Shown piece after piece: positions 1 through 64,000 of a stretch of 64,000 nt of DNA. The position numbers were made by a program, and so were the translations under genes. The notes under the pieces were generated by a model. It was not told the DNA's origin and made no database searches. It saw nothing but the letters and a program-made list of their open reading frames with translations. Location of the stretch: NCBI GenBank assembly GCA_964642305.1, contig CAZXOE010000002.1:50300-114299 (forward strand), given 5' to 3'. This DNA is from an uncultured Candidatus Saccharibacteria bacterium (GTDB taxonomy: Bacteria; Patescibacteriota; Minisyncoccia; Phycocordibacterales; UBA1550). How positions within the stretch are numbered: position 1 is the first letter of the stretch; every line of letters starts with the position of its first letter.

Positions 1-278
1 TTGCTATGTTGTTTGGGTACCTTAAATATTTTATAGTGCTTCTATTGTTCGCGCTTATTCCAAAACTCATCGCCTATCTAAAAAAGATGCCATTATCGTA
101 TGGAGGCGCGTACAGGATTAGTCTGTACGCGATAGTTCCAGCGCTCGCTTTGAAAACTTTAATAAACATTTTTGGTGTGTTCTTTCTTCCCGCATACTTC
201 ACGCTCCTTGTGTTTATGCTCATTGTTGCGATAAATATGAAGGAGAGAGATGAGCCAACATTGTTTGGAAGCAAATAA
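1..278 (+). CDS. membrane protein, C-terminal fragment (gene begins upstream of window)
   Basis: Hydrophobic ORF 6..278 running in from the window edge. No recognisable catalytic motif. Confidence 0.3.
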   Translation, partial: AMLFGYLKYFIVLLLFALIPKLIAYLKKMPLSYGGAYRISLYAIVPALALKTLINIFGVFFLPAYFTLLVFMLIVAINMKERDEPTLFGSK

Positions 279-897
279 AAATATGGACTACAAAAAAATT
301 GCAGAGGATTCGGTAATTAAAAAAACAGTTGACGCTCTTAAAGCGCGTAACATTTGTGCCGTTGTGGTGAATACAAAAGAAGAAGCGTTGGAAGAAATTA
401 AAAAACTTATCCCACATGGCGCGTCAGTGATGAACGGATCGTCTGCAACACTAGGCGAAATCGGGTTTGTTGAATACCTCAAAGAAGGGAAGCACGGGTG
501 GGACAATGTACACGCGAATATTCTGAATGAAAAGGATCCGACAAAGAAGGCTCGCCTTCGCAAAGAGTCAGTTCTCGCAGACTATTTTTTAGGAAGCGTA
601 CACGCAATCACAGAGGCAGGACAGCTTCTCATTGCATCAGCATCTGGGAGCCAATTGCCGAGCTACGCATTCTCATCAGATAATGTGATATGGGTTGCAA
701 GTGCAAATAAAATTGTCGTCGACCGAGAAGATGGTTTTAAGCGTATCGAAGATTACGTATTTCCGCTTGAGAATAAACACATGCAGAGCGTTGGCTATCC
801 CGGCTCTACAATCGGTCGCGTGCTCGTCTTTGAGCGCGAGATTATGCCAAACCGCCACCTCACGATGATTTTAGTAAAGGAGAAGCTTGGGTTTTAG
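250..897 (+). CDS. LUD-domain protein (LutC/YkgG-like, DUF162)
   Basis: 215-aa ORF whose length and sequence pattern resemble LUD-domain proteins. AAGGAG lies 4 nt upstream of the ATG at 250; an alternative start is the ATG at 283. Confidence 0.5.
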   Translation: MSQHCLEANKNMDYKKIAEDSVIKKTVDALKARNICAVVVNTKEEALEEIKKLIPHGASVMNGSSATLGEIGFVEYLKEGKHGWDNVHANILNEKDPTKKARLRKESVLADYFLGSVHAITEAGQLLIASASGSQLPSYAFSSDNVIWVASANKIVVDREDGFKRIEDYVFPLENKHMQSVGYPGSTIGRVLVFEREIMPNRHLTMILVKEKLGF

Positions 898-898
898 A

Positions 899-935
899 GT
901 AAAAACACCACCGCATAAATGCGATGGTGTTTTAG
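899..935. terminator. hairpin between convergent genes (bidirectional terminator candidate)
   Basis: acaccaccgcat-aaa-tgcgatggtgt stem with an A-run before and a T-run after. Confidence 0.4.
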
Positions 936-936
936 G

Positions 937-1554
937 TTACATACTGAACGCACTAATGAAAAACCAAAGGGCAAACCCAAGCAGAAGCACAGAAGACACC
1001 ATTGAAATATACTGCATGAGTTTAGGAGTAACCCACCTTCGCGCAACAGATGTTAGCGTAGAAAGTATCAGCCACCACGCAAATACTCCAAGCGGAATAC
1101 CAATGCCGTCAAGATATGCTATGAGGGTTGAGTTTTCCTGAGCGTCTTTTACAAGGATGGAGCCTAATATTGTCACCCAATAAATAAGATTGATGGGGTG
1201 CACAAAATTAAGAAGAAAGCCTGCAATGAACGGGTGTATATTGCTCTCTATATTGCCAATCTCTTTTTCCTTTAGTGCACCCTTTATTCCATTGATAGCA
1301 ATGTATGAAACAACTAGCCCTCCAATAACCCAAAGAAGTTTTAAGATCTCTGGGCGATTAAGGAAAAGAAGTATTCCTGCAATGGCGATATTGAGGTAGA
1401 TGAAATCCGCAAAAGTGCCTCCTAGCGAGACAAGAATTGCTTGACGAAACCCACCACGCAAGCCTCTGCGGAAGATCTCGATACTTACTTGCCCAAATTC
1501 AGCAGCAAGAACGAAGCCGAGCGCAAAATTTGTTAAGAATGTAACTGTAACCAT
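937..1554 (-). CDS. LysE/RhtB-family amino-acid exporter
   Basis: 205-aa polytopic membrane protein with six hydrophobic helices and LysE-like topology and length. Confidence 0.55.
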   Translation of the reverse strand: MVTVTFLTNFALGFVLAAEFGQVSIEIFRRGLRGGFRQAILVSLGGTFADFIYLNIAIAGILLFLNRPEILKLLWVIGGLVVSYIAINGIKGALKEKEIGNIESNIHPFIAGFLLNFVHPINLIYWVTILGSILVKDAQENSTLIAYLDGIGIPLGVFAWWLILSTLTSVARRWVTPKLMQYISMVSSVLLLGFALWFFISAFSM

Positions 1555-1607
1555 TTTCGTATTCTCCTATAAAAGAAGACAAATTAAAAGGATGTTCTGT
1601 CCACAGG

Positions 1608-2057
1608 CTACTCTTTTTCTTGTGGTAATGCAAGCATTTTATATACCCTAAGCCCCAACACAAAAAGCGCAGTCGAAACTATCGCCGACAATATACAATA
1701 AATACAAAAAGCTCCGATTTTGAATTTTTGAACATAGATGAAGTAAACAGATGAGAGAAAGCCGAGCGTTGTTGCAATCGGGATAAGTTTTGCGACCAAA
1801 AGATTTTTCGTATCCATATAGAGAAGCACAAGGAAGCCGATACCGAGATAAAATATCACGCCCCATGCTGAAAGTGGAACGCCAAAAAGCACTGAGTGTG
1901 GAGACTTTGAAACTGTGTCGCAACCGCTCGTTATGAAGCAAGGAATCGGCGCGCCGGAAACGCGCTTTGCAAGCAAAAATGCGGAGTCGGTAAAACCAAT
2001 GAGCGCTAGTATCATAATCGCCCAGATAATCAAATTAGATATATTGTTGTTCGTCAT
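1608..2057 (-). CDS. VKOR-family (vitamin K epoxide reductase-like) thiol oxidoreductase
   Basis: Loop cysteine pair CFITSGC, then S..S..FG.P.S.WG, and a C-terminal membrane CIYC (CXXC) active site. It lies adjacent to a DsbA-like gene. Confidence 0.65.
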   Translation of the reverse strand: MTNNNISNLIIWAIMILALIGFTDSAFLLAKRVSGAPIPCFITSGCDTVSKSPHSVLFGVPLSAWGVIFYLGIGFLVLLYMDTKNLLVAKLIPIATTLGFLSSVYFIYVQKFKIGAFCIYCILSAIVSTALFVLGLRVYKMLALPQEKE

Positions 2058-2157
2058 GATTGTGCGTAGAAATTGTAGTGAATTTTTAGTGTTTATGCAT
2101 TTAATTTTTATTTAAAAATTTGAAATTTGAAATTAAAAATTCTTGTGCAAGACCCTC

Positions 2158-2811
2158 CTAGTGCGCAAGCGCATATTCAATAAGTGCTTTTAGTTCTTCT
2201 TTAGAACGAGGGTTGGTAGATTTTTTGCCATTAATGAAGAATGTCGGTGTTTGATTTACTTGGGAAAGTTTGCCACTTTGCAAGTCGCGCTCTACCTTTG
2301 CTTTTACTGTGTCACTTTTTACATCAGCCTTGTATTTAGCAATATCAAGACCAAGTTTCTCCGCGTAGCCCTCGAAAATTATTTGAGCGCTCACACTTTC
2401 CGACCAATCGTTCTGGTTTTTGAAAAGCATATCTGCCATTTCCCAGAACCTACCCTGAGCGCCTGCTGCTTCAGATGCGTATGAAGCAGGAAGCGCGTTT
2501 TTGTGTTGCTGAAGAGGGAAGTGACGGTAAGTAAAAGAGATTTTGTCTTTATACTCGGCAAACATTTCCTCAAGCATTGGATAGTATGAACCACAAGCAG
2601 GACACTGAAAGTCGCTGTACTCCGTGAATGTCATTTTTGGTGCTTTTGAGCCCTTTGTCCAGTCGGTCTCGTCCAAAGGAAGGCTCATTGTGCCGTCTTT
2701 GCGAGGGAGTTCCGCTTTGGGGCCTGTGGCTACTTGATACGCGCCAATTCCTGCAATTGCGACAACTAGCGCCGCCGAAACCCAAATAATAATTCTTTTC
2801 TGTGTATCCAT
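2158..2811 (-). CDS. DsbA-like thioredoxin-fold disulfide oxidoreductase
   Basis: N-terminal TM anchor and a CPAC active-site motif (FQCPACGSY). It is paired with the VKOR homolog, as in the known VKOR-DsbA systems. Confidence 0.7.
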   Translation of the reverse strand: MDTQKRIIIWVSAALVVAIAGIGAYQVATGPKAELPRKDGTMSLPLDETDWTKGSKAPKMTFTEYSDFQCPACGSYYPMLEEMFAEYKDKISFTYRHFPLQQHKNALPASYASEAAGAQGRFWEMADMLFKNQNDWSESVSAQIIFEGYAEKLGLDIAKYKADVKSDTVKAKVERDLQSGKLSQVNQTPTFFINGKKSTNPRSKEELKALIEYALAH

Positions 2812-2839
2812 AATAGGTGTATGGTAGCAGATATTTTGA

Positions 2840-2900
2840 GCCCCGCAAAGTGTAACCTATCCGAGGTCAGGACTTCGGATAGGTTACACTTTGCGGGGCA
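2840..2900. repeat. 62-bp perfect hairpin (25-bp stem) in a divergent promoter region
   Basis: gccccgcaaagtgtaacctatccga / tcggataggttacactttgcggggc with a ~10-nt loop, about 27 bp upstream of the DsbA-like start. Confidence 0.5.
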
Positions 2901-2948
2901 TGCCAGAAGCTCGCGCACAAGCTGGTTTTCGGGTAGAATGATGAAATA

Positions 2949-3073
2949 TGAATCCCGTTAGAGGTCGCACAGTTTTTGTAGAATGGTGAGAAACGACTAT
3001 ACTGATAGGTGATACATTATTAATGAATACTAATTAACTACGGAAATTTTTAATAATTTCCTACCTCTAACGG
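2949..3073 (+). mobile_element. MITE-like mini-element copy 1 (TIR CCCGTTAGAGGT...ACCTCTAACGGG), ORF-less
   Basis: 12-bp terminal inverted repeats at 2954-2965 and 3063-3074. 9-bp direct repeats GATGAAATA at 2940-2948 and 3074-3082. The right end abuts the pgi ATG. The ends are homologous to the copies at 20241 and 40210. Confidence 0.5.
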
Positions 3074-3074
3074 G

Positions 3075-4379
3075 ATGAAATACCAGGGACACATAAAAGA
3101 AGGAGAGCATATCACTGTGGACAATGCTCGCGTGGAGGAGTATGTCGCAAAAATGCGTCTTGCAATGAGCGACAAAGCTTATTCAACCCCAGAAGCATCT
3201 CTGAGGTTGCCCTTTGACGAGGAGCTTCTAAAAAAATCAAAAAACCTCGCAAGCAAACTCGCGGGGCCAAAGCTCACGTATATTTTAGATATTGGCATCG
3301 GGGGGTCAAACCTCGGCGCAAGGGCGCTCTATGAAGCAACCGCTGGAACTATGGACGCACACACGCCATTTGCGCCAAAAATGCTTTTTGCGGACACATG
3401 CTCACCGGAGCTTCTTTCAGATATCACGGAGCTTCTCTTGAATGAAATAGGTGACAAAGAAGAAATTATAATTATTGTCGCAAGTAAGTCTGGCACAACG
3501 ACAGAAACAATCACAAATGCATCTGTGCTTGTCAGCGCGCTTGAACAAAAATTCGGATCACTCACGGATCGCATTGTGTGCATTACGGATGAGAAGTCGC
3601 CACTTTGGATTATGGCGGAAGATCAAAAATTCCATTTGCTTCCAGTTCCAAAAAATGTAGGTGGACGTTTTTCTGTTTTCTCGCCAGCCGGAGTGTTTCC
3701 GCTTCTGTGTGCTGGTATCCCTGGAGATGCGCTTATGCGTGGAGCGCAGTCCGTTATTCACGACGCTATTGAGAGAGGAGTAGAAAGTAATTCTTTTAAA
3801 TTCGCAAAAGATATTATTTCATGGCACGAACAAGGTAGAATCGTGTTTGATTTTTTTGCGTTTCACCCAGAGCTTGAGTCTCTTGGAAAATGGTATCGTC
3901 AACTTTTTGCGGAAAGTACAGGGAAAGAAAAAACAATTGACGGCGCGCCTACAACGCACCGCATGGTGCCAACTGTATCCATAGGTTCCACCGACCTCCA
4001 TTCTGTTGAACAAATGAACCTTGCGCAACAGAATATCTCAGCGCGTTTTCTTGTTCGCGCGCATGCTCCGCACTGGGAGCACCAGTTTTTGGCAGAGGAT
4101 AAAGTGTTTGCCCCACTCGTGCCAGGTGTTTCTAGGCGCGCTCCATGTGAAATTCTTGATGCCATTTATAAAGGGGTCACTGAAACATACAAGGAACGAG
4201 GAGTTTCATATGGTGAGATTTTGCTAACTGATCTTGATCCAGAGTCGCTTGGAGCGCTTATGCAGTTTATGATGTGTACCACGATGCATCTTGCAAAACT
4301 GCTTAATATCAATGCATTTGACCAGCCAAACGTAGAGGCATACAAGGAGGCTACGAGGAGGATTTTGAGCGGGAAATAA
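3075..4379 (+). CDS. pgi: glucose-6-phosphate isomerase
   Basis: DIGIGGSNLG motif (the PGI GIGGS signature). 434 aa, PGI-like throughout. Confidence 0.75.
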   Translation: MKYQGHIKEGEHITVDNARVEEYVAKMRLAMSDKAYSTPEASLRLPFDEELLKKSKNLASKLAGPKLTYILDIGIGGSNLGARALYEATAGTMDAHTPFAPKMLFADTCSPELLSDITELLLNEIGDKEEIIIIVASKSGTTTETITNASVLVSALEQKFGSLTDRIVCITDEKSPLWIMAEDQKFHLLPVPKNVGGRFSVFSPAGVFPLLCAGIPGDALMRGAQSVIHDAIERGVESNSFKFAKDIISWHEQGRIVFDFFAFHPELESLGKWYRQLFAESTGKEKTIDGAPTTHRMVPTVSIGSTDLHSVEQMNLAQQNISARFLVRAHAPHWEHQFLAEDKVFAPLVPGVSRRAPCEILDAIYKGVTETYKERGVSYGEILLTDLDPESLGALMQFMMCTTMHLAKLLNINAFDQPNVEAYKEATRRILSGK

Positions 4380-4437
4380 TATGAAAACATTTGGGACAAT
4401 GGAACACAGGCGTGACAAGAATGCACAAGATTCCTAA

Positions 4438-4472
4438 AACGCACAATCGCTACGCGATTGTGCGTTTTCCTG
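4438..4472 (+). terminator. intrinsic terminator after pgi
   Basis: aacgcacaatcg-ctacg-cgattgtgcgtt followed by a T-run. Confidence 0.6.
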
Positions 4473-4500
4473 TTCCTTTTGCTTGCCAGGATATGGTACA

Positions 4501-4605
4501 CCCCCACACCTACTTTTACCTTGTTATTTTTAGCTCGGAATAGTTCAAATTACCAGATTGTTCAGTATGCTGAAAAAATCACTAGGCAAAAAGTAGGTGT
4601 GGGGG
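4501..4605. repeat. inverted-repeat element (17-bp arms CCCCCACACCTACTTTT, ~70-bp spacer) abutting a TACAAT -10 box
   Basis: Left arm 4501-4517. Right arm 4589-4605 is a perfect reverse complement, immediately followed by TACAAT and then the ATG at 4643. A second copy lies at 34026-34130. Confidence 0.5.
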
Positions 4606-4642
4606 TACAATATACCCATTAGTAACTATTAATATTTTATTT

Positions 4643-5053
4643 ATGAAGCACATTGGAAAATACGCAGGTGTACTCGCAATTCTTGCAATGCCGGCAATCA
4701 CTTTTGCCGAAGGTGGCTTGAATGGCACATTGCAAACATTAATTACCATCGAAGATAACTCAAAGATGTTTGAGATGATTTCGCTCTGGGCGACCCTTAT
4801 TGTTGCTTTTGCGACAAGCATGATGGTGTGGGTTGGTGGGAGACATATGCATGGCGGAGTTTTTGGAAGCGTGCTAACTTTTTTTAGTATCGGTATGACA
4901 CTCATATTTCTCGGGATTGCGACAGAGGTGCCGTGGCTTGAAAACTTTGACCAGCTCTATCTAAAGATGATTCACGACTCACTATATATTATAGGCTACA
5001 TACTTATGGGTGTTGCCGCAAGCAAGCTTCTAAAAGTTATTAAAGGCGAATAA
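4643..5053 (+). CDS. small membrane protein (signal peptide plus 3 TM), unknown function
   Basis: 136-aa ORF with a hydrophobic profile. Confidence 0.4.
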   Translation: MKHIGKYAGVLAILAMPAITFAEGGLNGTLQTLITIEDNSKMFEMISLWATLIVAFATSMMVWVGGRHMHGGVFGSVLTFFSIGMTLIFLGIATEVPWLENFDQLYLKMIHDSLYIIGYILMGVAASKLLKVIKGE

Positions 5054-5067
5054 TTATTACTACTATT

Positions 5068-5337
5068 ATGGAACAAGCAGAACAATATAAAGCAGTGATA
5101 TCGGAGATTATTGCAAAGCAGAGCATTATTCTCGGCCCTGATATGGCTATTGCGCGAGCAAAAAAAGTTTCAGGTATTGAGATAGGAGATAAGGGGGAAG
5201 TGATAAGTGTTAATGGAGATCCTGCAGACGCGCTCAAGCGTCTCATAGACACGTATGTGGAGCTCTCTGGGCAGATTGTAAAAAACGCTCTCGGCCCAAT
5301 TTTTACAAAATATCCAGACATAGAACAGCGTCATTAG
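5068..5337 (+). CDS. hypothetical protein, possibly co-transcribed with the histidine kinase
   Basis: 89-aa ORF with tight spacing to the kinase gene. No recognised motif. Confidence 0.3.
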   Translation: MEQAEQYKAVISEIIAKQSIILGPDMAIARAKKVSGIEIGDKGEVISVNGDPADALKRLIDTYVELSGQIVKNALGPIFTKYPDIEQRH

Positions 5338-5340
5338 AAT

Positions 5341-7095
5341 ATGGTTTCCAAAGAACTTCTCCCTGTCATCGCAGTCCTTATCACCGTCTATATAGTGGTG
5401 GTTGTGTTTTCGTATTGGGGTGTGCACCGTATCAAGCGGGGCATTTACGCAAAAGATGCAGAAATGAAACGCAGACTCTATGAGCTTGCAATATTGAAGG
5501 AAATAGCAGACCGCACAGGTTACTCGCTCAATATTCAAAAAATTCTTGATGTTATTGTGGGTTCGCTTAATCAGTTCTTGGAGTATAGCGCCGTGTCGTA
5601 TATGTTGCTGGAACCTTCAAAAGTTGTCTTTAAAGTTGATCTGGAAAGATCGGTCTCAGCTGTTTTTATACAAGACATACGAGCGCGTATGCTAGGCTCT
5701 CTCTCGGCTTTGTTGGGTCGCGACCTAGCAGATATGGAAGTAGAAGAAACAATCACTGGCGCAATTATGATCGATCTCATTGAGGAACCAGTGCGTTCGT
5801 ACTTCAATATCCCTCTTGTAATTGGAGACCAGCTTGTTGGGGTACTTACAGTTTCCCACACAAAAGCAGGTCTATATAAGGAATCAGAGATGGAAATTCT
5901 TTATAAAATCGTGAACCAAGCGTCGCAAGCGGTCAGCAAGCTTGAGGAAGTGGTGAAAACAGAACAAGGGAAAATTGCCGCCATGCTTGAGAGCATGCTT
6001 GAAGGTGTGATTATGACCGACCGCGACTATCACGTCATTGCAGCGAACCCTGCCTCAAAAGTTGTTATTGGTTACAAAGGCGAAGCAGTCCCTACAATTT
6101 TTGATTTCATGGATGCGTTCAAAGGCGTGCTTGATATAAAAAGTAAGCTTGAAGAGGCGATTAAGCTGGACAAAATATTGACCATAGAGGAAATATTTTT
6201 TGGAAATAAGTATTATCAGGTAGTGGTGTCGCCTGTTAAGTCAAACGCTGGTGTCACAAAGGGCGAAATTTTGGGAGGAGTAGTTATTTTTCATGATGTA
6301 ACGCATGAAAAAGAAGCAGAAAAAATGCGAAGTGACTTCACGTCAATGATGGTGCATGAGCTCCGTTCCCCTCTTGGGAACATTAAAAAAATAGGCGAGA
6401 TGATGCGTTCATCAAAAATTTTGGAAGACAAACAGGCGTCTAGTGAATATGTTTCAATGCTTTACGATAGTTCGTCCTCAATGCTAGACCTTGTGAATGA
6501 CTTGCTTGACGTCGCGAAGCTTGAGTCCGGAAAGTTTTCTGTTGAAAAAAGCTCGGTTGATATAAAGGAGATTATTTCTGAGCGTGTGAAGTTTTTTGAA
6601 ACAAGCGCGCGTGATGCTGGCATAAGCCTAAACCTACTTATTGCAGATGGTGTTCCAAACAGTGTTTCGGTAGACGCGAAAAGGATCACGCAAGTGATTA
6701 ATAATCTTTTTTCAAACGCGCTTATCTACACACCAAAAGGCGGTACTGTAACAGCTGTTTGTTTTTTACATAAAAAAGGTAAGACTATTTCTGACGAGGC
6801 GCAGTCTGTGTCCGCCCCGTGGGTCTCAGACAGTATGTTTGGAGACACGGCTATTATTCAAGACAGCGTTGTAGTCGCCGTGACAGATACAGGAGAAGGT
6901 ATTACGCCTGAAAACATAGAGAAGCTTTTTAACAAGTTCACGCAGTTTGCGTCAAGCGCGCGCGACTCAGAGCACAAGGGGACAGGTCTAGGGCTTGTAA
7001 TAGTAAAAGGTATTGTGGAGGCGCACGGTGGTGTGGTTGGGGTTGGATCAAAACAAAAGACAGGAAGCACGTTCTACTTCACTCTTCCTCTTTAG
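5341..7095 (+). CDS. sensor histidine kinase (N-terminal TM, GAF/PAS-like, HisKA, HATPase_c)
   Basis: H-box HELRSPL and ATPase G-boxes (DTGEGI, GTGLGL). Confidence 0.8.
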   Translation: MVSKELLPVIAVLITVYIVVVVFSYWGVHRIKRGIYAKDAEMKRRLYELAILKEIADRTGYSLNIQKILDVIVGSLNQFLEYSAVSYMLLEPSKVVFKVDLERSVSAVFIQDIRARMLGSLSALLGRDLADMEVEETITGAIMIDLIEEPVRSYFNIPLVIGDQLVGVLTVSHTKAGLYKESEMEILYKIVNQASQAVSKLEEVVKTEQGKIAAMLESMLEGVIMTDRDYHVIAANPASKVVIGYKGEAVPTIFDFMDAFKGVLDIKSKLEEAIKLDKILTIEEIFFGNKYYQVVVSPVKSNAGVTKGEILGGVVIFHDVTHEKEAEKMRSDFTSMMVHELRSPLGNIKKIGEMMRSSKILEDKQASSEYVSMLYDSSSSMLDLVNDLLDVAKLESGKFSVEKSSVDIKEIISERVKFFETSARDAGISLNLLIADGVPNSVSVDAKRITQVINNLFSNALIYTPKGGTVTAVCFLHKKGKTISDEAQSVSAPWVSDSMFGDTAIIQDSVVVAVTDTGEGITPENIEKLFNKFTQFASSARDSEHKGTGLGLVIVKGIVEAHGGVVGVGSKQKTGSTFYFTLPL

Positions 7096-7125
7096 TTCTC
7101 AGCCCTAGCGGTATATAATATACCT

Positions 7126-10113
7126 ATGACCAAAAAAGTAATATTATTACTCACGCTTTTACTAGCAACATCTGCATCTGCCTCAGCTTTCTCTTTCCCC
7201 ACCAACCTCAAACTAGGTAGCAGAGGAGAAGAAGTAAAGAACCTCCAAATACTACTAAACCAAGATCCAGATACTCAGATAGCAGTAAGTGGAGCAGGTT
7301 CCCCAAACAATGAAACAACATACTTCGGCCCAGCTACAAAAAGAGCTGTAATCAATTTCCAAAACAAATACAAACAGGAAACACTAACACCGATAGGACT
7401 CACAAAGGGTACAGGATTTGTAGGAGCGCTCACAAGAAAGAAGCTCTCTACAATGGGAACATCAGGAACAACAGTAACTACAACAACACCTACAACATCC
7501 TGCCTAACCAAATACGACCCCAAGACAGGCAAACTCTGTGTCACAACAACCTCCACAGCTGTACAAACCTGCCTAACCAAATATGACCCCAAGACAGGCA
7601 AGCTCTGCTCTCAAATTACAGGAACATCATCTAGCTCAGTAACACCATCATCTATTACTTCAAATATCATCTCCCCAACACCAGCATACTCATTCTCTGG
7701 AGGAGGTGGTGGGGGAGGATACACAACACCATCAACATCTCAGACACAAACTCCCACTCCCACAAACGGAGGATGGAGCGCGTATGGAACCTGCTCAGCA
7801 ACAGCTTGTGGAACAACAGGTAACAGAGTACGCACCTGCAACAACCCCACTCCTCTAAATGGTGGAGCATACTGCTCTGGAACATCATCAGAAACCTGCT
7901 CTGCTCCAGCATGTGGAGTAAACACCTACACACTCACAGCAACAGCTGGAGCAAATGGAGTCATCTCTCCTCTAGGTGGCACCACTGTATCTCAAGGTGG
8001 AAGCCAGACATATACAATTACACCCAATGCAGGATACCAACTCGCAACATTAACAATCGGTGGTGGCCCAGTAAGCCCTGTTAGTTCATACACATTCACA
8101 AATGTTCAGGGGGATAATACGATTAATGCGACGTTCAGCGCGATACCAGAAGGAGCAAACCCCATCACACTCTCTCTCATACCTGCTAGAACATCTGGAG
8201 TAGCTCCACTCTCCGTATTCTTTGATGCCACAGGAACTACAGATCCCACTATGACCTCTAGACCATTCCATGATCTAGAATACACATGGGACTTCGGAGA
8301 TCCATCATCAGGCACTTGGGCAAATGGAGCACAACCAAATGTAAGTAGCAAGAACACAGCCACTGGCCCAGTCTCAGCTCATGTGTTTGAAACCCCTGGT
8401 ACTTACACAGTTACTCTCACTGCTTTTGATGGAGTGAATACTAATACAACTAATACTACGATTACAGTAGATGATCCAGATGTTGTCTTTGCGGGGACAA
8501 ATACTATCTGTGTTAGTTCAAACACTACACCTACAGCAGGAGCAAATGGATGTCCAACAGGAGCTCAGACAGTGATGCAACCAAACTTCGCAACTGCAAT
8601 CAATACTTATGCACTTACTAATAGAAGAGTGCTGTTTAAGAGGGGGGATGTGTTTACTGGAACAACATACGGATGGTTAAAAGTTGATGGACCTGGGATT
8701 ATTGGAGCGTTTGGAATTGATCAGACTATTAAACCAATTGTGCGTATAACTATTTCTTCAACATATAATACTCCTTATCTAGCTTTATCAAATAATAATA
8801 CTGCAGGTATAAATGACTGGAGAATAATGGATTTAGAATTTGACGGTCTTGGTAATATAAAATCGCAAGGCATCAGTGCATTTGGAAGTATTGACCAAGT
8901 TACTATTTTACGTATGAATATGCATGATATAGGTGTTGGAATCCTTTTTGATCCACAAGTTTTAGATTATCAAAATAGTTCTAGTCAAGATATTTATGGC
9001 AATATAACTGTAACTAATTTTCCTCTTCCTCGACATATCTACGATGAAATTGCAATTGTAGATTCTACTTTGACACCAGTCAGACCCAGTGCTTACGGGT
9101 GGAGAATTTACGCAAGCGCTAAACATTTTTCTATTATGGGTAATACTCTTGGTAATGTGTTTGACGATACGTCAATGGGTTACCATACTATACGTAATAA
9201 CTATGCACATAAGTATGTGTTGTCGAATAATACTTTTTCCAAATCTAAAGGGCTTGCGCTTAAGTTGCATGCGCCGGCATGGTGTGACGCCACAAGTCTT
9301 ACAAATCAATGTCTATTTAATGCAGTGGCGAGTACAATGCCAACCCCAACTTATAGTTACCTCACTAACACTCAACCAGTTGTATCAGTAATGGGTCAGA
9401 CTGGTGGTTACTCCGAACAGATTATTATTTCCGATAATAAAATTATTGGTAATAGTATTGCTGGCGATCCACCAGTATATTTATTTAATGTTGGGCCACA
9501 AAATGATGCAAAAGATGAACGATTGAAGGATATAATTTTGGAACGCAATTTTTTCAAAGCTGGATTAAATACACAAGCAGCTCTAATCATAACAGGTAGG
9601 GAAATAACTGCGCGAAATAATATTTGCGATCTAACAGGTGGAACAAACGGAAGAACATGTATCGAAGTAAAGCCGTATAGCCCTATCAGTCCCGCTCCTT
9701 TCCCAAAGGACATTTGGGTATATAATAATACAGCCTATAATGGAGATGTTACGGCTATAAGTCAGCCATCATTTTCTGCTGTAAAGGTTGACTTAGGTGC
9801 TGTTGATGTTGCTGTGAAAAATAATTTGGGTTATTCTCCGCTTTCTTTTGCTAGTCTTACAAGATTGCTTTACAACCTTAGTGCTTGCACGCCTTCTTGT
9901 GTTGTTGAATCAAATAATTCCACTGATTCTCAAATAAAAAACACATCCCCAGCTTGGGCCTCCTCAACCCCATCAACCCCCGCCGACTTCCGCCTCACCT
10001 CAGATAGCTACGGTCTAAACACAGGAACAGCAGTAAAAGTCTTCTCCGACTTCTTCCGTAACCTAAGACCACAAGGTAGTGCATATGACATGGGAGCAAT
10101 AGAAGGACTCTAG
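7126..10113 (+). CDS. secreted multidomain protein: peptidoglycan-binding domain, thrombospondin type-1 repeat, PKD domain, right-handed beta-helix
   Basis: Signal peptide. PG_binding_1-like LKLGSRGEEVKNLQ...YFGPATKRAVINFQ. Two Cys-pair repeats (CLTKYDPKTGKLC). TSP1-like GGWSAYGTCSATACG..RVRTCNNP..GGAYCSG. PKD-like WDFGDPSSG...GTYTVTLTAFDG. Confidence 0.65.
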   Translation: MTKKVILLLTLLLATSASASAFSFPTNLKLGSRGEEVKNLQILLNQDPDTQIAVSGAGSPNNETTYFGPATKRAVINFQNKYKQETLTPIGLTKGTGFVGALTRKKLSTMGTSGTTVTTTTPTTSCLTKYDPKTGKLCVTTTSTAVQTCLTKYDPKTGKLCSQITGTSSSSVTPSSITSNIISPTPAYSFSGGGGGGGYTTPSTSQTQTPTPTNGGWSAYGTCSATACGTTGNRVRTCNNPTPLNGGAYCSGTSSETCSAPACGVNTYTLTATAGANGVISPLGGTTVSQGGSQTYTITPNAGYQLATLTIGGGPVSPVSSYTFTNVQGDNTINATFSAIPEGANPITLSLIPARTSGVAPLSVFFDATGTTDPTMTSRPFHDLEYTWDFGDPSSGTWANGAQPNVSSKNTATGPVSAHVFETPGTYTVTLTAFDGVNTNTTNTTITVDDPDVVFAGTNTICVSSNTTPTAGANGCPTGAQTVMQPNFATAINTYALTNRRVLFKRGDVFTGTTYGWLKVDGPGIIGAFGIDQTIKPIVRITISSTYNTPYLALSNNNTAGINDWRIMDLEFDGLGNIKSQGISAFGSIDQVTILRMNMHDIGVGILFDPQVLDYQNSSSQDIYGNITVTNFPLPRHIYDEIAIVDSTLTPVRPSAYGWRIYASAKHFSIMGNTLGNVFDDTSMGYHTIRNNYAHKYVLSNNTFSKSKGLALKLHAPAWCDATSLTNQCLFNAVASTMPTPTYSYLTNTQPVVSVMGQTGGYSEQIIISDNKIIGNSIAGDPPVYLFNVGPQNDAKDERLKDIILERNFFKAGLNTQAALIITGREITARNNICDLTGGTNGRTCIEVKPYSPISPAPFPKDIWVYNNTAYNGDVTAISQPSFSAVKVDLGAVDVAVKNNLGYSPLSFASLTRLLYNLSACTPSCVVESNNSTDSQIKNTSPAWASSTPSTPADFRLTSDSYGLNTGTAVKVFSDFFRNLRPQGSAYDMGAIEGL

Positions 10114-10206
10114 TCTGAAAGAATACAGATCAGAAAAGGGGTAATTTTGCATTGTAAAATTACCCCTTTTCATAATTTACCAATGGGGGTATAATACAAA
10201 TTACAT

Positions 10207-10584
10207 ATGACAAAGAAAATATTAATTATTGATGACGATAAGATTTTTTCAAAAATCCTTCGTGATGGACTTATTGCTGGTGGAGAAGGGAGATACGAGG
10301 TGCTTTCTGCTTTTGATGGTGAAGAAGGTTTTGAAGTGGCCTCAAAGGAAAGACCAGACCTCATTATGCTAGATATGATGATGCCAAAAGTTACAGGCAT
10401 TGAGTTTCTGCGAAAGTATCGCAAGGAGGAGTTTGGAAAGAACACTCCAGTCATCGTGGAAACACAGCTCTCTGATCTTGAAAAAATGAGCGAAGGGGTT
10501 GAGCTCGGGGTACGAGGTTATATTATTAAATCGGATTATTCTCTTGATACGATTTTGCGACAAGTGGATGATATTTTGAAATAA
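10207..10584 (+). CDS. single-domain response regulator (CheY-like receiver)
   Basis: ILIIDDD at the N-terminus and a DLIMLDMMMP phospho-acceptor region. 125 aa. Confidence 0.75.
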   Translation: MTKKILIIDDDKIFSKILRDGLIAGGEGRYEVLSAFDGEEGFEVASKERPDLIMLDMMMPKVTGIEFLRKYRKEEFGKNTPVIVETQLSDLEKMSEGVELGVRGYIIKSDYSLDTILRQVDDILK

Positions 10585-10636
10585 CAAGGGGAACAACCGG
10601 GACAGGGAGAACAATTAACAATTAACAATAAACAAA

Positions 10637-11440
10637 ATGATTGATGATTCAAAAATTAAATTATTTAAAGCGTTCACAGTTTTAGCAATGCTATCTGCTG
10701 TTCTTGTGGGCGCGATGATTATATCCGAGGTGAAAGGATACCGCTTTATTGGTGGCGGAGTATCTGCGACAAATACAATTTCAGTTTCTGGAGAAGGAGA
10801 AGTATTTGCTACGCCAGACATTGCAAATATATCGTTTACAGTTCGTGAAGAAGCTAAAAAGGTTTCTGATGCGCAAGATAAGGTTACTATAAAAATAAAA
10901 TCAGCTCTTGCGAGCGTGAGGAAGCTTGGTGTTGATGACAAAGATATTAAAACTCAAAACTACAGTTCATATCCAAAGTATGAATGGCAAGAGGGGACTG
11001 TAACGTGCTTGGCAATTGGTTGCCCGCCTTCTCGCCCTGGCAAGCAAGTGATTGTCGGGTATGAGGTTTCGCAAACAGTTACAATAAAAGTTCGCGACCT
11101 TGAAAAGGCAAATGCGATAGTTGATGGACTCGCGACTGTGGGTGTGACAGAAATGCAGGGTCCAAATTTTGCAATTGATGATGAAGATGGTTTGAAGGCG
11201 GAGGCTAGAAAGATTGCGATAGACAAAGCTCGCGCAAAAGCAGAAGTACTTGCGAAAGACCTCGGGGTCTCGCTTGTTCGCATAGTGTCGTTCTCGGAGG
11301 GAGGTTACTACCCAATGTATGCTCGTGCTACTATGGTAAGCATGGAAAAAGGAATCGGTGGAGACGTGGGAGCTCCTGAGATTCCTCAAGGAGAGGAAAA
11401 AATCACTTCAAGTGTGACTGTGACGTACGAGATTAGGTAA
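10637..11440 (+). CDS. SIMPL-domain (DUF541, YggE-like) periplasmic protein
   Basis: N-terminal TM, then the I/V..G.GEV...PD.A pattern and a SIMPL-like repeat organisation. Confidence 0.55.
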   Translation: MIDDSKIKLFKAFTVLAMLSAVLVGAMIISEVKGYRFIGGGVSATNTISVSGEGEVFATPDIANISFTVREEAKKVSDAQDKVTIKIKSALASVRKLGVDDKDIKTQNYSSYPKYEWQEGTVTCLAIGCPPSRPGKQVIVGYEVSQTVTIKVRDLEKANAIVDGLATVGVTEMQGPNFAIDDEDGLKAEARKIAIDKARAKAEVLAKDLGVSLVRIVSFSEGGYYPMYARATMVSMEKGIGGDVGAPEIPQGEEKITSSVTVTYEIR

Positions 11441-11639
11441 AATCAGGCGAAAGTCTGAATGTCAAAAGTAATCCTAAAGGGTGGGCGCCTACGGCGCCCA
11501 CCCTTTACTACGATTCCACCGTGGGTTTGCATTTTTTTGTAGTTATGGTATAATAAACATAGCAATAAAGTAGTACATTGTAGTAACTACACGGCAACAC
11601 GGCAATTTCTATTAAACTTATTCTTGAAGGAGATGCAAA

Positions 11640-12539
11640 ATGTCGAAAAGAGATGGTAAGAAAAAAAATGCTCAAAACCACCCACCTGATAGCTATAAAC
11701 CGAAACAAAGGGCTGTTATTGAAACACCACAAACCGACCCAGCAATACTTTGGAACGGTCTGAACGGCATAATGGAAATTCAAGGTATGCGCTTTCGTTC
11801 ATCGAAAAATAAACTCGATGGCGAAAGGTGTGGATCTCCGCAGATATCAGTGCTCTCTGCTCCAGCAGGGACTGAGCTCTACGGCCTTGCGGGTTCAAGT
11901 ATCTATGTAACAGTCTTGAAGTTGCGTTTGCCAACGTTTCAATCTAATTTCCCTGTTGTTTCAGTAGATTACAAACGTCAAGAACGTCTGTGGAACTTCC
12001 TGAACAAGGTCTTCATTGAAACCGGGCTGAAACAGGCACCAGCGCAGCGCAAACATGCAAAACCAATGGCAGTAAGGGAGCGGTGCCACAGCAATAAGCA
12101 AAACACGAAAGTGTCTAGCTCCATTGATGACCTTGTTTCAGGTGTTTTAGGTAGGTACTCGTTTGAAAAGAACGGGGAGCCACAGGCGTATTTCCAGATG
12201 AAAACTATGGAATACACGAGCTACAAAGCGCGCGAAAAAAAGCAAGTGCTCATAGTGGAGGCAGTATCCGTTAGTCCTGGTCACAAACTCTACGATTACG
12301 TGCGCACGAAACCTCGGAAGCCGTTTGTATTTCACGACCAGCTCTCCCGGGATAACGTGCCGAACTTCAAGGGTGACTACGCCGGAGATTCAGAAAAGAT
12401 GTGGGAATTCCTGACCGAGCTCATTGCGAAACATCGCAAGAACGTTCTCGGCGGGGAGACGGGCTTCGTGCCTCTGGGTGGCGAAGTGGTAGAAGGTGGC
12501 GCAGAGGTCATTTACCTGGCCGACCGACGTGCCGCTTAA
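11640..12539 (+). CDS. hypothetical protein, compositionally atypical (GC-rich)
   Basis: 299-aa ORF with visibly higher GC than its neighbours. Canonical SD (AAGGAG) before the ATG. Terminators on both sides. Confidence 0.45.
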   Translation: MSKRDGKKKNAQNHPPDSYKPKQRAVIETPQTDPAILWNGLNGIMEIQGMRFRSSKNKLDGERCGSPQISVLSAPAGTELYGLAGSSIYVTVLKLRLPTFQSNFPVVSVDYKRQERLWNFLNKVFIETGLKQAPAQRKHAKPMAVRERCHSNKQNTKVSSSIDDLVSGVLGRYSFEKNGEPQAYFQMKTMEYTSYKAREKKQVLIVEAVSVSPGHKLYDYVRTKPRKPFVFHDQLSRDNVPNFKGDYAGDSEKMWEFLTELIAKHRKNVLGGETGFVPLGGEVVEGGAEVIYLADRRAA

Positions 12540-12870
12540 GGCAGAAAATTGTATGATTTGGACTCCCCGAAATTGGGGGAGTTTTTGTTTATCCAATTCA
12601 TAAAGTTTTTTGACGATCATTGACTTTTCCACACCCAAAGAGTATAGTAGGCGAAAGCCCTGCGGGGCTGTTTTTTTAGATAAGATATAACTGGGTACAA
12701 TATTTTAACAGCATTCGGACGCTGTGCAAGAGAGTACTCTCCCACGCGCTCCTCATTCGTCAAAATAACGAGCGAAGCGACATTAGAGTATCTACCCGCC
12801 AAAATTTTTCGTAGAAAAACTTAGGCGGGTGTGATTTCCAACTTCGCTTAACTCAAAGAAAATCAACATC

Positions 12871-13053
12871 ATGTCATTTATCCAATACATCAAAGAATCA
12901 AAGGGTGAGCTTGCTCATGTTACTTGGCCAACACGCAAGCAAACCATTGCTTTTACAATTCTCGTCATTGTGCTATCGATTCTGACGTCGCTTTACTTAG
13001 GAGCATTTGACACGTTGTTCACTACAATTATGAAAACGTTTTTCGTTCGCTAA
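12871..13053 (+). CDS. secE: preprotein translocase subunit SecE
   Basis: 60-aa single-TM protein immediately upstream of nusG, the conserved secE-nusG-rplK order. Confidence 0.7.
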   Translation: MSFIQYIKESKGELAHVTWPTRKQTIAFTILVIVLSILTSLYLGAFDTLFTTIMKTFFVR

Positions 13054-13072
13054 TTTTTTAATTTCACAAAAC

Positions 13073-13618
13073 ATGGCAAAACAAGAAACAACAGGCGAGC
13101 GCAATTGGTACGCAATCCACACATACGTGGGTTACGAAAACGCTGTACTCCGCAATTTAAAACAACGCATTGAGTCCCTCGGCATGGAGGACAAGATTTT
13201 TAATGTGCTTGTTCCTATGGAGAAGAAAATCAAGGTGAAAGGCGCGAAGCGTGTGGAAGTAGAGGAGAAAATTTACCCAGGATACATTCTTGTGGATATG
13301 ATTGTGACCGACGACTCGTGGTATGTGGTTCGCAACACCCCTCGCGTAACTGGTTTTGTTGGTGCTGGTGTAACCCCGGTTCCTCTTGCAAAACACGAAG
13401 CAGATGCGCTCTTCGCGCGCATGTCAGAAAGTACTCCAAAGCACAATGTTGACCTTGTGGTTGGCGACCAAGTTACTATTGTTGACGGCCCATTCAAGGA
13501 TCTTGAAGGCAAGGTTGCCGAAGTGGACGGCGAACGTGGTCGCGCAAAGGTACTTGTCTCAATGTTTGGTCGTGAGACACCTGTGGAGCTTGATTTCCTC
13601 CAGATTCATAAGATTTAA
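13073..13618 (+). CDS. nusG: transcription termination/antitermination factor NusG
   Basis: NGN domain (WYAIHTYVGYENAV) and a C-terminal KOW (GDQVTIVDGPFKDLEGKV). Confidence 0.85.
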   Translation: MAKQETTGERNWYAIHTYVGYENAVLRNLKQRIESLGMEDKIFNVLVPMEKKIKVKGAKRVEVEEKIYPGYILVDMIVTDDSWYVVRNTPRVTGFVGAGVTPVPLAKHEADALFARMSESTPKHNVDLVVGDQVTIVDGPFKDLEGKVAEVDGERGRAKVLVSMFGRETPVELDFLQIHKI

Positions 13619-13688
13619 TCCCTAGAAACTAACCGCTTGAAAAATCTCCCGAACTAAGGTAGACTCAACAAATTCCAATATTAATACT

Positions 13689-14114
13689 ATGGCAAAGAAA
13701 ATAACAAAAAAAGTAAAGGTAGTGATTCCCGCAGGCAAGGCAACTCCGGCGCCTCCTTTGGGGCCCGCTCTTGGTCAGGCAGGCGTGAATATCGGTGAGT
13801 TCGTTACCAAGTTCAACGATGCAACCAAGGACAAAATGGGGGATATGGTTCCAACTGTGATTACAGTATACGAGGATCGTACATTTACTTTTGTGATGAA
13901 AACTCCTCCAGCGTCAGGTCTTGTTATCAAGGCATCTGGAGTAGCTGGTGGCTCAAAGAAGCCAGGCACGAGCAAAGTTGGATCAATTACAAAAGCTCAG
14001 CTTCGTGAAATCGCAGAAAAGAAAATGCCTGACCTTTCCGCAAACGATGTGGAGGCAGCAATGAAAATCATCGCCGGAACAGCACGTTCAGCAGGAATCG
14101 AAGTTAAGGGTTAG
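13689..14114 (+). CDS. rplK: 50S ribosomal protein L11
   Basis: [22 protein letters not shown] is the L11 signature. Confidence 0.9.
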
Positions 14115-14116
14115 TA

Positions 14117-14152
14117 TTAAAAAAGACCGCTCAAAAGGCGGTTTTTTGTTAC
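14117..14152 (+). terminator. intrinsic terminator after rplK
   Basis: gaccgc-tcaaaag-gcggt followed by TTTTTT. No rplA follows. Confidence 0.5.
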
Positions 14153-14203
14153 TTTGAGACCTCCTAACCATTGTGTATACTATAGTTCTAATCATATAAA
14201 CAT

Positions 14204-14815
14204 ATGGCATCCTTCGAAAATAAAAGAAAGAATCCATCCTCATCAAATATTAGGTTTGGTGAGGCCAGGGTCATTCACGATTTACAAGAACTTAAAACCG
14301 TAGTTAAGGGTTTTCAAGATGCTGGCTTGAAAATTGTATTCACTCAAGGCGTCTATGACCTACTTCATGAAGGGCACGGTAAGTATCTTGAGTTAGCAAA
14401 AGAGCAGGGTGATATTTTGGTTGTGGGTATTGATAGTGATGAGCTTACTCGTAAACGAAAAGGCCAAAATCGCCCCGTAGTTCCTGAAGATGAAAGAATC
14501 AGAATGCTTACTTTTTTGCGTTCTGTGGACATTGTTACATTGAGAACGTTGTCAGAGACAGAAAAGGATATGGGTTATCTACACAAAGCAATCCGTCCAG
14601 ATGTTTTTGTGATGTCTAAAACGACAAAAGATTGGCCAATTGAACAACAAAGAGAAACAGAAAAACATGTCGGAAAGATTAAAATTTTTAAGCCACAAGC
14701 GGAAACGTCTAGCAGTGCCAGAATCCGCCATTTGATGATTGATGGAGCAACCGGCCTCGGTGAGAGAATCAATGATTTAGTACGAGAGTATTACGACGAA
14801 ATTAAAAAAATATAA
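14204..14815 (+). CDS. cytidylyltransferase-like nucleotidyltransferase (HxGH motif)
   Basis: FTQGVYDLLHEGHGKYL resembles the RfaE-domain-II/TagD-type HIGH nucleotidyltransferases. Confidence 0.5.
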   Translation: MASFENKRKNPSSSNIRFGEARVIHDLQELKTVVKGFQDAGLKIVFTQGVYDLLHEGHGKYLELAKEQGDILVVGIDSDELTRKRKGQNRPVVPEDERIRMLTFLRSVDIVTLRTLSETEKDMGYLHKAIRPDVFVMSKTTKDWPIEQQRETEKHVGKIKIFKPQAETSSSARIRHLMIDGATGLGERINDLVREYYDEIKKI

Positions 14816-15663
14816 TGAAAAAACGTTCTGCAGTTATTGCATTTATTCCAGTTATACACAGAGGTTATATTGATTTTATAAAAAAAACCGGTGTAACTTC
14901 TTTGTATTTACTTGAAGCATCAGATGCACCTGAGTTAGATTATCTTTCACGAGAAATACGAGCACTTACATACGAAGAAGCAAAAAAACTTTTATCTGCA
15001 CTTGGCCTTGAAGTGCATAAGTTTTCTAAGCATGTAGAAGAGCTTTCTGTTTCGGATATCGAGCTTTATATGCCAAACGAGGATATTTGCCATAGTGTGC
15101 AAGAACGTTTTTTAAAAAAGAAGAACATAATATTTATTGATACTTTTTTGCGTTGGGACTGGAACAAAACAGTTGGCTTCACATTAGCTATTCCGGAGGC
15201 AGATAGAATTGTAAAAAAGGACACAAAAGAGGCTCTAGAAGTATCAAAATATATGGGTGAACTTTTTAAGCAAGTGAATAATAGTTCAGATTGGTGGAGA
15301 CAGATTTCAGCTACTATAGTTAGTAACGAAAATAAGGTTATCACGGCCTACAATAAGCATCTCCCGAATGAATACGTTCCTTATATAGATGGAGACCCAA
15401 GAAATAATTTTAAACCAGGAGAGCACGTTGATTTGTATACATCACTTCATGGCGAAGCAGCTACAATAGCTGAAGCAGCAAGAAAAGGAATTTCACTTGA
15501 TAATGCAGAGATGTACGTAACAACATTTCCTTGTTCTCTTTGCGCGAGTCAAATAGCTGCATCGGGAATAAAAAAAGTATTTTTTACTGGAGGGTATTCA
15601 AATCTTAATGGAGTAAAGACTATGCGCGACGCAGGAGTCGAACTTATCTACATAGAGCAATAG
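14815..15663 (+). CDS. CMP/dCMP-deaminase zinc-binding domain protein with a ~170-aa N-terminal extension
   Basis: C-terminal HGEAATIAEA...PCSLCASQI (H-x-E, PC-x-x-C). The N-terminal half is unassigned. Confidence 0.6.
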   Translation: MKKRSAVIAFIPVIHRGYIDFIKKTGVTSLYLLEASDAPELDYLSREIRALTYEEAKKLLSALGLEVHKFSKHVEELSVSDIELYMPNEDICHSVQERFLKKKNIIFIDTFLRWDWNKTVGFTLAIPEADRIVKKDTKEALEVSKYMGELFKQVNNSSDWWRQISATIVSNENKVITAYNKHLPNEYVPYIDGDPRNNFKPGEHVDLYTSLHGEAATIAEAARKGISLDNAEMYVTTFPCSLCASQIAASGIKKVFFTGGYSNLNGVKTMRDAGVELIYIEQ

Positions 15664-15732
15664 CTAGTTTATAGAAACTAAAAATGACCGACAGAATTAA
15701 CTGACGGCCATTTTGTTTTCTATGGATTTAAA

Positions 15733-16233
15733 TTACTTACTTGAATCTTTATATCCTGCAAAGAGAAGCAGGGGTTCACTATTTTTGCCCTTCTTTTTTA
15801 CTCCCAACACAAAGTGCAAATGGAAGTGATTTACGCTACCACCTGTGTAATGTGTGTCACCAAAGCGAACTAAAAGAACACCAGCAGGTAGAGAAAATTT
15901 CTTCTCCAGTTTCTTTGTAATCTGAACAAGCTCAGTGAGTGCGGGAGTTTTTAATTCCGAAAAGGAAACAATGTGTTTACGGTGAACCAAAAGGAAATGA
16001 TGCTGGGTTCCCGCGTATGCGTTAAAGTTCTCAGTCACCACCCAATGCGTGCCGTGAAAAAGAATAGGTTTTGTGTGGTACTTAGGAACCGTCGTTTTTG
16101 AAGCAAAATCTACACAAAAAGGACAGACTTTGTCGCGTACAATTTGTTCATACACAGGTCTCTTTTCTCGCGCATGCGCTACATTTACTGTTGATTTGGT
16201 TTTTTTCATGAAGGGCTCCTTATGTGGGTACAT
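15733..16233 (-). CDS. HIT-family (histidine triad) protein
   Basis: HFHLHFVLG histidine-triad motif; CPFC is upstream. Confidence 0.65.
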   Translation of the reverse strand: MYPHKEPFMKKTKSTVNVAHAREKRPVYEQIVRDKVCPFCVDFASKTTVPKYHTKPILFHGTHWVVTENFNAYAGTQHHFLLVHRKHIVSFSELKTPALTELVQITKKLEKKFSLPAGVLLVRFGDTHYTGGSVNHFHLHFVLGVKKKGKNSEPLLLFAGYKDSSK

Positions 16234-16236
16234 TAG

Positions 16237-16258
16237 CTTTTTGATTTATATCAGAAAA
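16237..16258. promoter_or_regulatory. 22-bp palindromic operator-like site CTTTTTGAT-ttat-ATCAGAAAA
   Basis: 20/22 identical to a second site at 17299-17320. The two sites flank thyA. Confidence 0.45.
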
Positions 16259-16332
16259 CTGAGCCCTTGCCAATGTTTTCATAATAAAACATCCCCGCTC
16301 TTGATAGGGAGGGGATGAGTGTTTTTAATTAT

Positions 16333-17247
16333 TTATACCGGAGTCGGTATGGTCATTTTTGGGTGTGCTTCGTAGTCCGTAAGGGTAAAATCCTTTGGTC
16401 TGAAGTCAACGATGTTTCCATTCCCCTCTGCTAGGGTGACTGTTCCAAAAGGCATTGGCTCGCGGGCTATGAGCTCCTGTACAAATGGATACTGCTCCTC
16501 GTATATGTGTACATCATTGAAAGTGTAAACAAGTTCAACAAACGTATACCCAAGGATTTGCGCCAGCATCATTCCAAATGCTCCGTATTGAATGACGTTA
16601 AAAGCCCATCCAACCGGCAAATCACCGCTTCTTTGCATGTGGTGAATGGTGAGTTCCTTTGTGTCGGGATCAGTGAGAATATAAATATCCCCATGACACG
16701 GAGCAACTACCACTTTCCTTGTACCGTTGGGCCCAATAATTTCCGGTGGATACCAATTTGTAATACGGTGAGTTCGGAGGTGTGGTGCGCGTTTGATTTG
16801 TTCAACAACCGCGGTGATTTGGTTGAATTCACCACCGTCCCTTTTGGGAAATCTTGTCCAAACTGCACCATATGATGCTGTTCCAAGATCACCTTTAGGA
16901 AGACCAAAAATCGCACATTTTTCCTTCGTTACCCAACGGTCCCACCACTTGGGATTCATTCCAAATGATACGAGCTCATCGAGAGTTTGCGCTCCATTGA
17001 GAAAACCGATATGCTCGGCAATCGCACCACGAAACATTCCTTCGGTGATTTCACGAAGATTGATTACAGGGAAACCATTTTTCATCTTGTAGTGGAATTG
17101 AGCACCTGCAATCATTTTTGCCTCGCCTCCTTGAATAGGGCGGACAATTCTACCTTCCCTCATAATCTTTTCAAGAAGGTTTCTGTATTGAAAGTCTGGA
17201 ACCCTCTGATCAAGAGGAAGATATTTTATAACTGGAGGTGTTTTCAT
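16333..17247 (-). CDS. thyA: thymidylate synthase
   Basis: Active-site region VVAPCHGDIYIL...QRSGDLPVGWAFNV (PCH / QRS.D motifs). Confidence 0.85.
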   Translation of the reverse strand: MKTPPVIKYLPLDQRVPDFQYRNLLEKIMREGRIVRPIQGGEAKMIAGAQFHYKMKNGFPVINLREITEGMFRGAIAEHIGFLNGAQTLDELVSFGMNPKWWDRWVTKEKCAIFGLPKGDLGTASYGAVWTRFPKRDGGEFNQITAVVEQIKRAPHLRTHRITNWYPPEIIGPNGTRKVVVAPCHGDIYILTDPDTKELTIHHMQRSGDLPVGWAFNVIQYGAFGMMLAQILGYTFVELVYTFNDVHIYEEQYPFVQELIAREPMPFGTVTLAEGNGNIVDFRPKDFTLTDYEAHPKMTIPTPV

Positions 17248-17298
17248 TTTTTTGGTTCCTTAAGTAGGTGGTTAGGGTAATCACATGTATCTTACTAT

Positions 17299-17320
17299 TC
17301 TTTCTGATTTATATCAGAAA
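17299..17320. promoter_or_regulatory. 22-bp perfect palindrome CTTTCTGAT-ttat-ATCAGAAAG in the thyA/dut divergent promoter
   Basis: Perfect 9-bp arms. Paired with the near-identical site at 16237-16258. Confidence 0.45.
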
Positions 17321-17372
17321 GAGCGGGATTGTCAATCTTAAGTTATTTTCACAACATGCTACTATTCTATTT

Positions 17373-17795
17373 ATGAAGGTAGAAATTAAAAAAATAAATG
17401 GTATTGCGAGGCTGCCAATATTTGCAACAAAAGGGGACGCAGGTTTTGATTTGTTTGCTGTTGAGAATAAGATAATAAAAGCAGGTAAGCGTGAATTATT
17501 AGGGACAGGCGTGGCTATAGAAATCCCAGATGGGTACGTGGGTTTAGTTTGGGATAAAAGTGGTATCTCAAATAATTATGGGATAAAGACACTCGGGGGT
17601 GTTATTGATGCAGGGTATCGTGGTGAAGTAAAAATAGGACTAATTAATTTAAGCGACAGCGATTTTTTAATTGAAGCAGGAAACAAAATTGCACAAATGT
17701 TAATTCAAAAAGTAGAACACCCAGAACTTGTTGAGGTTGATGAATTATCAAATACAGAGAGAGGGGAGAATGGTTTTGGTAGCACAGGAAAATAA
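17373..17795 (+). CDS. dut: dUTP diphosphatase
   Basis: KGDAGFDL and GVIDAGYRGEV dUTPase motifs. Start chosen at MKVEIKK. Confidence 0.85.
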   Translation: MKVEIKKINGIARLPIFATKGDAGFDLFAVENKIIKAGKRELLGTGVAIEIPDGYVGLVWDKSGISNNYGIKTLGGVIDAGYRGEVKIGLINLSDSDFLIEAGNKIAQMLIQKVEHPELVEVDELSNTERGENGFGSTGK

Positions 17796-17801
17796 ATATT
17801 T

Positions 17802-18284
17802 ATGACAATTTCAATCATTGCCGCCATGGACAAAAAACGCCTTATTGGCGATGGTAAAAAAATACCGTGGTATTTGCCGGCTGACTTTGCATATTTCAAA
17901 GAGACGACAATGAGCAGGCCTATCATTATGGGAAGCACTACATTTGAGTCGATTGGAAAGCCGTTACCTGGGCGGAAAAATATTGTTCTCACACGAGGAG
18001 AGTTCACACGCGAAGGTGTTGACGTAGCACATTCATTGGAGGAAGCGCTCAAACTAACAAAAGATACTGATGAAGTATTTGTAATAGGTGGAGCAAATGT
18101 TTACACACAAGCACTACCGTTTGCAGACAAATTATACATAACATTTATAGACGGAGAGTTCACGGGGGATACGTTTTTCCCGCAGATTGATTGGTCAGAG
18201 TGGAAAGAGGTCAAAAGCGAGCGCCGCGAACCAGACGAACGCAATGCGTATGCTATGAAGTTTGCAGTTTTTGAACGCATTTGA
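17802..18284 (+). CDS. folA: dihydrofolate reductase
   Basis: ISIIAAMDKKRLIGDGKKIPW...GRKN..LTR is the DHFR signature. Confidence 0.8.
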   Translation: MTISIIAAMDKKRLIGDGKKIPWYLPADFAYFKETTMSRPIIMGSTTFESIGKPLPGRKNIVLTRGEFTREGVDVAHSLEEALKLTKDTDEVFVIGGANVYTQALPFADKLYITFIDGEFTGDTFFPQIDWSEWKEVKSERREPDERNAYAMKFAVFERI

Positions 18285-18314
18285 TAGTGGGTGGAATATG
18301 CTATATTTATTGTC

Positions 18315-19502
18315 ATGAAAGATACTCAAATTGAAAAACTTATCAAAGCTGAGAAAGTACGTCAGAAGAAGGTGGTTAACCTCATCGCGTCAGAAAACAT
18401 CGTTTCAGCAGATGTGCTTAAAGCACTCGGTTCAGAATTGACCAATAAATACGCGGAAGGATATCCGGGCAAACGTTACTACGGTGGCAATGAAGTGATT
18501 GATAAGATTGAAACCCTCGCACAAGAAAGAGCTCTTAAGCTTTTTGATCTAGATTCTAAAAAATGGCATGTGAACGTACAGCCTCTATCTGGTTCACCTG
18601 CAAACCTCGCGGTGTACACGGCGCTCATTCCGCAGGGTGGAAAAATTATGGGTATGAGTCTTACAAATGGTGGGCACCTTACGCATGGACACAAAGCGTC
18701 TGCTACGGGAAAATTTTGGCAACAAATTGCGTTTGGTGTAGATCCAAAAACAGAAGTACTCGACTATGACGCAATAAAGAAAATTGCAACAGAAAACAAG
18801 CCAAATATTATCGTCGCAGGCTTTACTGCGTACCCGCGCGTTGTTGATTACAAAAAGTTTAGAGAGATTGCAAGCGCGTGCGGAGCCTTGCTCATGGTGG
18901 ACATGTCACACACTGCCGGACTCACTGCGGGCGGTGCGTATCCGTCACCATTTCCACATGCGGACATTGTAACGACGACTGTCCATAAGACTCTTCGTGG
19001 GCCTCGCAGTGCGATGATTTTTGTTAAGCGTGAAAAAAATGCAGAAGGAAAAGAATTTGCTGACCTAATAGACAAGGCAGTGTTCCCAGGGTTGCAGGGC
19101 GGTCCACACGAGAACCAAATTGCGGCAGTCGCGGTGGCGCTTCGTGAAGCAAAAACCCCAGCATTCAAAAGTTATGCGAAGCAAGTTGTCAAAAATGCAA
19201 AAGTATTCGCGGATGAACTGCAGAAGCTCGGGTGGAGAGTGATTTCTGGGGGCACTGATAGTCATATGGTGCTAATTGATGTGTGGATGGATGGAAAAGG
19301 TTTGAGTGGGTCAGAGGCAAGTGATCTTTTAGAGAAAGAGGGAATCATTGTAAACAAAAATACTATCCCAGGTGAATCACGATCTGCGTTCGATCCATCT
19401 GGTCTCCGTCTCGGCACAGCAGCAGAAACAACCCGCGGTAAAAAGGAAAAAGATTTCAAGAAGATTGCAGAAAAAATCGATAATATTTTGAGAAAGAAAT
19501 AG
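18315..19502 (+). CDS. glyA: serine hydroxymethyltransferase
   Basis: LIASEN, YAEGYPGKRYYGG, and the PLP-lysine region TTTVHKTLRGPR. Confidence 0.9.
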   Translation: MKDTQIEKLIKAEKVRQKKVVNLIASENIVSADVLKALGSELTNKYAEGYPGKRYYGGNEVIDKIETLAQERALKLFDLDSKKWHVNVQPLSGSPANLAVYTALIPQGGKIMGMSLTNGGHLTHGHKASATGKFWQQIAFGVDPKTEVLDYDAIKKIATENKPNIIVAGFTAYPRVVDYKKFREIASACGALLMVDMSHTAGLTAGGAYPSPFPHADIVTTTVHKTLRGPRSAMIFVKREKNAEGKEFADLIDKAVFPGLQGGPHENQIAAVAVALREAKTPAFKSYAKQVVKNAKVFADELQKLGWRVISGGTDSHMVLIDVWMDGKGLSGSEASDLLEKEGIIVNKNTIPGESRSAFDPSGLRLGTAAETTRGKKEKDFKKIAEKIDNILRKK

Positions 19503-19578
19503 TGAAAAAGGGAGACCGGATCATTAAGGCTTTTGCTTTCTTCGTTTCAGTCTTACGTGGTATCATCTATGTACTAAC

Positions 19579-20211
19579 ATGAAAAAAGCTCCACTTATTA
19601 TTATTGACGGCATTGATGGTTCTGGAAAGACAACGCAGACAGAACTTCTAAAAGAGAGATTGTCCGATGGGCAAGTTATTTTTTCACGTCAGCCTGGAGG
19701 AACACCTCTTTCAGAGGCGATTCGCGACGTGTTTTCTTCCGTTGAGGCCGTGGAAGCGAGCGCCAAGACACAATTTTTTCTCATGTGGGCGTCACGCACA
19801 AACTGGCTTGAAAAAGTTGTAATTCCTAACACAGAAAAGGGGACACCCGTCATTTCCAATCGTGGAGATTCAGCAACTTACGCATACCAAGTATACGCGC
19901 GCGAGGCTCCGGAGCTTGAAGAAGAATTTTGGCGGTTGCGTGATTTTGTTATGGGGAAAAATAAACCAAAGATGCATATCATTATTGATATCTCCGCAAA
20001 GGAGGCGCGTCGTCGTATGAACCTGGACAAAAATCGTGTGAAATCACTTTTTGATATTAAGCCACTGGACTTTCATGAGCGCGCTCGATCGGGATTTAGG
20101 GCGTTCGCAAAAAAATTACCTGGCGAGGTTGTCATAATAGATGGGGAACGCGATAGAGAAGTTATACAAAAAGAAGTATACGAGCTTGTCAGTGACCTTT
20201 GTGGTTTTTAG
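19579..20211 (+). CDS. tmk: thymidylate kinase
   Basis: P-loop IIIDGIDGSGKTTQ. Confidence 0.8.
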   Translation: MKKAPLIIIDGIDGSGKTTQTELLKERLSDGQVIFSRQPGGTPLSEAIRDVFSSVEAVEASAKTQFFLMWASRTNWLEKVVIPNTEKGTPVISNRGDSATYAYQVYAREAPELEEEFWRLRDFVMGKNKPKMHIIIDISAKEARRRMNLDKNRVKSLFDIKPLDFHERARSGFRAFAKKLPGEVVIIDGERDREVIQKEVYELVSDLCGF

Positions 20212-20240
20212 TTTTACGCAGTCGTGGTATGCTCATTTTT

Positions 20241-20522
20241 ATGAATCCCGTTAGAGACCCCTCAGTTATGTATTACACCTATGTTATCGAGAACGATAAA
20301 GGTACATGGTATACTGGAAGTACGGGAGACCTACGGAAACGCTTTAGAGAGCACAACGAAGGGCAGGCCAACATGGACAAAAGGTAAAGGTTTGTGGAAG
20401 GTTATTTATTACGAAGCATGTCTTAATGAGCAAGATGCTCGGTCGAGAGGGATGTATTTAAAATCAAGAATGGGTAAGCGCTATCTAAAAAGTAGACTAA
20501 AGCGTTTCCTGTCTCTAATGGG
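20241..20522 (+). mobile_element. TIR mini-element copy 2 carrying a GIY-YIG nuclease ORF (TIR CCCGTTAGAGAC...GTCTCTAATGGG)
   Basis: Left end ATGAATCCCGTTAGAG is identical to the first 16 nt of copy 1. Right TIR at 20511-20522 abuts the argS ATG at 20523. Confidence 0.55.
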
Positions 20523-20526
20523 ATGA
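20268..20526 (+). pseudogene. GIY-YIG nuclease (YhbQ/UPF0213-like), interrupted by a +1 frameshift
   Basis: Frame 0 gives MYYTYVIENDKGTWYTGSTGDLRKRFREHNEGQ, the GIY-YIG core. Frame +1 continues TKGKGLWKVIYYEA...YLKSR. A 1-nt shift lies near 20370. The ORF track splits it into 20199..20387 and 20281..20526. Confidence 0.55.
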
Positions 20527-22241
20527 AAGAGAAACTAGAATCAATAGTTGCAGAGGCGCTCAAAGCGCTTGGAATTGAAACTGCGACTGTTACAATAGAA
20601 CGCCCCGCCGACATGGCGCACGGCGACTATTCCACCAACGCGGCTCTGGTTTACGGAAAGAAAGCAGGCATTCCACCGCGCGAGTTTGCGGAGAAACTAT
20701 TAGAAAAAATACGAGATGCATCACCATATGACATAGCAAAAATTGAAATCGCCGGCGCTGGGTTCGTCAATTTTTTCATGACCGCTGACGCGATAAGGGA
20801 AGAAAATAAAAAAGAAAAATGCTCTCTCGTCACTAGGTATTCAAAAAAGAATATTCTTGTGGAGCATTCTTCCCCAAATATCTTTAAACCGTTTCATATC
20901 GGGCATTTAATGAACAACATTGTTGGTGAGTTTGTCACAAGGGCAACAATAATAGGTGGCGGAAATGTCACGACTATATCTTTTCCATCAGATGTTTCCC
21001 TCGGGATTGCAAAAGCGGTGTTTGTCCTTCTTGAGGACAAAAAAGAAGGCAGAGATGTATTTGCGCTTTCAGATGAAGAAAAAATAACCGCATTTGGCGA
21101 AGCATACCGAAGGGGTGTGGAGTATTTTGACACGCGCCCCGATGAGAATGAAAAGGCAAAAGAGATAGCGCGCATCATTTATGACAAAGACCATTCATCA
21201 GAAACTCGCGCGTTTTTTGAACGCGCAAAAGAAATCAACACCGCATATCTTATAAAAATAATAAAGGAGCTTGGTTCTGTTATAGACGAGATAATTTATG
21301 AATCTGAGGCAGGTGAAATAGGGCAAGAGATTGTAGAGAAAAACACGGGCGAGGGAAAAGTGTTTGCAAAAAGTGAAGGCGCAGTGGTGTATGTCCCTGA
21401 TCCCGCGCGCAAGGATTTGCACACGCAGGTCTTTATCAACAGCGAGGGGCATCCGACATATGAAGCAAAAGATCTCGGCCTCATTGATTTGAAGTTCTCA
21501 AAATTTGCGCCCGATATTTCGTATTTTGTCACCGACACGGAGCAGGCATCGCATTTTAGGGTTGTGCTCGATGCCGCAGGGAAGCTTGGTGGTGTGTGGC
21601 CGTCGCGCGTAGAAAAAAGCATTCACATCCCGCATGGAAGAATGCTTTTCAAGGGGCAAAAAATGTCGAGCCGTCTTGGGGGTGTGCCGATCGCTCTTGA
21701 TGTTGTTGCAGTGGTGGAGGAAGAAGTAAGAGAGAGAGCAGGGGAGAAAATTGCGCACCTCGGTGCTCTAGAGAAAATGAAGCTGGAGCGTGAGATTGCG
21801 CTTTCTTCCCTCCGTGTGGCGGTCCTTCGTTCAAAGCCAGGTATTAATATTAATTTTGACCCCGAAACATCACTCTCGTTTGAAGGGGACTCAGGTCCGT
21901 ATCTTTTGTATACACACGCACGAACCGCGTCGCTTCTTGAAAAAGGGAAAGAAAAAGGATATGAGCCAACGTTTGCATCTGTGCCAGTAACACTTTTAGA
22001 AAGAGAGCTAGCGCAGTATGAGTTTGTTTTAGGGCAGGCGGTCACCGATCTTCATCCACAAAAATTAGTGACGTATCTTTTTGAAGTAGCGCAACTATTT
22101 AATGGTTTTTATGGAAGTACGCAAATCATCACAGAAGATAAAGAAACATCCGAGCATTACCTCGCCATAGTAAAGCGGCTCAAAGCAGTCCTCAAGGAAG
22201 GCCTCTGGGTGCTCGGCATTTCCGCACCGGAGAAGATGTAG
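20523..22241 (+). CDS. argS: arginyl-tRNA synthetase
   Basis: HIGH motif FHIGHLMN. Class-I ArgRS-like over 572 aa. Confidence 0.9.
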   Translation: MKEKLESIVAEALKALGIETATVTIERPADMAHGDYSTNAALVYGKKAGIPPREFAEKLLEKIRDASPYDIAKIEIAGAGFVNFFMTADAIREENKKEKCSLVTRYSKKNILVEHSSPNIFKPFHIGHLMNNIVGEFVTRATIIGGGNVTTISFPSDVSLGIAKAVFVLLEDKKEGRDVFALSDEEKITAFGEAYRRGVEYFDTRPDENEKAKEIARIIYDKDHSSETRAFFERAKEINTAYLIKIIKELGSVIDEIIYESEAGEIGQEIVEKNTGEGKVFAKSEGAVVYVPDPARKDLHTQVFINSEGHPTYEAKDLGLIDLKFSKFAPDISYFVTDTEQASHFRVVLDAAGKLGGVWPSRVEKSIHIPHGRMLFKGQKMSSRLGGVPIALDVVAVVEEEVRERAGEKIAHLGALEKMKLEREIALSSLRVAVLRSKPGININFDPETSLSFEGDSGPYLLYTHARTASLLEKGKEKGYEPTFASVPVTLLERELAQYEFVLGQAVTDLHPQKLVTYLFEVAQLFNGFYGSTQIITEDKETSEHYLAIVKRLKAVLKEGLWVLGISAPEKM

Positions 22242-22269
22242 GTCAGCAGACTAAAGTAAGCACGCTACT

Positions 22270-23005
22270 AAAGGGGTCAGGTACCTTTGATTTGTGATAT
22301 AGTCTTAGTATATAATACAAACATGCCACGACTACCACGCGTTGATGTTGGAGGAGAAATTTATCACGTCATTAATCGTGCAAATGCACGGTTGCCAATT
22401 TTTTTTAAAGAAGACGACTATAAACTTTTTGAGACAATTATTGAGGAAGCGCAGATTAAATTTGGTATGAGGATTCTCGCGTATTGTTTTATGCCAAATC
22501 ATTTTCATCTTGTATTACATCCAAACAGTGACGGTGATTTGCAGAAGTTTATGCAATGGCTCACGCTTACTCATACTCAACGCTGGCACACAAAAAATGG
22601 AACGACAGGAACTGGACATCTATATCAAGGACGATACAAGTCTTTTCTTGTCCAAGGCGACAGGCACTTACTTACTATTATTCGCTATGTAGAGAGAAAT
22701 CCACTGCGGGCAAAATTGGTCAAGAAAATTGAAAACTGGAATTTCTCAAGCCTCGCTAGGCGACTTTCTGGCAATCCTAAAAAGAATAAATTACTTGAAA
22801 AGTGGCCGATTGAAATGCCAAAGAATTATCTAGCCTTTGTGAACGAACCTATGAATAAAAATGAAGAAGATGTAATCAGGTACTCTGTTAATAGAAGCAA
22901 GCCTTTTGGATCGGACACATGGAGCAGTAGAATGATCGATAAGCACGGGCTAGAGGCGACGATGCGCAACAGGGGAAGACAAATCAAAGGTACCTGACCC
23001 CTTTG
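22270..23005 (+). mobile_element. IS200-like/RAYT unit bounded by 20-bp inverted repeats (AAAGGGGTCAGGTACCTTTG / CAAAGGTACCTGACCCCTTTG)
   Basis: The IRs at 22270-22289 and 22985-23005 are perfect reverse complements. The right IR overlaps the stop codon. Confidence 0.55.
22323..22997 (+). CDS. IS200/IS605-family Y1 (HUH) transposase, REP-associated tyrosine transposase-like
   Basis: HUH motif MPNHFHLVL and a catalytic Tyr region RYVERNPLRA. The TATATAATACAAAC promoter is fused to the ATG. Confidence 0.7.
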   Translation: MPRLPRVDVGGEIYHVINRANARLPIFFKEDDYKLFETIIEEAQIKFGMRILAYCFMPNHFHLVLHPNSDGDLQKFMQWLTLTHTQRWHTKNGTTGTGHLYQGRYKSFLVQGDRHLLTIIRYVERNPLRAKLVKKIENWNFSSLARRLSGNPKKNKLLEKWPIEMPKNYLAFVNEPMNKNEEDVIRYSVNRSKPFGSDTWSSRMIDKHGLEATMRNRGRQIKGT

Positions 23006-23013
23006 CGACATTA

Positions 23014-23049
23014 CCGCCCCGCATGGCTTGCGATATGCGGGGCTTTTTG
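23014..23049 (+). terminator. intrinsic terminator
   Basis: gccccgcat-ggcttgcgat-atgcggggc followed by TTTTT. Confidence 0.6.
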
Positions 23050-23116
23050 TGATATAATGCTTGTATATATTATGTATGTGTCTGCCCGTTAATTTTAATA
23101 ATTTATCCATCATCAT

Positions 23117-23497
23117 ATGAAAGAGAAAACACCAAAAACAAAAGAGAAAGAAAGTGGCATCGACATGCTTGCTCGTATGATGAAGCATGGTTTTGACCGC
23201 GTGGACAAACGGTTTGATGGTGTGGACAAACGGTTTGATGGTGTAGACAAACGTCTAGATGGTGTAGACAAACGTCTAGATGGTGTAGACAAGAGACTCA
23301 ACTCACTGGAGGCTGGGCAAAGCTCTATTGTTCAAGAAGTACTCGCTCTTAATCGTGCCCAAGAAGAAACCAATCGTCGCCTGACCTCAATAGAAAGGAA
23401 GCAGACAGGCATTCTTTCGAGCCTAGACGAGACGGTTACACGAAGTGAGTTTCGGGTGCTTGCAAACAAGGTCGCGGTTTTAGAAAAGAAGCGTTAA
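23117..23497 (+). CDS. small coiled-coil protein with five tandem heptad repeats (DGVDKRF/L)
   Basis: 5 x 21-bp tandem repeats (gatggtgt[ga]gacaaacg...) at 23193-23297. The rest is predicted alpha-helical and charged. Confidence 0.5.
   Translation: MKEKTPKTKEKESGIDMLARMMKHGFDRVDKRFDGVDKRFDGVDKRLDGVDKRLDGVDKRLNSLEAGQSSIVQEVLALNRAQEETNRRLTSIERKQTGILSSLDETVTRSEFRVLANKVAVLEKKR
23193..23297 (+). repeat. 5 x 21-bp tandem repeat (in-frame heptads)
   Basis: Direct reading of the near-identical 21-mers. Confidence 0.8.
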
Positions 23498-23616
23498 GCT
23501 AGTTATCCACACTTTCACACTGTATAGCTTGCGTTGCGCGGGGCTCTTCTGTGGTACAATAAACATATTATAAATGTTTTTAGCGCGCCCGCTGTCCGTT
23601 ATTTATTAAATTACAA

Positions 23617-26600
23617 ATGAAAAATATTTTCCATCGTTCCGCCGAGTTTATTGCAAAACACAAACACCATCACCATATCGCGCTCGCTACGCTCGCGCTC
23701 GTTATAGCAGGCGCAGGAGTGTACACATATCGGCACGAAATAGCGCAGGCGGCAACATATACTTTTACACAGTCCTCGTGGGCAGGCGGAGCTACTGCGA
23801 ACACCGCAGTGCACCCGACCAATCAATCAAGCTGGACGCAATATTCCGCAAATTCGGCAGATATAACTGCTGATGCAAGTAGTGTGAGACTAAACACGGT
23901 AAGCTACTCCTTTACAGATGACGGCACTAGCACTACCACCAGCCCAATAGCCACAGGTGGCGGTTTTTCAAGTGGTGCAAATTCCTCAACGGCGATTTCC
24001 GGTTCAGGCACAGGCGCGAGCGTGGGCTTGATGTTGAATGAATATGGCTGGGCAGTGGGAAATAGTGGAACCATACGAAAAACTGCCAACAGCGGGGAAA
24101 CTTGGTCTACCCAAACAAGTGGGACAACCAATGGTCTTAATAACCTCTACTTCATCGACTCCAATATCGGCTGGGCGGTGGGAGGTAGCGGAGTCATACG
24201 AAAAACCATAGACGGTGGTACAAACTGGCCTACCCAAACAAGCAGCGGGATAACCGCAAATGGTGTCCACTTCATCGACGCCAATACCGGCTGGGTGGTG
24301 GGAGGTGACGGAACTAATGGAATTATACGAAAAACCATCAACGGCGGAACAAGCTGGTCTACCCAACTAACGATAGGAGGCTATATGGATTTTTTCGATG
24401 TTCATTTCATTGACGCTAATACCGGATGGGCAGTGGGAAATCAAGCAACGATAAAAAAAACTATAGACGGTGGTACAACTTGGTCTACCCAAACAAGTGC
24501 GAGAAGTGCAGAACTTTACGCCGTCCACTTCATCGATACCAACACCGGCTGGGTGGTGGGAGCTTACGGAATACAAAAAACCATAGACGGTGGTACAACT
24601 TGGTCTACCCAAACAAGCGAGACACAATGGCTTCGCGGTGTCCACTTCATCGACGCCAATATCGGCTGGGCGGTGGGAGGTAGCGGAGTCATACGAAAAA
24701 CCATAGACGGTGGTACAAACTGGCCTACCCAAACAAGCGGGACAACCCAACAACTTAGAGGCGTCCACTTCACTGACGCCAATACCGGCTGGGCGGTAGG
24801 AGCAGCCGGCACCATACTCAAAACCACCAACGGCGGTACTACATGGACAGCTCAAACAAGCGGGACGACTCAGAATCTTAATAACCTCTACTTCGTATCT
24901 TATTATTCCAACCCCGGCACCTTCACTTCTGCAGATATTGACCTCGGGGCGAATGTTATCTTTAGTGGAAAAACATTAGATTGGACGGAAAGTTTGAACG
25001 GTGGCGATATTCAAATTCAAATGAGAAGCGCAACTACGCAAGGAGGGCTTTCTGGAGCGACATGGTACGGTCCGACTGGTACAGGGGATTATTATACAGC
25101 AAGTGGCGGTAGTAGTATAAACACTGTTCACAATGGTCATAGGTGGATTCAATACCGAGCAACTTTAACTACTCCTAATACAGCCCTTACCCCCACACTT
25201 GATTCTGTAACGATAAATTACACGCAATACGCAAGCGCGGGCGATTTAACTTCTTCTAAATATGATGTCGGGTCAGATACTCTTATTTCTAGACTTAGCT
25301 GGGTTGCGTCTACTACAACCACAGAAACTGTCGCTTTCCAGGTGCAGTCCTCACCGGACAACTCCACATGGACAGGTTGGTGCGGATTTAGCGAGACAGG
25401 CCCAACGTGCGATGGGTCAAACTATTTCACAGACGCGCACAATGGCGTAGCACTTGGCACTAGTCACCCGCTTCGTTCAGGCACTGGAGCAGGTGCTGAC
25501 AGATATTTCCAATATAAAGTATTCCTTGTTTCAGGCGGAGCTGTGACGCCAGAGCTAACATCTGTTACGGTGCAATATGTGATTAACGCGCCACCGGATG
25601 TTCAAAATGTCACTGCTGTGCAAAATGCAGATGGGACTGTGACGGTGAATTTTGATATGCGTGATACCGACACCAATGATGCTGGTGCCGCCACTCCAGG
25701 AAAAGTTATTTCTACACTGCAGTACAATAATGCGGCATGTGGTGCTGGACCTTCATGGGCTGATGCGGCCGCGGTTACTGGAGCTGTCGGCGCGAATACA
25801 ACCATTACTGCCACGTATCCAACAAGCGCGAGCTCCACTATTACATGGACTCCTTCTACCGACTGGTCGGATAAGTACTGCGCAACACAGCAAGTTCGTA
25901 TAAAATTGAATGACTCTGAGGGTGCAAATAATCTTGGGTATAGCACCGCGGCATCGTTTTTGCTCGATACCACAGCGCCTGTTGTAGCGTCAACCGGCGG
26001 TTTCCTTGTGGATTCCTCTGTAGGAGGAGCTGGACTTGCGGGCATAAAACTTACCGCAACAGATGACAGCACTATGCAGTATAGACTTTGCAATAATTCA
26101 GACTTTACAGCAGACGGATTGAACTCGGGTGCTGGTGCCTGCACAGAATGGAGCTCTGCTTCTGCGTCCGTTGACCTTACTACATCAGCAAATTCGTGGA
26201 ACACAGCTCTAGGCGCGGATGGAACAGAAACTGTATATATGCAAGTGCGTGATTTGTATGGCAACGTGACATCTAGGACAGCTAGCGCGCCAACGGTACC
26301 ACCATCGTTTATTGCAACTGACACAACAAACCTCAACAGCGACACGTACAGAGAGTTTTTGAGCTGGGGAAAAGCTTCATCAACTACATTTGGATCATAT
26401 AAGGTCTATTACAACACCACAGGCTCTGGTGCTAGCTATTCATTGCTTGGCACAGTTACAGATGTAAACCAAAATTACTATACACACACGATAACAACAG
26501 CAACAAGCTCAACACACTACTACAAGATGGTTACTGTTAGCGCGAACGGCGATATTTCAGAATTTACATCCGTAAAATCAGATGTCCCTGACGGCTCGGG

Positions 26601-29025
26601 AAGCACTGATGTTACGGCGCCGTATATACCATACGCCGGCATCGCGGTGTCGTCTGTGAGAAACACGTCTGCAAACATAACATTTAGCACGTATACAGAT
26701 GTTTCTTTGGCAGAAGGCGAGCTCGCAACCTCTACTGTGCGATACGCGAGCTATACTGGGAATGCGCCAACATCCTGCCCAACCACGTCTTCAACAAACT
26801 CAAACACATATGTTGTGAACCACAGCGTATATCTTACAGATCTAACTCCTTCTACCAGCTATGTGTTCTGTGTTCTTGCAAAAGATATTTCTGGGAATGT
26901 GAGTACGGCATCATATGTGGCGGAGTCTGGCGGAACATTTACAACCATAGGTGGCCCAAGAATAACAGGAGTGACACAAAGAGAAATTACAGACACATCC
27001 GCAACTATTTTCTGGAACACAGACACAAGCTCTGATTCAAAGGTGTATTTTTCAACTAGCGCGGGTGGCGTAAACGGAGCGACCCCAGTTACGGGAGCCG
27101 TTGTTACCACGTCTGGAACAAACGAAAATGGCACATTTTATCAGCATCAAATAGGGCTCACTGGTTTGACTCCCGGCCTAACATATTATTACAAGGTTTC
27201 CTCAACAGACGCTCTAGACTCAGAGTTGGTAGCAATAGATGACAATACTGGGCAATATTACAGTTTTGTAACCTTGAAGGACACAACCCCACCAATCATT
27301 ATGGGTACTTCTACGCCAGTGCTAGCGCCAACTGCCGCTGTTATTGTGTGGCAGACGGACGAAATGGCAGACTCGCAAGTATTTTATGATACCGTGTCGC
27401 ACGGAACAGACACATCCCTTTATCCAAAATACACAGCGACACAAAGCTACCCTACAAGCGTAAAGTCTATTTACCATGTAATGACACTGTCCTCAGACAC
27501 AGCAAATTCTGGAAGTGGTGGTGGAACGAACGCTCTTATAAAGGAGACACAGTATTACTATGTTGTGAAATCAACCGATTCAGCTGGCAACTCTTCTGTT
27601 TCGACGGGGACATTTACGACACCTGCAGACGGTAACGTTACTATTACTGTAGTGAGAGTAACCCAAGCATCAGAGGGTACACCACCAGACACAGCAGGCC
27701 CTGTTTTGTCTAGTGTGAAGGTCAGTGATATTACTCCGTTTGGAGCTACAGTTTCGTTTGATACGAATGAGGATGCTGTAAGTTTTGTTGAATACGGCAA
27801 AAGCGCGTCATTTGGCGATAGCGCTGGTAGCAAGACGTGGAGTAAAACACACTCCATAAAACTTCGCGGGTTAACTCTTGGCACTGAGTACTATATAAAA
27901 GTTTCTGCTGTAGATAAAGCAGGGAACACGGGTACAGGAGGTGAACAAACATTCAAAACATCGTTCCTTTCGGAGGATTTGAAAGACCTCACGAAGATAG
28001 AAAATATTGAGCAATTCCAAAAGGAGATTGAGGCAACGATTGAGTCAATCCTCCCGTCGCTCGTGCCTCCATTTATCACAAAGCCAGTCATTAGTGATAT
28101 CACAGAAGGTAGTGCAAAGATTTCATTTAGAACAAACATAAAAGCATTTCCAGTGGTTGTGTTTGCAGAGGATGGCGTATACGATGAAACAAAAGAAAAT
28201 CCGTATACAGGAGAGATGTCAGACACAACAGAAAAAGCTACGAGCCACGAGCTCGCCCTCACTGGTCTCAAGGGTAACACAAAGTATCATATTCAGGCGC
28301 GAGGGTTCTCTCTACCAAAGGTAATTGGCAAGTCAGCAGACGTGACATTTATCACAAAGGCGTCAAAGATTGCGGGTTCTATCGTGGAGCGCAAAAAAGA
28401 TTCGTTTACAGTGGTATGGACCACGGAACAGCCAACGTCATCAATTGTTGAGTTTAAAGATTTGAAGCGTGGCATAACAGGTCGTAAGACAGATGATGCA
28501 AAAAAGAAATCTCACTCTATGAAGATTGAAAACCTTCCTTCTGGAACTGCGTATGAAGTAAATCTTTCTGGAGTGACGGAGCAGGGGAATGTCGCAGAGG
28601 CTGGGTCGCCAATTTCTGTAACAACATCAACAGATACCACACCGCCAGTTATTTCAGGATTTAAAGTGGACAATGCTCTTGTTCCAGGCAGAACAGACAG
28701 AATCCAGACTATTGTGTCGTGGGTTACTGATGAGCCTTCAGACTCTACAGTTTACTATCAAGAAGGCGCTGGTACTCCGGGCGATACAGAGGAGCTTGCA
28801 AACAAAAATGAAGTGTTAGATTCGTATATTACGAACCACAGCGTTATTCTTCCAAGCTTGAAGCCAGGCACTATTTACCGATTAAAGGTTACATCAAGCG
28901 ATGACTCTGGAAACCTTGGTTCATTTGGCCCTCGCACAGTCATTACTCCAAAGCAGACTGAGTCCATCACCGATATCATTTTCAAGAACTTTGAAGACAG
29001 CTTCAAGTTCCTCCAGAAGATATAA
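23617..29025 (+). CDS. giant (1802 aa) membrane-anchored cell-surface protein: N-terminal TM, ~8 BNR/Ycf48-like beta-propeller blades, multiple FN3-like domains
   Basis: Repeated GW(A/V)VG..G.I.KT.DGGT.W..QTSGTT..L..VHF.D.N.GW blades. Later recurring ...YYYKVS..D..GN / TEYYIKVSAVDKAGN FN3-like beta-sandwich signatures. Confidence 0.65.
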   Translation: MKNIFHRSAEFIAKHKHHHHIALATLALVIAGAGVYTYRHEIAQAATYTFTQSSWAGGATANTAVHPTNQSSWTQYSANSADITADASSVRLNTVSYSFTDDGTSTTTSPIATGGGFSSGANSSTAISGSGTGASVGLMLNEYGWAVGNSGTIRKTANSGETWSTQTSGTTNGLNNLYFIDSNIGWAVGGSGVIRKTIDGGTNWPTQTSSGITANGVHFIDANTGWVVGGDGTNGIIRKTINGGTSWSTQLTIGGYMDFFDVHFIDANTGWAVGNQATIKKTIDGGTTWSTQTSARSAELYAVHFIDTNTGWVVGAYGIQKTIDGGTTWSTQTSETQWLRGVHFIDANIGWAVGGSGVIRKTIDGGTNWPTQTSGTTQQLRGVHFTDANTGWAVGAAGTILKTTNGGTTWTAQTSGTTQNLNNLYFVSYYSNPGTFTSADIDLGANVIFSGKTLDWTESLNGGDIQIQMRSATTQGGLSGATWYGPTGTGDYYTASGGSSINTVHNGHRWIQYRATLTTPNTALTPTLDSVTINYTQYASAGDLTSSKYDVGSDTLISRLSWVASTTTTETVAFQVQSSPDNSTWTGWCGFSETGPTCDGSNYFTDAHNGVALGTSHPLRSGTGAGADRYFQYKVFLVSGGAVTPELTSVTVQYVINAPPDVQNVTAVQNADGTVTVNFDMRDTDTNDAGAATPGKVISTLQYNNAACGAGPSWADAAAVTGAVGANTTITATYPTSASSTITWTPSTDWSDKYCATQQVRIKLNDSEGANNLGYSTAASFLLDTTAPVVASTGGFLVDSSVGGAGLAGIKLTATDDSTMQYRLCNNSDFTADGLNSGAGACTEWSSASASVDLTTSANSWNTALGADGTETVYMQVRDLYGNVTSRTASAPTVPPSFIATDTTNLNSDTYREFLSWGKASSTTFGSYKVYYNTTGSGASYSLLGTVTDVNQNYYTHTITTATSSTHYYKMVTVSANGDISEFTSVKSDVPDGSGSTDVTAPYIPYAGIAVSSVRNTSANITFSTYTDVSLAEGELATSTVRYASYTGNAPTSCPTTSSTNSNTYVVNHSVYLTDLTPSTSYVFCVLAKDISGNVSTASYVAESGGTFTTIGGPRITGVTQREITDTSATIFWNTDTSSDSKVYFSTSAGGVNGATPVTGAVVTTSGTNENGTFYQHQIGLTGLTPGLTYYYKVSSTDALDSELVAIDDNTGQYYSFVTLKDTTPPIIMGTSTPVLAPTAAVIVWQTDEMADSQVFYDTVSHGTDTSLYPKYTATQSYPTSVKSIYHVMTLSSDTANSGSGGGTNALIKETQYYYVVKSTDSAGNSSVSTGTFTTPADGNVTITVVRVTQASEGTPPDTAGPVLSSVKVSDITPFGATVSFDTNEDAVSFVEYGKSASFGDSAGSKTWSKTHSIKLRGLTLGTEYYIKVSAVDKAGNTGTGGEQTFKTSFLSEDLKDLTKIENIEQFQKEIEATIESILPSLVPPFITKPVISDITEGSAKISFRTNIKAFPVVVFAEDGVYDETKENPYTGEMSDTTEKATSHELALTGLKGNTKYHIQARGFSLPKVIGKSADVTFITKASKIAGSIVERKKDSFTVVWTTEQPTSSIVEFKDLKRGITGRKTDDAKKKSHSMKIENLPSGTAYEVNLSGVTEQGNVAEAGSPISVTTSTDTTPPVISGFKVDNALVPGRTDRIQTIVSWVTDEPSDSTVYYQEGAGTPGDTEELANKNEVLDSYITNHSVILPSLKPGTIYRLKVTSSDDSGNLGSFGPRTVITPKQTESITDIIFKNFEDSFKFLQKI
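24040..24870 (+). repeat. near-identical ~120-135-bp nucleotide repeats encoding the propeller blades
   Basis: Strings such as ccatagacggtggtacaacttggtctacccaaacaagc recur several times; this is the source of many spurious antisense ORFs. Confidence 0.7.
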
Positions 29026-29035
29026 AGAGGGGATA

Positions 29036-29096
29036 AAAATTCCCCGATACAAAAAAGCATCCGTAAGGATGCTTTTTTGTATCGGGGAATTTTCTT
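29036..29096 (+). terminator. long-stem intrinsic terminator after the giant gene
   Basis: ccccgatacaaaaaagcatcc-gtaa-ggatgcttttttgtatcgggg (21-bp stem) with flanking A/T runs. Confidence 0.7.
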
Positions 29097-29116
29097 CTTT
29101 ATATGTGAGCGTTTTT

Positions 29117-29185
29117 GGCGTTTCCTATTCTGTCTGTCCTATTACCTATTTACATCTATAGATGTAAATAGGTAATAGGACAGGA
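29117..29185. repeat. palindrome containing CCTATTTACATCTATAGATGTAAATAGG
   Basis: Imperfect ~69-bp palindrome whose 28-bp core recurs at 29779-29808. Confidence 0.6.
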
Positions 29186-29199
29186 AACGCTGGAAGTCT

Positions 29200-29763
29200 T
29201 TAAAGATTAAAATATTTTCGTACCCGAGACTCGTTTTCTATATCGCTAGCAGTAATAAGAAAAATATGTTCTCTCACATTAAAACAATCCCCTAAAAAAT
29301 CAACTTCTTTTTTGCATTCGAACGGTGTTATGAAAACAGATTTTTGGTATGGGTAGCAATTTGCTTTTTTTAACAGTTTATTTAATGCTTGCCTTGAGAA
29401 CTTCTTTTCTTCTGGTATATCAAACATTATTATTCGCCATTTTTTGTCCCACTTTTCGTGTTTATCAGACCTGTCTAATTTTAGATTATTTAGTCGAGCT
29501 TCTTTCCTGCCTTTGTCAGTAAGCGCAACATAAATCTCACCTCCACGATTCTCCATTTTTATTAAACCTTTATTTTTTAAACTTCCTGCTGAGCGTCTTA
29601 TTTTTAGTTTTATTTTCCCATCTTCAATATCAATATATTTGAGCAACTGCGCCAGGTTTGGAAGCGCGAGAATCATAACAAAAGCCCCAGTCGTTAGCAG
29701 AGAGGTTAGGATAATTTTTGAAATCTCACCTTTATCGTATTTTTGTGTATGGCTATTATTCAC
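29200..29763 (-). CDS. PaaX-like protein (winged-helix N-terminus, Cas2-fold C-terminal domain), N-terminal TM
   Basis: KWDKKWRIIMFDIPEEKK...QKSVFITP matches the PaaX C-domain / Cas2-like fold pattern (W.G.W..V.FDIPE....R.....L...G....SV). No cas genes or array nearby. Confidence 0.4.
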   Translation of the reverse strand: MNNSHTQKYDKGEISKIILTSLLTTGAFVMILALPNLAQLLKYIDIEDGKIKLKIRRSAGSLKNKGLIKMENRGGEIYVALTDKGRKEARLNNLKLDRSDKHEKWDKKWRIIMFDIPEEKKFSRQALNKLLKKANCYPYQKSVFITPFECKKEVDFLGDCFNVREHIFLITASDIENESRVRKYFNL

Positions 29764-29778
29764 TGTTAAAAGTATACC

Positions 29779-29808
29779 TATTTACATCTATAGATGTAAA
29801 TAGGTATA
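29779..29808. repeat. 28-bp perfect palindrome CCTATTTACATCTATAGATGTAAATAGG (second copy)
   Basis: Identical core to 29140-29170. The pair brackets the PaaX-like gene. Confidence 0.6.
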
Positions 29809-29933
29809 TGCGAAAAATGCGAGGGTCAACGAGTACACATAATTATACGATGCATGTAATAAGAGATGACCCAAAACCACGCCTTAAGACGGGGTTTTGG
29901 TTAGCCTTCGGCTTTGTGGTATTCTGAAAGAAT

Positions 29934-32900
29934 ATGACAGAATCTGAAAAGAAACTCTCTGATATTGCAAAACGCGAGGAGGAAACTCTTGCGAGCTGGC
30001 AGTCTGCTGATATTTTTGAAAAGACGCTTGAGCAAACTAAAAATGGTGAAAGTTTTGTTTTCTATGACGGGCCTCCATTCGCGACTGGCCTTCCGCACTA
30101 CGGACACATACTTGCAAGCACAATCAAGGATGCGATACCTCGCTATCAAACCATGCGTGGGCGATACGTTCGCCGTGTATGGGGTTGGGACTGCCACGGT
30201 CTTCCAATTGAAAACCTAATAGAAAAGGAGCTTGGGCTTGAACACAAAAAAGATATTGAGGAATATGGTGTAGAAAAATTTAACGAGGCGTCACGCGCTT
30301 CGGTGTATCGCTATGATGCAGAATGGAAAAAGTTTATTCCGCGAATCGGGCGATTCGTTGATATGGATCACTCATATAGCACGATGGATGCAGGCTACAC
30401 CGAAAGCGTATGGTGGGCTTTTAAGGAGCTTTTTAAAAAAGGTCTCGTGTATCAGGGTTTTAAGCCGATGCATATTTGTCCGAGGTGCGAGACAACACTT
30501 TCAAACAATGAAGTAACGAGTAACTATAAAGACATAACCGATATTTCAGTCACGGCAAAATTTGAGCTTGTTAAAGAGCCGGACACATACATTCTCGCGT
30601 GGACTACGACACCTTGGACTCTCCCAGGAAATGTGGCACTCGCAGTTTCTCCAGACTCTGAGTATGTGAAAGTAGCAATAGGGGACGAGAAATATATTTT
30701 GGCTGGAGAACGCGCTGAGGCAGCTCTTTCTGGGAAAGAGTACACAATAGTTTCGCGAATGAAAGGTTCTGAACTTGTTGGCGCAGAGTACAAACCAATT
30801 TTTGATTATTACTCAGAACAGGGAACGCTGGACAATCGCGAAAATGGATGGAAAGTGTACGGAGCAGAATTTGTAACAATGGAGAGCGGTACTGGAGTGG
30901 TGCACATCGCGCCAGCCTTTGGCGAGGACGATATGAATCTCGGCACAAAAGAAAATTTGCCGTTTATACAACATGTTGCAATGGATGGCACAATGAAAAA
31001 AGAAGTTCGGGATTTTACCGGTGTTTCTGTGAAGCCAAAGTCTGACGAAAAGGATGGACATCAAGCGACGGATATTTTAATTATTAAACACCTTGCAGGC
31101 GCTGGCGCGCTTTTTTCAAAAGAAAAAATTATTCACGCGTACCCGCATTGTTGGCGTTGCGAGACACCGCTTTTAAACTACGCGGCTCAATCGTGGTTTG
31201 TGAAAGTACCTGAACTAAAAGATAAACTTCTTGCAGAGAACGCAAAAACATCTTGGGTGCCAAAAAATATGCGCGACGGGCGTTTTGGAAAGTGGCTGGA
31301 AGGCGCGCGCGATTGGGCAATCTCGCGCTCGCGATATTGGGGAGCGCCAATTCCAGTGTGGGAATGTGAAAAATGTGAGGCGAGGGAAGTGTTTGGCTCT
31401 CGTGCGGAGCTTTCTCTGCGTGTGAAAAAATCCGGCAACAAATATATTGTAATGCGTCACGGCGAGGCAGAAAGCAATGTTAAGAGAGTTGTGAGTTCAA
31501 AAACAGACGGAAGCTCAGCGTACGGACTTACAGCAAACGGGCGCGCATTAGTAGAGGAGACTGGCAAGAAACTAAAAGAAAAAGGAATTGACATTATCAT
31601 CACGTCGCCTTTTGTGCGCACAAAGGAGACTGCGGAGATAGTCGCCGGAGCTATTGGTTTTGATACGCGAAAGATTATTGTTGATGAGCGCATCAAAGAA
31701 ATTGACACAGGGGTTTTTGACGGAAGATCAATTGACGAGTATCGCGGACACTTCGTTTCGATGGCGGAAAAATTCACAAAGAGACCCGAGGGAGGGGAGA
31801 ATTTGCTTGATGTGAAGCGTCGAGCCATGGCTCTTCTTGAAGATCTTGAAAAAGAGTACGCAGGCAAGACTATTCTTATTGTCACGCACGAATATCCTAT
31901 CTGGATGCTTATGACAGGAATAGAAGGAGCGAGCATTACGCGCGGAATAGAGATAAAAGACGGCAAAGAAGATTTTGTAGAGACCGGAGAAGTAAAAGAA
32001 ATACAGTACAGCCCATTCCCACACAATGCGGATTTTGAATTTGACCTGCACTTGCCGTACATAGACACTGTGGGTTTGTTGTGTAGTTGCGGTGGTAAAA
32101 TGAAGCGTGTCCCGTATGTTTTTGACTGCTGGTTTGAGTCTGGCTCAATGCCATACGCGCAGTTCCATTATCCGTTTGAAAACAAGGAACTTTTTGAAAA
32201 GAATTTTCCTGCGGATTTTATTGCTGAGGGTGTGGATCAAACACGTGGGTGGTTTTACTCCATGATGGTTCTTTCCGTTGCGCTCTTTGGTAAGGCTCCG
32301 TTTAAAAACGTAATAGTGAACGGAATGACGCTCGCGGAGGATGGGCAAAAGATGTCGAAGAGTCGCAAAAATTATCCCGACCCAGTGGATGTGATCAACA
32401 AATATGGCGCGGACGCTGTGCGTTATTATATGCTGTCGTCTCCGATAGTGCATGCGGAAGATCTTGCGTTTTCAGAAATGGGTGTAGATGAAGTTGTTAA
32501 AAAAAATATCGCTCGCCTTCTCAATGTGCTTTCCTTCTACAAGATGTATGGAGGAAGCGCTGCGCCTACCAAAGGGGAGAGTGAAAACCCTCTCGATCAA
32601 TGGATTCTCGCGCGTCTCGCAGAGCTTACGACAGAAATGACTAACGCTTTTGATAATTATGAACTTGATCGCGTGGTAAAACCTGTTGGACTTTTTATTG
32701 ATGATTTATCCACATGGTATATTCGTCGTTCACGAGAACGCTTTAAGTCAGATGAGACTGTGGATCGCGCGCATGCTATCGAAACGACACGCGTGGTACT
32801 TTTGGAGCTCTCAAAACTTATTGCGCCTGTGATGCCGTTTCTCGCGGAGCATATATATCAAAATGTCGGAGGTAACAAGGAAAGCGTGCATCTTGAAACT

Positions 32901-33425
32901 TGGTCGAAATCAAAAGAAGTAAACTCAGAAATTCTTGCAAGAATGGAAGAAGTTCGTCGAGTCGTCTCTGTTGCTCTTGAGGATCGCGCGAACGCCGGGT
33001 TGAAAGTTAGGCAACCACTTTCTTCGGTAACAATTCCATCTGTACTCAAAATTAATGTTTCTGATGAGGCGATCATCACCGATGAAATTAATGTGAAGCG
33101 TGTAATACGATCAGATGCTCATGATGCAAAAATTGAGATTGATAGAGAGATTACTCCAGAACTCAAAAAAGAAGGGCAGTTTCGTGATGTACTACGCACT
33201 GTACAAGAGTTACGCAAATCTGAGAATCTTAATCCTGCTGATAAAGTAGTGTTAAATGTGCATACTGATGATGATGGTAAAGAATTTCTGGAGTTATTTA
33301 AAGATGATTTAAAGAAGACCGCACTTTTGCTAGATATTCGTTTTACTAGTGATTTATTTGCGCAAGGGGGGAGCGCAAGCATTTCTTTTGATAAATTTTC
33401 TTTTGATTTTACTTTAGATAAATAA
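29934..33425 (+). CDS. ileS: isoleucyl-tRNA synthetase with an inserted histidine-phosphatase (PGAM-like) domain
   Basis: HIGH (PHYGH) and KMSKS present, plus the editing domain (WTTTPWTLPGN). A ~220-aa insert between VWECEKCE and HLPYID contains RHGEAESN...SPFVRTKETAEI. Confidence 0.9.
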   Translation: MTESEKKLSDIAKREEETLASWQSADIFEKTLEQTKNGESFVFYDGPPFATGLPHYGHILASTIKDAIPRYQTMRGRYVRRVWGWDCHGLPIENLIEKELGLEHKKDIEEYGVEKFNEASRASVYRYDAEWKKFIPRIGRFVDMDHSYSTMDAGYTESVWWAFKELFKKGLVYQGFKPMHICPRCETTLSNNEVTSNYKDITDISVTAKFELVKEPDTYILAWTTTPWTLPGNVALAVSPDSEYVKVAIGDEKYILAGERAEAALSGKEYTIVSRMKGSELVGAEYKPIFDYYSEQGTLDNRENGWKVYGAEFVTMESGTGVVHIAPAFGEDDMNLGTKENLPFIQHVAMDGTMKKEVRDFTGVSVKPKSDEKDGHQATDILIIKHLAGAGALFSKEKIIHAYPHCWRCETPLLNYAAQSWFVKVPELKDKLLAENAKTSWVPKNMRDGRFGKWLEGARDWAISRSRYWGAPIPVWECEKCEAREVFGSRAELSLRVKKSGNKYIVMRHGEAESNVKRVVSSKTDGSSAYGLTANGRALVEETGKKLKEKGIDIIITSPFVRTKETAEIVAGAIGFDTRKIIVDERIKEIDTGVFDGRSIDEYRGHFVSMAEKFTKRPEGGENLLDVKRRAMALLEDLEKEYAGKTILIVTHEYPIWMLMTGIEGASITRGIEIKDGKEDFVETGEVKEIQYSPFPHNADFEFDLHLPYIDTVGLLCSCGGKMKRVPYVFDCWFESGSMPYAQFHYPFENKELFEKNFPADFIAEGVDQTRGWFYSMMVLSVALFGKAPFKNVIVNGMTLAEDGQKMSKSRKNYPDPVDVINKYGADAVRYYMLSSPIVHAEDLAFSEMGVDEVVKKNIARLLNVLSFYKMYGGSAAPTKGESENPLDQWILARLAELTTEMTNAFDNYELDRVVKPVGLFIDDLSTWYIRRSRERFKSDETVDRAHAIETTRVVLLELSKLIAPVMPFLAEHIYQNVGGNKESVHLETWSKSKEVNSEILARMEEVRRVVSVALEDRANAGLKVRQPLSSVTIPSVLKINVSDEAIITDEINVKRVIRSDAHDAKIEIDREITPELKKEGQFRDVLRTVQELRKSENLNPADKVVLNVHTDDDGKEFLELFKDDLKKTALLLDIRFTSDLFAQGGSASISFDKFSFDFTLDK

Positions 33426-33428
33426 TTT

Positions 33429-34016
33429 ATGTCGCATCATATCTACCACACTCGTGGAATTATTTTGAGTAGCTCTGCGGTCGGCGAATCAAACCGCGTT
33501 TATAAAGTTTTTACTGAGGAGCTCGGGCTTATTCTAGGAACGGCACAATCAGTGAGAGAGGGGAAGTCGAAGCTTAGATACACACTCCAAGATTTTTCTA
33601 TTGTGAATGTTGATCTTGTGCGAGGAAAAGAAGTGTGGAGAATAGTGAGCGCAGGTGGGCATCAAACACTAGGCACTATAAAAAAAGACCCTGTTCGACT
33701 AAAACTTTTTGCGAGCTACTCCTTTTTACTGTCGAGACTTCTTCATGGCGAGGGAAGAGATCAAGAACTTTTTGATGAGATAGTACGCGTCGCGGATTTT
33801 ATAGAAAAAACAGCAATTCCACAGGAACTAACATTATCATTTGAAGCACTATCTACTATGCGTGTCCTCGTGCATTTGGGTTATATGGACCAAGAAGGGT
33901 ATGAAAAGTTTTTGAGTAAAAATACATACTCAGTTAGTATTTTGGAAAATTTTGAAAAAATACGCTCAAAAGTTCTTCACAAAATTAACACATCGTTAAG
34001 TGCTTCACATTTGTAG
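33429..34016 (+). CDS. recO: DNA repair protein RecO (short form)
   Basis: N-terminal OB-fold pattern GIILSSSAVGESNRVYKVFTEELGLILGTAQSVREGKSK. Confidence 0.55.
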   Translation: MSHHIYHTRGIILSSSAVGESNRVYKVFTEELGLILGTAQSVREGKSKLRYTLQDFSIVNVDLVRGKEVWRIVSAGGHQTLGTIKKDPVRLKLFASYSFLLSRLLHGEGRDQELFDEIVRVADFIEKTAIPQELTLSFEALSTMRVLVHLGYMDQEGYEKFLSKNTYSVSILENFEKIRSKVLHKINTSLSASHL

Positions 34017-34025
34017 TCGTGATAC

Positions 34026-34130
34026 ACCACCATACCTACTTTTACAAAAAATGAAGTTGTGCCAAGGCATGACCATGGCTTAGTTAGGTCGAATCTATTG
34101 ATTAGGCTATACAAAAAGTATGTGTGGGGG
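34026..34130. repeat. second copy of the 17-bp-arm inverted-repeat element, right arm abutting TACAAT
   Basis: caccaccatacctactttt ... aaaagtatgtgtggggg|tacaat, followed 3 nt later by the ATG at 34140. Confidence 0.45.
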
Positions 34131-34139
34131 TACAATAGA

Positions 34140-36053
34140 ATGATGTCAGATGATGTAAAAAGCAAAATCTCCGAGCTTGAAAAGCAGCTGTACTCAAAGG
34201 ATTTCAAACAACACAGAGTGGGGGATATTTTGCCACATAAAGAAGTTTCAGGTGCGCCGTCGTGGGACGCGAAAGAGGAAGCAATATCCCTCCGTGAAGA
34301 CGAGGTTGCCAGTATAAAACGCCACAATCTTATGAAAAAATTTGTTAAATATTCTATGTGGTTTTTTGCGCTAGCTGTTGGGGTCGCGGTGTTTATTTGG
34401 TGGCGCGGTTCAAATATTATTTCTGGAGACAAACTTCTCATTGATATTGAGTACCCAGTTACAATTTCTGGAGGCGAGCCTTTTGAAACAAAATTTGCGA
34501 TAACAAACAACAATAAAGTCGCAATTGAAGCCTCAACCCTTTTTGTAGAGTATCAAGAAGGTTTTTACTCCGTTCCAGGTAAGGTAGAAATCCCTCATAT
34601 ATCAAAAAATATTGGCATAATTACACCCGGACAATCAATTTCAGAAACTATAAACACAATGCTTTATGGAGAGGAGAATACCAGCAAGGAGGCCCGCGTG
34701 ACTTTTGAATATCGTATGGCTGGCTCAAATGCAACCATTAAAAAAACTACAAGATATGCTATAAAAATTTCTTCGTCGCCTGTTAATCTCAGTCTCTCGA
34801 TGCCAAAAGAAATTAGCTCTGGACAAGACATAGAATTTTCTGTTGATCTTAGTTCAAACAGTAGAGATTCACTAGGAGCGCTTCTTGTTGAAGCCGTATA
34901 TCCGCTTGGATTTAGTTTTCAAAGCGCAACACCAGCTCCAACATACGGAGAAAATGTTTGGCGTGTTTCTGGGTTGTCCCCTCATGAAAAAATAACAATA
35001 AAGATTCGTGGTTATGTAGAGGGGCAGGAGAGTGAAGAAAAGGTAACAAAAGTTTCCGTTGGCACAGAAGACCAGAGAGACGAACGTATTATTGGTATCT
35101 TGTATAATGCGGCTAGCGAGTCAAGCCTAATTGCAAAACCGTTTCTTGAAATTGACATAGCTGTGAACAATAATAGATCGCAGGATAATGTTACATCCTC
35201 AGGGAAAGGTGTTCGTGTTGATGTATTTTGGCAAAATAACAATTCAACAAGAATTACAGATGCTGTCATTGAGGTAAAGCTCAAAGGTGCCGCTCTCAAT
35301 AAATATTCTTTATACGCGTCCGGAGGAGGTTTTTATAGATCATTGGATAATACTATTATTTGGGACAAAATAGGGAATAAGGATCTCGCCATCATAGAGC
35401 CTTCTGCAAGAGGTACAATGAGTTTTAGCTTTTCGCCAATCGCTCTTGGTGTTGGCGCGGAGCATCCTATAAAGAATCCACAAATAATTTTTGAGGTTCG
35501 CGCGCGAGCGAATAGAATTAGTGACGCGAGCTCATCAGAAAACCTGTCTACATTTGTGACGCGTAGTGTAAAATTTGAAACAGATTTGAAGGTTATTGCG
35601 AAAGGATTGTTTTTTTCTGGACCATTTCAAAACATAGGACCAATACCACCGCAGGCTGACAAAGAAACAACCTACACTATCTCCCTAAACGCGCGCAATT
35701 CATCAAACAATGTTTCAAATACAGTTGTAAAGACAACCTTACCTATCTATGTGAAGTGGCTTGGAAAGATTGATCCTCTAGGTGAGGATATAACGTTCAA
35801 TGACAGCACAGGTGAGGTAATATGGAACGTTGGGCGCATACCATCTGGAGGCTTCCGCGACACGTCGTTTCAAATTTCGTTTATTCCTAGTGTGAGCCAT
35901 ATCAATCGCGCGCCACTACTCACTGGTGATATCACTATTTCCGCGATGGACGACTTTACAAAGACCGAGGTTCGAGACAAAAAACCCGCGTTGACCACCT
36001 ATATTTCCGGCGACCCACAATTTAGCCCAAATGACGCAAATGTGGTAAATTAG
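34140..36053 (+). CDS. membrane-anchored extracellular protein, unknown function
   Basis: Coiled-coil N-terminus, one TM (FALAVGVAVFIWW), and a large predicted beta-rich ectodomain. The ORF track begins at a GTG at 34059. Confidence 0.5.
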   Translation: MMSDDVKSKISELEKQLYSKDFKQHRVGDILPHKEVSGAPSWDAKEEAISLREDEVASIKRHNLMKKFVKYSMWFFALAVGVAVFIWWRGSNIISGDKLLIDIEYPVTISGGEPFETKFAITNNNKVAIEASTLFVEYQEGFYSVPGKVEIPHISKNIGIITPGQSISETINTMLYGEENTSKEARVTFEYRMAGSNATIKKTTRYAIKISSSPVNLSLSMPKEISSGQDIEFSVDLSSNSRDSLGALLVEAVYPLGFSFQSATPAPTYGENVWRVSGLSPHEKITIKIRGYVEGQESEEKVTKVSVGTEDQRDERIIGILYNAASESSLIAKPFLEIDIAVNNNRSQDNVTSSGKGVRVDVFWQNNNSTRITDAVIEVKLKGAALNKYSLYASGGGFYRSLDNTIIWDKIGNKDLAIIEPSARGTMSFSFSPIALGVGAEHPIKNPQIIFEVRARANRISDASSSENLSTFVTRSVKFETDLKVIAKGLFFSGPFQNIGPIPPQADKETTYTISLNARNSSNNVSNTVVKTTLPIYVKWLGKIDPLGEDITFNDSTGEVIWNVGRIPSGGFRDTSFQISFIPSVSHINRAPLLTGDITISAMDDFTKTEVRDKKPALTTYISGDPQFSPNDANVVN

Positions 36054-36060
36054 GGATTAT

Positions 36061-37479
36061 ATGGAAAAGAGCTCAGCGGACATTATGGAAAAGATTACGT
36101 CGCTTTCCAAGCGGAGAGGCTTCGTGTACCCATCATCAGAAATATACGGTGGCGTTGCGGGTGTATATGACTACGGACACTACGGCGCGCTACTCAAAGA
36201 AAATATAAAGAACGAATGGTGGAAACATATGATCCAGCTTCGCGACGATGTGTATGGTTTGGATAGCGCTATTTTTATGCACCCACAAGCATGGGTAGCC
36301 TCGGGCCACGTGGGAGGTTTTAACGACCCACAAGTAGATTGCAGAAACTGCAAGTCTCGTTTCCGTGCAGACCATATTCTTGAAGGATTTGGAATTGTTG
36401 CTGACAAGATGCCTATTGATTTTTTGAACACCGAGCTCGACAAACTTCGCGCTGAGAAAAAACTCGTATGCGCAAAGTGTGGGTCTGCTGACCTTACTCC
36501 AGCAAAGTCATTTTCAATGATGGTTAAATCAAATCTTGGTTCGCCTGTGGATATTTTGACAGAAGAAAATGTAATCTATTTACGCCCAGAGACATGCGGG
36601 GGTATTTATTTGGAATACAAAAACACTCTGGACTCTCTACACCCTAAACTTCCATTTGGTATCGCTCAGGTAGGTAAAGCTTTTCGTAATGAAATCGCTG
36701 CGCGCCAATATATTTTTAGGACGCGTGAGTTTGAACAGTTGGAAATGCAATATTTTCATAATCCAGCACAGACTAAGGAGCTGTATGAAATGTGGAAGGA
36801 AATCCGCTGGCAGTGGTTTTTATCGCTCGGTATTCCAGCAGAAAAAATTCGATGGTACAAACACGAAAAACTCGCGCACTATGCGAGCGACGCTTACGAC
36901 ATTGAATACGCGTACGGTTTCTTTGGAGGTGATTTCAAGGAGGTAGAAGGTATACACGCGCGAGGAGATTGGGACTTATCACAGCACTCAAAGTTTTCAG
37001 GCGTTCCATTAGACTATTTTGATGAAGAAACAAAGACGAGATTTACCCCACACATTATGGAAACGTCAGTTGGACTCGGGCGATTGTTCCTCATGTTTAT
37101 GGACAACGCATACACCGAAGTTGGTGAGGGTGAAGACTTGAGAGTATTTTTGAAATTCCCTCCAAAGCTCGCACCTATCAAATGTGCCGTATTCCCACTT
37201 CTTAAAAATAAGCCTGAACTCGTAGAAAAAGCCCGCGAAGTTTTTGCTATGCTTCGCACTGAATTTATGTGTGAGTTTGACGACAACGGCAACGTAGGTA
37301 AGCGTTATCGTCGTCAGGACGAGATAGGCACACCATTCTGTGTAACTATAGATTTTGACACACTTGGCGAAACTCCAGAGCACAAAGACACCGTCACCGT
37401 CCGCGACCGTGATACGGGAGAGCAAAAACGCCTTCCTATAGCAGATTTGACAAATTACATCAAATCTGCTATACTTTAA
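36061..37479 (+). CDS. glyQS: glycyl-tRNA synthetase (alpha2 dimeric, class II)
   Basis: N-terminus RRGFVYPSSEIYGGVAGVYDYGHYG is the eukaryote/archaeal-like GlyRS signature. Confidence 0.85.
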   Translation: MEKSSADIMEKITSLSKRRGFVYPSSEIYGGVAGVYDYGHYGALLKENIKNEWWKHMIQLRDDVYGLDSAIFMHPQAWVASGHVGGFNDPQVDCRNCKSRFRADHILEGFGIVADKMPIDFLNTELDKLRAEKKLVCAKCGSADLTPAKSFSMMVKSNLGSPVDILTEENVIYLRPETCGGIYLEYKNTLDSLHPKLPFGIAQVGKAFRNEIAARQYIFRTREFEQLEMQYFHNPAQTKELYEMWKEIRWQWFLSLGIPAEKIRWYKHEKLAHYASDAYDIEYAYGFFGGDFKEVEGIHARGDWDLSQHSKFSGVPLDYFDEETKTRFTPHIMETSVGLGRLFLMFMDNAYTEVGEGEDLRVFLKFPPKLAPIKCAVFPLLKNKPELVEKAREVFAMLRTEFMCEFDDNGNVGKRYRRQDEIGTPFCVTIDFDTLGETPEHKDTVTVRDRDTGEQKRLPIADLTNYIKSAIL

Positions 37480-37532
37480 GTAGTTTCAAATTTGGCAATT
37501 TTGCCAACTTTTTGATGAGATAAGGAGAATGA

Positions 37533-37685
37533 TATGGCATATAATGACTGGAGAATAAAGCCAGTGATTATTGGCTTTATTTTGGGCACAGGATTTCTTC
37601 GGTTTGCTGGATTTAGCTGGGAGGCATCGTTAGTCCTCGCTTCGGGGATTTGTTACCTTGCATTGATGATTGAAGAAGCACCATG
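37533..37685 (+). CDS. possible 50-aa small membrane protein
   Basis: ATG...TGA read directly (MAYNDWRIKPVIIGFILGTGFLRFAGFSW...). It is below the 60-aa ORF-track cutoff. Confidence 0.25.
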
Positions 37686-37699
37686 AATTGTTTGAGAGC

Positions 37700-37784
37700 A
37701 AAAGGCTGTCCTGCGATGGCCTTTTTTCTTTTCCACAACTGTCACCTAAGAGACGATATAGCGCCTCTTAGGTGACAGTTGGGT
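37700..37784 (+). terminator. two tandem intrinsic terminators
   Basis: aaggc-tgtcctgcgatg-gcctt+TTTTTT, then caactgtcacctaagag-(12-nt loop)-ctcttaggtgacagttg+TTTTTTT. Confidence 0.65.
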
Positions 37785-37824
37785 TTTTTTGTTTGTTGGG
37801 TGAGGTTTATGCTACACTGCCCAC

Positions 37825-39093
37825 ATGAAATTCAAGAAAAAAGTATTACCTAATGGCCTCCGTATGCTCGCGGTGCCGATGGTGGACAACCCCACCGTGA
37901 CCGTACTTGTCCTCGTTGAAGCTGGATCAAAGTACGAATCAAAAGATAAAAACGGACTCTCGCATTTTCTGGAACACATGTGTTTCAAGGGCACTACCAC
38001 TCGCCCAAACACAAGCGACCTTGCAAAAGAGCTGGACACGCTCGGATGCGAGTTTAATGCATTCACCGGGCAGGAGTTCACTGGATACTATGCAAAAGGA
38101 AAGGCGGGAGATTTTCCAAAACTTATTGATATTATTTCTGATCTCTATCTAAATCCACTTCTCAAAGAAGATGAGATTGAAAAAGAAAAGGGCGTGATTG
38201 TGGATGAGATAAATATGTATGACGATATGCCGATGCAAAAAGTACATGAGGTGTGGATGAACCTTTTGTATGGCGACCAACCAGCAGGATGGCCACTAGC
38301 AGGACCTCGCGAGATTGTGCGCGGAATGACACGAAAGGATTTTGTGAATTACCGCAAACTGCACTATGTAGCAGAGGCAACCACAGTGATTATTTCTGGC
38401 AATGTGGAGGCCAGCAGAGCATTTAAGGAAATTGCAAAAAGTTTCAAGGGAATTACTGAGAGTAAAAAAGGTGGCAAGAAAAAAACGCGCGACACGCAGT
38501 CGGGTCCGCAAGTCGCGCTAAAAAATAAGGATACAGATCAAACACATTTTATTTTAGGAGTAAGGTCGTTCCCAACTTATGATAAAAGAAATCCAATTCT
38601 CTCTGTACTAGGCGGAGTACTAGGGAGCGGAATGTCCTCACGATTATTTCGTAAAATTCGCGATGAGATGGGGGTAGGGTACTATGTGCGCGCTGGCAAC
38701 AGCACTTCAACAGACAGCGGGTATTTTGCAGTTTCGGCAGGGGTGGCAAACGAGCGCCTTCCGGAGGTTCTGCTCGCGGTGATAAACGAACTCAATGAAC
38801 TAAAAACCAATCTTGTTTCAGATGAGGAGCTATCAAAAGTGAAAGAGCATATTATTGGAATGATGTATCTTGGGCTTGAGTCGTCCGATGACCTTGCGGA
38901 ATACTATGGTACCCAGGAGGTGATGCGTCGTGAAATGCGTACCCCAAAAGAGCGCGAGAAGATTATTCGTTCTGTAACAGCGGATGATGTGCGAAAAATG
39001 GCGCGCAAGATTTTTGTGGACAAGAATCTTAACCTCGCGCTTATTGGACCTACAAAAGATGACGCGTCATTGAAAGCGCTTCTTAAATTTTAG
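37825..39093 (+). CDS. M16-family (pitrilysin/insulinase-like) zinc peptidase
   Basis: Inverted zinc motif HFLEHMCFKGT (HxxEH). Confidence 0.75.
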   Translation: MKFKKKVLPNGLRMLAVPMVDNPTVTVLVLVEAGSKYESKDKNGLSHFLEHMCFKGTTTRPNTSDLAKELDTLGCEFNAFTGQEFTGYYAKGKAGDFPKLIDIISDLYLNPLLKEDEIEKEKGVIVDEINMYDDMPMQKVHEVWMNLLYGDQPAGWPLAGPREIVRGMTRKDFVNYRKLHYVAEATTVIISGNVEASRAFKEIAKSFKGITESKKGGKKKTRDTQSGPQVALKNKDTDQTHFILGVRSFPTYDKRNPILSVLGGVLGSGMSSRLFRKIRDEMGVGYYVRAGNSTSTDSGYFAVSAGVANERLPEVLLAVINELNELKTNLVSDEELSKVKEHIIGMMYLGLESSDDLAEYYGTQEVMRREMRTPKEREKIIRSVTADDVRKMARKIFVDKNLNLALIGPTKDDASLKALLKF

Positions 39094-39117
39094 ACACCTC
39101 TGTGCTATGATGTTTAT

Positions 39118-40188
39118 ATGAAAAAGCCCGAAAAGGACACAGTTATTTCCATCACAGCAGGAACCATTGTAAAAGGCCTCGCTATACTCGTGGGTGCGTG
39201 GGTTTTGTGGGTCTTGCGTGACCTTGTGATGATTGTTGTAACATCAGTCATCCTAGCTTCCTCTATTGAACCAGGAATCAAATTCCTTTCCCGTTTTCGT
39301 GTACACCGTATTCCAGCGGTGCTTCTTACTTACCTTGCAACTGCCGGTTTATTTTTCGGGCTTATTCTTGGTTTCGTACCCCCAATTGTAAATGAAGCGT
39401 CTGACATCACTCAAAAACTTCCTAGTATGATACAGGCTGTTGATAAGAATATTCTTGGAGATAAAAATATTTTATCTAATGTATTTTGGGGCGACAACAA
39501 AGCAACAGCCTCCTCTGTAAATCCATCTATTGAAGATTTGTTTGGGAGAATTTCTGGAGTAAATTCGGCATCACAAAATGTGCTTGGCGCGGCTGGAGCA
39601 ATATTTGGTGGAGTATTTAGTTTTATTCTCATAGTCATCCTTTCTTTTTATTTTGCTATGCAAGAGCGCGGTATTGAGAATTTTTTAAGAATTATAATTC
39701 CATTTGGAAAAGAAGAGTACGCGATAAATCTTTGGGAGCGCTCAAAAGCAAAAATTGGAAAGTGGATGCAGGGGCAACTTCTTCTTGGTGTGCTAATTTT
39801 CGTGCTTGTGTATTTAGGTCTCACCATATTCGGTGTTCCATACGCTATGTCTCTCGCACTTCTAGCGGGTCTCTTGGAAATTATTCCAGTCTTCGGGCCA
39901 ATCCTCGCTGCGATCCCTGGTGTTATCCTTGCCTTTACTGTTGGTGGCACCACCCTCGCGGCAATTGTCACAGGTTTCTATGTCCTCGTTCAGCAGTTTG
40001 AAAGTCACCTTATTTACCCACTCGTAGTGCGAAAGGTCGTTGGTGTTCCCCCAATTCTTGTTATTCTCGCGCTTATTATTGGAGCCAAGCTCGGAGGGTT
40101 CCTAGGTATTCTTATCTCAGTGCCTGTCGCCGCAGCTATTATGGAGCTCGTTGAGGACATAGAGAGAGAAAAAGGTATGATTGTTTAA
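39118..40188 (+). CDS. AI-2E family transporter (PerM/UPF0118)
   Basis: ~8 TM. C-terminal VQQFESHLIYPLVV...ISVPVAAAI is the typical AI-2E family pattern. Confidence 0.6.
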   Translation: MKKPEKDTVISITAGTIVKGLAILVGAWVLWVLRDLVMIVVTSVILASSIEPGIKFLSRFRVHRIPAVLLTYLATAGLFFGLILGFVPPIVNEASDITQKLPSMIQAVDKNILGDKNILSNVFWGDNKATASSVNPSIEDLFGRISGVNSASQNVLGAAGAIFGGVFSFILIVILSFYFAMQERGIENFLRIIIPFGKEEYAINLWERSKAKIGKWMQGQLLLGVLIFVLVYLGLTIFGVPYAMSLALLAGLLEIIPVFGPILAAIPGVILAFTVGGTTLAAIVTGFYVLVQQFESHLIYPLVVRKVVGVPPILVILALIIGAKLGGFLGILISVPVAAAIMELVEDIEREKGMIV

Positions 40189-40209
40189 ATTGCAGTCGTG
40201 GTTACTTGT

Positions 40210-40327
40210 CCCGTTAGAGATAACTCAGTTATGTTTTCGGCGATAATGGGATATACTGAGATTACTATTATTAGAAGTTAAATATAATTAAGATAAGGAA
40301 ATTTAATAATTTCCTATCGCTAACGGG
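40210..40327 (+). mobile_element. TIR mini-element copy 3 (CCCGTTAGAGATA...TATCGCTAACGGG), ORF-less deletion derivative
   Basis: Left end shares cccgttagaga..ctcagttatg with copy 2. Right end shares ggaaatttaataatttcctaNNNctaacggg with copy 1. It abuts the metG ATG. Confidence 0.5.
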
Positions 40328-41896
40328 ATGACAGAAAAAAAATTCTACATCACTACGCCTATTTTTTACGCGAATGCGGAGCTCCATTTAGGGCACACAT
40401 ATACGCTTGTTTTGTCAGACGTTTTAGCGCGATATCATCGCTTTGTAGGAGACAATACTTTTTTCCTAACAGGCTCCGATGAGCATGGCGACAAAATTGT
40501 GCGTTCTGCGCAAAAGGAAGGCATGGGGCCTCAGGCGTTTGTAAATATAAATGTCGCAAAAATGGAGGTGCTTATTCAGGAGCTTGGTATATCAAATGAT
40601 CTATTTATTCGCACCTCCGATCAAGAGCATCATTGGTCAGGAGCAAAGAAGCTGTGGCACGCGCTTGAGGAAGCTGGTGATATTTACAGGGGCACATACA
40701 AAGGGCTTTACTGTGTTGGGTGCGAGGCATTCATTACCGAAAAAGAATTAGTGAGTGGCAAATGTCCTTTGCATGACGCTCCACCAGAGCATATTGAAGA
40801 AGAAAATTATTTTTTCAAACTTTCAAAATATGGCCCTGAAATAAAACGATTACTTGAAAGTGGAGAATTAAAAATTACTCCCCATTCACGAGTAAATGAA
40901 ATAGTTTCACTCATCTCTGGTGCGAACGGAGAGAGTGCTTTGGTAGATGTGAGTATCTCTCGCCCAGAGCGCGCGATACCGTGGGGGATACCTGCGCCAA
41001 GTGACCCAACACAGCTAATGTATGTGTGGTGCGACGCGCTTTCAAACTACATTTCTGCTCTTGGCTACGGTACAGACAATGATGAAAATTTCAAAACTTT
41101 TTGGCCAGCGGATATTCAGGTGTTGGGCAAAGACATACTTCGTTTCCACGCGCTCCTTTGGCCAGCATTTTTATTGTCAGCGAAGATTCCGCTACCACGC
41201 GAGCTTTTGGTCCATGGGTTTGTCAATTCAGGAGGGAAGAAGATGTCTAAGTCCTTGGGTAACGTGTTGAGTCCGGGTGAATTTATTTCAGAGTATGGCA
41301 GGGACGCGCTTCGGTATTACCTTACGAGAGAGGTAACTCCCGTGGATGATTGGGATTTAACCCGAGAAAAATTTAAAGAAGTTTACAATGCAAACCTGGC
41401 AAATGGCTTGGGGAACCTTGTATCACGCACTTTAAAAATGGCTGAATCGTATTTTGGAGGAGTGGTAAAAGGTGACGCGACACGTGTACCTCCTATTAAA
41501 ACAAAAATGTCCGATGTGGAAACGTTTGATGAAATTGCAGGTATTAATATTCCATATATTATTACAAATGACATTTTGCCACGTTACCATAAACATATGA
41601 GCGCGAATGAGATAAATAGAGCAGCGGACGTAATTTGGGAGCTCATTGGGCATCTAGATCAATTTGTTACAGATTATGAGCCATTTAAGCTTGTGAAGAC
41701 AGACAAGGAGTCTGCGGAGGCTGTAATTTGGTGTCTTTTGTACGGACTTCGCGAGGTTGGCCAAATGCTTACGCCAATGATGCCAGATACAGCGCAAAGG
41801 ATTATAACGCTTGTTGGCGCATCCGATGTCAAGGCTGATGAAATGGTCTTTAATGCAAAAGCACTCACCGAACCGCTTTTTATGCGCAAAGAGTAG
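40328..41896 (+). CDS. metG: methionyl-tRNA synthetase
   Basis: HIGH motif (ELHLGHTY) and KMSKS. Confidence 0.9.
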   Translation: MTEKKFYITTPIFYANAELHLGHTYTLVLSDVLARYHRFVGDNTFFLTGSDEHGDKIVRSAQKEGMGPQAFVNINVAKMEVLIQELGISNDLFIRTSDQEHHWSGAKKLWHALEEAGDIYRGTYKGLYCVGCEAFITEKELVSGKCPLHDAPPEHIEEENYFFKLSKYGPEIKRLLESGELKITPHSRVNEIVSLISGANGESALVDVSISRPERAIPWGIPAPSDPTQLMYVWCDALSNYISALGYGTDNDENFKTFWPADIQVLGKDILRFHALLWPAFLLSAKIPLPRELLVHGFVNSGGKKMSKSLGNVLSPGEFISEYGRDALRYYLTREVTPVDDWDLTREKFKEVYNANLANGLGNLVSRTLKMAESYFGGVVKGDATRVPPIKTKMSDVETFDEIAGINIPYIITNDILPRYHKHMSANEINRAADVIWELIGHLDQFVTDYEPFKLVKTDKESAEAVIWCLLYGLREVGQMLTPMMPDTAQRIITLVGASDVKADEMVFNAKALTEPLFMRKE

Positions 41897-42019
41897 TTTG
41901 CCTATTCTTTTTGTCGTTGCGAGGCACGAAGCAATCTACGGGTTAATTCTGGCTTGCTTCTGAACTAGCAAGTTCACGTCTTGGACGCAACCCACGCAAT
42001 GACAGGAATTAAAAACACC

Positions 42020-42844
42020 ATGCTTCCACAATACTTCGACATCCATGCGCACGTAAATGACGAGCGTTTTAGTGAGGACAGGATTGAAGTGCTTGAGCGA
42101 ATGCGCGAGCACGGAGTTTTTGCTATTATTGTCGGCACAGATTATCAAAGCTCGCAAGAAGCCGCCAACATTGCTTCATTTGTGGAGGACGGTGTGTATG
42201 CCTCTATTGGTGTTCATCCGATTGACGACAGAAATGAAAAATTTCGTGAGCCGTTTTTTGCAGAGCTCTCAGTTGGGCCGCGCGTGGTGGCGGTGGGGGA
42301 ATGTGGCCTCGACTATTCACGCCTAGCAGATGTTTCTGATGTTGCTCTTGAAAAAGCGCGCCAGAAAAAACTTTTTGAAGAACAAATAGATTTTGCTTTG
42401 GCGAGAAATTTACCACTGATGATTCACTGTCGCGATAGCGACAAGGCTCTTGCTGATGCGCACCGCGATGTGCTCGCGCTACTGAAAACAAAGAAAAATA
42501 TAGTGGCGGGGCGTCTTCGCGGGAACATACATTTTTTTTCGCAGACTATTGATATTGCCCGCGAATATTTTGCTCTTGATTTTACAATTTCAATCACCGG
42601 CGTTATCACATTTTCTAATGAGTATGATGAAGTAGTGCGTTTGTCGCCACTTGATAAAATAATGTCCGAGACAGACTGCCCATATGTGGCGCCTGTGCCA
42701 TACCGTGGAAAAAGAAACGAGCCTATTTATGTGGAGGAAATTGTAAAAAGAATAGCAGAGATTCGTGGTGAGGATTTTGAAACCGTGCGTTCTGCTCTTG
42801 TCCAAAACGCTCTCCGTGTTTTTAACATTACACCACACATCTAA
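42020..42844 (+). CDS. tatD: TatD-family metal-dependent hydrolase/DNase
   Basis: FDIHAH N-terminal metal-binding motif. 275 aa. Confidence 0.75.
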   Translation: MLPQYFDIHAHVNDERFSEDRIEVLERMREHGVFAIIVGTDYQSSQEAANIASFVEDGVYASIGVHPIDDRNEKFREPFFAELSVGPRVVAVGECGLDYSRLADVSDVALEKARQKKLFEEQIDFALARNLPLMIHCRDSDKALADAHRDVLALLKTKKNIVAGRLRGNIHFFSQTIDIAREYFALDFTISITGVITFSNEYDEVVRLSPLDKIMSETDCPYVAPVPYRGKRNEPIYVEEIVKRIAEIRGEDFETVRSALVQNALRVFNITPHI

Positions 42845-42976
42845 TCTAGGAGCTTCCAGAAGTCATTCTGCTGAACGAGGACCGCCCTTTCTAAAGAGTT
42901 TTTGACTTTCTACCCCCTCTCTGGTAGGATACGCAAGTTACTAGGTTAACGGGGGGAACCCCAAAAAATTGAAAAT

Positions 42977-43447
42977 ATGAATCATCAAGAACACACGGAG
43001 CCTCGCATTTACGAGCTAGGCTACCATCTCGTTCCAACGCTATCTGAGGAGCAAATTCCAGGAGTGTCGGGAGCCGTGCGTGGTATGATTGAACGGATTT
43101 CCAAGGACATCATTGCCGAGGAATTACCCGTATTCATCGACCTCGCCTACACTATTGTAAAAACAGTAGACCATAAAAATAAGCGTTTTGACGAAGCTTA
43201 TTTTGGATGGGTTAAGTTTGAAGGATCTCCAGCAGGAATAGCAGAGCTTGAGGAAGGACTCAAAAAGGACGAAAATGTCCTTCGTTATCTCATTGTAAAG
43301 ACTATTCGCGAGAATACATTTATTGCGAAGAAATTTACTGGAGCAAAAGTAAAAGAAGTCGCAGAGGAGCCAGTCGCAGAGGAGCCTGTAGTGGAAGCTC
43401 AGTCTGAGGAAGTACTGGACAAGGCTATTGAAGAATTGGTAAAATAA
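42977..43447 (+). CDS. rpsF: 30S ribosomal protein S6 (with an acidic C-terminal tail)
   Basis: IYELGYHLVP..MIERI and the rpsF-ssb-rpsR context. Confidence 0.8.
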   Translation: MNHQEHTEPRIYELGYHLVPTLSEEQIPGVSGAVRGMIERISKDIIAEELPVFIDLAYTIVKTVDHKNKRFDEAYFGWVKFEGSPAGIAELEEGLKKDENVLRYLIVKTIRENTFIAKKFTGAKVKEVAEEPVAEEPVVEAQSEEVLDKAIEELVK

Positions 43448-43451
43448 GATC

Positions 43452-43907
43452 ATGTATATCAACAAAGCAATGGTTTACGGCAACTTGACTCGCGATCCTG
43501 AAATGAAGGCGATTCCGTCAGGTCAGCAGGTGACGAGTTTCAGTCTTGCGACAAATCGTGTCTGGAAGGACAAGAGCGGAGCAAAGCAGGAGAGTGTGGA
43601 TTATCACAATATTGTGATGTATGCAAAACTCGCGGAGCTCGCTCATCAGTACTTGAAAAAAGGTTCGGGTGTGTATATCGAGGGTCGCATGCAGACGAGA
43701 AGTTGGGATGATGCAAGTGGTGTTAAAAAATACCGAACAGAGATAATCGCAGACTCAATGCAGTTCGGACCTCGCGCAGGTGGCGCTACAGGAGGAAGCA
43801 GTAACGCACCAGCTAGCTCAAAGGCTACTCAAACTACAGCACATGAGCCACTTGAAACTATTGAGTATCCGCAGGAAGATATCAATCCAGACGACATCCC
43901 CTTTTAG
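43452..43907 (+). CDS. ssb: single-stranded DNA-binding protein
   Basis: OB-fold core and a C-terminal DDIPF tail. Confidence 0.85.
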   Translation: MYINKAMVYGNLTRDPEMKAIPSGQQVTSFSLATNRVWKDKSGAKQESVDYHNIVMYAKLAELAHQYLKKGSGVYIEGRMQTRSWDDASGVKKYRTEIIADSMQFGPRAGGATGGSSNAPASSKATQTTAHEPLETIEYPQEDINPDDIPF

Positions 43908-44051
43908 AAAATCAATGAGCGAAGCGAATATGATTTTCTTATCCGCCTAAGTTTTCGAATTAACAAATTCGTGGCTCTGCCATAAACTTTTATTTGAAAA
44001 ATTTTGGTGGGTGGGGAGGTCCAGTCTAGCCATATCAATTAAAAACAAACT

Positions 44052-44261
44052 ATGAAAAAGAACACACAATGCTACTTTACGACAAACAACGTTAAGCTTA
44101 TCGACTACAAAGATGTCGATATCCTAAAGAAGTTTCTCACTCCTCATGCTCGTATGATCGGTGGCGGACGCACAGGCGTATGCTCAAAGCATCAACGCCA
44201 GCTCGCGTCGGCAATCAAACGCTCACGTTTTATGGGGCTTCTTCCATTCGTTGCGAAGTAA
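44052..44261 (+). CDS. rpsR: 30S ribosomal protein S18
   Basis: CYFTTNNVKLIDYKDVDILKKFLTPHARM is the S18 signature. Confidence 0.85.
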   Translation: MKKNTQCYFTTNNVKLIDYKDVDILKKFLTPHARMIGGGRTGVCSKHQRQLASAIKRSRFMGLLPFVAK

Positions 44262-44357
44262 CAAGCACAAAAAATCCTCGAGACAATGTCTCGGGGATTT
44301 TTTGTGCTTGTTTTGAGCCCGCACTCGCTTTCGACTTTAAGACTTGTGACTTTCTGA

Positions 44358-44933
44358 CTATTTTTTGTCTATTCTTTCCGCATACGTCCCAGTTTCTGTA
44401 TTTACACGAATGAGATCTCCTTCATGAATAAACATCGGCACATTGATAGTCGCACCAGTCTCGAGGGTTACAGTATTTGAACCGCCAGACACGGTGTTGC
44501 CACGAACTGCTGGAGGAGCCTCACTTACAAGGAGCTCAACCTTAATAGGGAGCTTAACCCCAATAACCTTCTCATCAAAAAGCATTGCAGTAACGAGAGT
44601 GTTTGCTTTAAGAAATCCCTCCTTTCCGTCGAGAATTTCCGTCTTGAGGGCGAAGCGGTCTGATGGTTTCTTTGGATCGCAGAACCATGATTCGCCTTTG
44701 CCAGAGTAAAGATATTTGATTTCTTTTGTCTCGATATCAGCCTCCTCTGCTCGGTCTGATTGCTGAAAAGTCTCTTCCACAACACGCCCAGTAACGAGGT
44801 GTTTAAGTTTGGTCTGGTTGGTAGGGCGACGCTTTTGCTTCTGCGCAACGTGCGAGGACATAACTATGTACGGCTCGCCTTTCAAAACAATACACTTCCC
44901 GGGTTTAATTTCATTGTAATCAATAATTGCCAT
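44358..44933 (-). CDS. efp: elongation factor P (non-canonical modification loop)
   Basis: EF-P over its full length, but the loop reads VAQKQKRRPTNQTKL instead of VKPGKGQAFARVKL. Confidence 0.85.
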   Translation of the reverse strand: MAIIDYNEIKPGKCIVLKGEPYIVMSSHVAQKQKRRPTNQTKLKHLVTGRVVEETFQQSDRAEEADIETKEIKYLYSGKGESWFCDPKKPSDRFALKTEILDGKEGFLKANTLVTAMLFDEKVIGVKLPIKVELLVSEAPPAVRGNTVSGGSNTVTLETGATINVPMFIHEGDLIRVNTETGTYAERIDKK

Positions 44934-44971
44934 AATCTGCCTATTTTACTGGTTTTCAGAGAAATAGCAAA

Positions 44972-45997
44972 CTACTCCGCTTCTTTTAATTTCGCGCGGA
45001 TTTCCTTCAGAATGGAAGCGCGTACCACCTTATTCTCTTTGTCTGCAAGAAATATACACGCTGAATCATAACCGCGACCGATTTTTATATCGCCATAAGA
45101 GTATGAAGAGCCGGACTTCTGTAAAATCTCAAACTTTTCTCCGAGACCTAAAATCTCGCCTTCTTGTGAGATGCCTTTGCCGTGCATCAAGTCAAACTCC
45201 GCCTGTTTGAATGGCGCCGCAACTTTGTTCTTAATAACCTTTACGCGAGTGCGACTCCCCACCACTTCCTCTCCTTTTTTAATCTGCGCAATACGACGAA
45301 TATCCAAGCGCACTGATGTATAAAACTTAAGCGCCTTACCTCCCGGCGTTGTTTCCGGGTTTCCAAACATCACACCTATTTGCATACGAATTTGATTTAT
45401 AAAAATAACAATTGTTTTAGAATTGGCAACTATTGCGGTGAGCTTGCGAAGCGCCTGTGACATTAAACGCGCCTGCTTGCCAACATGATGCGCGCCCATA
45501 TCTCCCTCAATCTCGTCTTTTGGAGTGAGAGCCGCTACAGAGTCTACAACAATGACGTCAATTTTTCCTGATCGCACAAGGCTCTCCACTATCTCAAGCG
45601 CTTGCTCTCCTGTGTCTGGCTGAGAAATGAGAAGTTCATCAATATTTACTCCGAGCTTTTTTGCATACTCCGGATCCATAGCGTGCTCTGCATCAACAAA
45701 CGCGCAGATGCCACCCATTTTTTGCGCTTCAGCAACGACATGAAGAGTGAGCGTCGTCTTCCCAGAAGACTCTGGCCCAAAAATTTCAACGATACGTCCG
45801 CGTGGGAGACCACCAACACCAAGTGCGTAGTCCAAACCAATGGACCCGGTTGAGATAGCATCCACCCCAACTTTTGGCTTGTCGCCGAGCTTCATAATCG
45901 CGCCTTCGCCAAACTTTGCCTGGATCGATCTTATTGTATCCTCAATGTTTCCACCAATCTCTTTTTTTTCCTTTGCTGGTTTTTTTGCTAATGCCAT
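44972..45997 (-). CDS. recA: recombinase RecA
   Basis: GPESSGKTT Walker A; canonical RecA sequence throughout. Confidence 0.95.
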
Positions 45998-46127
45998 GGT
46001 TGATTTTTAAGGAGCATAGCGACTATAAAAATCACCACCCCGTTAAATAATTTCGCTTTGCGAAATTCCTGCTCTGCAGGATTTAACCGGGGTAAATAAC
46101 CCTAGTGTCACCTCGTCCTTTATGTTA

Positions 46128-46601
46128 TTAAAAATTATTAATCGTGCCCGATGCCTGCCCCGTAGGAAGTAGGCCTTTTGTGTCCGTTAGTTGTTCCAGC
46201 GGGGTCGTCGTTGCAGAAATTGTTCCCTCTGTTCTTCCCGTTCTCTCAGTTGCCCCTGTTCCCACCAAGTTCATCTCTATCGTTTTCTCAACAGTTCTCT
46301 CGTAATTATCTTTTGCGGTAACCCTAATTATATTATACCCAGGAGCGAGTATCAATTGAGCGCGAAAGTTACCAGCTAGATCAACAGGCGTCTGAGTGCC
46401 GTTTATTGAGAGGTTATTTGTATGGATACCGCGACCAATGACTACAATTGCGGGTGTTGTCGTTGAATACCCATTTAGGGGACTTTCAATGATAATTCTC
46501 GGGCCACGAATATAGTCATTCAGGACAAAATATGAATAGCCAATCACTATTATTGTTCCAAGTATTGCGAATGTCCGTTTTAGTATTGTTCTGCCGTCCA
46601 T
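46128..46601 (-). CDS. membrane-anchored hypothetical protein
   Basis: 157-aa ORF with an N-terminal TM. No motif recognised. Confidence 0.35.
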   Translation of the reverse strand: MDGRTILKRTFAILGTIIVIGYSYFVLNDYIRGPRIIIESPLNGYSTTTPAIVVIGRGIHTNNLSINGTQTPVDLAGNFRAQLILAPGYNIIRVTAKDNYERTVEKTIEMNLVGTGATERTGRTEGTISATTTPLEQLTDTKGLLPTGQASGTINNF

Positions 46602-46635
46602 GTGTTTATCGAGGGGAAATACGATGCCTAATGCG

Positions 46636-46693
46636 TCTTTGCGAGTACTCGAAGCAATCTACAGGTTCTGGATTGCTTCGAGTACTCGCAAAG
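46636..46693. repeat. 58-bp hairpin (23-bp stem) at the 3' end of ftsK, member of a dispersed repeat family
   Basis: tctttgcgagtactcgaagcaatc-tacaggttctg-gattgcttcgagtactcgcaaaga. It shares CGAAGCAATCTACRGGTT with 41925-41945. Confidence 0.6.
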
Positions 46694-46708
46694 ACCAGGT
46701 GGCGAGTC

Positions 46709-49018
46709 TTACACATCAGTCGCGCCCCCCGCCTTCTCAATCACCTCGCGCGCCTTCGCTCCATCCCCTGGCCCAATGACACCTCGCTCCTCAAGCATAT
46801 CAATTAGTCGAGCGGCGCGCGCGTAGCCCACCTTGAGGCGTCTTTGGAGATACGAAGTAGACGCTTTTCCTGCCTCAATAATTATCGCGCGCGCATCCTC
46901 ATACAAGTCATCATCATCGTTGCCATCACCCTCCTCCTCAAATGACGAGCTAAATATAGAATCACGTTCGTTGCTAATGCTTCCGGACGACAAATTTATT
47001 TCATCTGTGTCTGGCAGACCGTCGGTCGGCATATTAGCCAAATACTTTACAACTGTCTTCACCTCTGTTTCCGACATAAAGGCCGACTGAATACGGGTGG
47101 GCTTGGACATTTCACCAGATATATAGAGCATATCACCAGCACCAAGAAGCTTCTCAGCTCCAGATGCGTCCAAAATAGTACGAGAGTCAATTTGTGATGA
47201 CACTTGCAGAGCCACACGCGCAGGTACGTTTGCCTTGATGAGGCCCGTGATGACATTCACAGACGGACGTTGTGTTGAGAGAATGAGGTGAATACCCACC
47301 GCGCGACTCATTTGCGCTAGGCGCACAATAGCGCTTTCAAGCTCACGAGGGTATGCCTGCATAATATCCGCAAGTTCGTCCAGGATGATGACAATATAAG
47401 GCATACGCTCCGGCATTCCTGCGTCTGCGCTCCCACCCAGTTCTTCCTTTTCCCCTCGTGCACCCTTGTTCTTCTCGTTCTTCTTGAGCGCAACTTCAAG
47501 CACGTTTTTATGATACGAAGAAATGTCACGCACAGACTCCGCTTCAAGTACATTATAACGGCGGTCCATTTCTTTTGCCGCCCACTTAAGCGCGAGAATT
47601 GCTTTTTTCGCGTCTGTAATTACTGGTGTAAGCAAATGGGGGATTTTGTTGTAGAGAGTAAGTTCAACACGCTTTGGGTCTATCATAATAAAACGCATCG
47701 CTTCCGGTCCATTTCTAAAAAGTAAAGAGTTTACAACTGCATGAATTGTTACAGATTTTCCAGAACCAGTCGCGCCGGCGATTAGCACGTGAGGCATTTT
47801 TGCCAGGTCCGCATAGTAGAGCTTCCCAGAAACACCACGTCCGAGTGCCACAAGAAGAGGCTTTGCAGAATTACGATATTCGTCCGAAGAAAAGAGTGTC
47901 TTGAGACCAACAACAGTTTTTGTGGAGTTTGGTACTTCAATGCCCACGAGCGACTGCCCTGGGATAGGCGCTTCTATACGAATAGGGTGAGCAGCGAGCG
48001 CGTACGAGAGCTCGTTTTGAAGTCCAACGATGCGCGCGAGCTTCACACCTTCTGCTGGTTTCAACGCGTAGCGTGTGACAGACGGCCCGATAGAAACCTC
48101 GTCCATTTCAACAGTGATACCGTACTGCGCGAGTGTTCGTTTTATGATGTTTGCATTTGCTTTAATGTCTCCGACACCTGGCTTGCCACGGTCTCCTTCA
48201 AGTATCGAAAGCGGTGGGGGAACATATGTTGTGTTCATCACTTGGTTCATTGAAATACCCGACTCGTCTGCTGGCGTGATATCCTTTTTGATCTTTGCGA
48301 TGACCTGAGCTATCTTCGCAGGCTTTTCTTCTTCCTCAGTTTCTTCTTTTTTTACTTCATCATTATTTGTTTGTATCGCTACTTCCTCGTCAACGTATTC
48401 ATCCTCACCATCTTTCTTTCTCCAGAAAAGCAGAGTGCTAAAATCTGGCTTCGCATTAAACATCACAAGGAATGATATAGAAAGAAATGCAATTAGAAAT
48501 AATGTCGCTATATAAGTATCAAAAAGTTTAACAAGCGGAGAAGAAACAATTTGCCCTAGTATTCCTCCAGACATATCTCCTGAAAATATATTCACAAGAC
48601 CAAGCATAGAAAAAAGAAAAAGAAACGCGCCTATGCTCGCGGTAACAGCAATATTCGGTCGTGACTCGCGGAAAAAAGAAATACCAAGAAGAAATAGTAG
48701 GAGAGGGAGAGCAAAGTATCCGACACCCAAAAGATATTCAAATCCGTTGTAGACTTTTCCACCAAGTAACCCCGCATAGCCCCAAGGAGCGACAGAGAAA
48801 AAGATTCCAACTACAAAAAATAAAATCGCTATTACACTATGGCGTATCTCGTCAGAAAGTCCACCAAGGAAAGAGATACCTCTAAACAAAGAAGCTCCTT
48901 CATTAGAACCTTTGATTATTTTTTTAGGAACCTTTTCGTCATTCTTTCTACGCCCATTCTTTTCTTTCTTTGCCATATGAGTATTGATATATAGTAACAG
49001 ATAAAAACATTCCTCCAA
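46709..49018 (-). CDS. ftsK: DNA translocase FtsK/SpoIIIE
   Basis: N-terminal TM block, Walker A GATGSGKS, and a C-terminal gamma winged helix (YARAARLIDMLEERGVIG). Confidence 0.85.
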   Translation of the reverse strand: MEECFYLLLYINTHMAKKEKNGRRKNDEKVPKKIIKGSNEGASLFRGISFLGGLSDEIRHSVIAILFFVVGIFFSVAPWGYAGLLGGKVYNGFEYLLGVGYFALPLLLFLLGISFFRESRPNIAVTASIGAFLFLFSMLGLVNIFSGDMSGGILGQIVSSPLVKLFDTYIATLFLIAFLSISFLVMFNAKPDFSTLLFWRKKDGEDEYVDEEVAIQTNNDEVKKEETEEEEKPAKIAQVIAKIKKDITPADESGISMNQVMNTTYVPPPLSILEGDRGKPGVGDIKANANIIKRTLAQYGITVEMDEVSIGPSVTRYALKPAEGVKLARIVGLQNELSYALAAHPIRIEAPIPGQSLVGIEVPNSTKTVVGLKTLFSSDEYRNSAKPLLVALGRGVSGKLYYADLAKMPHVLIAGATGSGKSVTIHAVVNSLLFRNGPEAMRFIMIDPKRVELTLYNKIPHLLTPVITDAKKAILALKWAAKEMDRRYNVLEAESVRDISSYHKNVLEVALKKNEKNKGARGEKEELGGSADAGMPERMPYIVIILDELADIMQAYPRELESAIVRLAQMSRAVGIHLILSTQRPSVNVITGLIKANVPARVALQVSSQIDSRTILDASGAEKLLGAGDMLYISGEMSKPTRIQSAFMSETEVKTVVKYLANMPTDGLPDTDEINLSSGSISNERDSIFSSSFEEEGDGNDDDDLYEDARAIIIEAGKASTSYLQRRLKVGYARAARLIDMLEERGVIGPGDGAKAREVIEKAGGATDV

Positions 49019-49030
49019 AGCCTATATTTT

Positions 49031-49180
49031 CTAATGGACACTGGCAATCATTGACTTTTCTCAAATGTCCGTTATATAATGGACAAACATTACGAAGTTC
49101 GAGATAAAGGACATATTCTAAAAAAAGCACGAAATAAAGGACACCTTAAAGACACACAATGGACTACAATAAGGACATCA
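49031..49180 (+). promoter_or_regulatory. promoter (TTGACT-18-TATAAT) with a periodic array of AAGGACA / ATGGACA repeats
   Basis: GGACA cores at 49036, 49081, 49109, 49139 and 49173, spaced ~28-45 bp, spanning the -10 box, the leader and the first codons. Confidence 0.45.
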
Positions 49181-50031
49181 AAGACAATAGGCTCGTGAGC
49201 CATACACCGACCAACGGAGCGCTTGTTTTTGGTGCTACTATTTCAAAAAAGTGTGAGCGCCTTGCTACCGCAATTTACCTCGTTACCAATTTTCTATCGG
49301 ACACAGAGCCGATGAAGCCCCGCCTTCGCTCTCTCTCGCTAGAGCTTGTCCGAGACGCGTCTCTCGTGAAAAACGGGAGTCAGGCAATGGAGGCAAATGT
49401 CCTTGAAGCGCTCCGCGCGAATATTCTTGAAACACTTTCTTTGTTTGAACTCGCATTTATTGCAGGCTTAGTATCCGAGATGAACTTCACTATTTTGAAG
49501 AGGGAATACGTTTCGCTTAGGGACATGATTGAGGTGAAAAAAGCATCTCGCGAGTCGCATACAGACAGCATCCTTGGTGACAACTTTTTCAGCGTATCGA
49601 ACCCAGAGCCCCTAAGGTCAGACCTTAAGAATTTGAGCCCAAGGTCGGACCTTTATGCATCCTCAGCAACCCGCACCCCCGCCTCCCCTAAAGGACATTC
49701 TATAGGACAAACAGTTATCACAATGTCCGATAGAAACACAAAAGGACAATCCGTTTTAGTGCATCCGTCTTTGCGAGGAGGTACTCCGACGCGGCAATCC
49801 AGCACCCCATCATCCACTCCCCGCGCAATCACAGATGTAGCAAAAGAATCTCGCCGGTCACGCATTTTAAAACTTGTAAAAGACAATCGTGAAGTTACCA
49901 TAAAGGACATTGCAAATCATTTTGCGGACTTATCAGAAAAGACAATTCAGCGTGAACTTATGTCCTTTGTAGAACGCGGTGTCCTTAAGAAATTTGGAGA
50001 ACGTCGCTGGTCACGTTATTCATTAGCATAG
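49159..50031 (+). CDS. hypothetical protein with a C-terminal winged-helix (DeoR-like) DNA-binding domain
   Basis: C-terminus RILKLVKDNREVTIKDIANHFADLSEKTIQREL. Low-complexity S/T/P-rich middle. Confidence 0.4.
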   Translation: MDYNKDIKDNRLVSHTPTNGALVFGATISKKCERLATAIYLVTNFLSDTEPMKPRLRSLSLELVRDASLVKNGSQAMEANVLEALRANILETLSLFELAFIAGLVSEMNFTILKREYVSLRDMIEVKKASRESHTDSILGDNFFSVSNPEPLRSDLKNLSPRSDLYASSATRTPASPKGHSIGQTVITMSDRNTKGQSVLVHPSLRGGTPTRQSSTPSSTPRAITDVAKESRRSRILKLVKDNREVTIKDIANHFADLSEKTIQRELMSFVERGVLKKFGERRWSRYSLA

Positions 50032-50040
50032 CGGATATAA

Positions 50041-50107
50041 TAAGGCCCGGCCTCGGATACCAGAGCATAACCAAGGCCCGGCCTCGGGTACTCTCGAGGC
50101 CGGGCCT
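50041..50107. repeat. REP-like GC-rich palindromic doublet (AAGGCCCGGCCTCG...)
   Basis: aaggcccggcctcgg ... aaggcccggcctcgggtactctcgaggccgggcctt. Related to the palindromes flanking RAYT #2. Confidence 0.6.
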
Positions 50108-50869
50108 TATTATCCACACCTTACTCTCATCACCACTTGCTTGTTTCTTGCCCCATTTTCTGCTATTATATACCCGTGTGGAGAGGTTGGTAAGTATCGT
50201 TAAATGTGTCTGCATTCCGCATCCACTTTCAACTTCGAATCAGCTGATTCGTGGCTCGGCCATGAAAACTTTCAAGCGACTAGTTTGGAAGTTATCCACA
50301 CATATACTTTGCAGGTTAATCTTGCACCGTATATAATGTATGTAAGTTCAGTGCGTAGATTAATTTCTGCGTTACTGAATTTAGGCGTAGTGAATGTGTC
50401 CGCACATTTGCGCGTCATTAAAATAGAAACTCCCGGCTTACGATAGATTGCAAGCAAGGGGAGAGTCCATTGAAAACTAGGTCCGTTGCGAAAAGATATT
50501 CGCTGTATCCAAGGACTGCCATTGGGTACCCTCAAGGGCAGTCCTTGGATATCTTCTCGCACCGGATCTTGCATAGAAAACATATCTCACAATTAGGTAT
50601 GTTCTCATTGTTTGCTCGCATCTGCATTCTTGTCAGTTGCGAATCAGCTGATTCGTGTCTTGGACATAAAATTGTCCAGGTCAGTTGTCAGATGTATTTG
50701 CAAAGCAAATTTCTATGGCCTCGATCCGTGTGGTCGAAGCACTACCGCATGACCGACAAAACGACAGAATAAAAAAAGTTCACTTAATTAAAGTGTGCAC
50801 GAAAACCTTCCTCAACTGCAAAGACGAAGAGGGAGCACACTGTGCGATTAGAAACATATCAATTTATTT

Positions 50870-53800
50870 ATGACTACAATTATTTCATCAAAGTCTGCAA
50901 AAATTACTGCAGGTTTGGTAGGACTTATTGCTGGTGTTGCAATGTTTGCAATCACAGCTCAAGCCGCTACATTTACAACAAACCTAAAGCAAGGCAGCAC
51001 AGGTGCTGATGTAAAGAACCTTCAAATGGTTTTGAACATGAGCGCTGACACACAGGTTTCAGTATCAGGTGCAGGTTCACCTGGTAACGAAACTTCATAC
51101 TTCGGTCCTGCAACAAAGGCCGCAGTTGTAAAGTTTCAGAATAAGTACGCATCAGAGATTCTTGCGCCAGTTGGTTTGACCAGCGGTACAGGATACGTTG
51201 GTGCGTCAACACGCGCAAAGTTGAACACAATGGAAGGAGGTTCAACAACAAGCATGGTTCCTGGTTGTACTTCAACAGTTGGCTTTAGCCCAACAACAGG
51301 AGCTTCATGTGCTTCAGGAGTAGTGACAACAACTACTTTAGTTCCTGGTTGTACTTCAACAGTTGGCTTTAGCCCAACAACAGGAGCATCATGTGCAACA
51401 GGTGCTGTAACAGCATCAGGTCCAGTATCAGCATCACTTGCAAACGACAACCCTGCAGCATCTGCAGTTATTGCCGGACAAGCAACTGCTGATCTTCTCC
51501 ATGTTGCTTTCACAGGTAACGGTACAATCACCAACGTTAAGTTGATGCGTACTGGTATCTCAGCAAACACAACTCTTTCAAACGTTTACCTATACAATGG
51601 TAACACTCGTTTGTCTGACGCTGCTTCGGTGAACAACACAGATAGCACAATCAGTTTCAACGGTCTTAACCTTTCAGTTAATGGCTCACTTACACTTTCA
51701 GTGAAGGCTGACATCGCAGCAGGTACTGCAGGTCAGATTGTTGGTGTAAATCTTATTGGTTACACAACATCAGGTAGCGGAGAGACAACTGCAAATATTT
51801 CAGGTAACTACATGAATATTGCATCAGCACCATCAACAATGACTGCTGCTACTGCAGCTGCAAACACTGTAGGTTCTACCGCAACAGTAAACGCTGGAAC
51901 AACCGGCTTTACATTCTGGTCATCTCCAGTAACTGTAACAAACCGCCTCGGTCTTCTTACAGGAGCTAACTTCAGATACGTTGGATCAGCTCCCGCAGAT
52001 GCACTTGAGAATATTCGCCTTTACGTGAACGGTGTTGCAGCAGGCGCTACAGGTGTTTTGAACACATCAACGAACCTTGTTTCGTTTGATTTTGCTTCAA
52101 GCCCAGTAACATTGAACACCGGTGCTTCAACAATTGATGTTCGCGCTGACGTTGTAAAGGGCTCAAATCGTACAATTACGATTTCTCTTGCAAACGCTGC
52201 CGACCTCATGATCCGTGATTCACAGCTTGGTGTAAACGTTGCAGTAACAAACAACAGTTCAACAGGAACTACTGTTACTATTAACCCAGGTTCAGTTACA
52301 GCATCCGTAGACTCAACATACAATGCAACAACAGTGGCAGGCGGTACAACCGGCGCTATTGTAGGGCAGTACACATTGAAGGCTTACGGTGAAGATGTAA
52401 AGGTAGACACACTTAAGGTTACTTTTGCTACAACTTCAGCTATAACAACACTTGACAACGTTGCGCTTTACGCAAACGGTGTACAGGTAGGTTCATCAGC
52501 AAACTTCCTCGGAACAGCTGCTCTAACCTTCACTTTGGGCTCATCTCTTATCCTTCCAGCCAATACAACTGTAACTCTTACAGTTAAGGCTGATATGATA
52601 GACAGTACAGGGTCTGCATACACATCAGGTACAGTAGCTACAGTACTTGGAGGTGTTGCAAGCAATGCGCAAGGACAGAGCTCATTTGAAACTCTTTCAG
52701 TAGCAAGTACTGCTATCACAGGCAACACTCTTACTGTAGGAGCTAGCGCAGGTACGTTTGTTCGAACCTCAGGTTTCGTAACATCAACATCCTCACCTAA
52801 TACACAGAATGTAAAGATTGGATCGTTTACGCTCCAAGCTGGATCAACTGAAAGTATTAGTGTAACAAGTATTGGTGTTAAGCCTACATTAGGTGGATAC
52901 AACGGTGGTACAGCAAACGCTATTACCAACTACAGTACACTTACTGTTAAGAATGGTTCAACAGTTCTTGGAACTCCAGTTGGTAACCCAGCTGCAGCAA
53001 CATCAACGTTCTCATTCAGTGGTATCAACATTCCTATTAACGGATCAGTTACATTTGATGTATACGCCGACATTGGAGGCGCAGCATCATCAACAGCAAA
53101 TCCTACTATCACTGCAGACATGGCGGTAACATACCGAGGTGCTGTAAGCAACACAACAACAACCTCAGCAGCTGCTGGCGTTGCTATTGCTTCAGCTTCT
53201 GCTACTTTGGCGGCTCCAACATTGGTGTCATCATCAGCAGTTGCGCAGTATGTAGTAGGTGGTTCATCATTCGGTATTGCAACCTTTAAGTTGTCAACAG
53301 CCGCACAGGGAACATCAGCTACAGTTAACAAGCTTGCGTTCGCAACTACAGGACAGGATGCTATTGTAAGCATTACTGTAGGTGGCGTTACACAGGCGGT
53401 AACAGGATCAGGTGCCTCAGCAACAACAACAATCTCAGGTCTTAACATCAATGTTCCTTACACAGGTGTTGATGTGCCTGTAACCGTTAAGTTCTCTGGT
53501 TTCCTCGGTTCAACAACAGGTGGTTCACTTTCATCTGGTATTGCTTCAACACTCGTAACACTTAGTTACGTAGAAGGAACATCAGGTACAGGTGCAGCTA
53601 TCACTTCTTACTCACCTGTGTCTTCAAACACAATGATGTTGTACGCCTCAAAGCCTACGGTTTCAGGGCCTTCATCATCATCAGGTATCCTTTCATCAGG
53701 TGTACAGAAGATCGGAGAGTTCACAGTTGCGGCTGACACCAACGGCAAGATTGCTGTTGCGACAACCTCAATTACGTTCTCAACATCAACAACTGGAACA

Positions 53801-54124
53801 ATTAACGTAACAGACGTTAAGCTTTCAGATGACGGTGGTTCTACAGCAATTGCAAACTCAAACACTGTCGCTGCACCACTTTCTGGAACAGCATTCACAA
53901 TTGGGTTTACAACACCTTACGAAATCTCAGCAGGTACTTCAAAGACCTTCTCGATTTACGCTAACGTGACTGGTGCATACGGAGCATCTGGAGTAACCTC
54001 ACTTTCAACCGCGCTTACCTCTGCTGCAACATTCCTTTGGAATGATGTAACTACAGGTTCAACTGGTTTGACAGGAACAGGTATTCAGAACTTTGGTGTA
54101 GGTGCATACACTCTTAGAAACTAG
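50870..54124 (+). CDS. cell-surface protein: N-terminal TM, peptidoglycan-binding domain, two Cys-pair repeats, long Ser/Thr/Gly/Ala-rich beta-rich region
   Basis: The N-terminal ~110 aa are paralogous to the 7126 protein (LKQGSTGADVKNLQMVLN...YFGPATKAAVVKFQNKY). Confidence 0.6.
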   Translation: MTTIISSKSAKITAGLVGLIAGVAMFAITAQAATFTTNLKQGSTGADVKNLQMVLNMSADTQVSVSGAGSPGNETSYFGPATKAAVVKFQNKYASEILAPVGLTSGTGYVGASTRAKLNTMEGGSTTSMVPGCTSTVGFSPTTGASCASGVVTTTTLVPGCTSTVGFSPTTGASCATGAVTASGPVSASLANDNPAASAVIAGQATADLLHVAFTGNGTITNVKLMRTGISANTTLSNVYLYNGNTRLSDAASVNNTDSTISFNGLNLSVNGSLTLSVKADIAAGTAGQIVGVNLIGYTTSGSGETTANISGNYMNIASAPSTMTAATAAANTVGSTATVNAGTTGFTFWSSPVTVTNRLGLLTGANFRYVGSAPADALENIRLYVNGVAAGATGVLNTSTNLVSFDFASSPVTLNTGASTIDVRADVVKGSNRTITISLANAADLMIRDSQLGVNVAVTNNSSTGTTVTINPGSVTASVDSTYNATTVAGGTTGAIVGQYTLKAYGEDVKVDTLKVTFATTSAITTLDNVALYANGVQVGSSANFLGTAALTFTLGSSLILPANTTVTLTVKADMIDSTGSAYTSGTVATVLGGVASNAQGQSSFETLSVASTAITGNTLTVGASAGTFVRTSGFVTSTSSPNTQNVKIGSFTLQAGSTESISVTSIGVKPTLGGYNGGTANAITNYSTLTVKNGSTVLGTPVGNPAAATSTFSFSGINIPINGSVTFDVYADIGGAASSTANPTITADMAVTYRGAVSNTTTTSAAAGVAIASASATLAAPTLVSSSAVAQYVVGGSSFGIATFKLSTAAQGTSATVNKLAFATTGQDAIVSITVGGVTQAVTGSGASATTTISGLNINVPYTGVDVPVTVKFSGFLGSTTGGSLSSGIASTLVTLSYVEGTSGTGAAITSYSPVSSNTMMLYASKPTVSGPSSSSGILSSGVQKIGEFTVAADTNGKIAVATTSITFSTSTTGTINVTDVKLSDDGGSTAIANSNTVAAPLSGTAFTIGFTTPYEISAGTSKTFSIYANVTGAYGASGVTSLSTALTSAATFLWNDVTTGSTGLTGTGIQNFGVGAYTLRN

Positions 54125-54318
54125 TTTTACTAGGGACTAAGTAACAACGAAAAGAGTCTTAGTCTCAAATTAGGTCAATGCGTCGCTTCAGAGAAATTAT
54201 CTCGAACGAGCTAAACCCAAAACGAAACTAACCTCCCTGCCCGCCACTGCCTGTCGCTCCTGAATTAGCAAATTCACGTCTTGGACGCAAATGAGCAGTT
54301 AGGCGATGGCAGGCGGGA

Positions 54319-54357
54319 ATTCAGAAAAAGACCCCTTTCTCTTACGAGAAAGGGGTC
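54319..54357 (+). terminator. intrinsic terminator
   Basis: gacccctttctc-ttac-gagaaaggggtc with flanking A and T runs. Confidence 0.6.
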
Positions 54358-54375
54358 TTTTTCGTGCTCAAATCC

Positions 54376-54411
54376 CCAAGCTCCCCAAGGCCCGGCCTAT
54401 GTACATAGGCC
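54376..54411. repeat. 36-bp perfect palindrome CCAAGGCCCGGCCTATGTACATAGGCCGGGCCTTGG (REP-like, left of RAYT #2)
   Basis: Read directly; identical to 55109-55144. Confidence 0.85.
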
Positions 54412-54434
54412 GGGCCTTGGTATATAATACAAGC

Positions 54435-55088
54435 ATGAGGAAGCTCAATTTTTCTATTCATGAATACTACCATCTCTACAGTCGTGGTACCGACAAACGT
54501 ATTATATTTAGCGATGAAGAAGACAAGCAAAGATTTTTACATCTCTTGTATCTCTGTAATACTGACAGCAGTCTAATATTTAGAGAGATACCCATAGGCC
54601 GGGCCTATGAAGAGAGAAAAGGAGATACTTTGGTTAATATTGGAGCATATTGCATGATGCCAAATCACTTCCACCTACTTGTTAGAGAGAAGAAGGATGG
54701 TGGAATCACGAAATTTATGGGTAAATTACTAACATCGTATTCAATGTACTTTAACAAGAAATATAAGCGTACTGGGACTTTGTTTGAGAGTAGATTTAAG
54801 GCAAAGCATGCTAATGATGATAAATACTTGAAGTATTTATTTGCTTATATTCATCTAAACCCAGTTAAGATTATTGATCCAAAATGGAAGGAAAATGGGA
54901 TTAAGGATCGAGATAGTGCTGAGGAATATCTAGAAAGTTATCAATATTCGAGTTACGCGGATTACGTAGGCGACCATCGTAAGGAGAGCAACATCCTTAA
55001 TAAGCGAGTGTTTCCAGAGTATTTTTCAAAGCAGCAGGAATTTAAAGAATTCATAAAAGAGTGGCTATCCTATGGCAATATAGTGTAG
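54435..55088 (+). CDS. IS200-like Y1 (HUH) transposase / REP-associated tyrosine transposase (RAYT)
   Basis: HUH motif MPNHFHLLV and a Tyr region YIHLNPVK. The TATATAATACAAGC promoter is fused to the ATG. The ORF track's upstream extension is discounted. Confidence 0.7.
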   Translation: MRKLNFSIHEYYHLYSRGTDKRIIFSDEEDKQRFLHLLYLCNTDSSLIFREIPIGRAYEERKGDTLVNIGAYCMMPNHFHLLVREKKDGGITKFMGKLLTSYSMYFNKKYKRTGTLFESRFKAKHANDDKYLKYLFAYIHLNPVKIIDPKWKENGIKDRDSAEEYLESYQYSSYADYVGDHRKESNILNKRVFPEYFSKQQEFKEFIKEWLSYGNIV

Positions 55089-55108
55089 CCCCGAGGACTA
55101 CCAAACCA

Positions 55109-55144
55109 CCAAGGCCCGGCCTATGTACATAGGCCGGGCCTTGG
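55109..55144. repeat. 36-bp perfect palindrome, identical second copy (right of RAYT #2)
   Basis: Read directly. Confidence 0.85.
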
Positions 55145-55209
55145 TGGTAAAGTTATCCACAATAAAGTTAGGTGTTTCGGGGGTGGATTGGTAGAATTAG
55201 AGGAATTAT

Positions 55210-55851
55210 ATGAACGAAAATATAAAAGCGAAGATGATGAATGTATGGAGGATTTTTTGGAAAGTGGTAGCGGGTATTATTGCCATATTTGTCATCGTAA
55301 CCTTATTGCGTGTTCTGTATGTTTCAAAAAATACACCAGAGCAGGTAGCGAAAATTCATGCGACGAAACTCACTATGGATGATGTGATGGGGGTGAATTT
55401 ACCGCCTGACCCGGGTGTGGAAGCCGATAAAACTGTTGAAGGGATTGATGCCAATAAAAATGGCATCCGCGACGATGTAGAGCTCGCAATTTTCAAAGAG
55501 TACCCGAATTCGGCAAAAACTAGAGCTGTGCTATTGCAGTATGCGCTGGCGTTGCAGATGGAGGCAACACAACCATTCCCGAATAAAGAAACTGTTACTG
55601 AGGTGGTTAGAGAGCAAAGCAGATCAGGTTCATGTGTTGGCGACATACTTGTACCAAGAGAAAGTCCTGAATTTTCGAGAAGCTATTCTGATGTGGAAAA
55701 GATTTATATGTATATTAATTTTATTAAAGATAAACAACTTAATACTAACGAAAGGAAACAAGCAAGAAAGGATTTTGTTAGATATGTAGGAAGCTATAGT
55801 GAGTCAGAAAATGAGGTTTGTGATATTGATATTTCAGCGCTTCAAAACTAG
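55210..55851 (+). CDS. membrane-anchored hypothetical protein
   Basis: 213-aa ORF with an N-terminal TM. Confidence 0.4.
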   Translation: MNENIKAKMMNVWRIFWKVVAGIIAIFVIVTLLRVLYVSKNTPEQVAKIHATKLTMDDVMGVNLPPDPGVEADKTVEGIDANKNGIRDDVELAIFKEYPNSAKTRAVLLQYALALQMEATQPFPNKETVTEVVREQSRSGSCVGDILVPRESPEFSRSYSDVEKIYMYINFIKDKQLNTNERKQARKDFVRYVGSYSESENEVCDIDISALQN

Positions 55852-55857
55852 GATTTT

Positions 55858-58800
55858 ATGAGTTATTTTTTATTAAAATTTAAAGTAATCATAACGGTTA
55901 TTCTACTCTCGTTATTTTCATTTCCAGTTTTTGCTCAAACTGGAGACAAGATCTGTTCGTCAAATGGGTATACTGTAGCCACTGTTAATGGAGTGCTTAC
56001 AGATGAAGACGAAGCTATTTTTAATAGAGACAGTCTAGAACTTCTTTTACCTATTGCATACCACGGGGAAAAACTAACCATAGAGTACCTCTTCAACCCA
56101 ATCCACTCTGGTGGATTTGGAGACCTTATGAATTCTGTAGCGCAAAAAGCGTTTGAGAATGAAGTCGTTGCAGACTACGACCTCATTGAAATGCTAAAAG
56201 ACGCAAGCCAGAAAGTTAAAACTCAAAAGTTACTTCTCGTTGCCCATTCTCAGGGCAATTTTTATGCAAATAGTTTTTATGATGTAGTCACAACACAAGC
56301 AGGTGGGGTTCCTGCCCAGTCTATAGGCGTCTATTCAGTTGCAACACCTGCCAGTCGCGTAGCCGGCAACGGGAAATGGCTTACCTCTGATACCGATAAG
56401 GTCATTGCTGGAGTTGTTGGTAATTTGCCTTTCAGAAAAATAAAGGCACCAAACACACATATTGAGTTGCAGTCTGGCGATGATTTTTCGGGGCACGGCT
56501 TTAGTGAAATATATTTAAAATATCGTTCAAATGAAATTGTTAAGGATATAACTTTCTCTCTAGGCGGTCTTTCAGAAAATAGTATGCAGGATACTGGAGC
56601 GCCATGCATTTCACCTCCAGAAATTAGTCTTGCGCACAAGCAACAAGGTTTAGTGTACGCAATTACTGACCCAGTTTTGAACCCACTTGGAGCTGGTACG
56701 CTATGGACACTTGGAAAAGGGGTGAGCGCTTCTATTTATGTAGCCAACACAAGTATTGCTATCGCCGTTGGCACTTATCATATTGCAGTAAATACTGCCA
56801 TCTGGACATATAACACAGCGGTAGCCACCGGAAAAGCTGTTGGTAGTGGCGTGGTTTCAGTTTCCTCTTCTGTGTACAATGCTATTGTCTCGGCATTTTC
56901 CAGTGGAAGTTTTGCAAGCAATAACAGCGCTGGGCCAATCTTTGCAGTAGAATCCCAATTACAAAACACACAGACTCAACCAGCGGTAAGTGTTGTGGAT
57001 AAAATAACTCCCGCAACAGTAACACTAAAGTTATCAAATGCTCAGCCATCAGTTGAAGCACCGCAATCGCCTCAAGCTAATCAAACTGCCCTCGTATTTG
57101 AGCCGAAGGTGCAAGAGGGGACGAATGCGCCAAAGCTTGTGTTTGTTGGGTCGTTTTCCACAGGTGGGGGCTCGCCAACACAGCAAACACAGCAAATCCT
57201 TGGCACACAAACAACAGCGCCAGTAGAGGAGGTGGTTGTGGTAGTAGATGAAACAGTTGCGAATGAGGGCGCGGCCTTGGCCGCGCCCTCATTATCCGCA
57301 CCCCAGTGCTTGCAAACACTCGCCGTCGACGGATGCCTCCTCGCTACGACAACGGTGCGTTTTGAGTGGCCAGAAGTTGCCGACGCAGACCATTATTTAG
57401 TCAACAAAAATGGCTCATACGCCACAACGACAGAAACAGCACATGATATTGAATTAAAGGATTTTTCGAATTACATAATGGAAGTTGTGGCGATTGGCGC
57501 CGACGGGCAGGCGAGTGCTACAAGCACGCAGGCAGTTTCCGTGGCGACAATCCCGATCGCTATTAACGAAATAGCGTGGATGGGGACGGTTGCATCGGCA
57601 AATGACGAATGGTTTGAAATAAAAAATAACACAAATCATACAATTGACCTCACTCAGTGGGAGCTAAATGCTAAAGACGGCGCGCCACATGTGGTGCTCA
57701 CAGGTACAATCGCTCCACGCACGTACATTATTTTTGAACGAAAAGATGACACGGTAGTCGCTGATATTGAAGCCCACGCAACAACCACTGGTGCATTAAA
57801 TAATGGAGGTGACCAGCTAACACTAATGCGTAATTCAGTTATTTTTGATCAAACCCCAGAGGGGTCGTGGGCGGAAGGATTCAATAGTACATCAAGCAGG
57901 AAAACAATGGAGCGTTATTCCTCGCGAGAGCCAGGCACTGACCCAGAAAACTGGGGGACCAACCTCGGCTACATTAAAAATGGAATTGATGCTGAAGGAA
58001 ACGCGATTGACGGCACTCCTGGAGAGCAAAATTCAGTAAGCACCCTTATAAACAAAGGGGAGGATATCACGAGTGATTTCACGCTTAATGCAGACGAGGA
58101 GCGATATGTTGTGCCTGAGGATGATGTTTTGGTGTCCGCGTCTGCAGCTCTAACGGTTGCGCCTGGAGTCGAAATTAATTTTTACAATAATGGGAGACTG
58201 CTTATTAACGGCATCCTTGACACGCAAGGAACTCCAGAAAACCCCGTGATATTCAGGTCATTTGACGATTCAGCTTCAGGGGCGATTGTTTTTTGGAATA
58301 CAACTGGCACATCAACAATTGATTATGCTCGTATCGAAAGTACTAGGGGTTTAATAGCGCGCGGAGCAAGCACGACAGTTGAGATTTCCAATACAGAATT
58401 TTCTGGGAATGCCACTGCTATTGAATTATATAATGGGGCACATGCGTCACTCGCGTCATCAACGATAAAGGATACATTTGAGTATGACGCAATCGGAGTA
58501 TATTACAGCACGATGACTATCGTATCCTCAACAATATCAAACACTATTGAAGGAGATGCAATAGGAGCGTATTACAGTAACGTTACAATCGCATCTTCAA
58601 CAATATCAGATACGCTTGATGGTGACGCCATCGGAGTTTATTACAGCACGATGAATATTGCGTCAACGACGATTGACGGCACCCCAGACAGAAATGGTAT
58701 CTTTTCGTACAAGTCCGTGCTGGATATTGAAAATTCTACAATACGCAACACGGAAGACGATGCAATTATTCTTTCAAATAGCACATCAACAATAAAAAAC

Positions 58801-59325
58801 TCTACGATAGAGGGTGGCACTATTAACGAATGGGGGAGTGGAGTGAGTATTTATAAGGGTACAGCAATAATCGCAAGCACGACAATCTCAGATATTACAG
58901 GATGGGCTGGTATCTCCGTGGATGAGGCGACACTGTCAATTTCTAGTTCAACAATAAAAAATGTAGAGGGTTATGGACTATATGCCTATAATGCAACATC
59001 GACAATATCAAACGTGGTGGTAGAAAATGGCGGGATTAGCGGTGTTGAAATTAATCAAGGAACAGCAACTATTACTAATACGAGCGTTTCAGGATTTACT
59101 GAAGGAGCTGGTGTCTCTGTTTCATTGAACCGCGAAGGAAACTGGCAAAAAATGGAGGCTGTGCCAGGAGTTGTTGCTAGTATCTCTAATTCAGAGATTA
59201 CGGGGAATGCAATAGGAGTCGAGATGGAAGTCGGTTCTGCAATAATAGCACCCGATGTTTTTGTGCAAGAAAATACAAAAAATATTGTCGTTTGTTCGCT
59301 AGTAGGTGAATGTCTTGAGCAATAG
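55858..59325 (+). CDS. secreted protein: alpha/beta-hydrolase (GHSQG serine-hydrolase motif) + lamin-tail domain + parallel beta-helix repeats
   Basis: Signal peptide. LLVAHSQGNFY nucleophile elbow. LTD-like INEIAWMGT..NDEWFEIKN. C-terminal repeated ~22-aa beta-helix turns (..SSTI.NT.EGDAIGVYYS..). Confidence 0.6.
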   Translation: MSYFLLKFKVIITVILLSLFSFPVFAQTGDKICSSNGYTVATVNGVLTDEDEAIFNRDSLELLLPIAYHGEKLTIEYLFNPIHSGGFGDLMNSVAQKAFENEVVADYDLIEMLKDASQKVKTQKLLLVAHSQGNFYANSFYDVVTTQAGGVPAQSIGVYSVATPASRVAGNGKWLTSDTDKVIAGVVGNLPFRKIKAPNTHIELQSGDDFSGHGFSEIYLKYRSNEIVKDITFSLGGLSENSMQDTGAPCISPPEISLAHKQQGLVYAITDPVLNPLGAGTLWTLGKGVSASIYVANTSIAIAVGTYHIAVNTAIWTYNTAVATGKAVGSGVVSVSSSVYNAIVSAFSSGSFASNNSAGPIFAVESQLQNTQTQPAVSVVDKITPATVTLKLSNAQPSVEAPQSPQANQTALVFEPKVQEGTNAPKLVFVGSFSTGGGSPTQQTQQILGTQTTAPVEEVVVVVDETVANEGAALAAPSLSAPQCLQTLAVDGCLLATTTVRFEWPEVADADHYLVNKNGSYATTTETAHDIELKDFSNYIMEVVAIGADGQASATSTQAVSVATIPIAINEIAWMGTVASANDEWFEIKNNTNHTIDLTQWELNAKDGAPHVVLTGTIAPRTYIIFERKDDTVVADIEAHATTTGALNNGGDQLTLMRNSVIFDQTPEGSWAEGFNSTSSRKTMERYSSREPGTDPENWGTNLGYIKNGIDAEGNAIDGTPGEQNSVSTLINKGEDITSDFTLNADEERYVVPEDDVLVSASAALTVAPGVEINFYNNGRLLINGILDTQGTPENPVIFRSFDDSASGAIVFWNTTGTSTIDYARIESTRGLIARGASTTVEISNTEFSGNATAIELYNGAHASLASSTIKDTFEYDAIGVYYSTMTIVSSTISNTIEGDAIGAYYSNVTIASSTISDTLDGDAIGVYYSTMNIASTTIDGTPDRNGIFSYKSVLDIENSTIRNTEDDAIILSNSTSTIKNSTIEGGTINEWGSGVSIYKGTAIIASTTISDITGWAGISVDEATLSISSSTIKNVEGYGLYAYNATSTISNVVVENGGISGVEINQGTATITNTSVSGFTEGAGVSVSLNREGNWQKMEAVPGVVASISNSEITGNAIGVEMEVGSAIIAPDVFVQENTKNIVVCSLVGECLEQ

Positions 59326-59326
59326 T

Positions 59327-59370
59327 CCCCATAGGTCCGACCTCTGTCTACAGAGGTCGGACCTATGGGG
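59327..59370. repeat. 44-bp perfect palindrome (CCCCATAGGTCCGACCTCTGT|AGACAGAGGTCGGACCTATGGGG), REP-like / terminator
   Basis: Read directly. The half-site is related to CATAGGCCGGGCC of the RAYT palindromes. Confidence 0.7.
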
Positions 59371-59477
59371 AGACCCGTGGGGAAAAGTTATCCACAATTA
59401 GGATAAGGACGAGCTAGGGGATTGGATGTGCGGTTGGTATAATACAAGTAATATTAGCAAAATAATTTTGGATATTT

Positions 59478-59984
59478 ATGGGAAATTTAATTACTAAAAA
59501 AACATTGAGCTGGGCTGTTGTAATTGTTGTAGCTGGGTGGTTAATTGTGTCTGCGTTCAGTAAACCCGCTGACAAAGAAACGGGGTACACTGCAACCCAA
59601 ACTGCGACTTCAAGTAAGACCGTGGCTACGACTACGACGACCGCTACTGCTCCAAAAAAGACCACTACACCCGTTGCTAGTCAGCCTGTAACAATGAGTT
59701 ACCAGAAGGCGCTTGAAAACTACAAAGATAATCTTCGTATTCAACTTAGCGGTACTAGTTTTTGTCAGGCGTCACCAAATAATGTGATGTACAAAAGTGG
59801 CACGAGTATTATGATTGATAACCGATCAGCTCAAACCAGAAATATAAAAATCGGAAGCGCGTCGTACACTATTGAAGGGTACGGCTTCAAGATAGTTAAA
59901 CTCTCAAGCGCTACATTGCCAACAACGCTATTAATGGATTGTGGGACACAGCAAAACATAGCAAAGATTTTACTTCAGAAATAG
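59478..59984 (+). CDS. membrane-anchored Thr-rich hypothetical protein
   Basis: 168-aa ORF with an N-terminal TM. Confidence 0.4.
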   Translation: MGNLITKKTLSWAVVIVVAGWLIVSAFSKPADKETGYTATQTATSSKTVATTTTTATAPKKTTTPVASQPVTMSYQKALENYKDNLRIQLSGTSFCQASPNNVMYKSGTSIMIDNRSAQTRNIKIGSASYTIEGYGFKIVKLSSATLPTTLLMDCGTQQNIAKILLQK

Positions 59985-60021
59985 CCTCAGAAAGAGTCTC
60001 AGAAACACCCGAAAAAACAAA

Positions 60022-60070
60022 ATAAAAAGGACCGCCCTTTTTGAATTCTTAAGGGCGGTCCTTTTTATTT
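60022..60070. terminator. intrinsic terminator
   Basis: aaaggaccgccc-tttttgaattctt-aagggcggtccttt plus TTTTT. Confidence 0.6.
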
Positions 60071-60169
60071 TGTTGCTTTTGGCTGTTTCTGAGCGATTTA
60101 CATAGGGTAATACTATGTAAATCAGTAAGGCCTTGCTGTTTTTGTTAAAAATGTGGTATAATATATAAA

Positions 60170-60313
60170 TGAACGATGTAGCTAAATCAATAGCAGGTTT
60201 CGTGGCAATTGTACTCGTGGGACTTGCTGGTGTGGCTGTCTCAAATGTAATGAAATTGGGGGACATGAACGCCCTCGTCCTAACGGTTGACAATGTTATA
60301 AACACACGCTAGT
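60170..60313 (+). CDS. possible 47-aa small hydrophobic protein, leaderless
   Basis: TGGTATAAT lies 8 nt before the ATG. Reads MNDVAKSIAGFVAIVLVGLAGVAVSNVM... Confidence 0.25.
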
Positions 60314-60526
60314 ATAGCCCTGAAGCCCGAAGAAGTAGGCTGTTTCAGAGAAATGGAACATAGGACCTGCGGAGGTCGACTCATAGCCTGAAAAGGCTTG
60401 GCTTTGCGACTTAAACAATATGTTTGAGTCGCCGTTTCTTTAAAAAGTGGCGAGCAACCTACTGCTCACAACGGAACACCTTGGTGTTTTGTTGTCAGTC
60501 GTAAGTTGTCAGTCGTAAGTTACATT
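60314..60526 (+). promoter_or_regulatory. long structured 5' UTR of rplJ (candidate L10 leader autoregulatory element)
   Basis: ~210-nt GC-enriched untranslated region ending in a 14-bp tandem direct repeat TTGTCAGTCGTAAG x2 just before the start. Confidence 0.4.
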
Positions 60527-61141
60527 ATGGCAATTACAAAACAAAAGAAAGTAGAACTCGTCGCAACAATGAAGGATCGTCTTGCTGATGCAAAGTCAAT
60601 CGTCTTTGTAAACTTCAAAGCACTTTCAGCAGCTGATACAAAAACGCTTCGTAGGAAGCTCTCAGCAGACAATGTTGGATACTTTGTAACAAAGAAGACT
60701 CTAGCAAAGCGTGTACTCGGCGACCTCAAAGCGAAAGGCGAGATGCCCGAGCTTCCAGGGGAACTTGCGATAGCATACGGAGAGGATCTCCTTGCTCCAG
60801 CACGCGAGACATATGCATTCCAGACGACTTCACGCGACAAGGGTTCAATCTCAATTATGGGAGGAATCTTTGACGGAGAGTACAAAACAAAGGAGGAAAT
60901 GATGGCAATTGCTATGATTCCACCGCTACAGGTACTCCGTGGAATGTTCGTAAACATCATCAATTCACCAATTCAGCGTTTCGCTATTGCGATGGGAGAA
61001 ATCGCCAATTCTAAAGGCGTGGCACCGGTAGTAAAAGTAGCAGAGGTGGTGCCAGCCCCAGTAGCAGAAGTAGCCGAGGTGGCCACTGAGGCGCCCGCAG
61101 AGGTAGCAGCAGAAGAGGTAAAGGAGGAAGCAAGTGCTTAA
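60527..61141 (+). CDS. rplJ: 50S ribosomal protein L10
   Basis: Canonical L10 N-terminus ([11 protein letters not shown]....S.VF..F.....) with an acidic/Ala-Val-rich C-terminal tail. Confidence 0.85.
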
Positions 61142-61164
61142 TTAATTTTTTAATCAATATTACT

Positions 61165-61554
61165 ATGACAGAAAACAAAGATGTGGTAGTTCCTGCAAAG
61201 TTCAAGGACTTGGTAGAAAAGATCGAGACAATGACTGTTCTCGATCTTCACGAGCTTGTAAAGGTGCTCGAGGAGAAGTTCGGTGTTTCAGCAACTGCAG
61301 CAGCAGCCGCTCCAGCAGCAGCAGCCGCAGGCGCAGAGGAGAAGGATTCATTCAACGTAGAACTTTCAGCTTCAGGCGACACAAAAATCGCCGTTATCAA
61401 GGTTGTAAAGGAAGTTCTTGCTCTTGGTTTGAAGGAGGCAAAGGACCTTGTAGACGCAGCGCCTTCAATGCTAAAGGAAGGCATGAAGAAGGCAGACGCA
61501 GACGAGTTCAAGAAGAAATTGGAGGAAGCAGGCGCAAAGGTAACTTTGAAGTAA
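61165..61554 (+). CDS. rplL: 50S ribosomal protein L7/L12
   Basis: Ala-rich hinge and a C-terminal ...[22 protein letters not shown]... Confidence 0.9.
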
Positions 61555-61558
61555 TCGC

Positions 61559-61620
61559 ATTGCACTCCAAAAGAAAAACCCAAGGAAACTCCTTGGGTTT
61601 TTCTTTTGGAGTGCAATATT
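61559..61620 (+). terminator. strong intrinsic terminator after rplL (26-bp stem)
   Basis: ttgcactccaaaagaaaaacccaagga-aa-ctccttgggtttttcttttggagtgcaa. Confidence 0.7.
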
Positions 61621-61883
61621 CAAAGTTACCTTTGCGCCTGCGGCGAGTGGTGTCAGGAGAACACCTGTTCTCCTGTGGAGGAGAGCAGTGAGCTTGTACT
61701 CAAGCGAGCGTTGAGAGAGTGGGTGAGAAGCGAGCGTGCGGAGCTTCGCAAGGCCGGACTGAGCGAAGGCGAAGGAGGCGGGGTAGCGCAATTCGCCAGC
61801 AGGCGAATATGTGTGACCTCAAGGAGGAGTACTCTCCGACGGCTGGTGCAAAGGTTACTCTCAAGTAACCCGCAGTAAATGCT
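61621..61883 (+). ncRNA. candidate structured non-coding RNA (class unassigned)
   Basis: GC- and purine-rich island with no protein-like ORF. 5' AGUUACCUUUGCGCCUGCGGCGAG pairs with 3' CUCCGACGGCUGGUGCAAAGGUUAC. Several internal hairpins. Bracketed by two terminators. Confidence 0.35.
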
Positions 61884-61928
61884 AAAAAAAAGGGGTGTGG
61901 CCTTACGGCCACACCCCTTTTTTTTCCT
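61884..61928 (+). terminator. intrinsic terminator
   Basis: AAAAAAAA-aggggtgtggcc-ttac-ggccacacccct-TTTTTTTT. Confidence 0.75.
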
Positions 61929-61958
61929 TTGTATCTATAAAATGTTATACTACCCCTC

Positions 61959-62597
61959 ATGGACACTCTCGGAAAATTATTTGGAAGCCAGGCGCGTGTA
62001 AAGATTTTGCGCTTGTTTCTACTAAACTCACAGGATGCATACGATGTGCCAATGGTTGCGGAAAAGAGCAAAGTTTCAGTGGCAGAGGCGAGGCGCGAAC
62101 TCACACTACTCAAGGCTGCTGGGGTAATATCCAATAAGTCTTTCACAAAAGAAATATTTTCAAAAAAGAAAGATGCAAAACCGAAGAAAAAAAGAGTTCA
62201 AGGTTTTCAGCTTAAAACAACCTTCCCGCTACTGGCATCTCTTAAAGGTTTGATTGTTTCTGAGACCCCTCTGAACAGAGATGAAATAGCAAGGCGATTT
62301 AAAGGCGTTGGAAAAATCAAATTTCTAGCCATTTCCGGCATTTTTATTGACGAGCCTGAGGCGCGCGTGGACGTGCTAATAGTTGGCGACGACCTCAAAA
62401 AACGCTCTATTGAGAACGTTTTACGCACAATTGAGGCAGAAATAGGTCATGAACTCTCCTACGGAGCCCTAGAAACCTCTGAATTCCTTTACCGCGTGAG
62501 TGTGTACGATAAATTTGTGCGAGATGTGCTTGATGGCCGTCACGATACTGTCATAGACCGAATAGGGGCGGAGGAGGTAAAGCCAGTCATATTGTAG
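61959..62597 (+). CDS. hypothetical protein, N-terminal winged-helix-like
   Basis: RVKILRLFLLNSQDAYDVPMVAEKSKVSVAEARRELTLL is HTH-like. The rest is unassigned. Confidence 0.35.
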   Translation: MDTLGKLFGSQARVKILRLFLLNSQDAYDVPMVAEKSKVSVAEARRELTLLKAAGVISNKSFTKEIFSKKKDAKPKKKRVQGFQLKTTFPLLASLKGLIVSETPLNRDEIARRFKGVGKIKFLAISGIFIDEPEARVDVLIVGDDLKKRSIENVLRTIEAEIGHELSYGALETSEFLYRVSVYDKFVRDVLDGRHDTVIDRIGAEEVKPVIL

Positions 62598-62759
62598 AGT
62601 TATCCACAGCCCCCTTTCTTTCGTTATATCTATAATGGTATAATAAAAGGGTAGGAATCAAGCTACTCTGCTCGCCGGCGCAAACCGCAGGCGCTGTGCA
62701 AGTGGAATTGATGATACGAGATAATTTATTAGTTTTAGTTTTAAAAATATAAAAAAGAT

Positions 62760-63452
62760 ATGCCTATTATTTCAGATTGGGGAGTACAGTTGAGTAGCGC
62801 GTTTACTGGCATCGGTATAGAGGTGTTACAGTTTCTTCCAAAGCTTCTCCTCGCAATCATTATCTTTATTGCAGGATGGGTTGTTGGTTCAGTTTTATCT
62901 GACGTTGTTTCAAAAATTATTAAGGCAATCAAGGTTGATTCAGTCCTTGAGAGCGCGGGAGCTCGCGGTCTTCTAGACAAAGCAGGTTTTAATTTGAACA
63001 CTGGCGCATTCCTAGGAGGATTGGTTAAGTGGTTCATCATCATCGTCTTCCTTGTTACAGCACTTGATATTTTGAAGCTTCAGGCTGTTAACGCATTTTT
63101 GACGAATGTTGTCCTCGGTTACATTCCACAGGTTATTGTTGCAACCTTGATTTTGGTTGTTGCGGCAGTTCTCGCTGATCTCGCTCAGAAAGTTTTGGCA
63201 GGTGGCGCTCGCGCTCTTGATTCAAAGCATGCAGGGATGGTTGGTGGTGTAGCTCGTTGGGCAATCTGGATTGTTGCAATTCTTGCGGCATTGAACCAGC
63301 TCGGAATTGCTGGTGGAATGATGCAGACACTCTTCACAGGACTTGTAGCAATGCTTGCTATCGCAGGTGGTCTTGCATTTGGTCTTGGTGGCAAAGAAGC
63401 AGCAGCAAATTACATCGAGAAGCTCCGTGGAGATATCTCGAATCGTCGCTAG
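62760..63452 (+). CDS. membrane protein with duplicated 'conserved TM helix' repeats (MscS-associated type)
   Basis: Two ~100-aa internal repeats (..LAIIIFIAGWVVGSVLSDVVSKIIKAIKVD.. / ..LILVVAAVLADLAQKVLAGGARAL..). Confidence 0.45.
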   Translation: MPIISDWGVQLSSAFTGIGIEVLQFLPKLLLAIIIFIAGWVVGSVLSDVVSKIIKAIKVDSVLESAGARGLLDKAGFNLNTGAFLGGLVKWFIIIVFLVTALDILKLQAVNAFLTNVVLGYIPQVIVATLILVVAAVLADLAQKVLAGGARALDSKHAGMVGGVARWAIWIVAILAALNQLGIAGGMMQTLFTGLVAMLAIAGGLAFGLGGKEAAANYIEKLRGDISNRR

Positions 63453-63502
63453 TTAGTAGGTAGAATTAGGATAGAATATCGAATATGGAATAGAATTTCA
63501 GG

Positions 63503-63530
63503 AAAAACCCGCCTTTTAGGCGGGTTTTTC
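63503..63530. terminator. intrinsic terminator flanked by GAAT/ATTC repeat blocks
   Basis: AAAAA-cccgcc-tttta-ggcggg-TTTTT. Confidence 0.6.
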
Positions 63531-63591
63531 TGTGGATTTACCCCATTATTCAACATTCGAATTTCAATATTCAATATTCTACCAAAAGTCC

Positions 63592-63619
63592 TTGACATAG
63601 CTTTTCTTTTGTATATAAT
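63592..63619 (+). promoter_or_regulatory. consensus sigma70-type promoter (TTGACA-16-TATAAT)
   Basis: ttgaca at 63592-63597 and tataat at 63614-63619. Confidence 0.55.
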
Positions 63620-63625
63620 GGCTGG

Positions 63626-63724
63626 ATTGTTGCATATGAGTATCGGAACCAAATATACCCCCGGCGGGACTAGATAGGAACCATTACGGCTTCTATTTTA
63701 CCCGCGTTATCGCGGGTTTTTTTA
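63626..63724 (+). ncRNA. candidate small RNA / leader (promoter-to-terminator unit ~100 nt)
   Basis: Begins ~7 nt after the -10 box and ends at acccgcg-ttat-cgcgggt+TTTTTTT. Contains only a 12-codon ORF (MSIGTKYTPGGTR). Confidence 0.3.
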
Positions 63725-64000
63725 TTCCGATGAGAACGCTCATCGATTGTTGATTGTCAATAAGGGTTTCTCTTTAAAAATTTTCGTGATGAACCACGAC
63801 AGTTTTGAGCGAGGCGAAGTGAAAATTTTGAGGCATATAAACATATGTCGAAAGATTTTCGCAAAGCCACAGCCAAAACTGTCGCGGTGAAATAGAAACA
63901 TTTTTAGAGAGGAGCCCATCATTCTGTCACACGCACCGTTAAGGAGGTCTTTGAGTGCGTGTAGACAGGCAGGTAAAAATAAAGTCCCTGTTTTAAGCAA

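What the first reader, a model, noticed from the sequence alone, without database searches (positions are those of the whole stretch)
61621..61883. GC-rich, purine-rich structured island between two strong terminators downstream of rplL: candidate ncRNA
The ~265 nt are markedly more GC-rich than the surroundings and have no protein-like frame. The 5' end (AGUUACCUUUGCGCCUGCGGCGAG) can pair with the 3' end (CUCCGACGGCUGGUGCAAAGGUUAC) over ~16 bp, giving a long closing helix. Internal hairpins include caggagaaca/tgttctcctg, ctcc-tgtgga-ggag and ggag-tact-ctcc. The region is preceded by the rplL terminator and followed by its own terminator. The size and closing helix are compatible with 6S RNA, a large (Bacillus-type) SRP RNA or a reduced RNase P RNA. 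I could not find the diagnostic motifs of any of these: no GGAAAGUCCGG/ACAGAACCCGG, no GGAAGCAGC domain-IV signature, no tmRNA tag frame.
Basis: partly seen in the sequence, partly recalled or inferred. Interest (0 to 1): 0.55.

Follow-up and report, generated by a model that had tools for sequence, protein, structure and literature searches.

The report
Hairpin-rich repeat element behind rplL
The GC-rich island after the ribosomal-protein gene rplL is not a 6S, SRP or RNase P RNA gene but a lone, worn copy of a roughly 200-base hairpin-forming repeat element that occurs in dozens of near-identical copies in related ultra-small (CPR/Parcubacteria) bacteria and matches no Rfam family.

Summary
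The raw observation holds. Window 61642-61841 is GC- and G-rich, shows no codon periodicity, and folds better than shuffles. The interpretation does not hold. No Rfam family matches. The "closing helix" comes from three copies of the last codons of rplL: A (61528-61554), an exact inverted copy A' (61619-61641) and a diverged direct copy A'' (61842-61868).

Relatives (Yonathbacteria-like Parcubacteria) carry a homologous element at the same site, either full, truncated or duplicated. Others lack it, and one has a gene there instead.

A metagenome scan with the conserved core found 68 loci. At least 30 are distinct insertion sites of a near-identical ~205-nt repeat, at least partly in a Candidatus Taylorbacteria genome. 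Several rarer subfamilies share the core but have different terminal hairpins. Two core hairpins show compensatory changes.

The island is most likely a fossil or domesticated copy of a non-autonomous, MITE/PATE-like structured repeat that landed at the rplL stop codon. In this genome it carries a ~100-nt insert and sits behind an extra terminator hairpin. Whether the strongly conserved core serves the host or only the element is unresolved. So is the origin of the rplL-end copies.

The parts
61165..61554 (+). rplL (L7/L12) coding sequence. Its last 23-27 nt double as the 5' arm of the element's left terminal hairpin.
   Evidence: 129-aa ORF. Pfam Ribosomal_L12_N and Ribosomal_L12 on the identical protein.
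61528..61554 (+). Repeat A: the last 8 codons of rplL (AGAKVTLK) plus the stop codon.
   Evidence: Inverted repeat I2 and direct repeat D4 both start at 61528.
61559..61617 (+). Perfect 28-bp hairpin with a 3-nt loop and a terminator-like core (CCCAAGGA aac TCCTTGGG TTTTT). It sits in the loop between A and A'. No relative has it at this position.
   Evidence: I1. Comparison with L087, L091, L104 and L103, where A' follows the stop codon directly or within 15 nt.
61619..61641 (+). Repeat A': exact reverse complement of 61528-61550, forming the 3' arm of the left terminal hairpin.
   Evidence: I2, 23/23. MFE of -87.6 kcal/mol for 61519-61655. Analogous hairpins occur in every element-bearing relative but not in the element-free L100 and L085.
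61642..61653 (+). Purine-rich linker, homologous to the family's GAAAGGGGTC.
   Evidence: Alignment A2. Model R2, built without rplL-linked members and without the search pattern, hits 61640-61677.
61654..61675 (+). Hairpin H1 (10 bp, 2-nt loop).
   Evidence: I12. Three pairs are swapped with compensation relative to the family consensus.
61676..61693 (+). Invariant core motif TGGAGGAGAGCAGTGAGC. It is single-stranded and Shine-Dalgarno-like.
   Evidence: Identical in the window, L104 and L091, while four-fold sites of the flanking genes are only 57-60% identical. It is also present in all family members, but there by ascertainment.
61692..61710 (+). Variable small hairpin H2 (GCTTG tact CAAGC) followed by the conserved GCGAGCG.
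   Evidence: The length of this segment differs by 2, 5 and 7 nt between lineages, which breaks any reading frame.
61711..61717 (+). 5' arm of hairpin H3 (TTGAGAG).
   Evidence: Alignment A2 and pair counts. Coordinates.
61718..61816 (+). Lineage-specific insert of about 99 nt inside H3, GC- and G-rich, with its own hairpins. It contains the module GGTGAGAAGCGA..GGAGCTTCGCAAG (61722-61752).
   Evidence: Absent from L104, L091 and all other members. The module recurs only inside H1 of L163. Fold.
61817..61822 (+). 3' arm of hairpin H3 (CCTCAA).
   Evidence: The five outer pairs are kept.
61823..61841 (+). Lower part of the right terminal region: hairpin GGAGG agtac TCTCC, then CCGACGG. It is homologous to the CGCTCGCCGAACG region of the high-copy element.
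   Evidence: Alignments. Fold.
61842..61868 (+). Repeat A'': a diverged direct copy of A (22 of 27 nt) that still reads AGAKVTLK plus a stop.
   Evidence: D4, I4. The five differences from A are all synonymous.
61884..61925 (+). Ancestral intrinsic terminator of the rplJL operon (19-bp stem plus T8).
   Evidence: Homologous terminators directly precede the p212 promoter in L100, L103 and L104, with or without the element.

Best explanation
The island is one diverged copy of an uncatalogued family of about 200-nt, hairpin-rich, non-coding repeat elements of Parcubacteria.

**Family architecture.**
- A left terminal hairpin.
- A purine-rich linker (GAAAGGGGTC).
- Hairpin H1.
- An almost invariant single-stranded core (GTGGAGGAGAGCAGTGAGC .. 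GCGAGCG).
- Hairpin H3.
- A right terminal hairpin that often looks like an intrinsic terminator.

**Evidence of mobility elsewhere.** In at least one Candidatus Taylorbacteria genome the element sits at 30 or more different sites with sharp ends. Most sites lie just behind the stop codon or 3' end of a gene. This is how a non-autonomous (MITE/PATE-like) mobile element behaves (shown).

**History at this locus (inferred).** In the Yonathbacteria-like lineage of the window, one copy landed at the rplL stop codon and was inherited. Some lineages later truncated, duplicated or lost it.

**State of the window copy.** Its left terminal hairpin is formed by the last codons of rplL and their complement A'. 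Its right terminal hairpin contains a second copy of those codons, A''. Hairpin H3 has acquired an insert of about 100 nt. A strong extra terminator hairpin separates the element from rplL.

**Likely function (inferred).** The island is transcribed, if at all, only by read-through as a 3'-UTR passenger. Its "structure" is the set of element hairpins, folded on the + strand as RNA or as single-stranded DNA. Its only probable cellular effect is on termination or 3'-end stability of the rplJL mRNA.
For: **Homology at the same site in relatives.** A', H1, the core motif, H3 and A'' all occur in L104 and in L091-L099. L087 has a truncated copy. L100 has none, and L085 has a DUF7931 gene instead.

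**Multi-copy family.**
- The pattern GAGGAGAGCAGTGAGC N0-20 GCGAGCG hit 68 metagenome loci.
- 44 of those instances, at 30 unique flank pairs, are a near-identical ~205-nt element with constant ends (left flank TTAAT/TTAAG, right end GGAGTTTAC). Two copies occur on single contigs.
- The sites are mostly intergenic, often at the stop of a co-oriented ORF.
- One host is identified as Candidatus Taylorbacteria, from a GltX protein 100% identical.

**Subfamilies.** Other subfamilies share the core but have different terminal hairpins. These are homologous between the two ends of one element; L156, for example, has a 50-nt direct repeat.

**Structure.**
- 94% of cells pair in H1 and H3, against 36-60% when partners are slid.
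- 6 pairs show double changes, reached by 0 of 500 shuffles.
- G-U pairs place the fold on the + strand.
- The high-copy element folds at z = -7.8.

**Covariance models.**
- R1 finds the window copy at 61.7 bits, though the window was in its training set. It also finds the untrained truncated L087 copy (34.5 bits) and a second tandem copy in L091 (19 bits).
- R2 was built only from non-rplL members and only from the 38 nt outside the search pattern. It ranks 61640-61677 first in the whole window (21 bits, E about 0.008).

**Non-coding.** There is no codon periodicity, and indels between lineages break any reading frame.

**Catalogues.** No Rfam family matches either the island or the full-length element.
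Against: - **No copy number in this genome.** Only one copy lies in the 64-kb window. In Yonathbacteria-like contigs only the rplL-linked copy matched, so mobility is shown only in other Parcubacteria.
- **Mobile-element hallmarks are missing.** No transposase partner, no target-site duplication and no clear terminal inverted repeats were found. The kind of mobile element is therefore not established.
- **The conservation pattern is inverted.** The core is far more conserved than the termini, the opposite of ordinary MITEs. Within the rplL-linked lineage it is far more conserved than four-fold sites (20 and 14 nt identical runs against 57% identity). H1 has fully compensated changes. All this points to selection on the core, which a dead passenger would not show.
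- **A simple insertion does not explain the rplL-end copies.** They are exact for A'. A'' differs from A only synonymously, and differences among the A'' copies of different lineages fall mostly on third codon positions.
Confidence: 0.6

Rival explanations
1. A domesticated cis-acting RNA element of the rplJL operon. The element, of whatever origin, is kept because its structured 3' UTR has a role. The hairpin sequesters the last rplL codons and stop codon. The GGAGG-rich core, H1 and H3 could control mRNA 3'-end processing or stability, termination, or ribosome release or recycling at the end of rplL.
For: - The core motif is invariant, and H1 and H3 are maintained by compensatory changes, among lineages whose four-fold sites are only 57-60% identical.
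- A' tracks the lineage's own rplL allele in every relative, giving hairpins of -26 to -34 kcal/mol. Element-free relatives have no such hairpin.
- The copy appears single and syntenic in this clade.
Against: - It is dispensable. It is absent in L100, replaced by a gene in L085 (the closest relative by p212, 97%) and reduced to one third in L087.
- In the window a strong terminator hairpin now lies between rplL and the element, which should cut it off from most transcripts.
- The same core occurs behind dozens of unrelated genes in Taylorbacteria.
Confidence: 0.22
2. The remnant of an integrative cassette that targets the 3' end of rplL. Under this view a circular element carrying an rplL-end-like hairpin recombined with the rplL terminal hairpin, in a Campbell-type, att- or attC-like event. 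That would leave hybrid direct repeats (A and A'') on both sides. Repeated events would give tandem arrays.
For: - Direct repeats of the target gene's last 27-36 nt flank the element: window D4, and a 36-nt repeat with 32/36 identity in L104.
- L091 has three rplL-end copies separating two element copies.
- Differences between copies lie mostly at synonymous or third codon positions, as expected if each copy was once a real rplL end.
- The site is a hot spot: a DUF7931 gene in L085 and a mid-rplL recombination breakpoint.
Against: - No integrase or recombinase gene lies at the locus in any relative.
- The high-copy subfamily inserts at many unrelated sites with constant ends and without duplicating its targets.
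- Palindromic hairpins make direct and inverted repeats hard to tell apart. Similarity between the two ends is a general feature of the family.
Confidence: 0.1
3. An independent trans-acting small RNA gene of a new class. It would be transcribed from its own promoter between the two terminators.
For: It is flanked by two terminator-like hairpins, has a stable fold (z = -4.6) and a conserved purine-rich single-stranded segment that could act as a seed.
Against: - The scan found no promoter-like site in 61100-62100.
- In relatives the element starts directly at the rplL stop codon, with no room for a promoter.
- It belongs to a multi-copy repeat family.
- A much better sRNA-gene candidate with a perfect promoter lies 1.7 kb downstream.
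Confidence: 0.05
4. A housekeeping RNA (6S, large SRP RNA, reduced RNase P RNA or tmRNA).
For: Only the size (about 250 nt) and an apparent closing helix (I4).
Against: - Rfam gave no hit at gathering level, and no sub-threshold hit to any of these families at E up to 10.
- The closing helix is made of rplL-end repeats and is not conserved in relatives.
- The element is absent from close relatives.
- It is multi-copy in other genomes.
Confidence: 0.01
5. A degraded protein-coding remnant: a partial duplicate of rplL, or a small ORF ending in AGAKVTLK.
For: - A'' keeps the reading frame AGAKVTLK plus stop, with only synonymous differences from rplL.
- ORFs of 49 and 90 aa exist.
- In L104 a GGAGGAG-GTG start could give a 28-aa peptide ending in VGAKVTLK (reading).
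Against: - There is no codon periodicity and no Pfam hit.
- Similarity to rplL stops exactly at the 27-nt repeat.
- Segment lengths differ by 2, 5 and 7 nt between lineages, and the putative small ORFs are not conserved: 8 codons in the window, 6 in L091, 28 in L104.
Confidence: 0.02

Closest known systems
Prokaryotic MITEs and structured intergenic repeats (e.g. Coxiella QMITE, Neisseria Correia, enterobacterial ERIC; reviewed in PMC10969869 and PMC3184786)
   Same: - Under 500 nt with no ORF.
- Many near-identical copies in one genome.
- Intergenic sites, often at gene ends.
- Transcripts predicted to form very stable stem-loops.
- Nested insertion of one element into another (L111, L116 and L171).
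   Different: - No target-site duplication and no clear terminal inverted repeats were seen in 30 sites.
- It is GC-rich, not AT-rich.
- The interior core is the most conserved part and the termini the most variable, the reverse of ordinary MITEs.
- No parent IS is known.
Pneumococcal BOX and SPRITE elements (modular repeats and Rho-independent-terminator-like repeats; PMC10969869, and my own knowledge of Croucher et al. 2011)
   Same: - Modular build, with optional modules inserted in H1 or H3.
- A terminator-like 3' hairpin flanked by A- and U-runs in several subfamilies.
- Location behind genes.
   Different: There is no sequence relationship. The phylum is different. No mobilising enzyme is known for either, so the comparison is only architectural.
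IS200/IS605-derived non-autonomous elements (PATEs) and their omega/reRNA regions (PMC10055086, PMC3119063)
   Same: - Similar imperfect hairpins near both ends, on the same strand.
- No inverted terminal repeats and no target duplication.
- Oriented insertion next to a short constant flank motif (TTAAT/TTAAG), like a TAM, with a constant element-end motif (TTTAC), like a TEM.
- A conserved structured region of about 150 nt ending at the right end, which is the size of a TnpB guide-RNA scaffold.
   Different: - No TnpA or TnpB was found.
- None of the 68 pattern hits has a gene between the left end and the core.
- The terminal hairpins (about 50 nt with 4x4 internal loops) are larger than classical IS608-type hairpins.
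- Membership is untested.
REP/BIME (REPIN) elements mobilised by RAYT transposases (own knowledge: Nunvar 2010; Bertels and Rainey 2011; also PMC3184786)
   Same: - GC-rich extragenic palindromes at 3' ends of genes.
- They occur in clusters or tandem arrays and are co-transcribed.
- They can stabilise upstream mRNA.
   Different: REPs are 20-40 nt units with a conserved GTAG head. This element is a ~200-nt composite with a non-palindromic conserved core.
Integrative elements that duplicate the 3' end of their target gene (att sites in tRNA, tmRNA or protein genes; own knowledge)
   Same: The rplL-linked copy is bracketed by direct repeats of the target gene's last 27-36 nt. The gene stays intact.
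   Different: The insert is only about 290 nt, with no recombinase. The repeats are hairpins that also serve as the element's two terminal hairpins.

Membership tests
6S RNA, bacterial SRP RNA (small and large), RNase P RNA (types A and B), tmRNA (Rfam) | Covariance-model score at or above the family's gathering threshold. | tested here: not met
   No gathering-level hit in the whole window. These families are absent even at E up to 10 in 61400-62100.
6S RNA, SRP RNA, RNase P RNA | Single-copy housekeeping gene present in all close relatives. | tested here: not met
   Absent from L100 and L085, and truncated in L087. Multi-copy in Taylorbacteria contigs.
Parcubacteria hairpin-rich repeat family (defined here) | Core motif GTGGAGGAGAGCAGTGAGC .. 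GCGAGCG in the same order and spacing. | tested here: met
   Window 61675-61710. The motif was taken from the window, L104 and L091 before the scan, so its presence in the window is not circular.
Parcubacteria hairpin-rich repeat family (defined here) | Linker plus hairpin H1 immediately 5' of the core. | tested here: met
   Model R2 was built without rplL-linked members and without the pattern columns. It ranks 61640-61677 first in the window (21 bits, E about 0.008, rough).
Parcubacteria hairpin-rich repeat family (defined here) | Hairpin H3 (TTGAGAACC/GGTTCTCAA) 3' of GCGAGCG. | tested here: met
   The five outer pairs are kept (61711-61715 with 61818-61822). The inner part is replaced by a ~99-nt insert.
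Parcubacteria hairpin-rich repeat family (defined here) | Mutually similar terminal hairpins at both ends. | tested here: met
   A:A' on the left and the A'' hairpin on the right. The same relation holds in L156, L117 and L148.
MITE (PMC10969869: under 500 bp, TIRs of 4-30 bp, flanking direct repeats, AT-rich, intergenic, stable stem-loop transcripts, no transposase) | Size under 500 bp, no ORF, intergenic, stable stem-loops, multiple copies. | tested here: met
   About 205 nt at 30 unique sites, mostly intergenic. z = -7.8. The window genome itself shows one copy only.
MITE | Terminal inverted repeats. | tested here: inconclusive
   The ends are similar hairpins, and because they are palindromic they read as either direct or inverted repeats. 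Similarity of the extreme termini is only about 60% by eye.
MITE | Target-site duplication. | tested here: not met
   The 30 high-copy sites show no duplication beyond a constant TTAAT/TTAAG left flank. The rplL-linked copies instead have 27-36-nt repeats of the gene end.
MITE | AT-rich composition. | tested here: not met
   The element is 55-58% GC and the window island 58-64%.
IS200/IS605-derived PATE | Subterminal hairpins at both ends on one strand, no TIR or TSD, and a constant transposon-adjacent motif. | tested here: met
   G-T wobble pairs show strand-specific folding.
IS200/IS605-derived PATE | A cognate TnpA (Y1 HUH transposase), or a TnpB with the same ends, in the same genome. | not tested
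   No hit had a gene between the left end and the core. The ORFs of the loci were not scanned against Pfam, and complete host genomes were not available.
Integrative element with att duplication of a gene's 3' end | Direct repeats of the target gene's end flanking the insert. | tested here: met
   D4, 27 nt at 81% identity. L104 has 36 nt at 32/36.
Integrative element with att duplication of a gene's 3' end | A recombinase gene within or next to the insert. | tested here: not met
   No ORF with coding signal lies between rplL and p212. The called genes in the relatives' loci show no recombinase.

The most novel reading that the evidence does not exclude
The nearly invariant core (GAAAGGGGUC-H1-GUGGAGGAGAGCAGUGAGC..GCGAGCG-H3) could be a functional RNA of a new class. 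It might be a guide-RNA-like scaffold, a ribozyme, or a protein-binding module carried by a new type of hairpin-ended mobile element. In that case the terminal hairpins could be rebuilt from, or matched to, the 3' end of the gene the element sits behind, here rplL. The element would then preserve the gene's C-terminus while leaving a second copy of it.
Probability: 0.15. Interest if true: 0.75.

Novelty: new member of a known kind. Interest (0 to 1): 0.42.

Why it matters
CPR/Patescibacteria genomes are small and are usually considered poor in repeats and in known regulatory RNAs. This finding has four consequences.

- **A new repeat family.** A 200-nt structured repeat with 30 or more near-identical copies in one Taylorbacteria genome would be a new family for annotation pipelines. 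It also has a conserved single copy behind rplL in another lineage. It matches no Rfam family, and my limited literature searches found no description.
- **A warning for ncRNA screens.** GC-rich islands flanked by terminators can be repeat fossils rather than RNA genes.
- **An unusual conservation pattern.** The core is invariant and the termini variable. The left terminal hairpin is built from the coding end of an essential ribosomal gene. This makes the family a reasonable place to look for a new transposition or RNA-based mechanism.
- **Population context.** The locus also documents frequent recombination inside rplJ-rplL among co-occurring strains.

Tried and rejected
- **Rfam.** Gathering-level scans of the window and of four loci holding full-length elements gave nothing for the island or the repeat. 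Permissive scans of both gave only hairpin-type chance hits.
- **Coding explanations.** Pfam on five ORFs from both strands found nothing relevant. Codon-position composition is flat.
- **Other copies nearby.** BLAST of the island against the window and against 80 GTDB rplL loci found no other copy. The only matches were short ones of the A/A'' repeats to real rplL ends.
- **A second model hit.** R1's hit at 47959-48029 lies inside a 769-aa ORF and is chance.
- **Viral contigs.** The core pattern gave 0 hits.
- **Upstream ORFs in other subfamilies.** I tested whether their left hairpins also overlap the 3' end of an upstream ORF. No consistent pattern emerged.
- **Unpaired element ends.** I searched the 568 kb of loci for ends that would betray an autonomous copy. 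None was found.
- **Pfam scan of locus ORFs.** I considered scanning all 316 ORF clusters of the loci for transposases, but the tool's summary output cannot report singletons, so I did not run it.
- **Literature.** Searches for MITEs or repeats in CPR, Patescibacteria or Parcubacteria found nothing relevant.
- **Other ideas rejected from the sequence alone.**
  - DGR template/variable repeats: the differences are not adenine-specific.
  - Translational bypass or read-through to A'': a stop codon follows immediately.
  - Hammerhead or HDV-like ribozyme motifs: the core sequences are absent and Rfam is negative.
  - Group I or II intron: Rfam is negative, and the size and ends are wrong.
Full report
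**Context**

The window comes from a CPR/Patescibacteria (Parcubacteria) genome. The local gene order is a 47-aa ORF, rplJ (60506-61141), rplL (61165-61554), a 212-aa HTH-like protein "p212" (61959-62597), and an MS-channel-like protein "p230" (62760-63452). Identical DNA occurs in several ENA and Logan assemblies. The closest relatives by p212 are an uncultured MAG (97%), Parcubacteria GW2011_GWA1_44_13 (93%), and several Candidatus Yonathbacteria (81-86%).

**Observation check**

- **Composition.** The island is GC-rich: 58-64% in 100-nt windows across 61650-61850, against about 36-50% for most neighbours. It is G-rich: 61642-61841 has about 39% G.
- **Coding signal.** G stays at 0.38-0.41 at all three codon positions in every frame, whereas rplJ, rplL, p212 and p230 show the usual strong periodicity. 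Mechanical ORFs of 90 and 49 aa exist but have no Pfam match.
- **Structure.** The + strand of 61619-61868 folds at -107 kcal/mol (z = -4.6, 0 of 200 shuffles as good). The - strand is less exceptional (z = -3.0).
- **Terminators.** The downstream terminator 61884-61925 is clear. The upstream one is a perfect 28-bp hairpin, 61559-61617.

**What the closing helix really is**

The 23 nt at 61619-61641 (A') are the exact reverse complement of the last 23 nt of the rplL reading frame (A, 61528-61550). The 27 nt at 61842-61868 (A'') are a direct copy of the last eight rplL codons plus the stop codon, identical at 22 of 27 positions (I2, D4).

The five differences between A and A'' are all synonymous, so A'' still reads AGAKVTLK-stop.

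In the full transcript context the MFE pairs A' with A instead. Together with the 28-bp hairpin this gives a 51-bp interrupted duplex (-87.6 kcal/mol) that buries the end of rplL and its stop codon.

**Known RNA families**

Rfam 15 gave no gathering-level hit anywhere in the window. A permissive scan of 61400-62100 gave only hairpin-like chance matches, such as miRNA precursors on the two terminator hairpins. 6S, SRP, RNase P and tmRNA are therefore not supported.

**Relatives at the same locus**

Among 80 GTDB loci with an rplL relative, the rplL-p212-p230 synteny is common. The rplL-p212 spacer is usually 17-170 nt, against 405 nt in the window. Closer relatives were fetched through p212 homologues:

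| Relative | p212 identity | State of the rplL-p212 spacer |
|---|---|---|
| L104 | 81% | 232-nt spacer: rplL end, then A', G-rich linker, hairpin GGGGAAC/GTTCCCC, GTGGAGGAGAGCAGTGAGC, GCGAGCG, hairpin TTGAGAACC/GGTTCTCAA, small hairpin, CCGACGG, an A'' copy, then the terminator |
| L091-L099 | 85-86% | The same, followed by a second degenerate copy and a third rplL-end-like repeat |
| L087 | 93% | Only A', the linker, the first hairpin and GTGGAGGAGAGCA, then a terminator |
| L103 | 83% | A, A' and A'' around a different GC-rich interior |
| L100 | 81% | Nothing but a terminator |
| L085 | 97% | A 199-aa DUF7931 gene instead |

The ancestral terminator (GGGG..GGCC hairpin) is shared by the window, L100, L103 and L104. 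The island is thus a homologous but dispensable and variable insert between the rplL stop and the ancestral terminator.

In every element-bearing lineage A' complements that lineage's own rplL allele, giving hairpins of -26 to -34 kcal/mol. The element-free L100 and L085 have no such hairpin (-4.3 and -8.5).

**The repeat family**

I scanned the JGI metagenome collection with the core shared by the window, L104 and L091 (GAGGAGAGCAGTGAGC N0-20 GCGAGCG). The scan returned 68 loci.

- **rplL-linked or chance.** Five loci are rplL-linked (L091 and L104 types). Two are chance hits in GC-rich coding DNA.
- **High-copy element.** Of the remaining instances, 44, at 30 unique flank pairs, are a near-identical ~205-nt element with constant ends:
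  - The left flank ends in TTAAT or TTAAG, and the element ends in GGAGTTTAC.
  - The flanks are otherwise unrelated.
  - Single contigs sometimes hold two copies.
- **Insertion context.** These copies are mostly intergenic. About two thirds follow a co-oriented ORF, several with the stop codon at or inside the element's first bases.
- **Host.** A glutamyl-tRNA synthetase on a two-copy contig is 100% identical to one from Candidatus Taylorbacteria RIFCSPHIGHO2_02_49.
- **Other subfamilies.** L107, L117/L106, L118/L146, L148, L125/L135, L119/L152, L127/L163 and L156 keep the same interior but have different terminal hairpins.
  - Within one element the two terminal hairpins are homologous; in L156 they form a 50-nt direct repeat.
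  - In several subfamilies the right hairpin is flanked by AAAATAAAA and TTTTATTTT, like a bidirectional terminator.
- **Nesting.** L111, L116 and L171 carry a second, unrelated small element nested in H3.
- **Catalogues and fold.** Rfam has no family for the full-length element. It folds into four separate hairpins joined by purine-rich single strands (z = -7.8).

**Is the window island really a member?**

- **Alignment.** A2 aligns the window, L104, L091 and 13 non-rplL members. It shows the same order of linker, H1, core, GCGAGCG and H3.
- **Pair counts.** On H1 and H3, 94% of cells pair, against 36-60% when the partners are slid. Six pairs have changes on both sides (0 of 500 shuffles reach this). 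The G-U pairs make sense only on the + strand.
- **Window H1.** It differs from the consensus by three fully compensated pairs.
- **Window H3.** It keeps its five outer pairs and holds a ~99-nt insert (61718-61816). A 31-nt module of that insert recurs only inside H1 of L163.
- **Circularity.** The core motif was the search key, so its invariance among the non-rplL members is ascertained. I therefore built model R2 only from non-rplL members and only from the 38 nt upstream of the key. Its best hit in the whole 64-kb window is 61640-61677, exactly abutting the core (21 bits, rough E 0.008).
- **Model R1.** It also recovers the untrained truncated L087 copy (34.5 bits) and the second tandem copy of L091 (19 bits). 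It finds nothing in the rplL loci of more distant CPR lineages (L005-L040, L084) and no second copy in the window.

**Interpretation**

The island is best explained as a single, old, rplL-linked copy of a non-autonomous, structured repeat element.

- **Shown.** Homology to the family. The multi-copy, sharp-ended, flank-independent distribution in other Parcubacteria. Hairpins maintained by compensation. Non-coding character. Presence/absence polymorphism at the rplL site.
- **Inferred.** The family is mobile DNA. The copy entered at the rplL stop codon in a common ancestor of the Yonathbacteria-like lineages. In the window it is now mostly a passenger of read-through transcripts, because the 61559-61617 hairpin, which no relative has at that place, precedes it.

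The element class is not fixed. The following features resemble IS200/IS605-derived PATEs (PMC10055086) more than classical TIR-and-TSD MITEs (PMC10969869):
- similar subterminal hairpins on one strand;
- no target duplication;
- a constant flank motif;
- a ~150-nt structured region ending at the right end.

However, no TnpA or TnpB partner was seen, and none of the 68 hits has a gene between the left end and the core.

**What does not fit a dead passenger**

- **Neutral benchmark.** Between the window and L104, L091 and L087, four-fold degenerate sites of the four flanking genes are only 57-60% identical.
- **Core conservation.** The island nevertheless shares runs of 20 and 14 identical nucleotides with L104.
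- **Inverted conservation pattern.** Across subfamilies the interior is far better conserved than the termini, the reverse of ordinary MITEs.

Either the core is needed by the element (for example as an RNA or single-stranded-DNA signal for an unknown enzyme) and the rplL-linked copies are younger than the flanks suggest, or the host retains it. I give the cis-acting domestication rival about 0.2.

**Unexplained: the rplL-end copies**

- A' is an exact complement of the local rplL allele.
- A'' differs from A only at synonymous positions.
- Among the A'' copies of different lineages, most differences fall on third codon positions.
- L104 repeats 36 nt, including 12 nt beyond the stop codon.
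- L091 has three such copies separating two element copies.

Possible sources are gene conversion between the two terminal hairpins and the coding copy, att-like recombination at the rplL terminal hairpin, or template switching at the palindrome. The population is clearly recombining here. The window and L085 are identical over 60526-61343 and then drop to 86%. The last 48 nt of rplL are identical to L087 and L100 although the rest differs by about 10%.

**Comparison with what is known**

The island works like REP/BIME, Correia, ERIC, BOX or SPRITE-type structured repeats that sit behind genes and are co-transcribed. It meets the size, copy-number, location and stability criteria of MITEs. It fails the TSD and AT-richness criteria, and the TIR criterion is ambiguous. 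It is not a member of any Rfam family. Limited literature searches found no description of such repeats in CPR bacteria, which is not proof that none exists.

**Verdict**

- **The finding.** Its proposed identity is wrong, and its hallmark helix is a repeat artefact.
- **What it is.** The feature is a new family member of a known kind of thing, a structured intergenic repeat. It has some unusual properties.
- **Caveats.**
  - Copy number in the source genome beyond this 64-kb window is unknown.
  - Metagenome assemblies can be chimeric at repeats; L166 combines the flanks of L133 and L109.
  - E-values from the short calibrations are rough.
  - No expression data were available.

Noticed in passing
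window 63592-63722: A better small-RNA gene candidate than the island.
- It has a perfect TTGACA-N16-TATAAT promoter (63592-63619, 12/12).
- It would give a non-coding transcript of about 95 nt ending in a terminator (63700-63717 plus a T-run).
- It is 89% identical to L091-type relatives, whose four-fold sites are about 59% identical.
- The 5' part GGCTGGATTGTTGCATATGAG is invariant in six lineages, and the hairpin before the terminator changes with compensation.
- It has no Rfam hit.
   Followed up: partly
window 60526-61343 versus L085 (GCA_964534835.1 CAZHQE010000009): The two are 100% identical over 818 nt (all of rplJ and the first 180 nt of rplL). Identity then drops to 86% for the rest of rplL, 92% in p212 and 85% in the upstream 47-aa ORF. 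This is a recent homologous-recombination tract ending in the Ala-rich linker of rplL. The last 48 nt of rplL are instead identical to L087 and L100.
   Followed up: partly
L085:1824-2423: The closest relative by p212 (97%) has a 199-aa gene with Pfam DUF7931 between rplL and p212, exactly where the window has the island. It has its own terminators and no rplL-end repeats.
   Followed up: no
L111, L116, L171 (inside hairpin H3 of the repeat): A second, unrelated miniature element of about 100 nt is nested in the repeat, in either orientation. Its terminal inverted repeats are GGGACTGTTGCCGAAT..ATTCGGCAACAGTCCC. The same end sequence also abuts the repeat in L128 and L155.
   Followed up: no
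window 43916-43945; L103:2348; L032:3388; window 61785-61800: The short motif TGAGCGAAG(G)CGAA recurs in intergenic hairpin loops of several Parcubacteria, including behind rplL in distant relatives. It contains GCGAAGC, known as a very stable mini-hairpin.
   Followed up: no
window 60169-60312: A 47-aa hydrophobic ORF upstream of rplJ is called as a gene at the same place in all relatives fetched. The roughly 200-nt rplJ leader behind it has no Rfam L10_leader hit.
   Followed up: no
L119:6206-10288: The 23S rRNA gene of a repeat-bearing Parcubacteria contig spans 4083 nt against a 2925-position model. It therefore carries large insertions, as is typical of CPR. The repeat lies about 3.8 kb upstream of it.
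   Followed up: no
L006:3390-3564, L022:3375-3619, L025:3351-3489: More distant relatives also have long extended palindromes around the rplL terminator. In L022 and L025 the last rplL codons pair with the sequence just after the stop codon, without the repeat core.
   Followed up: no
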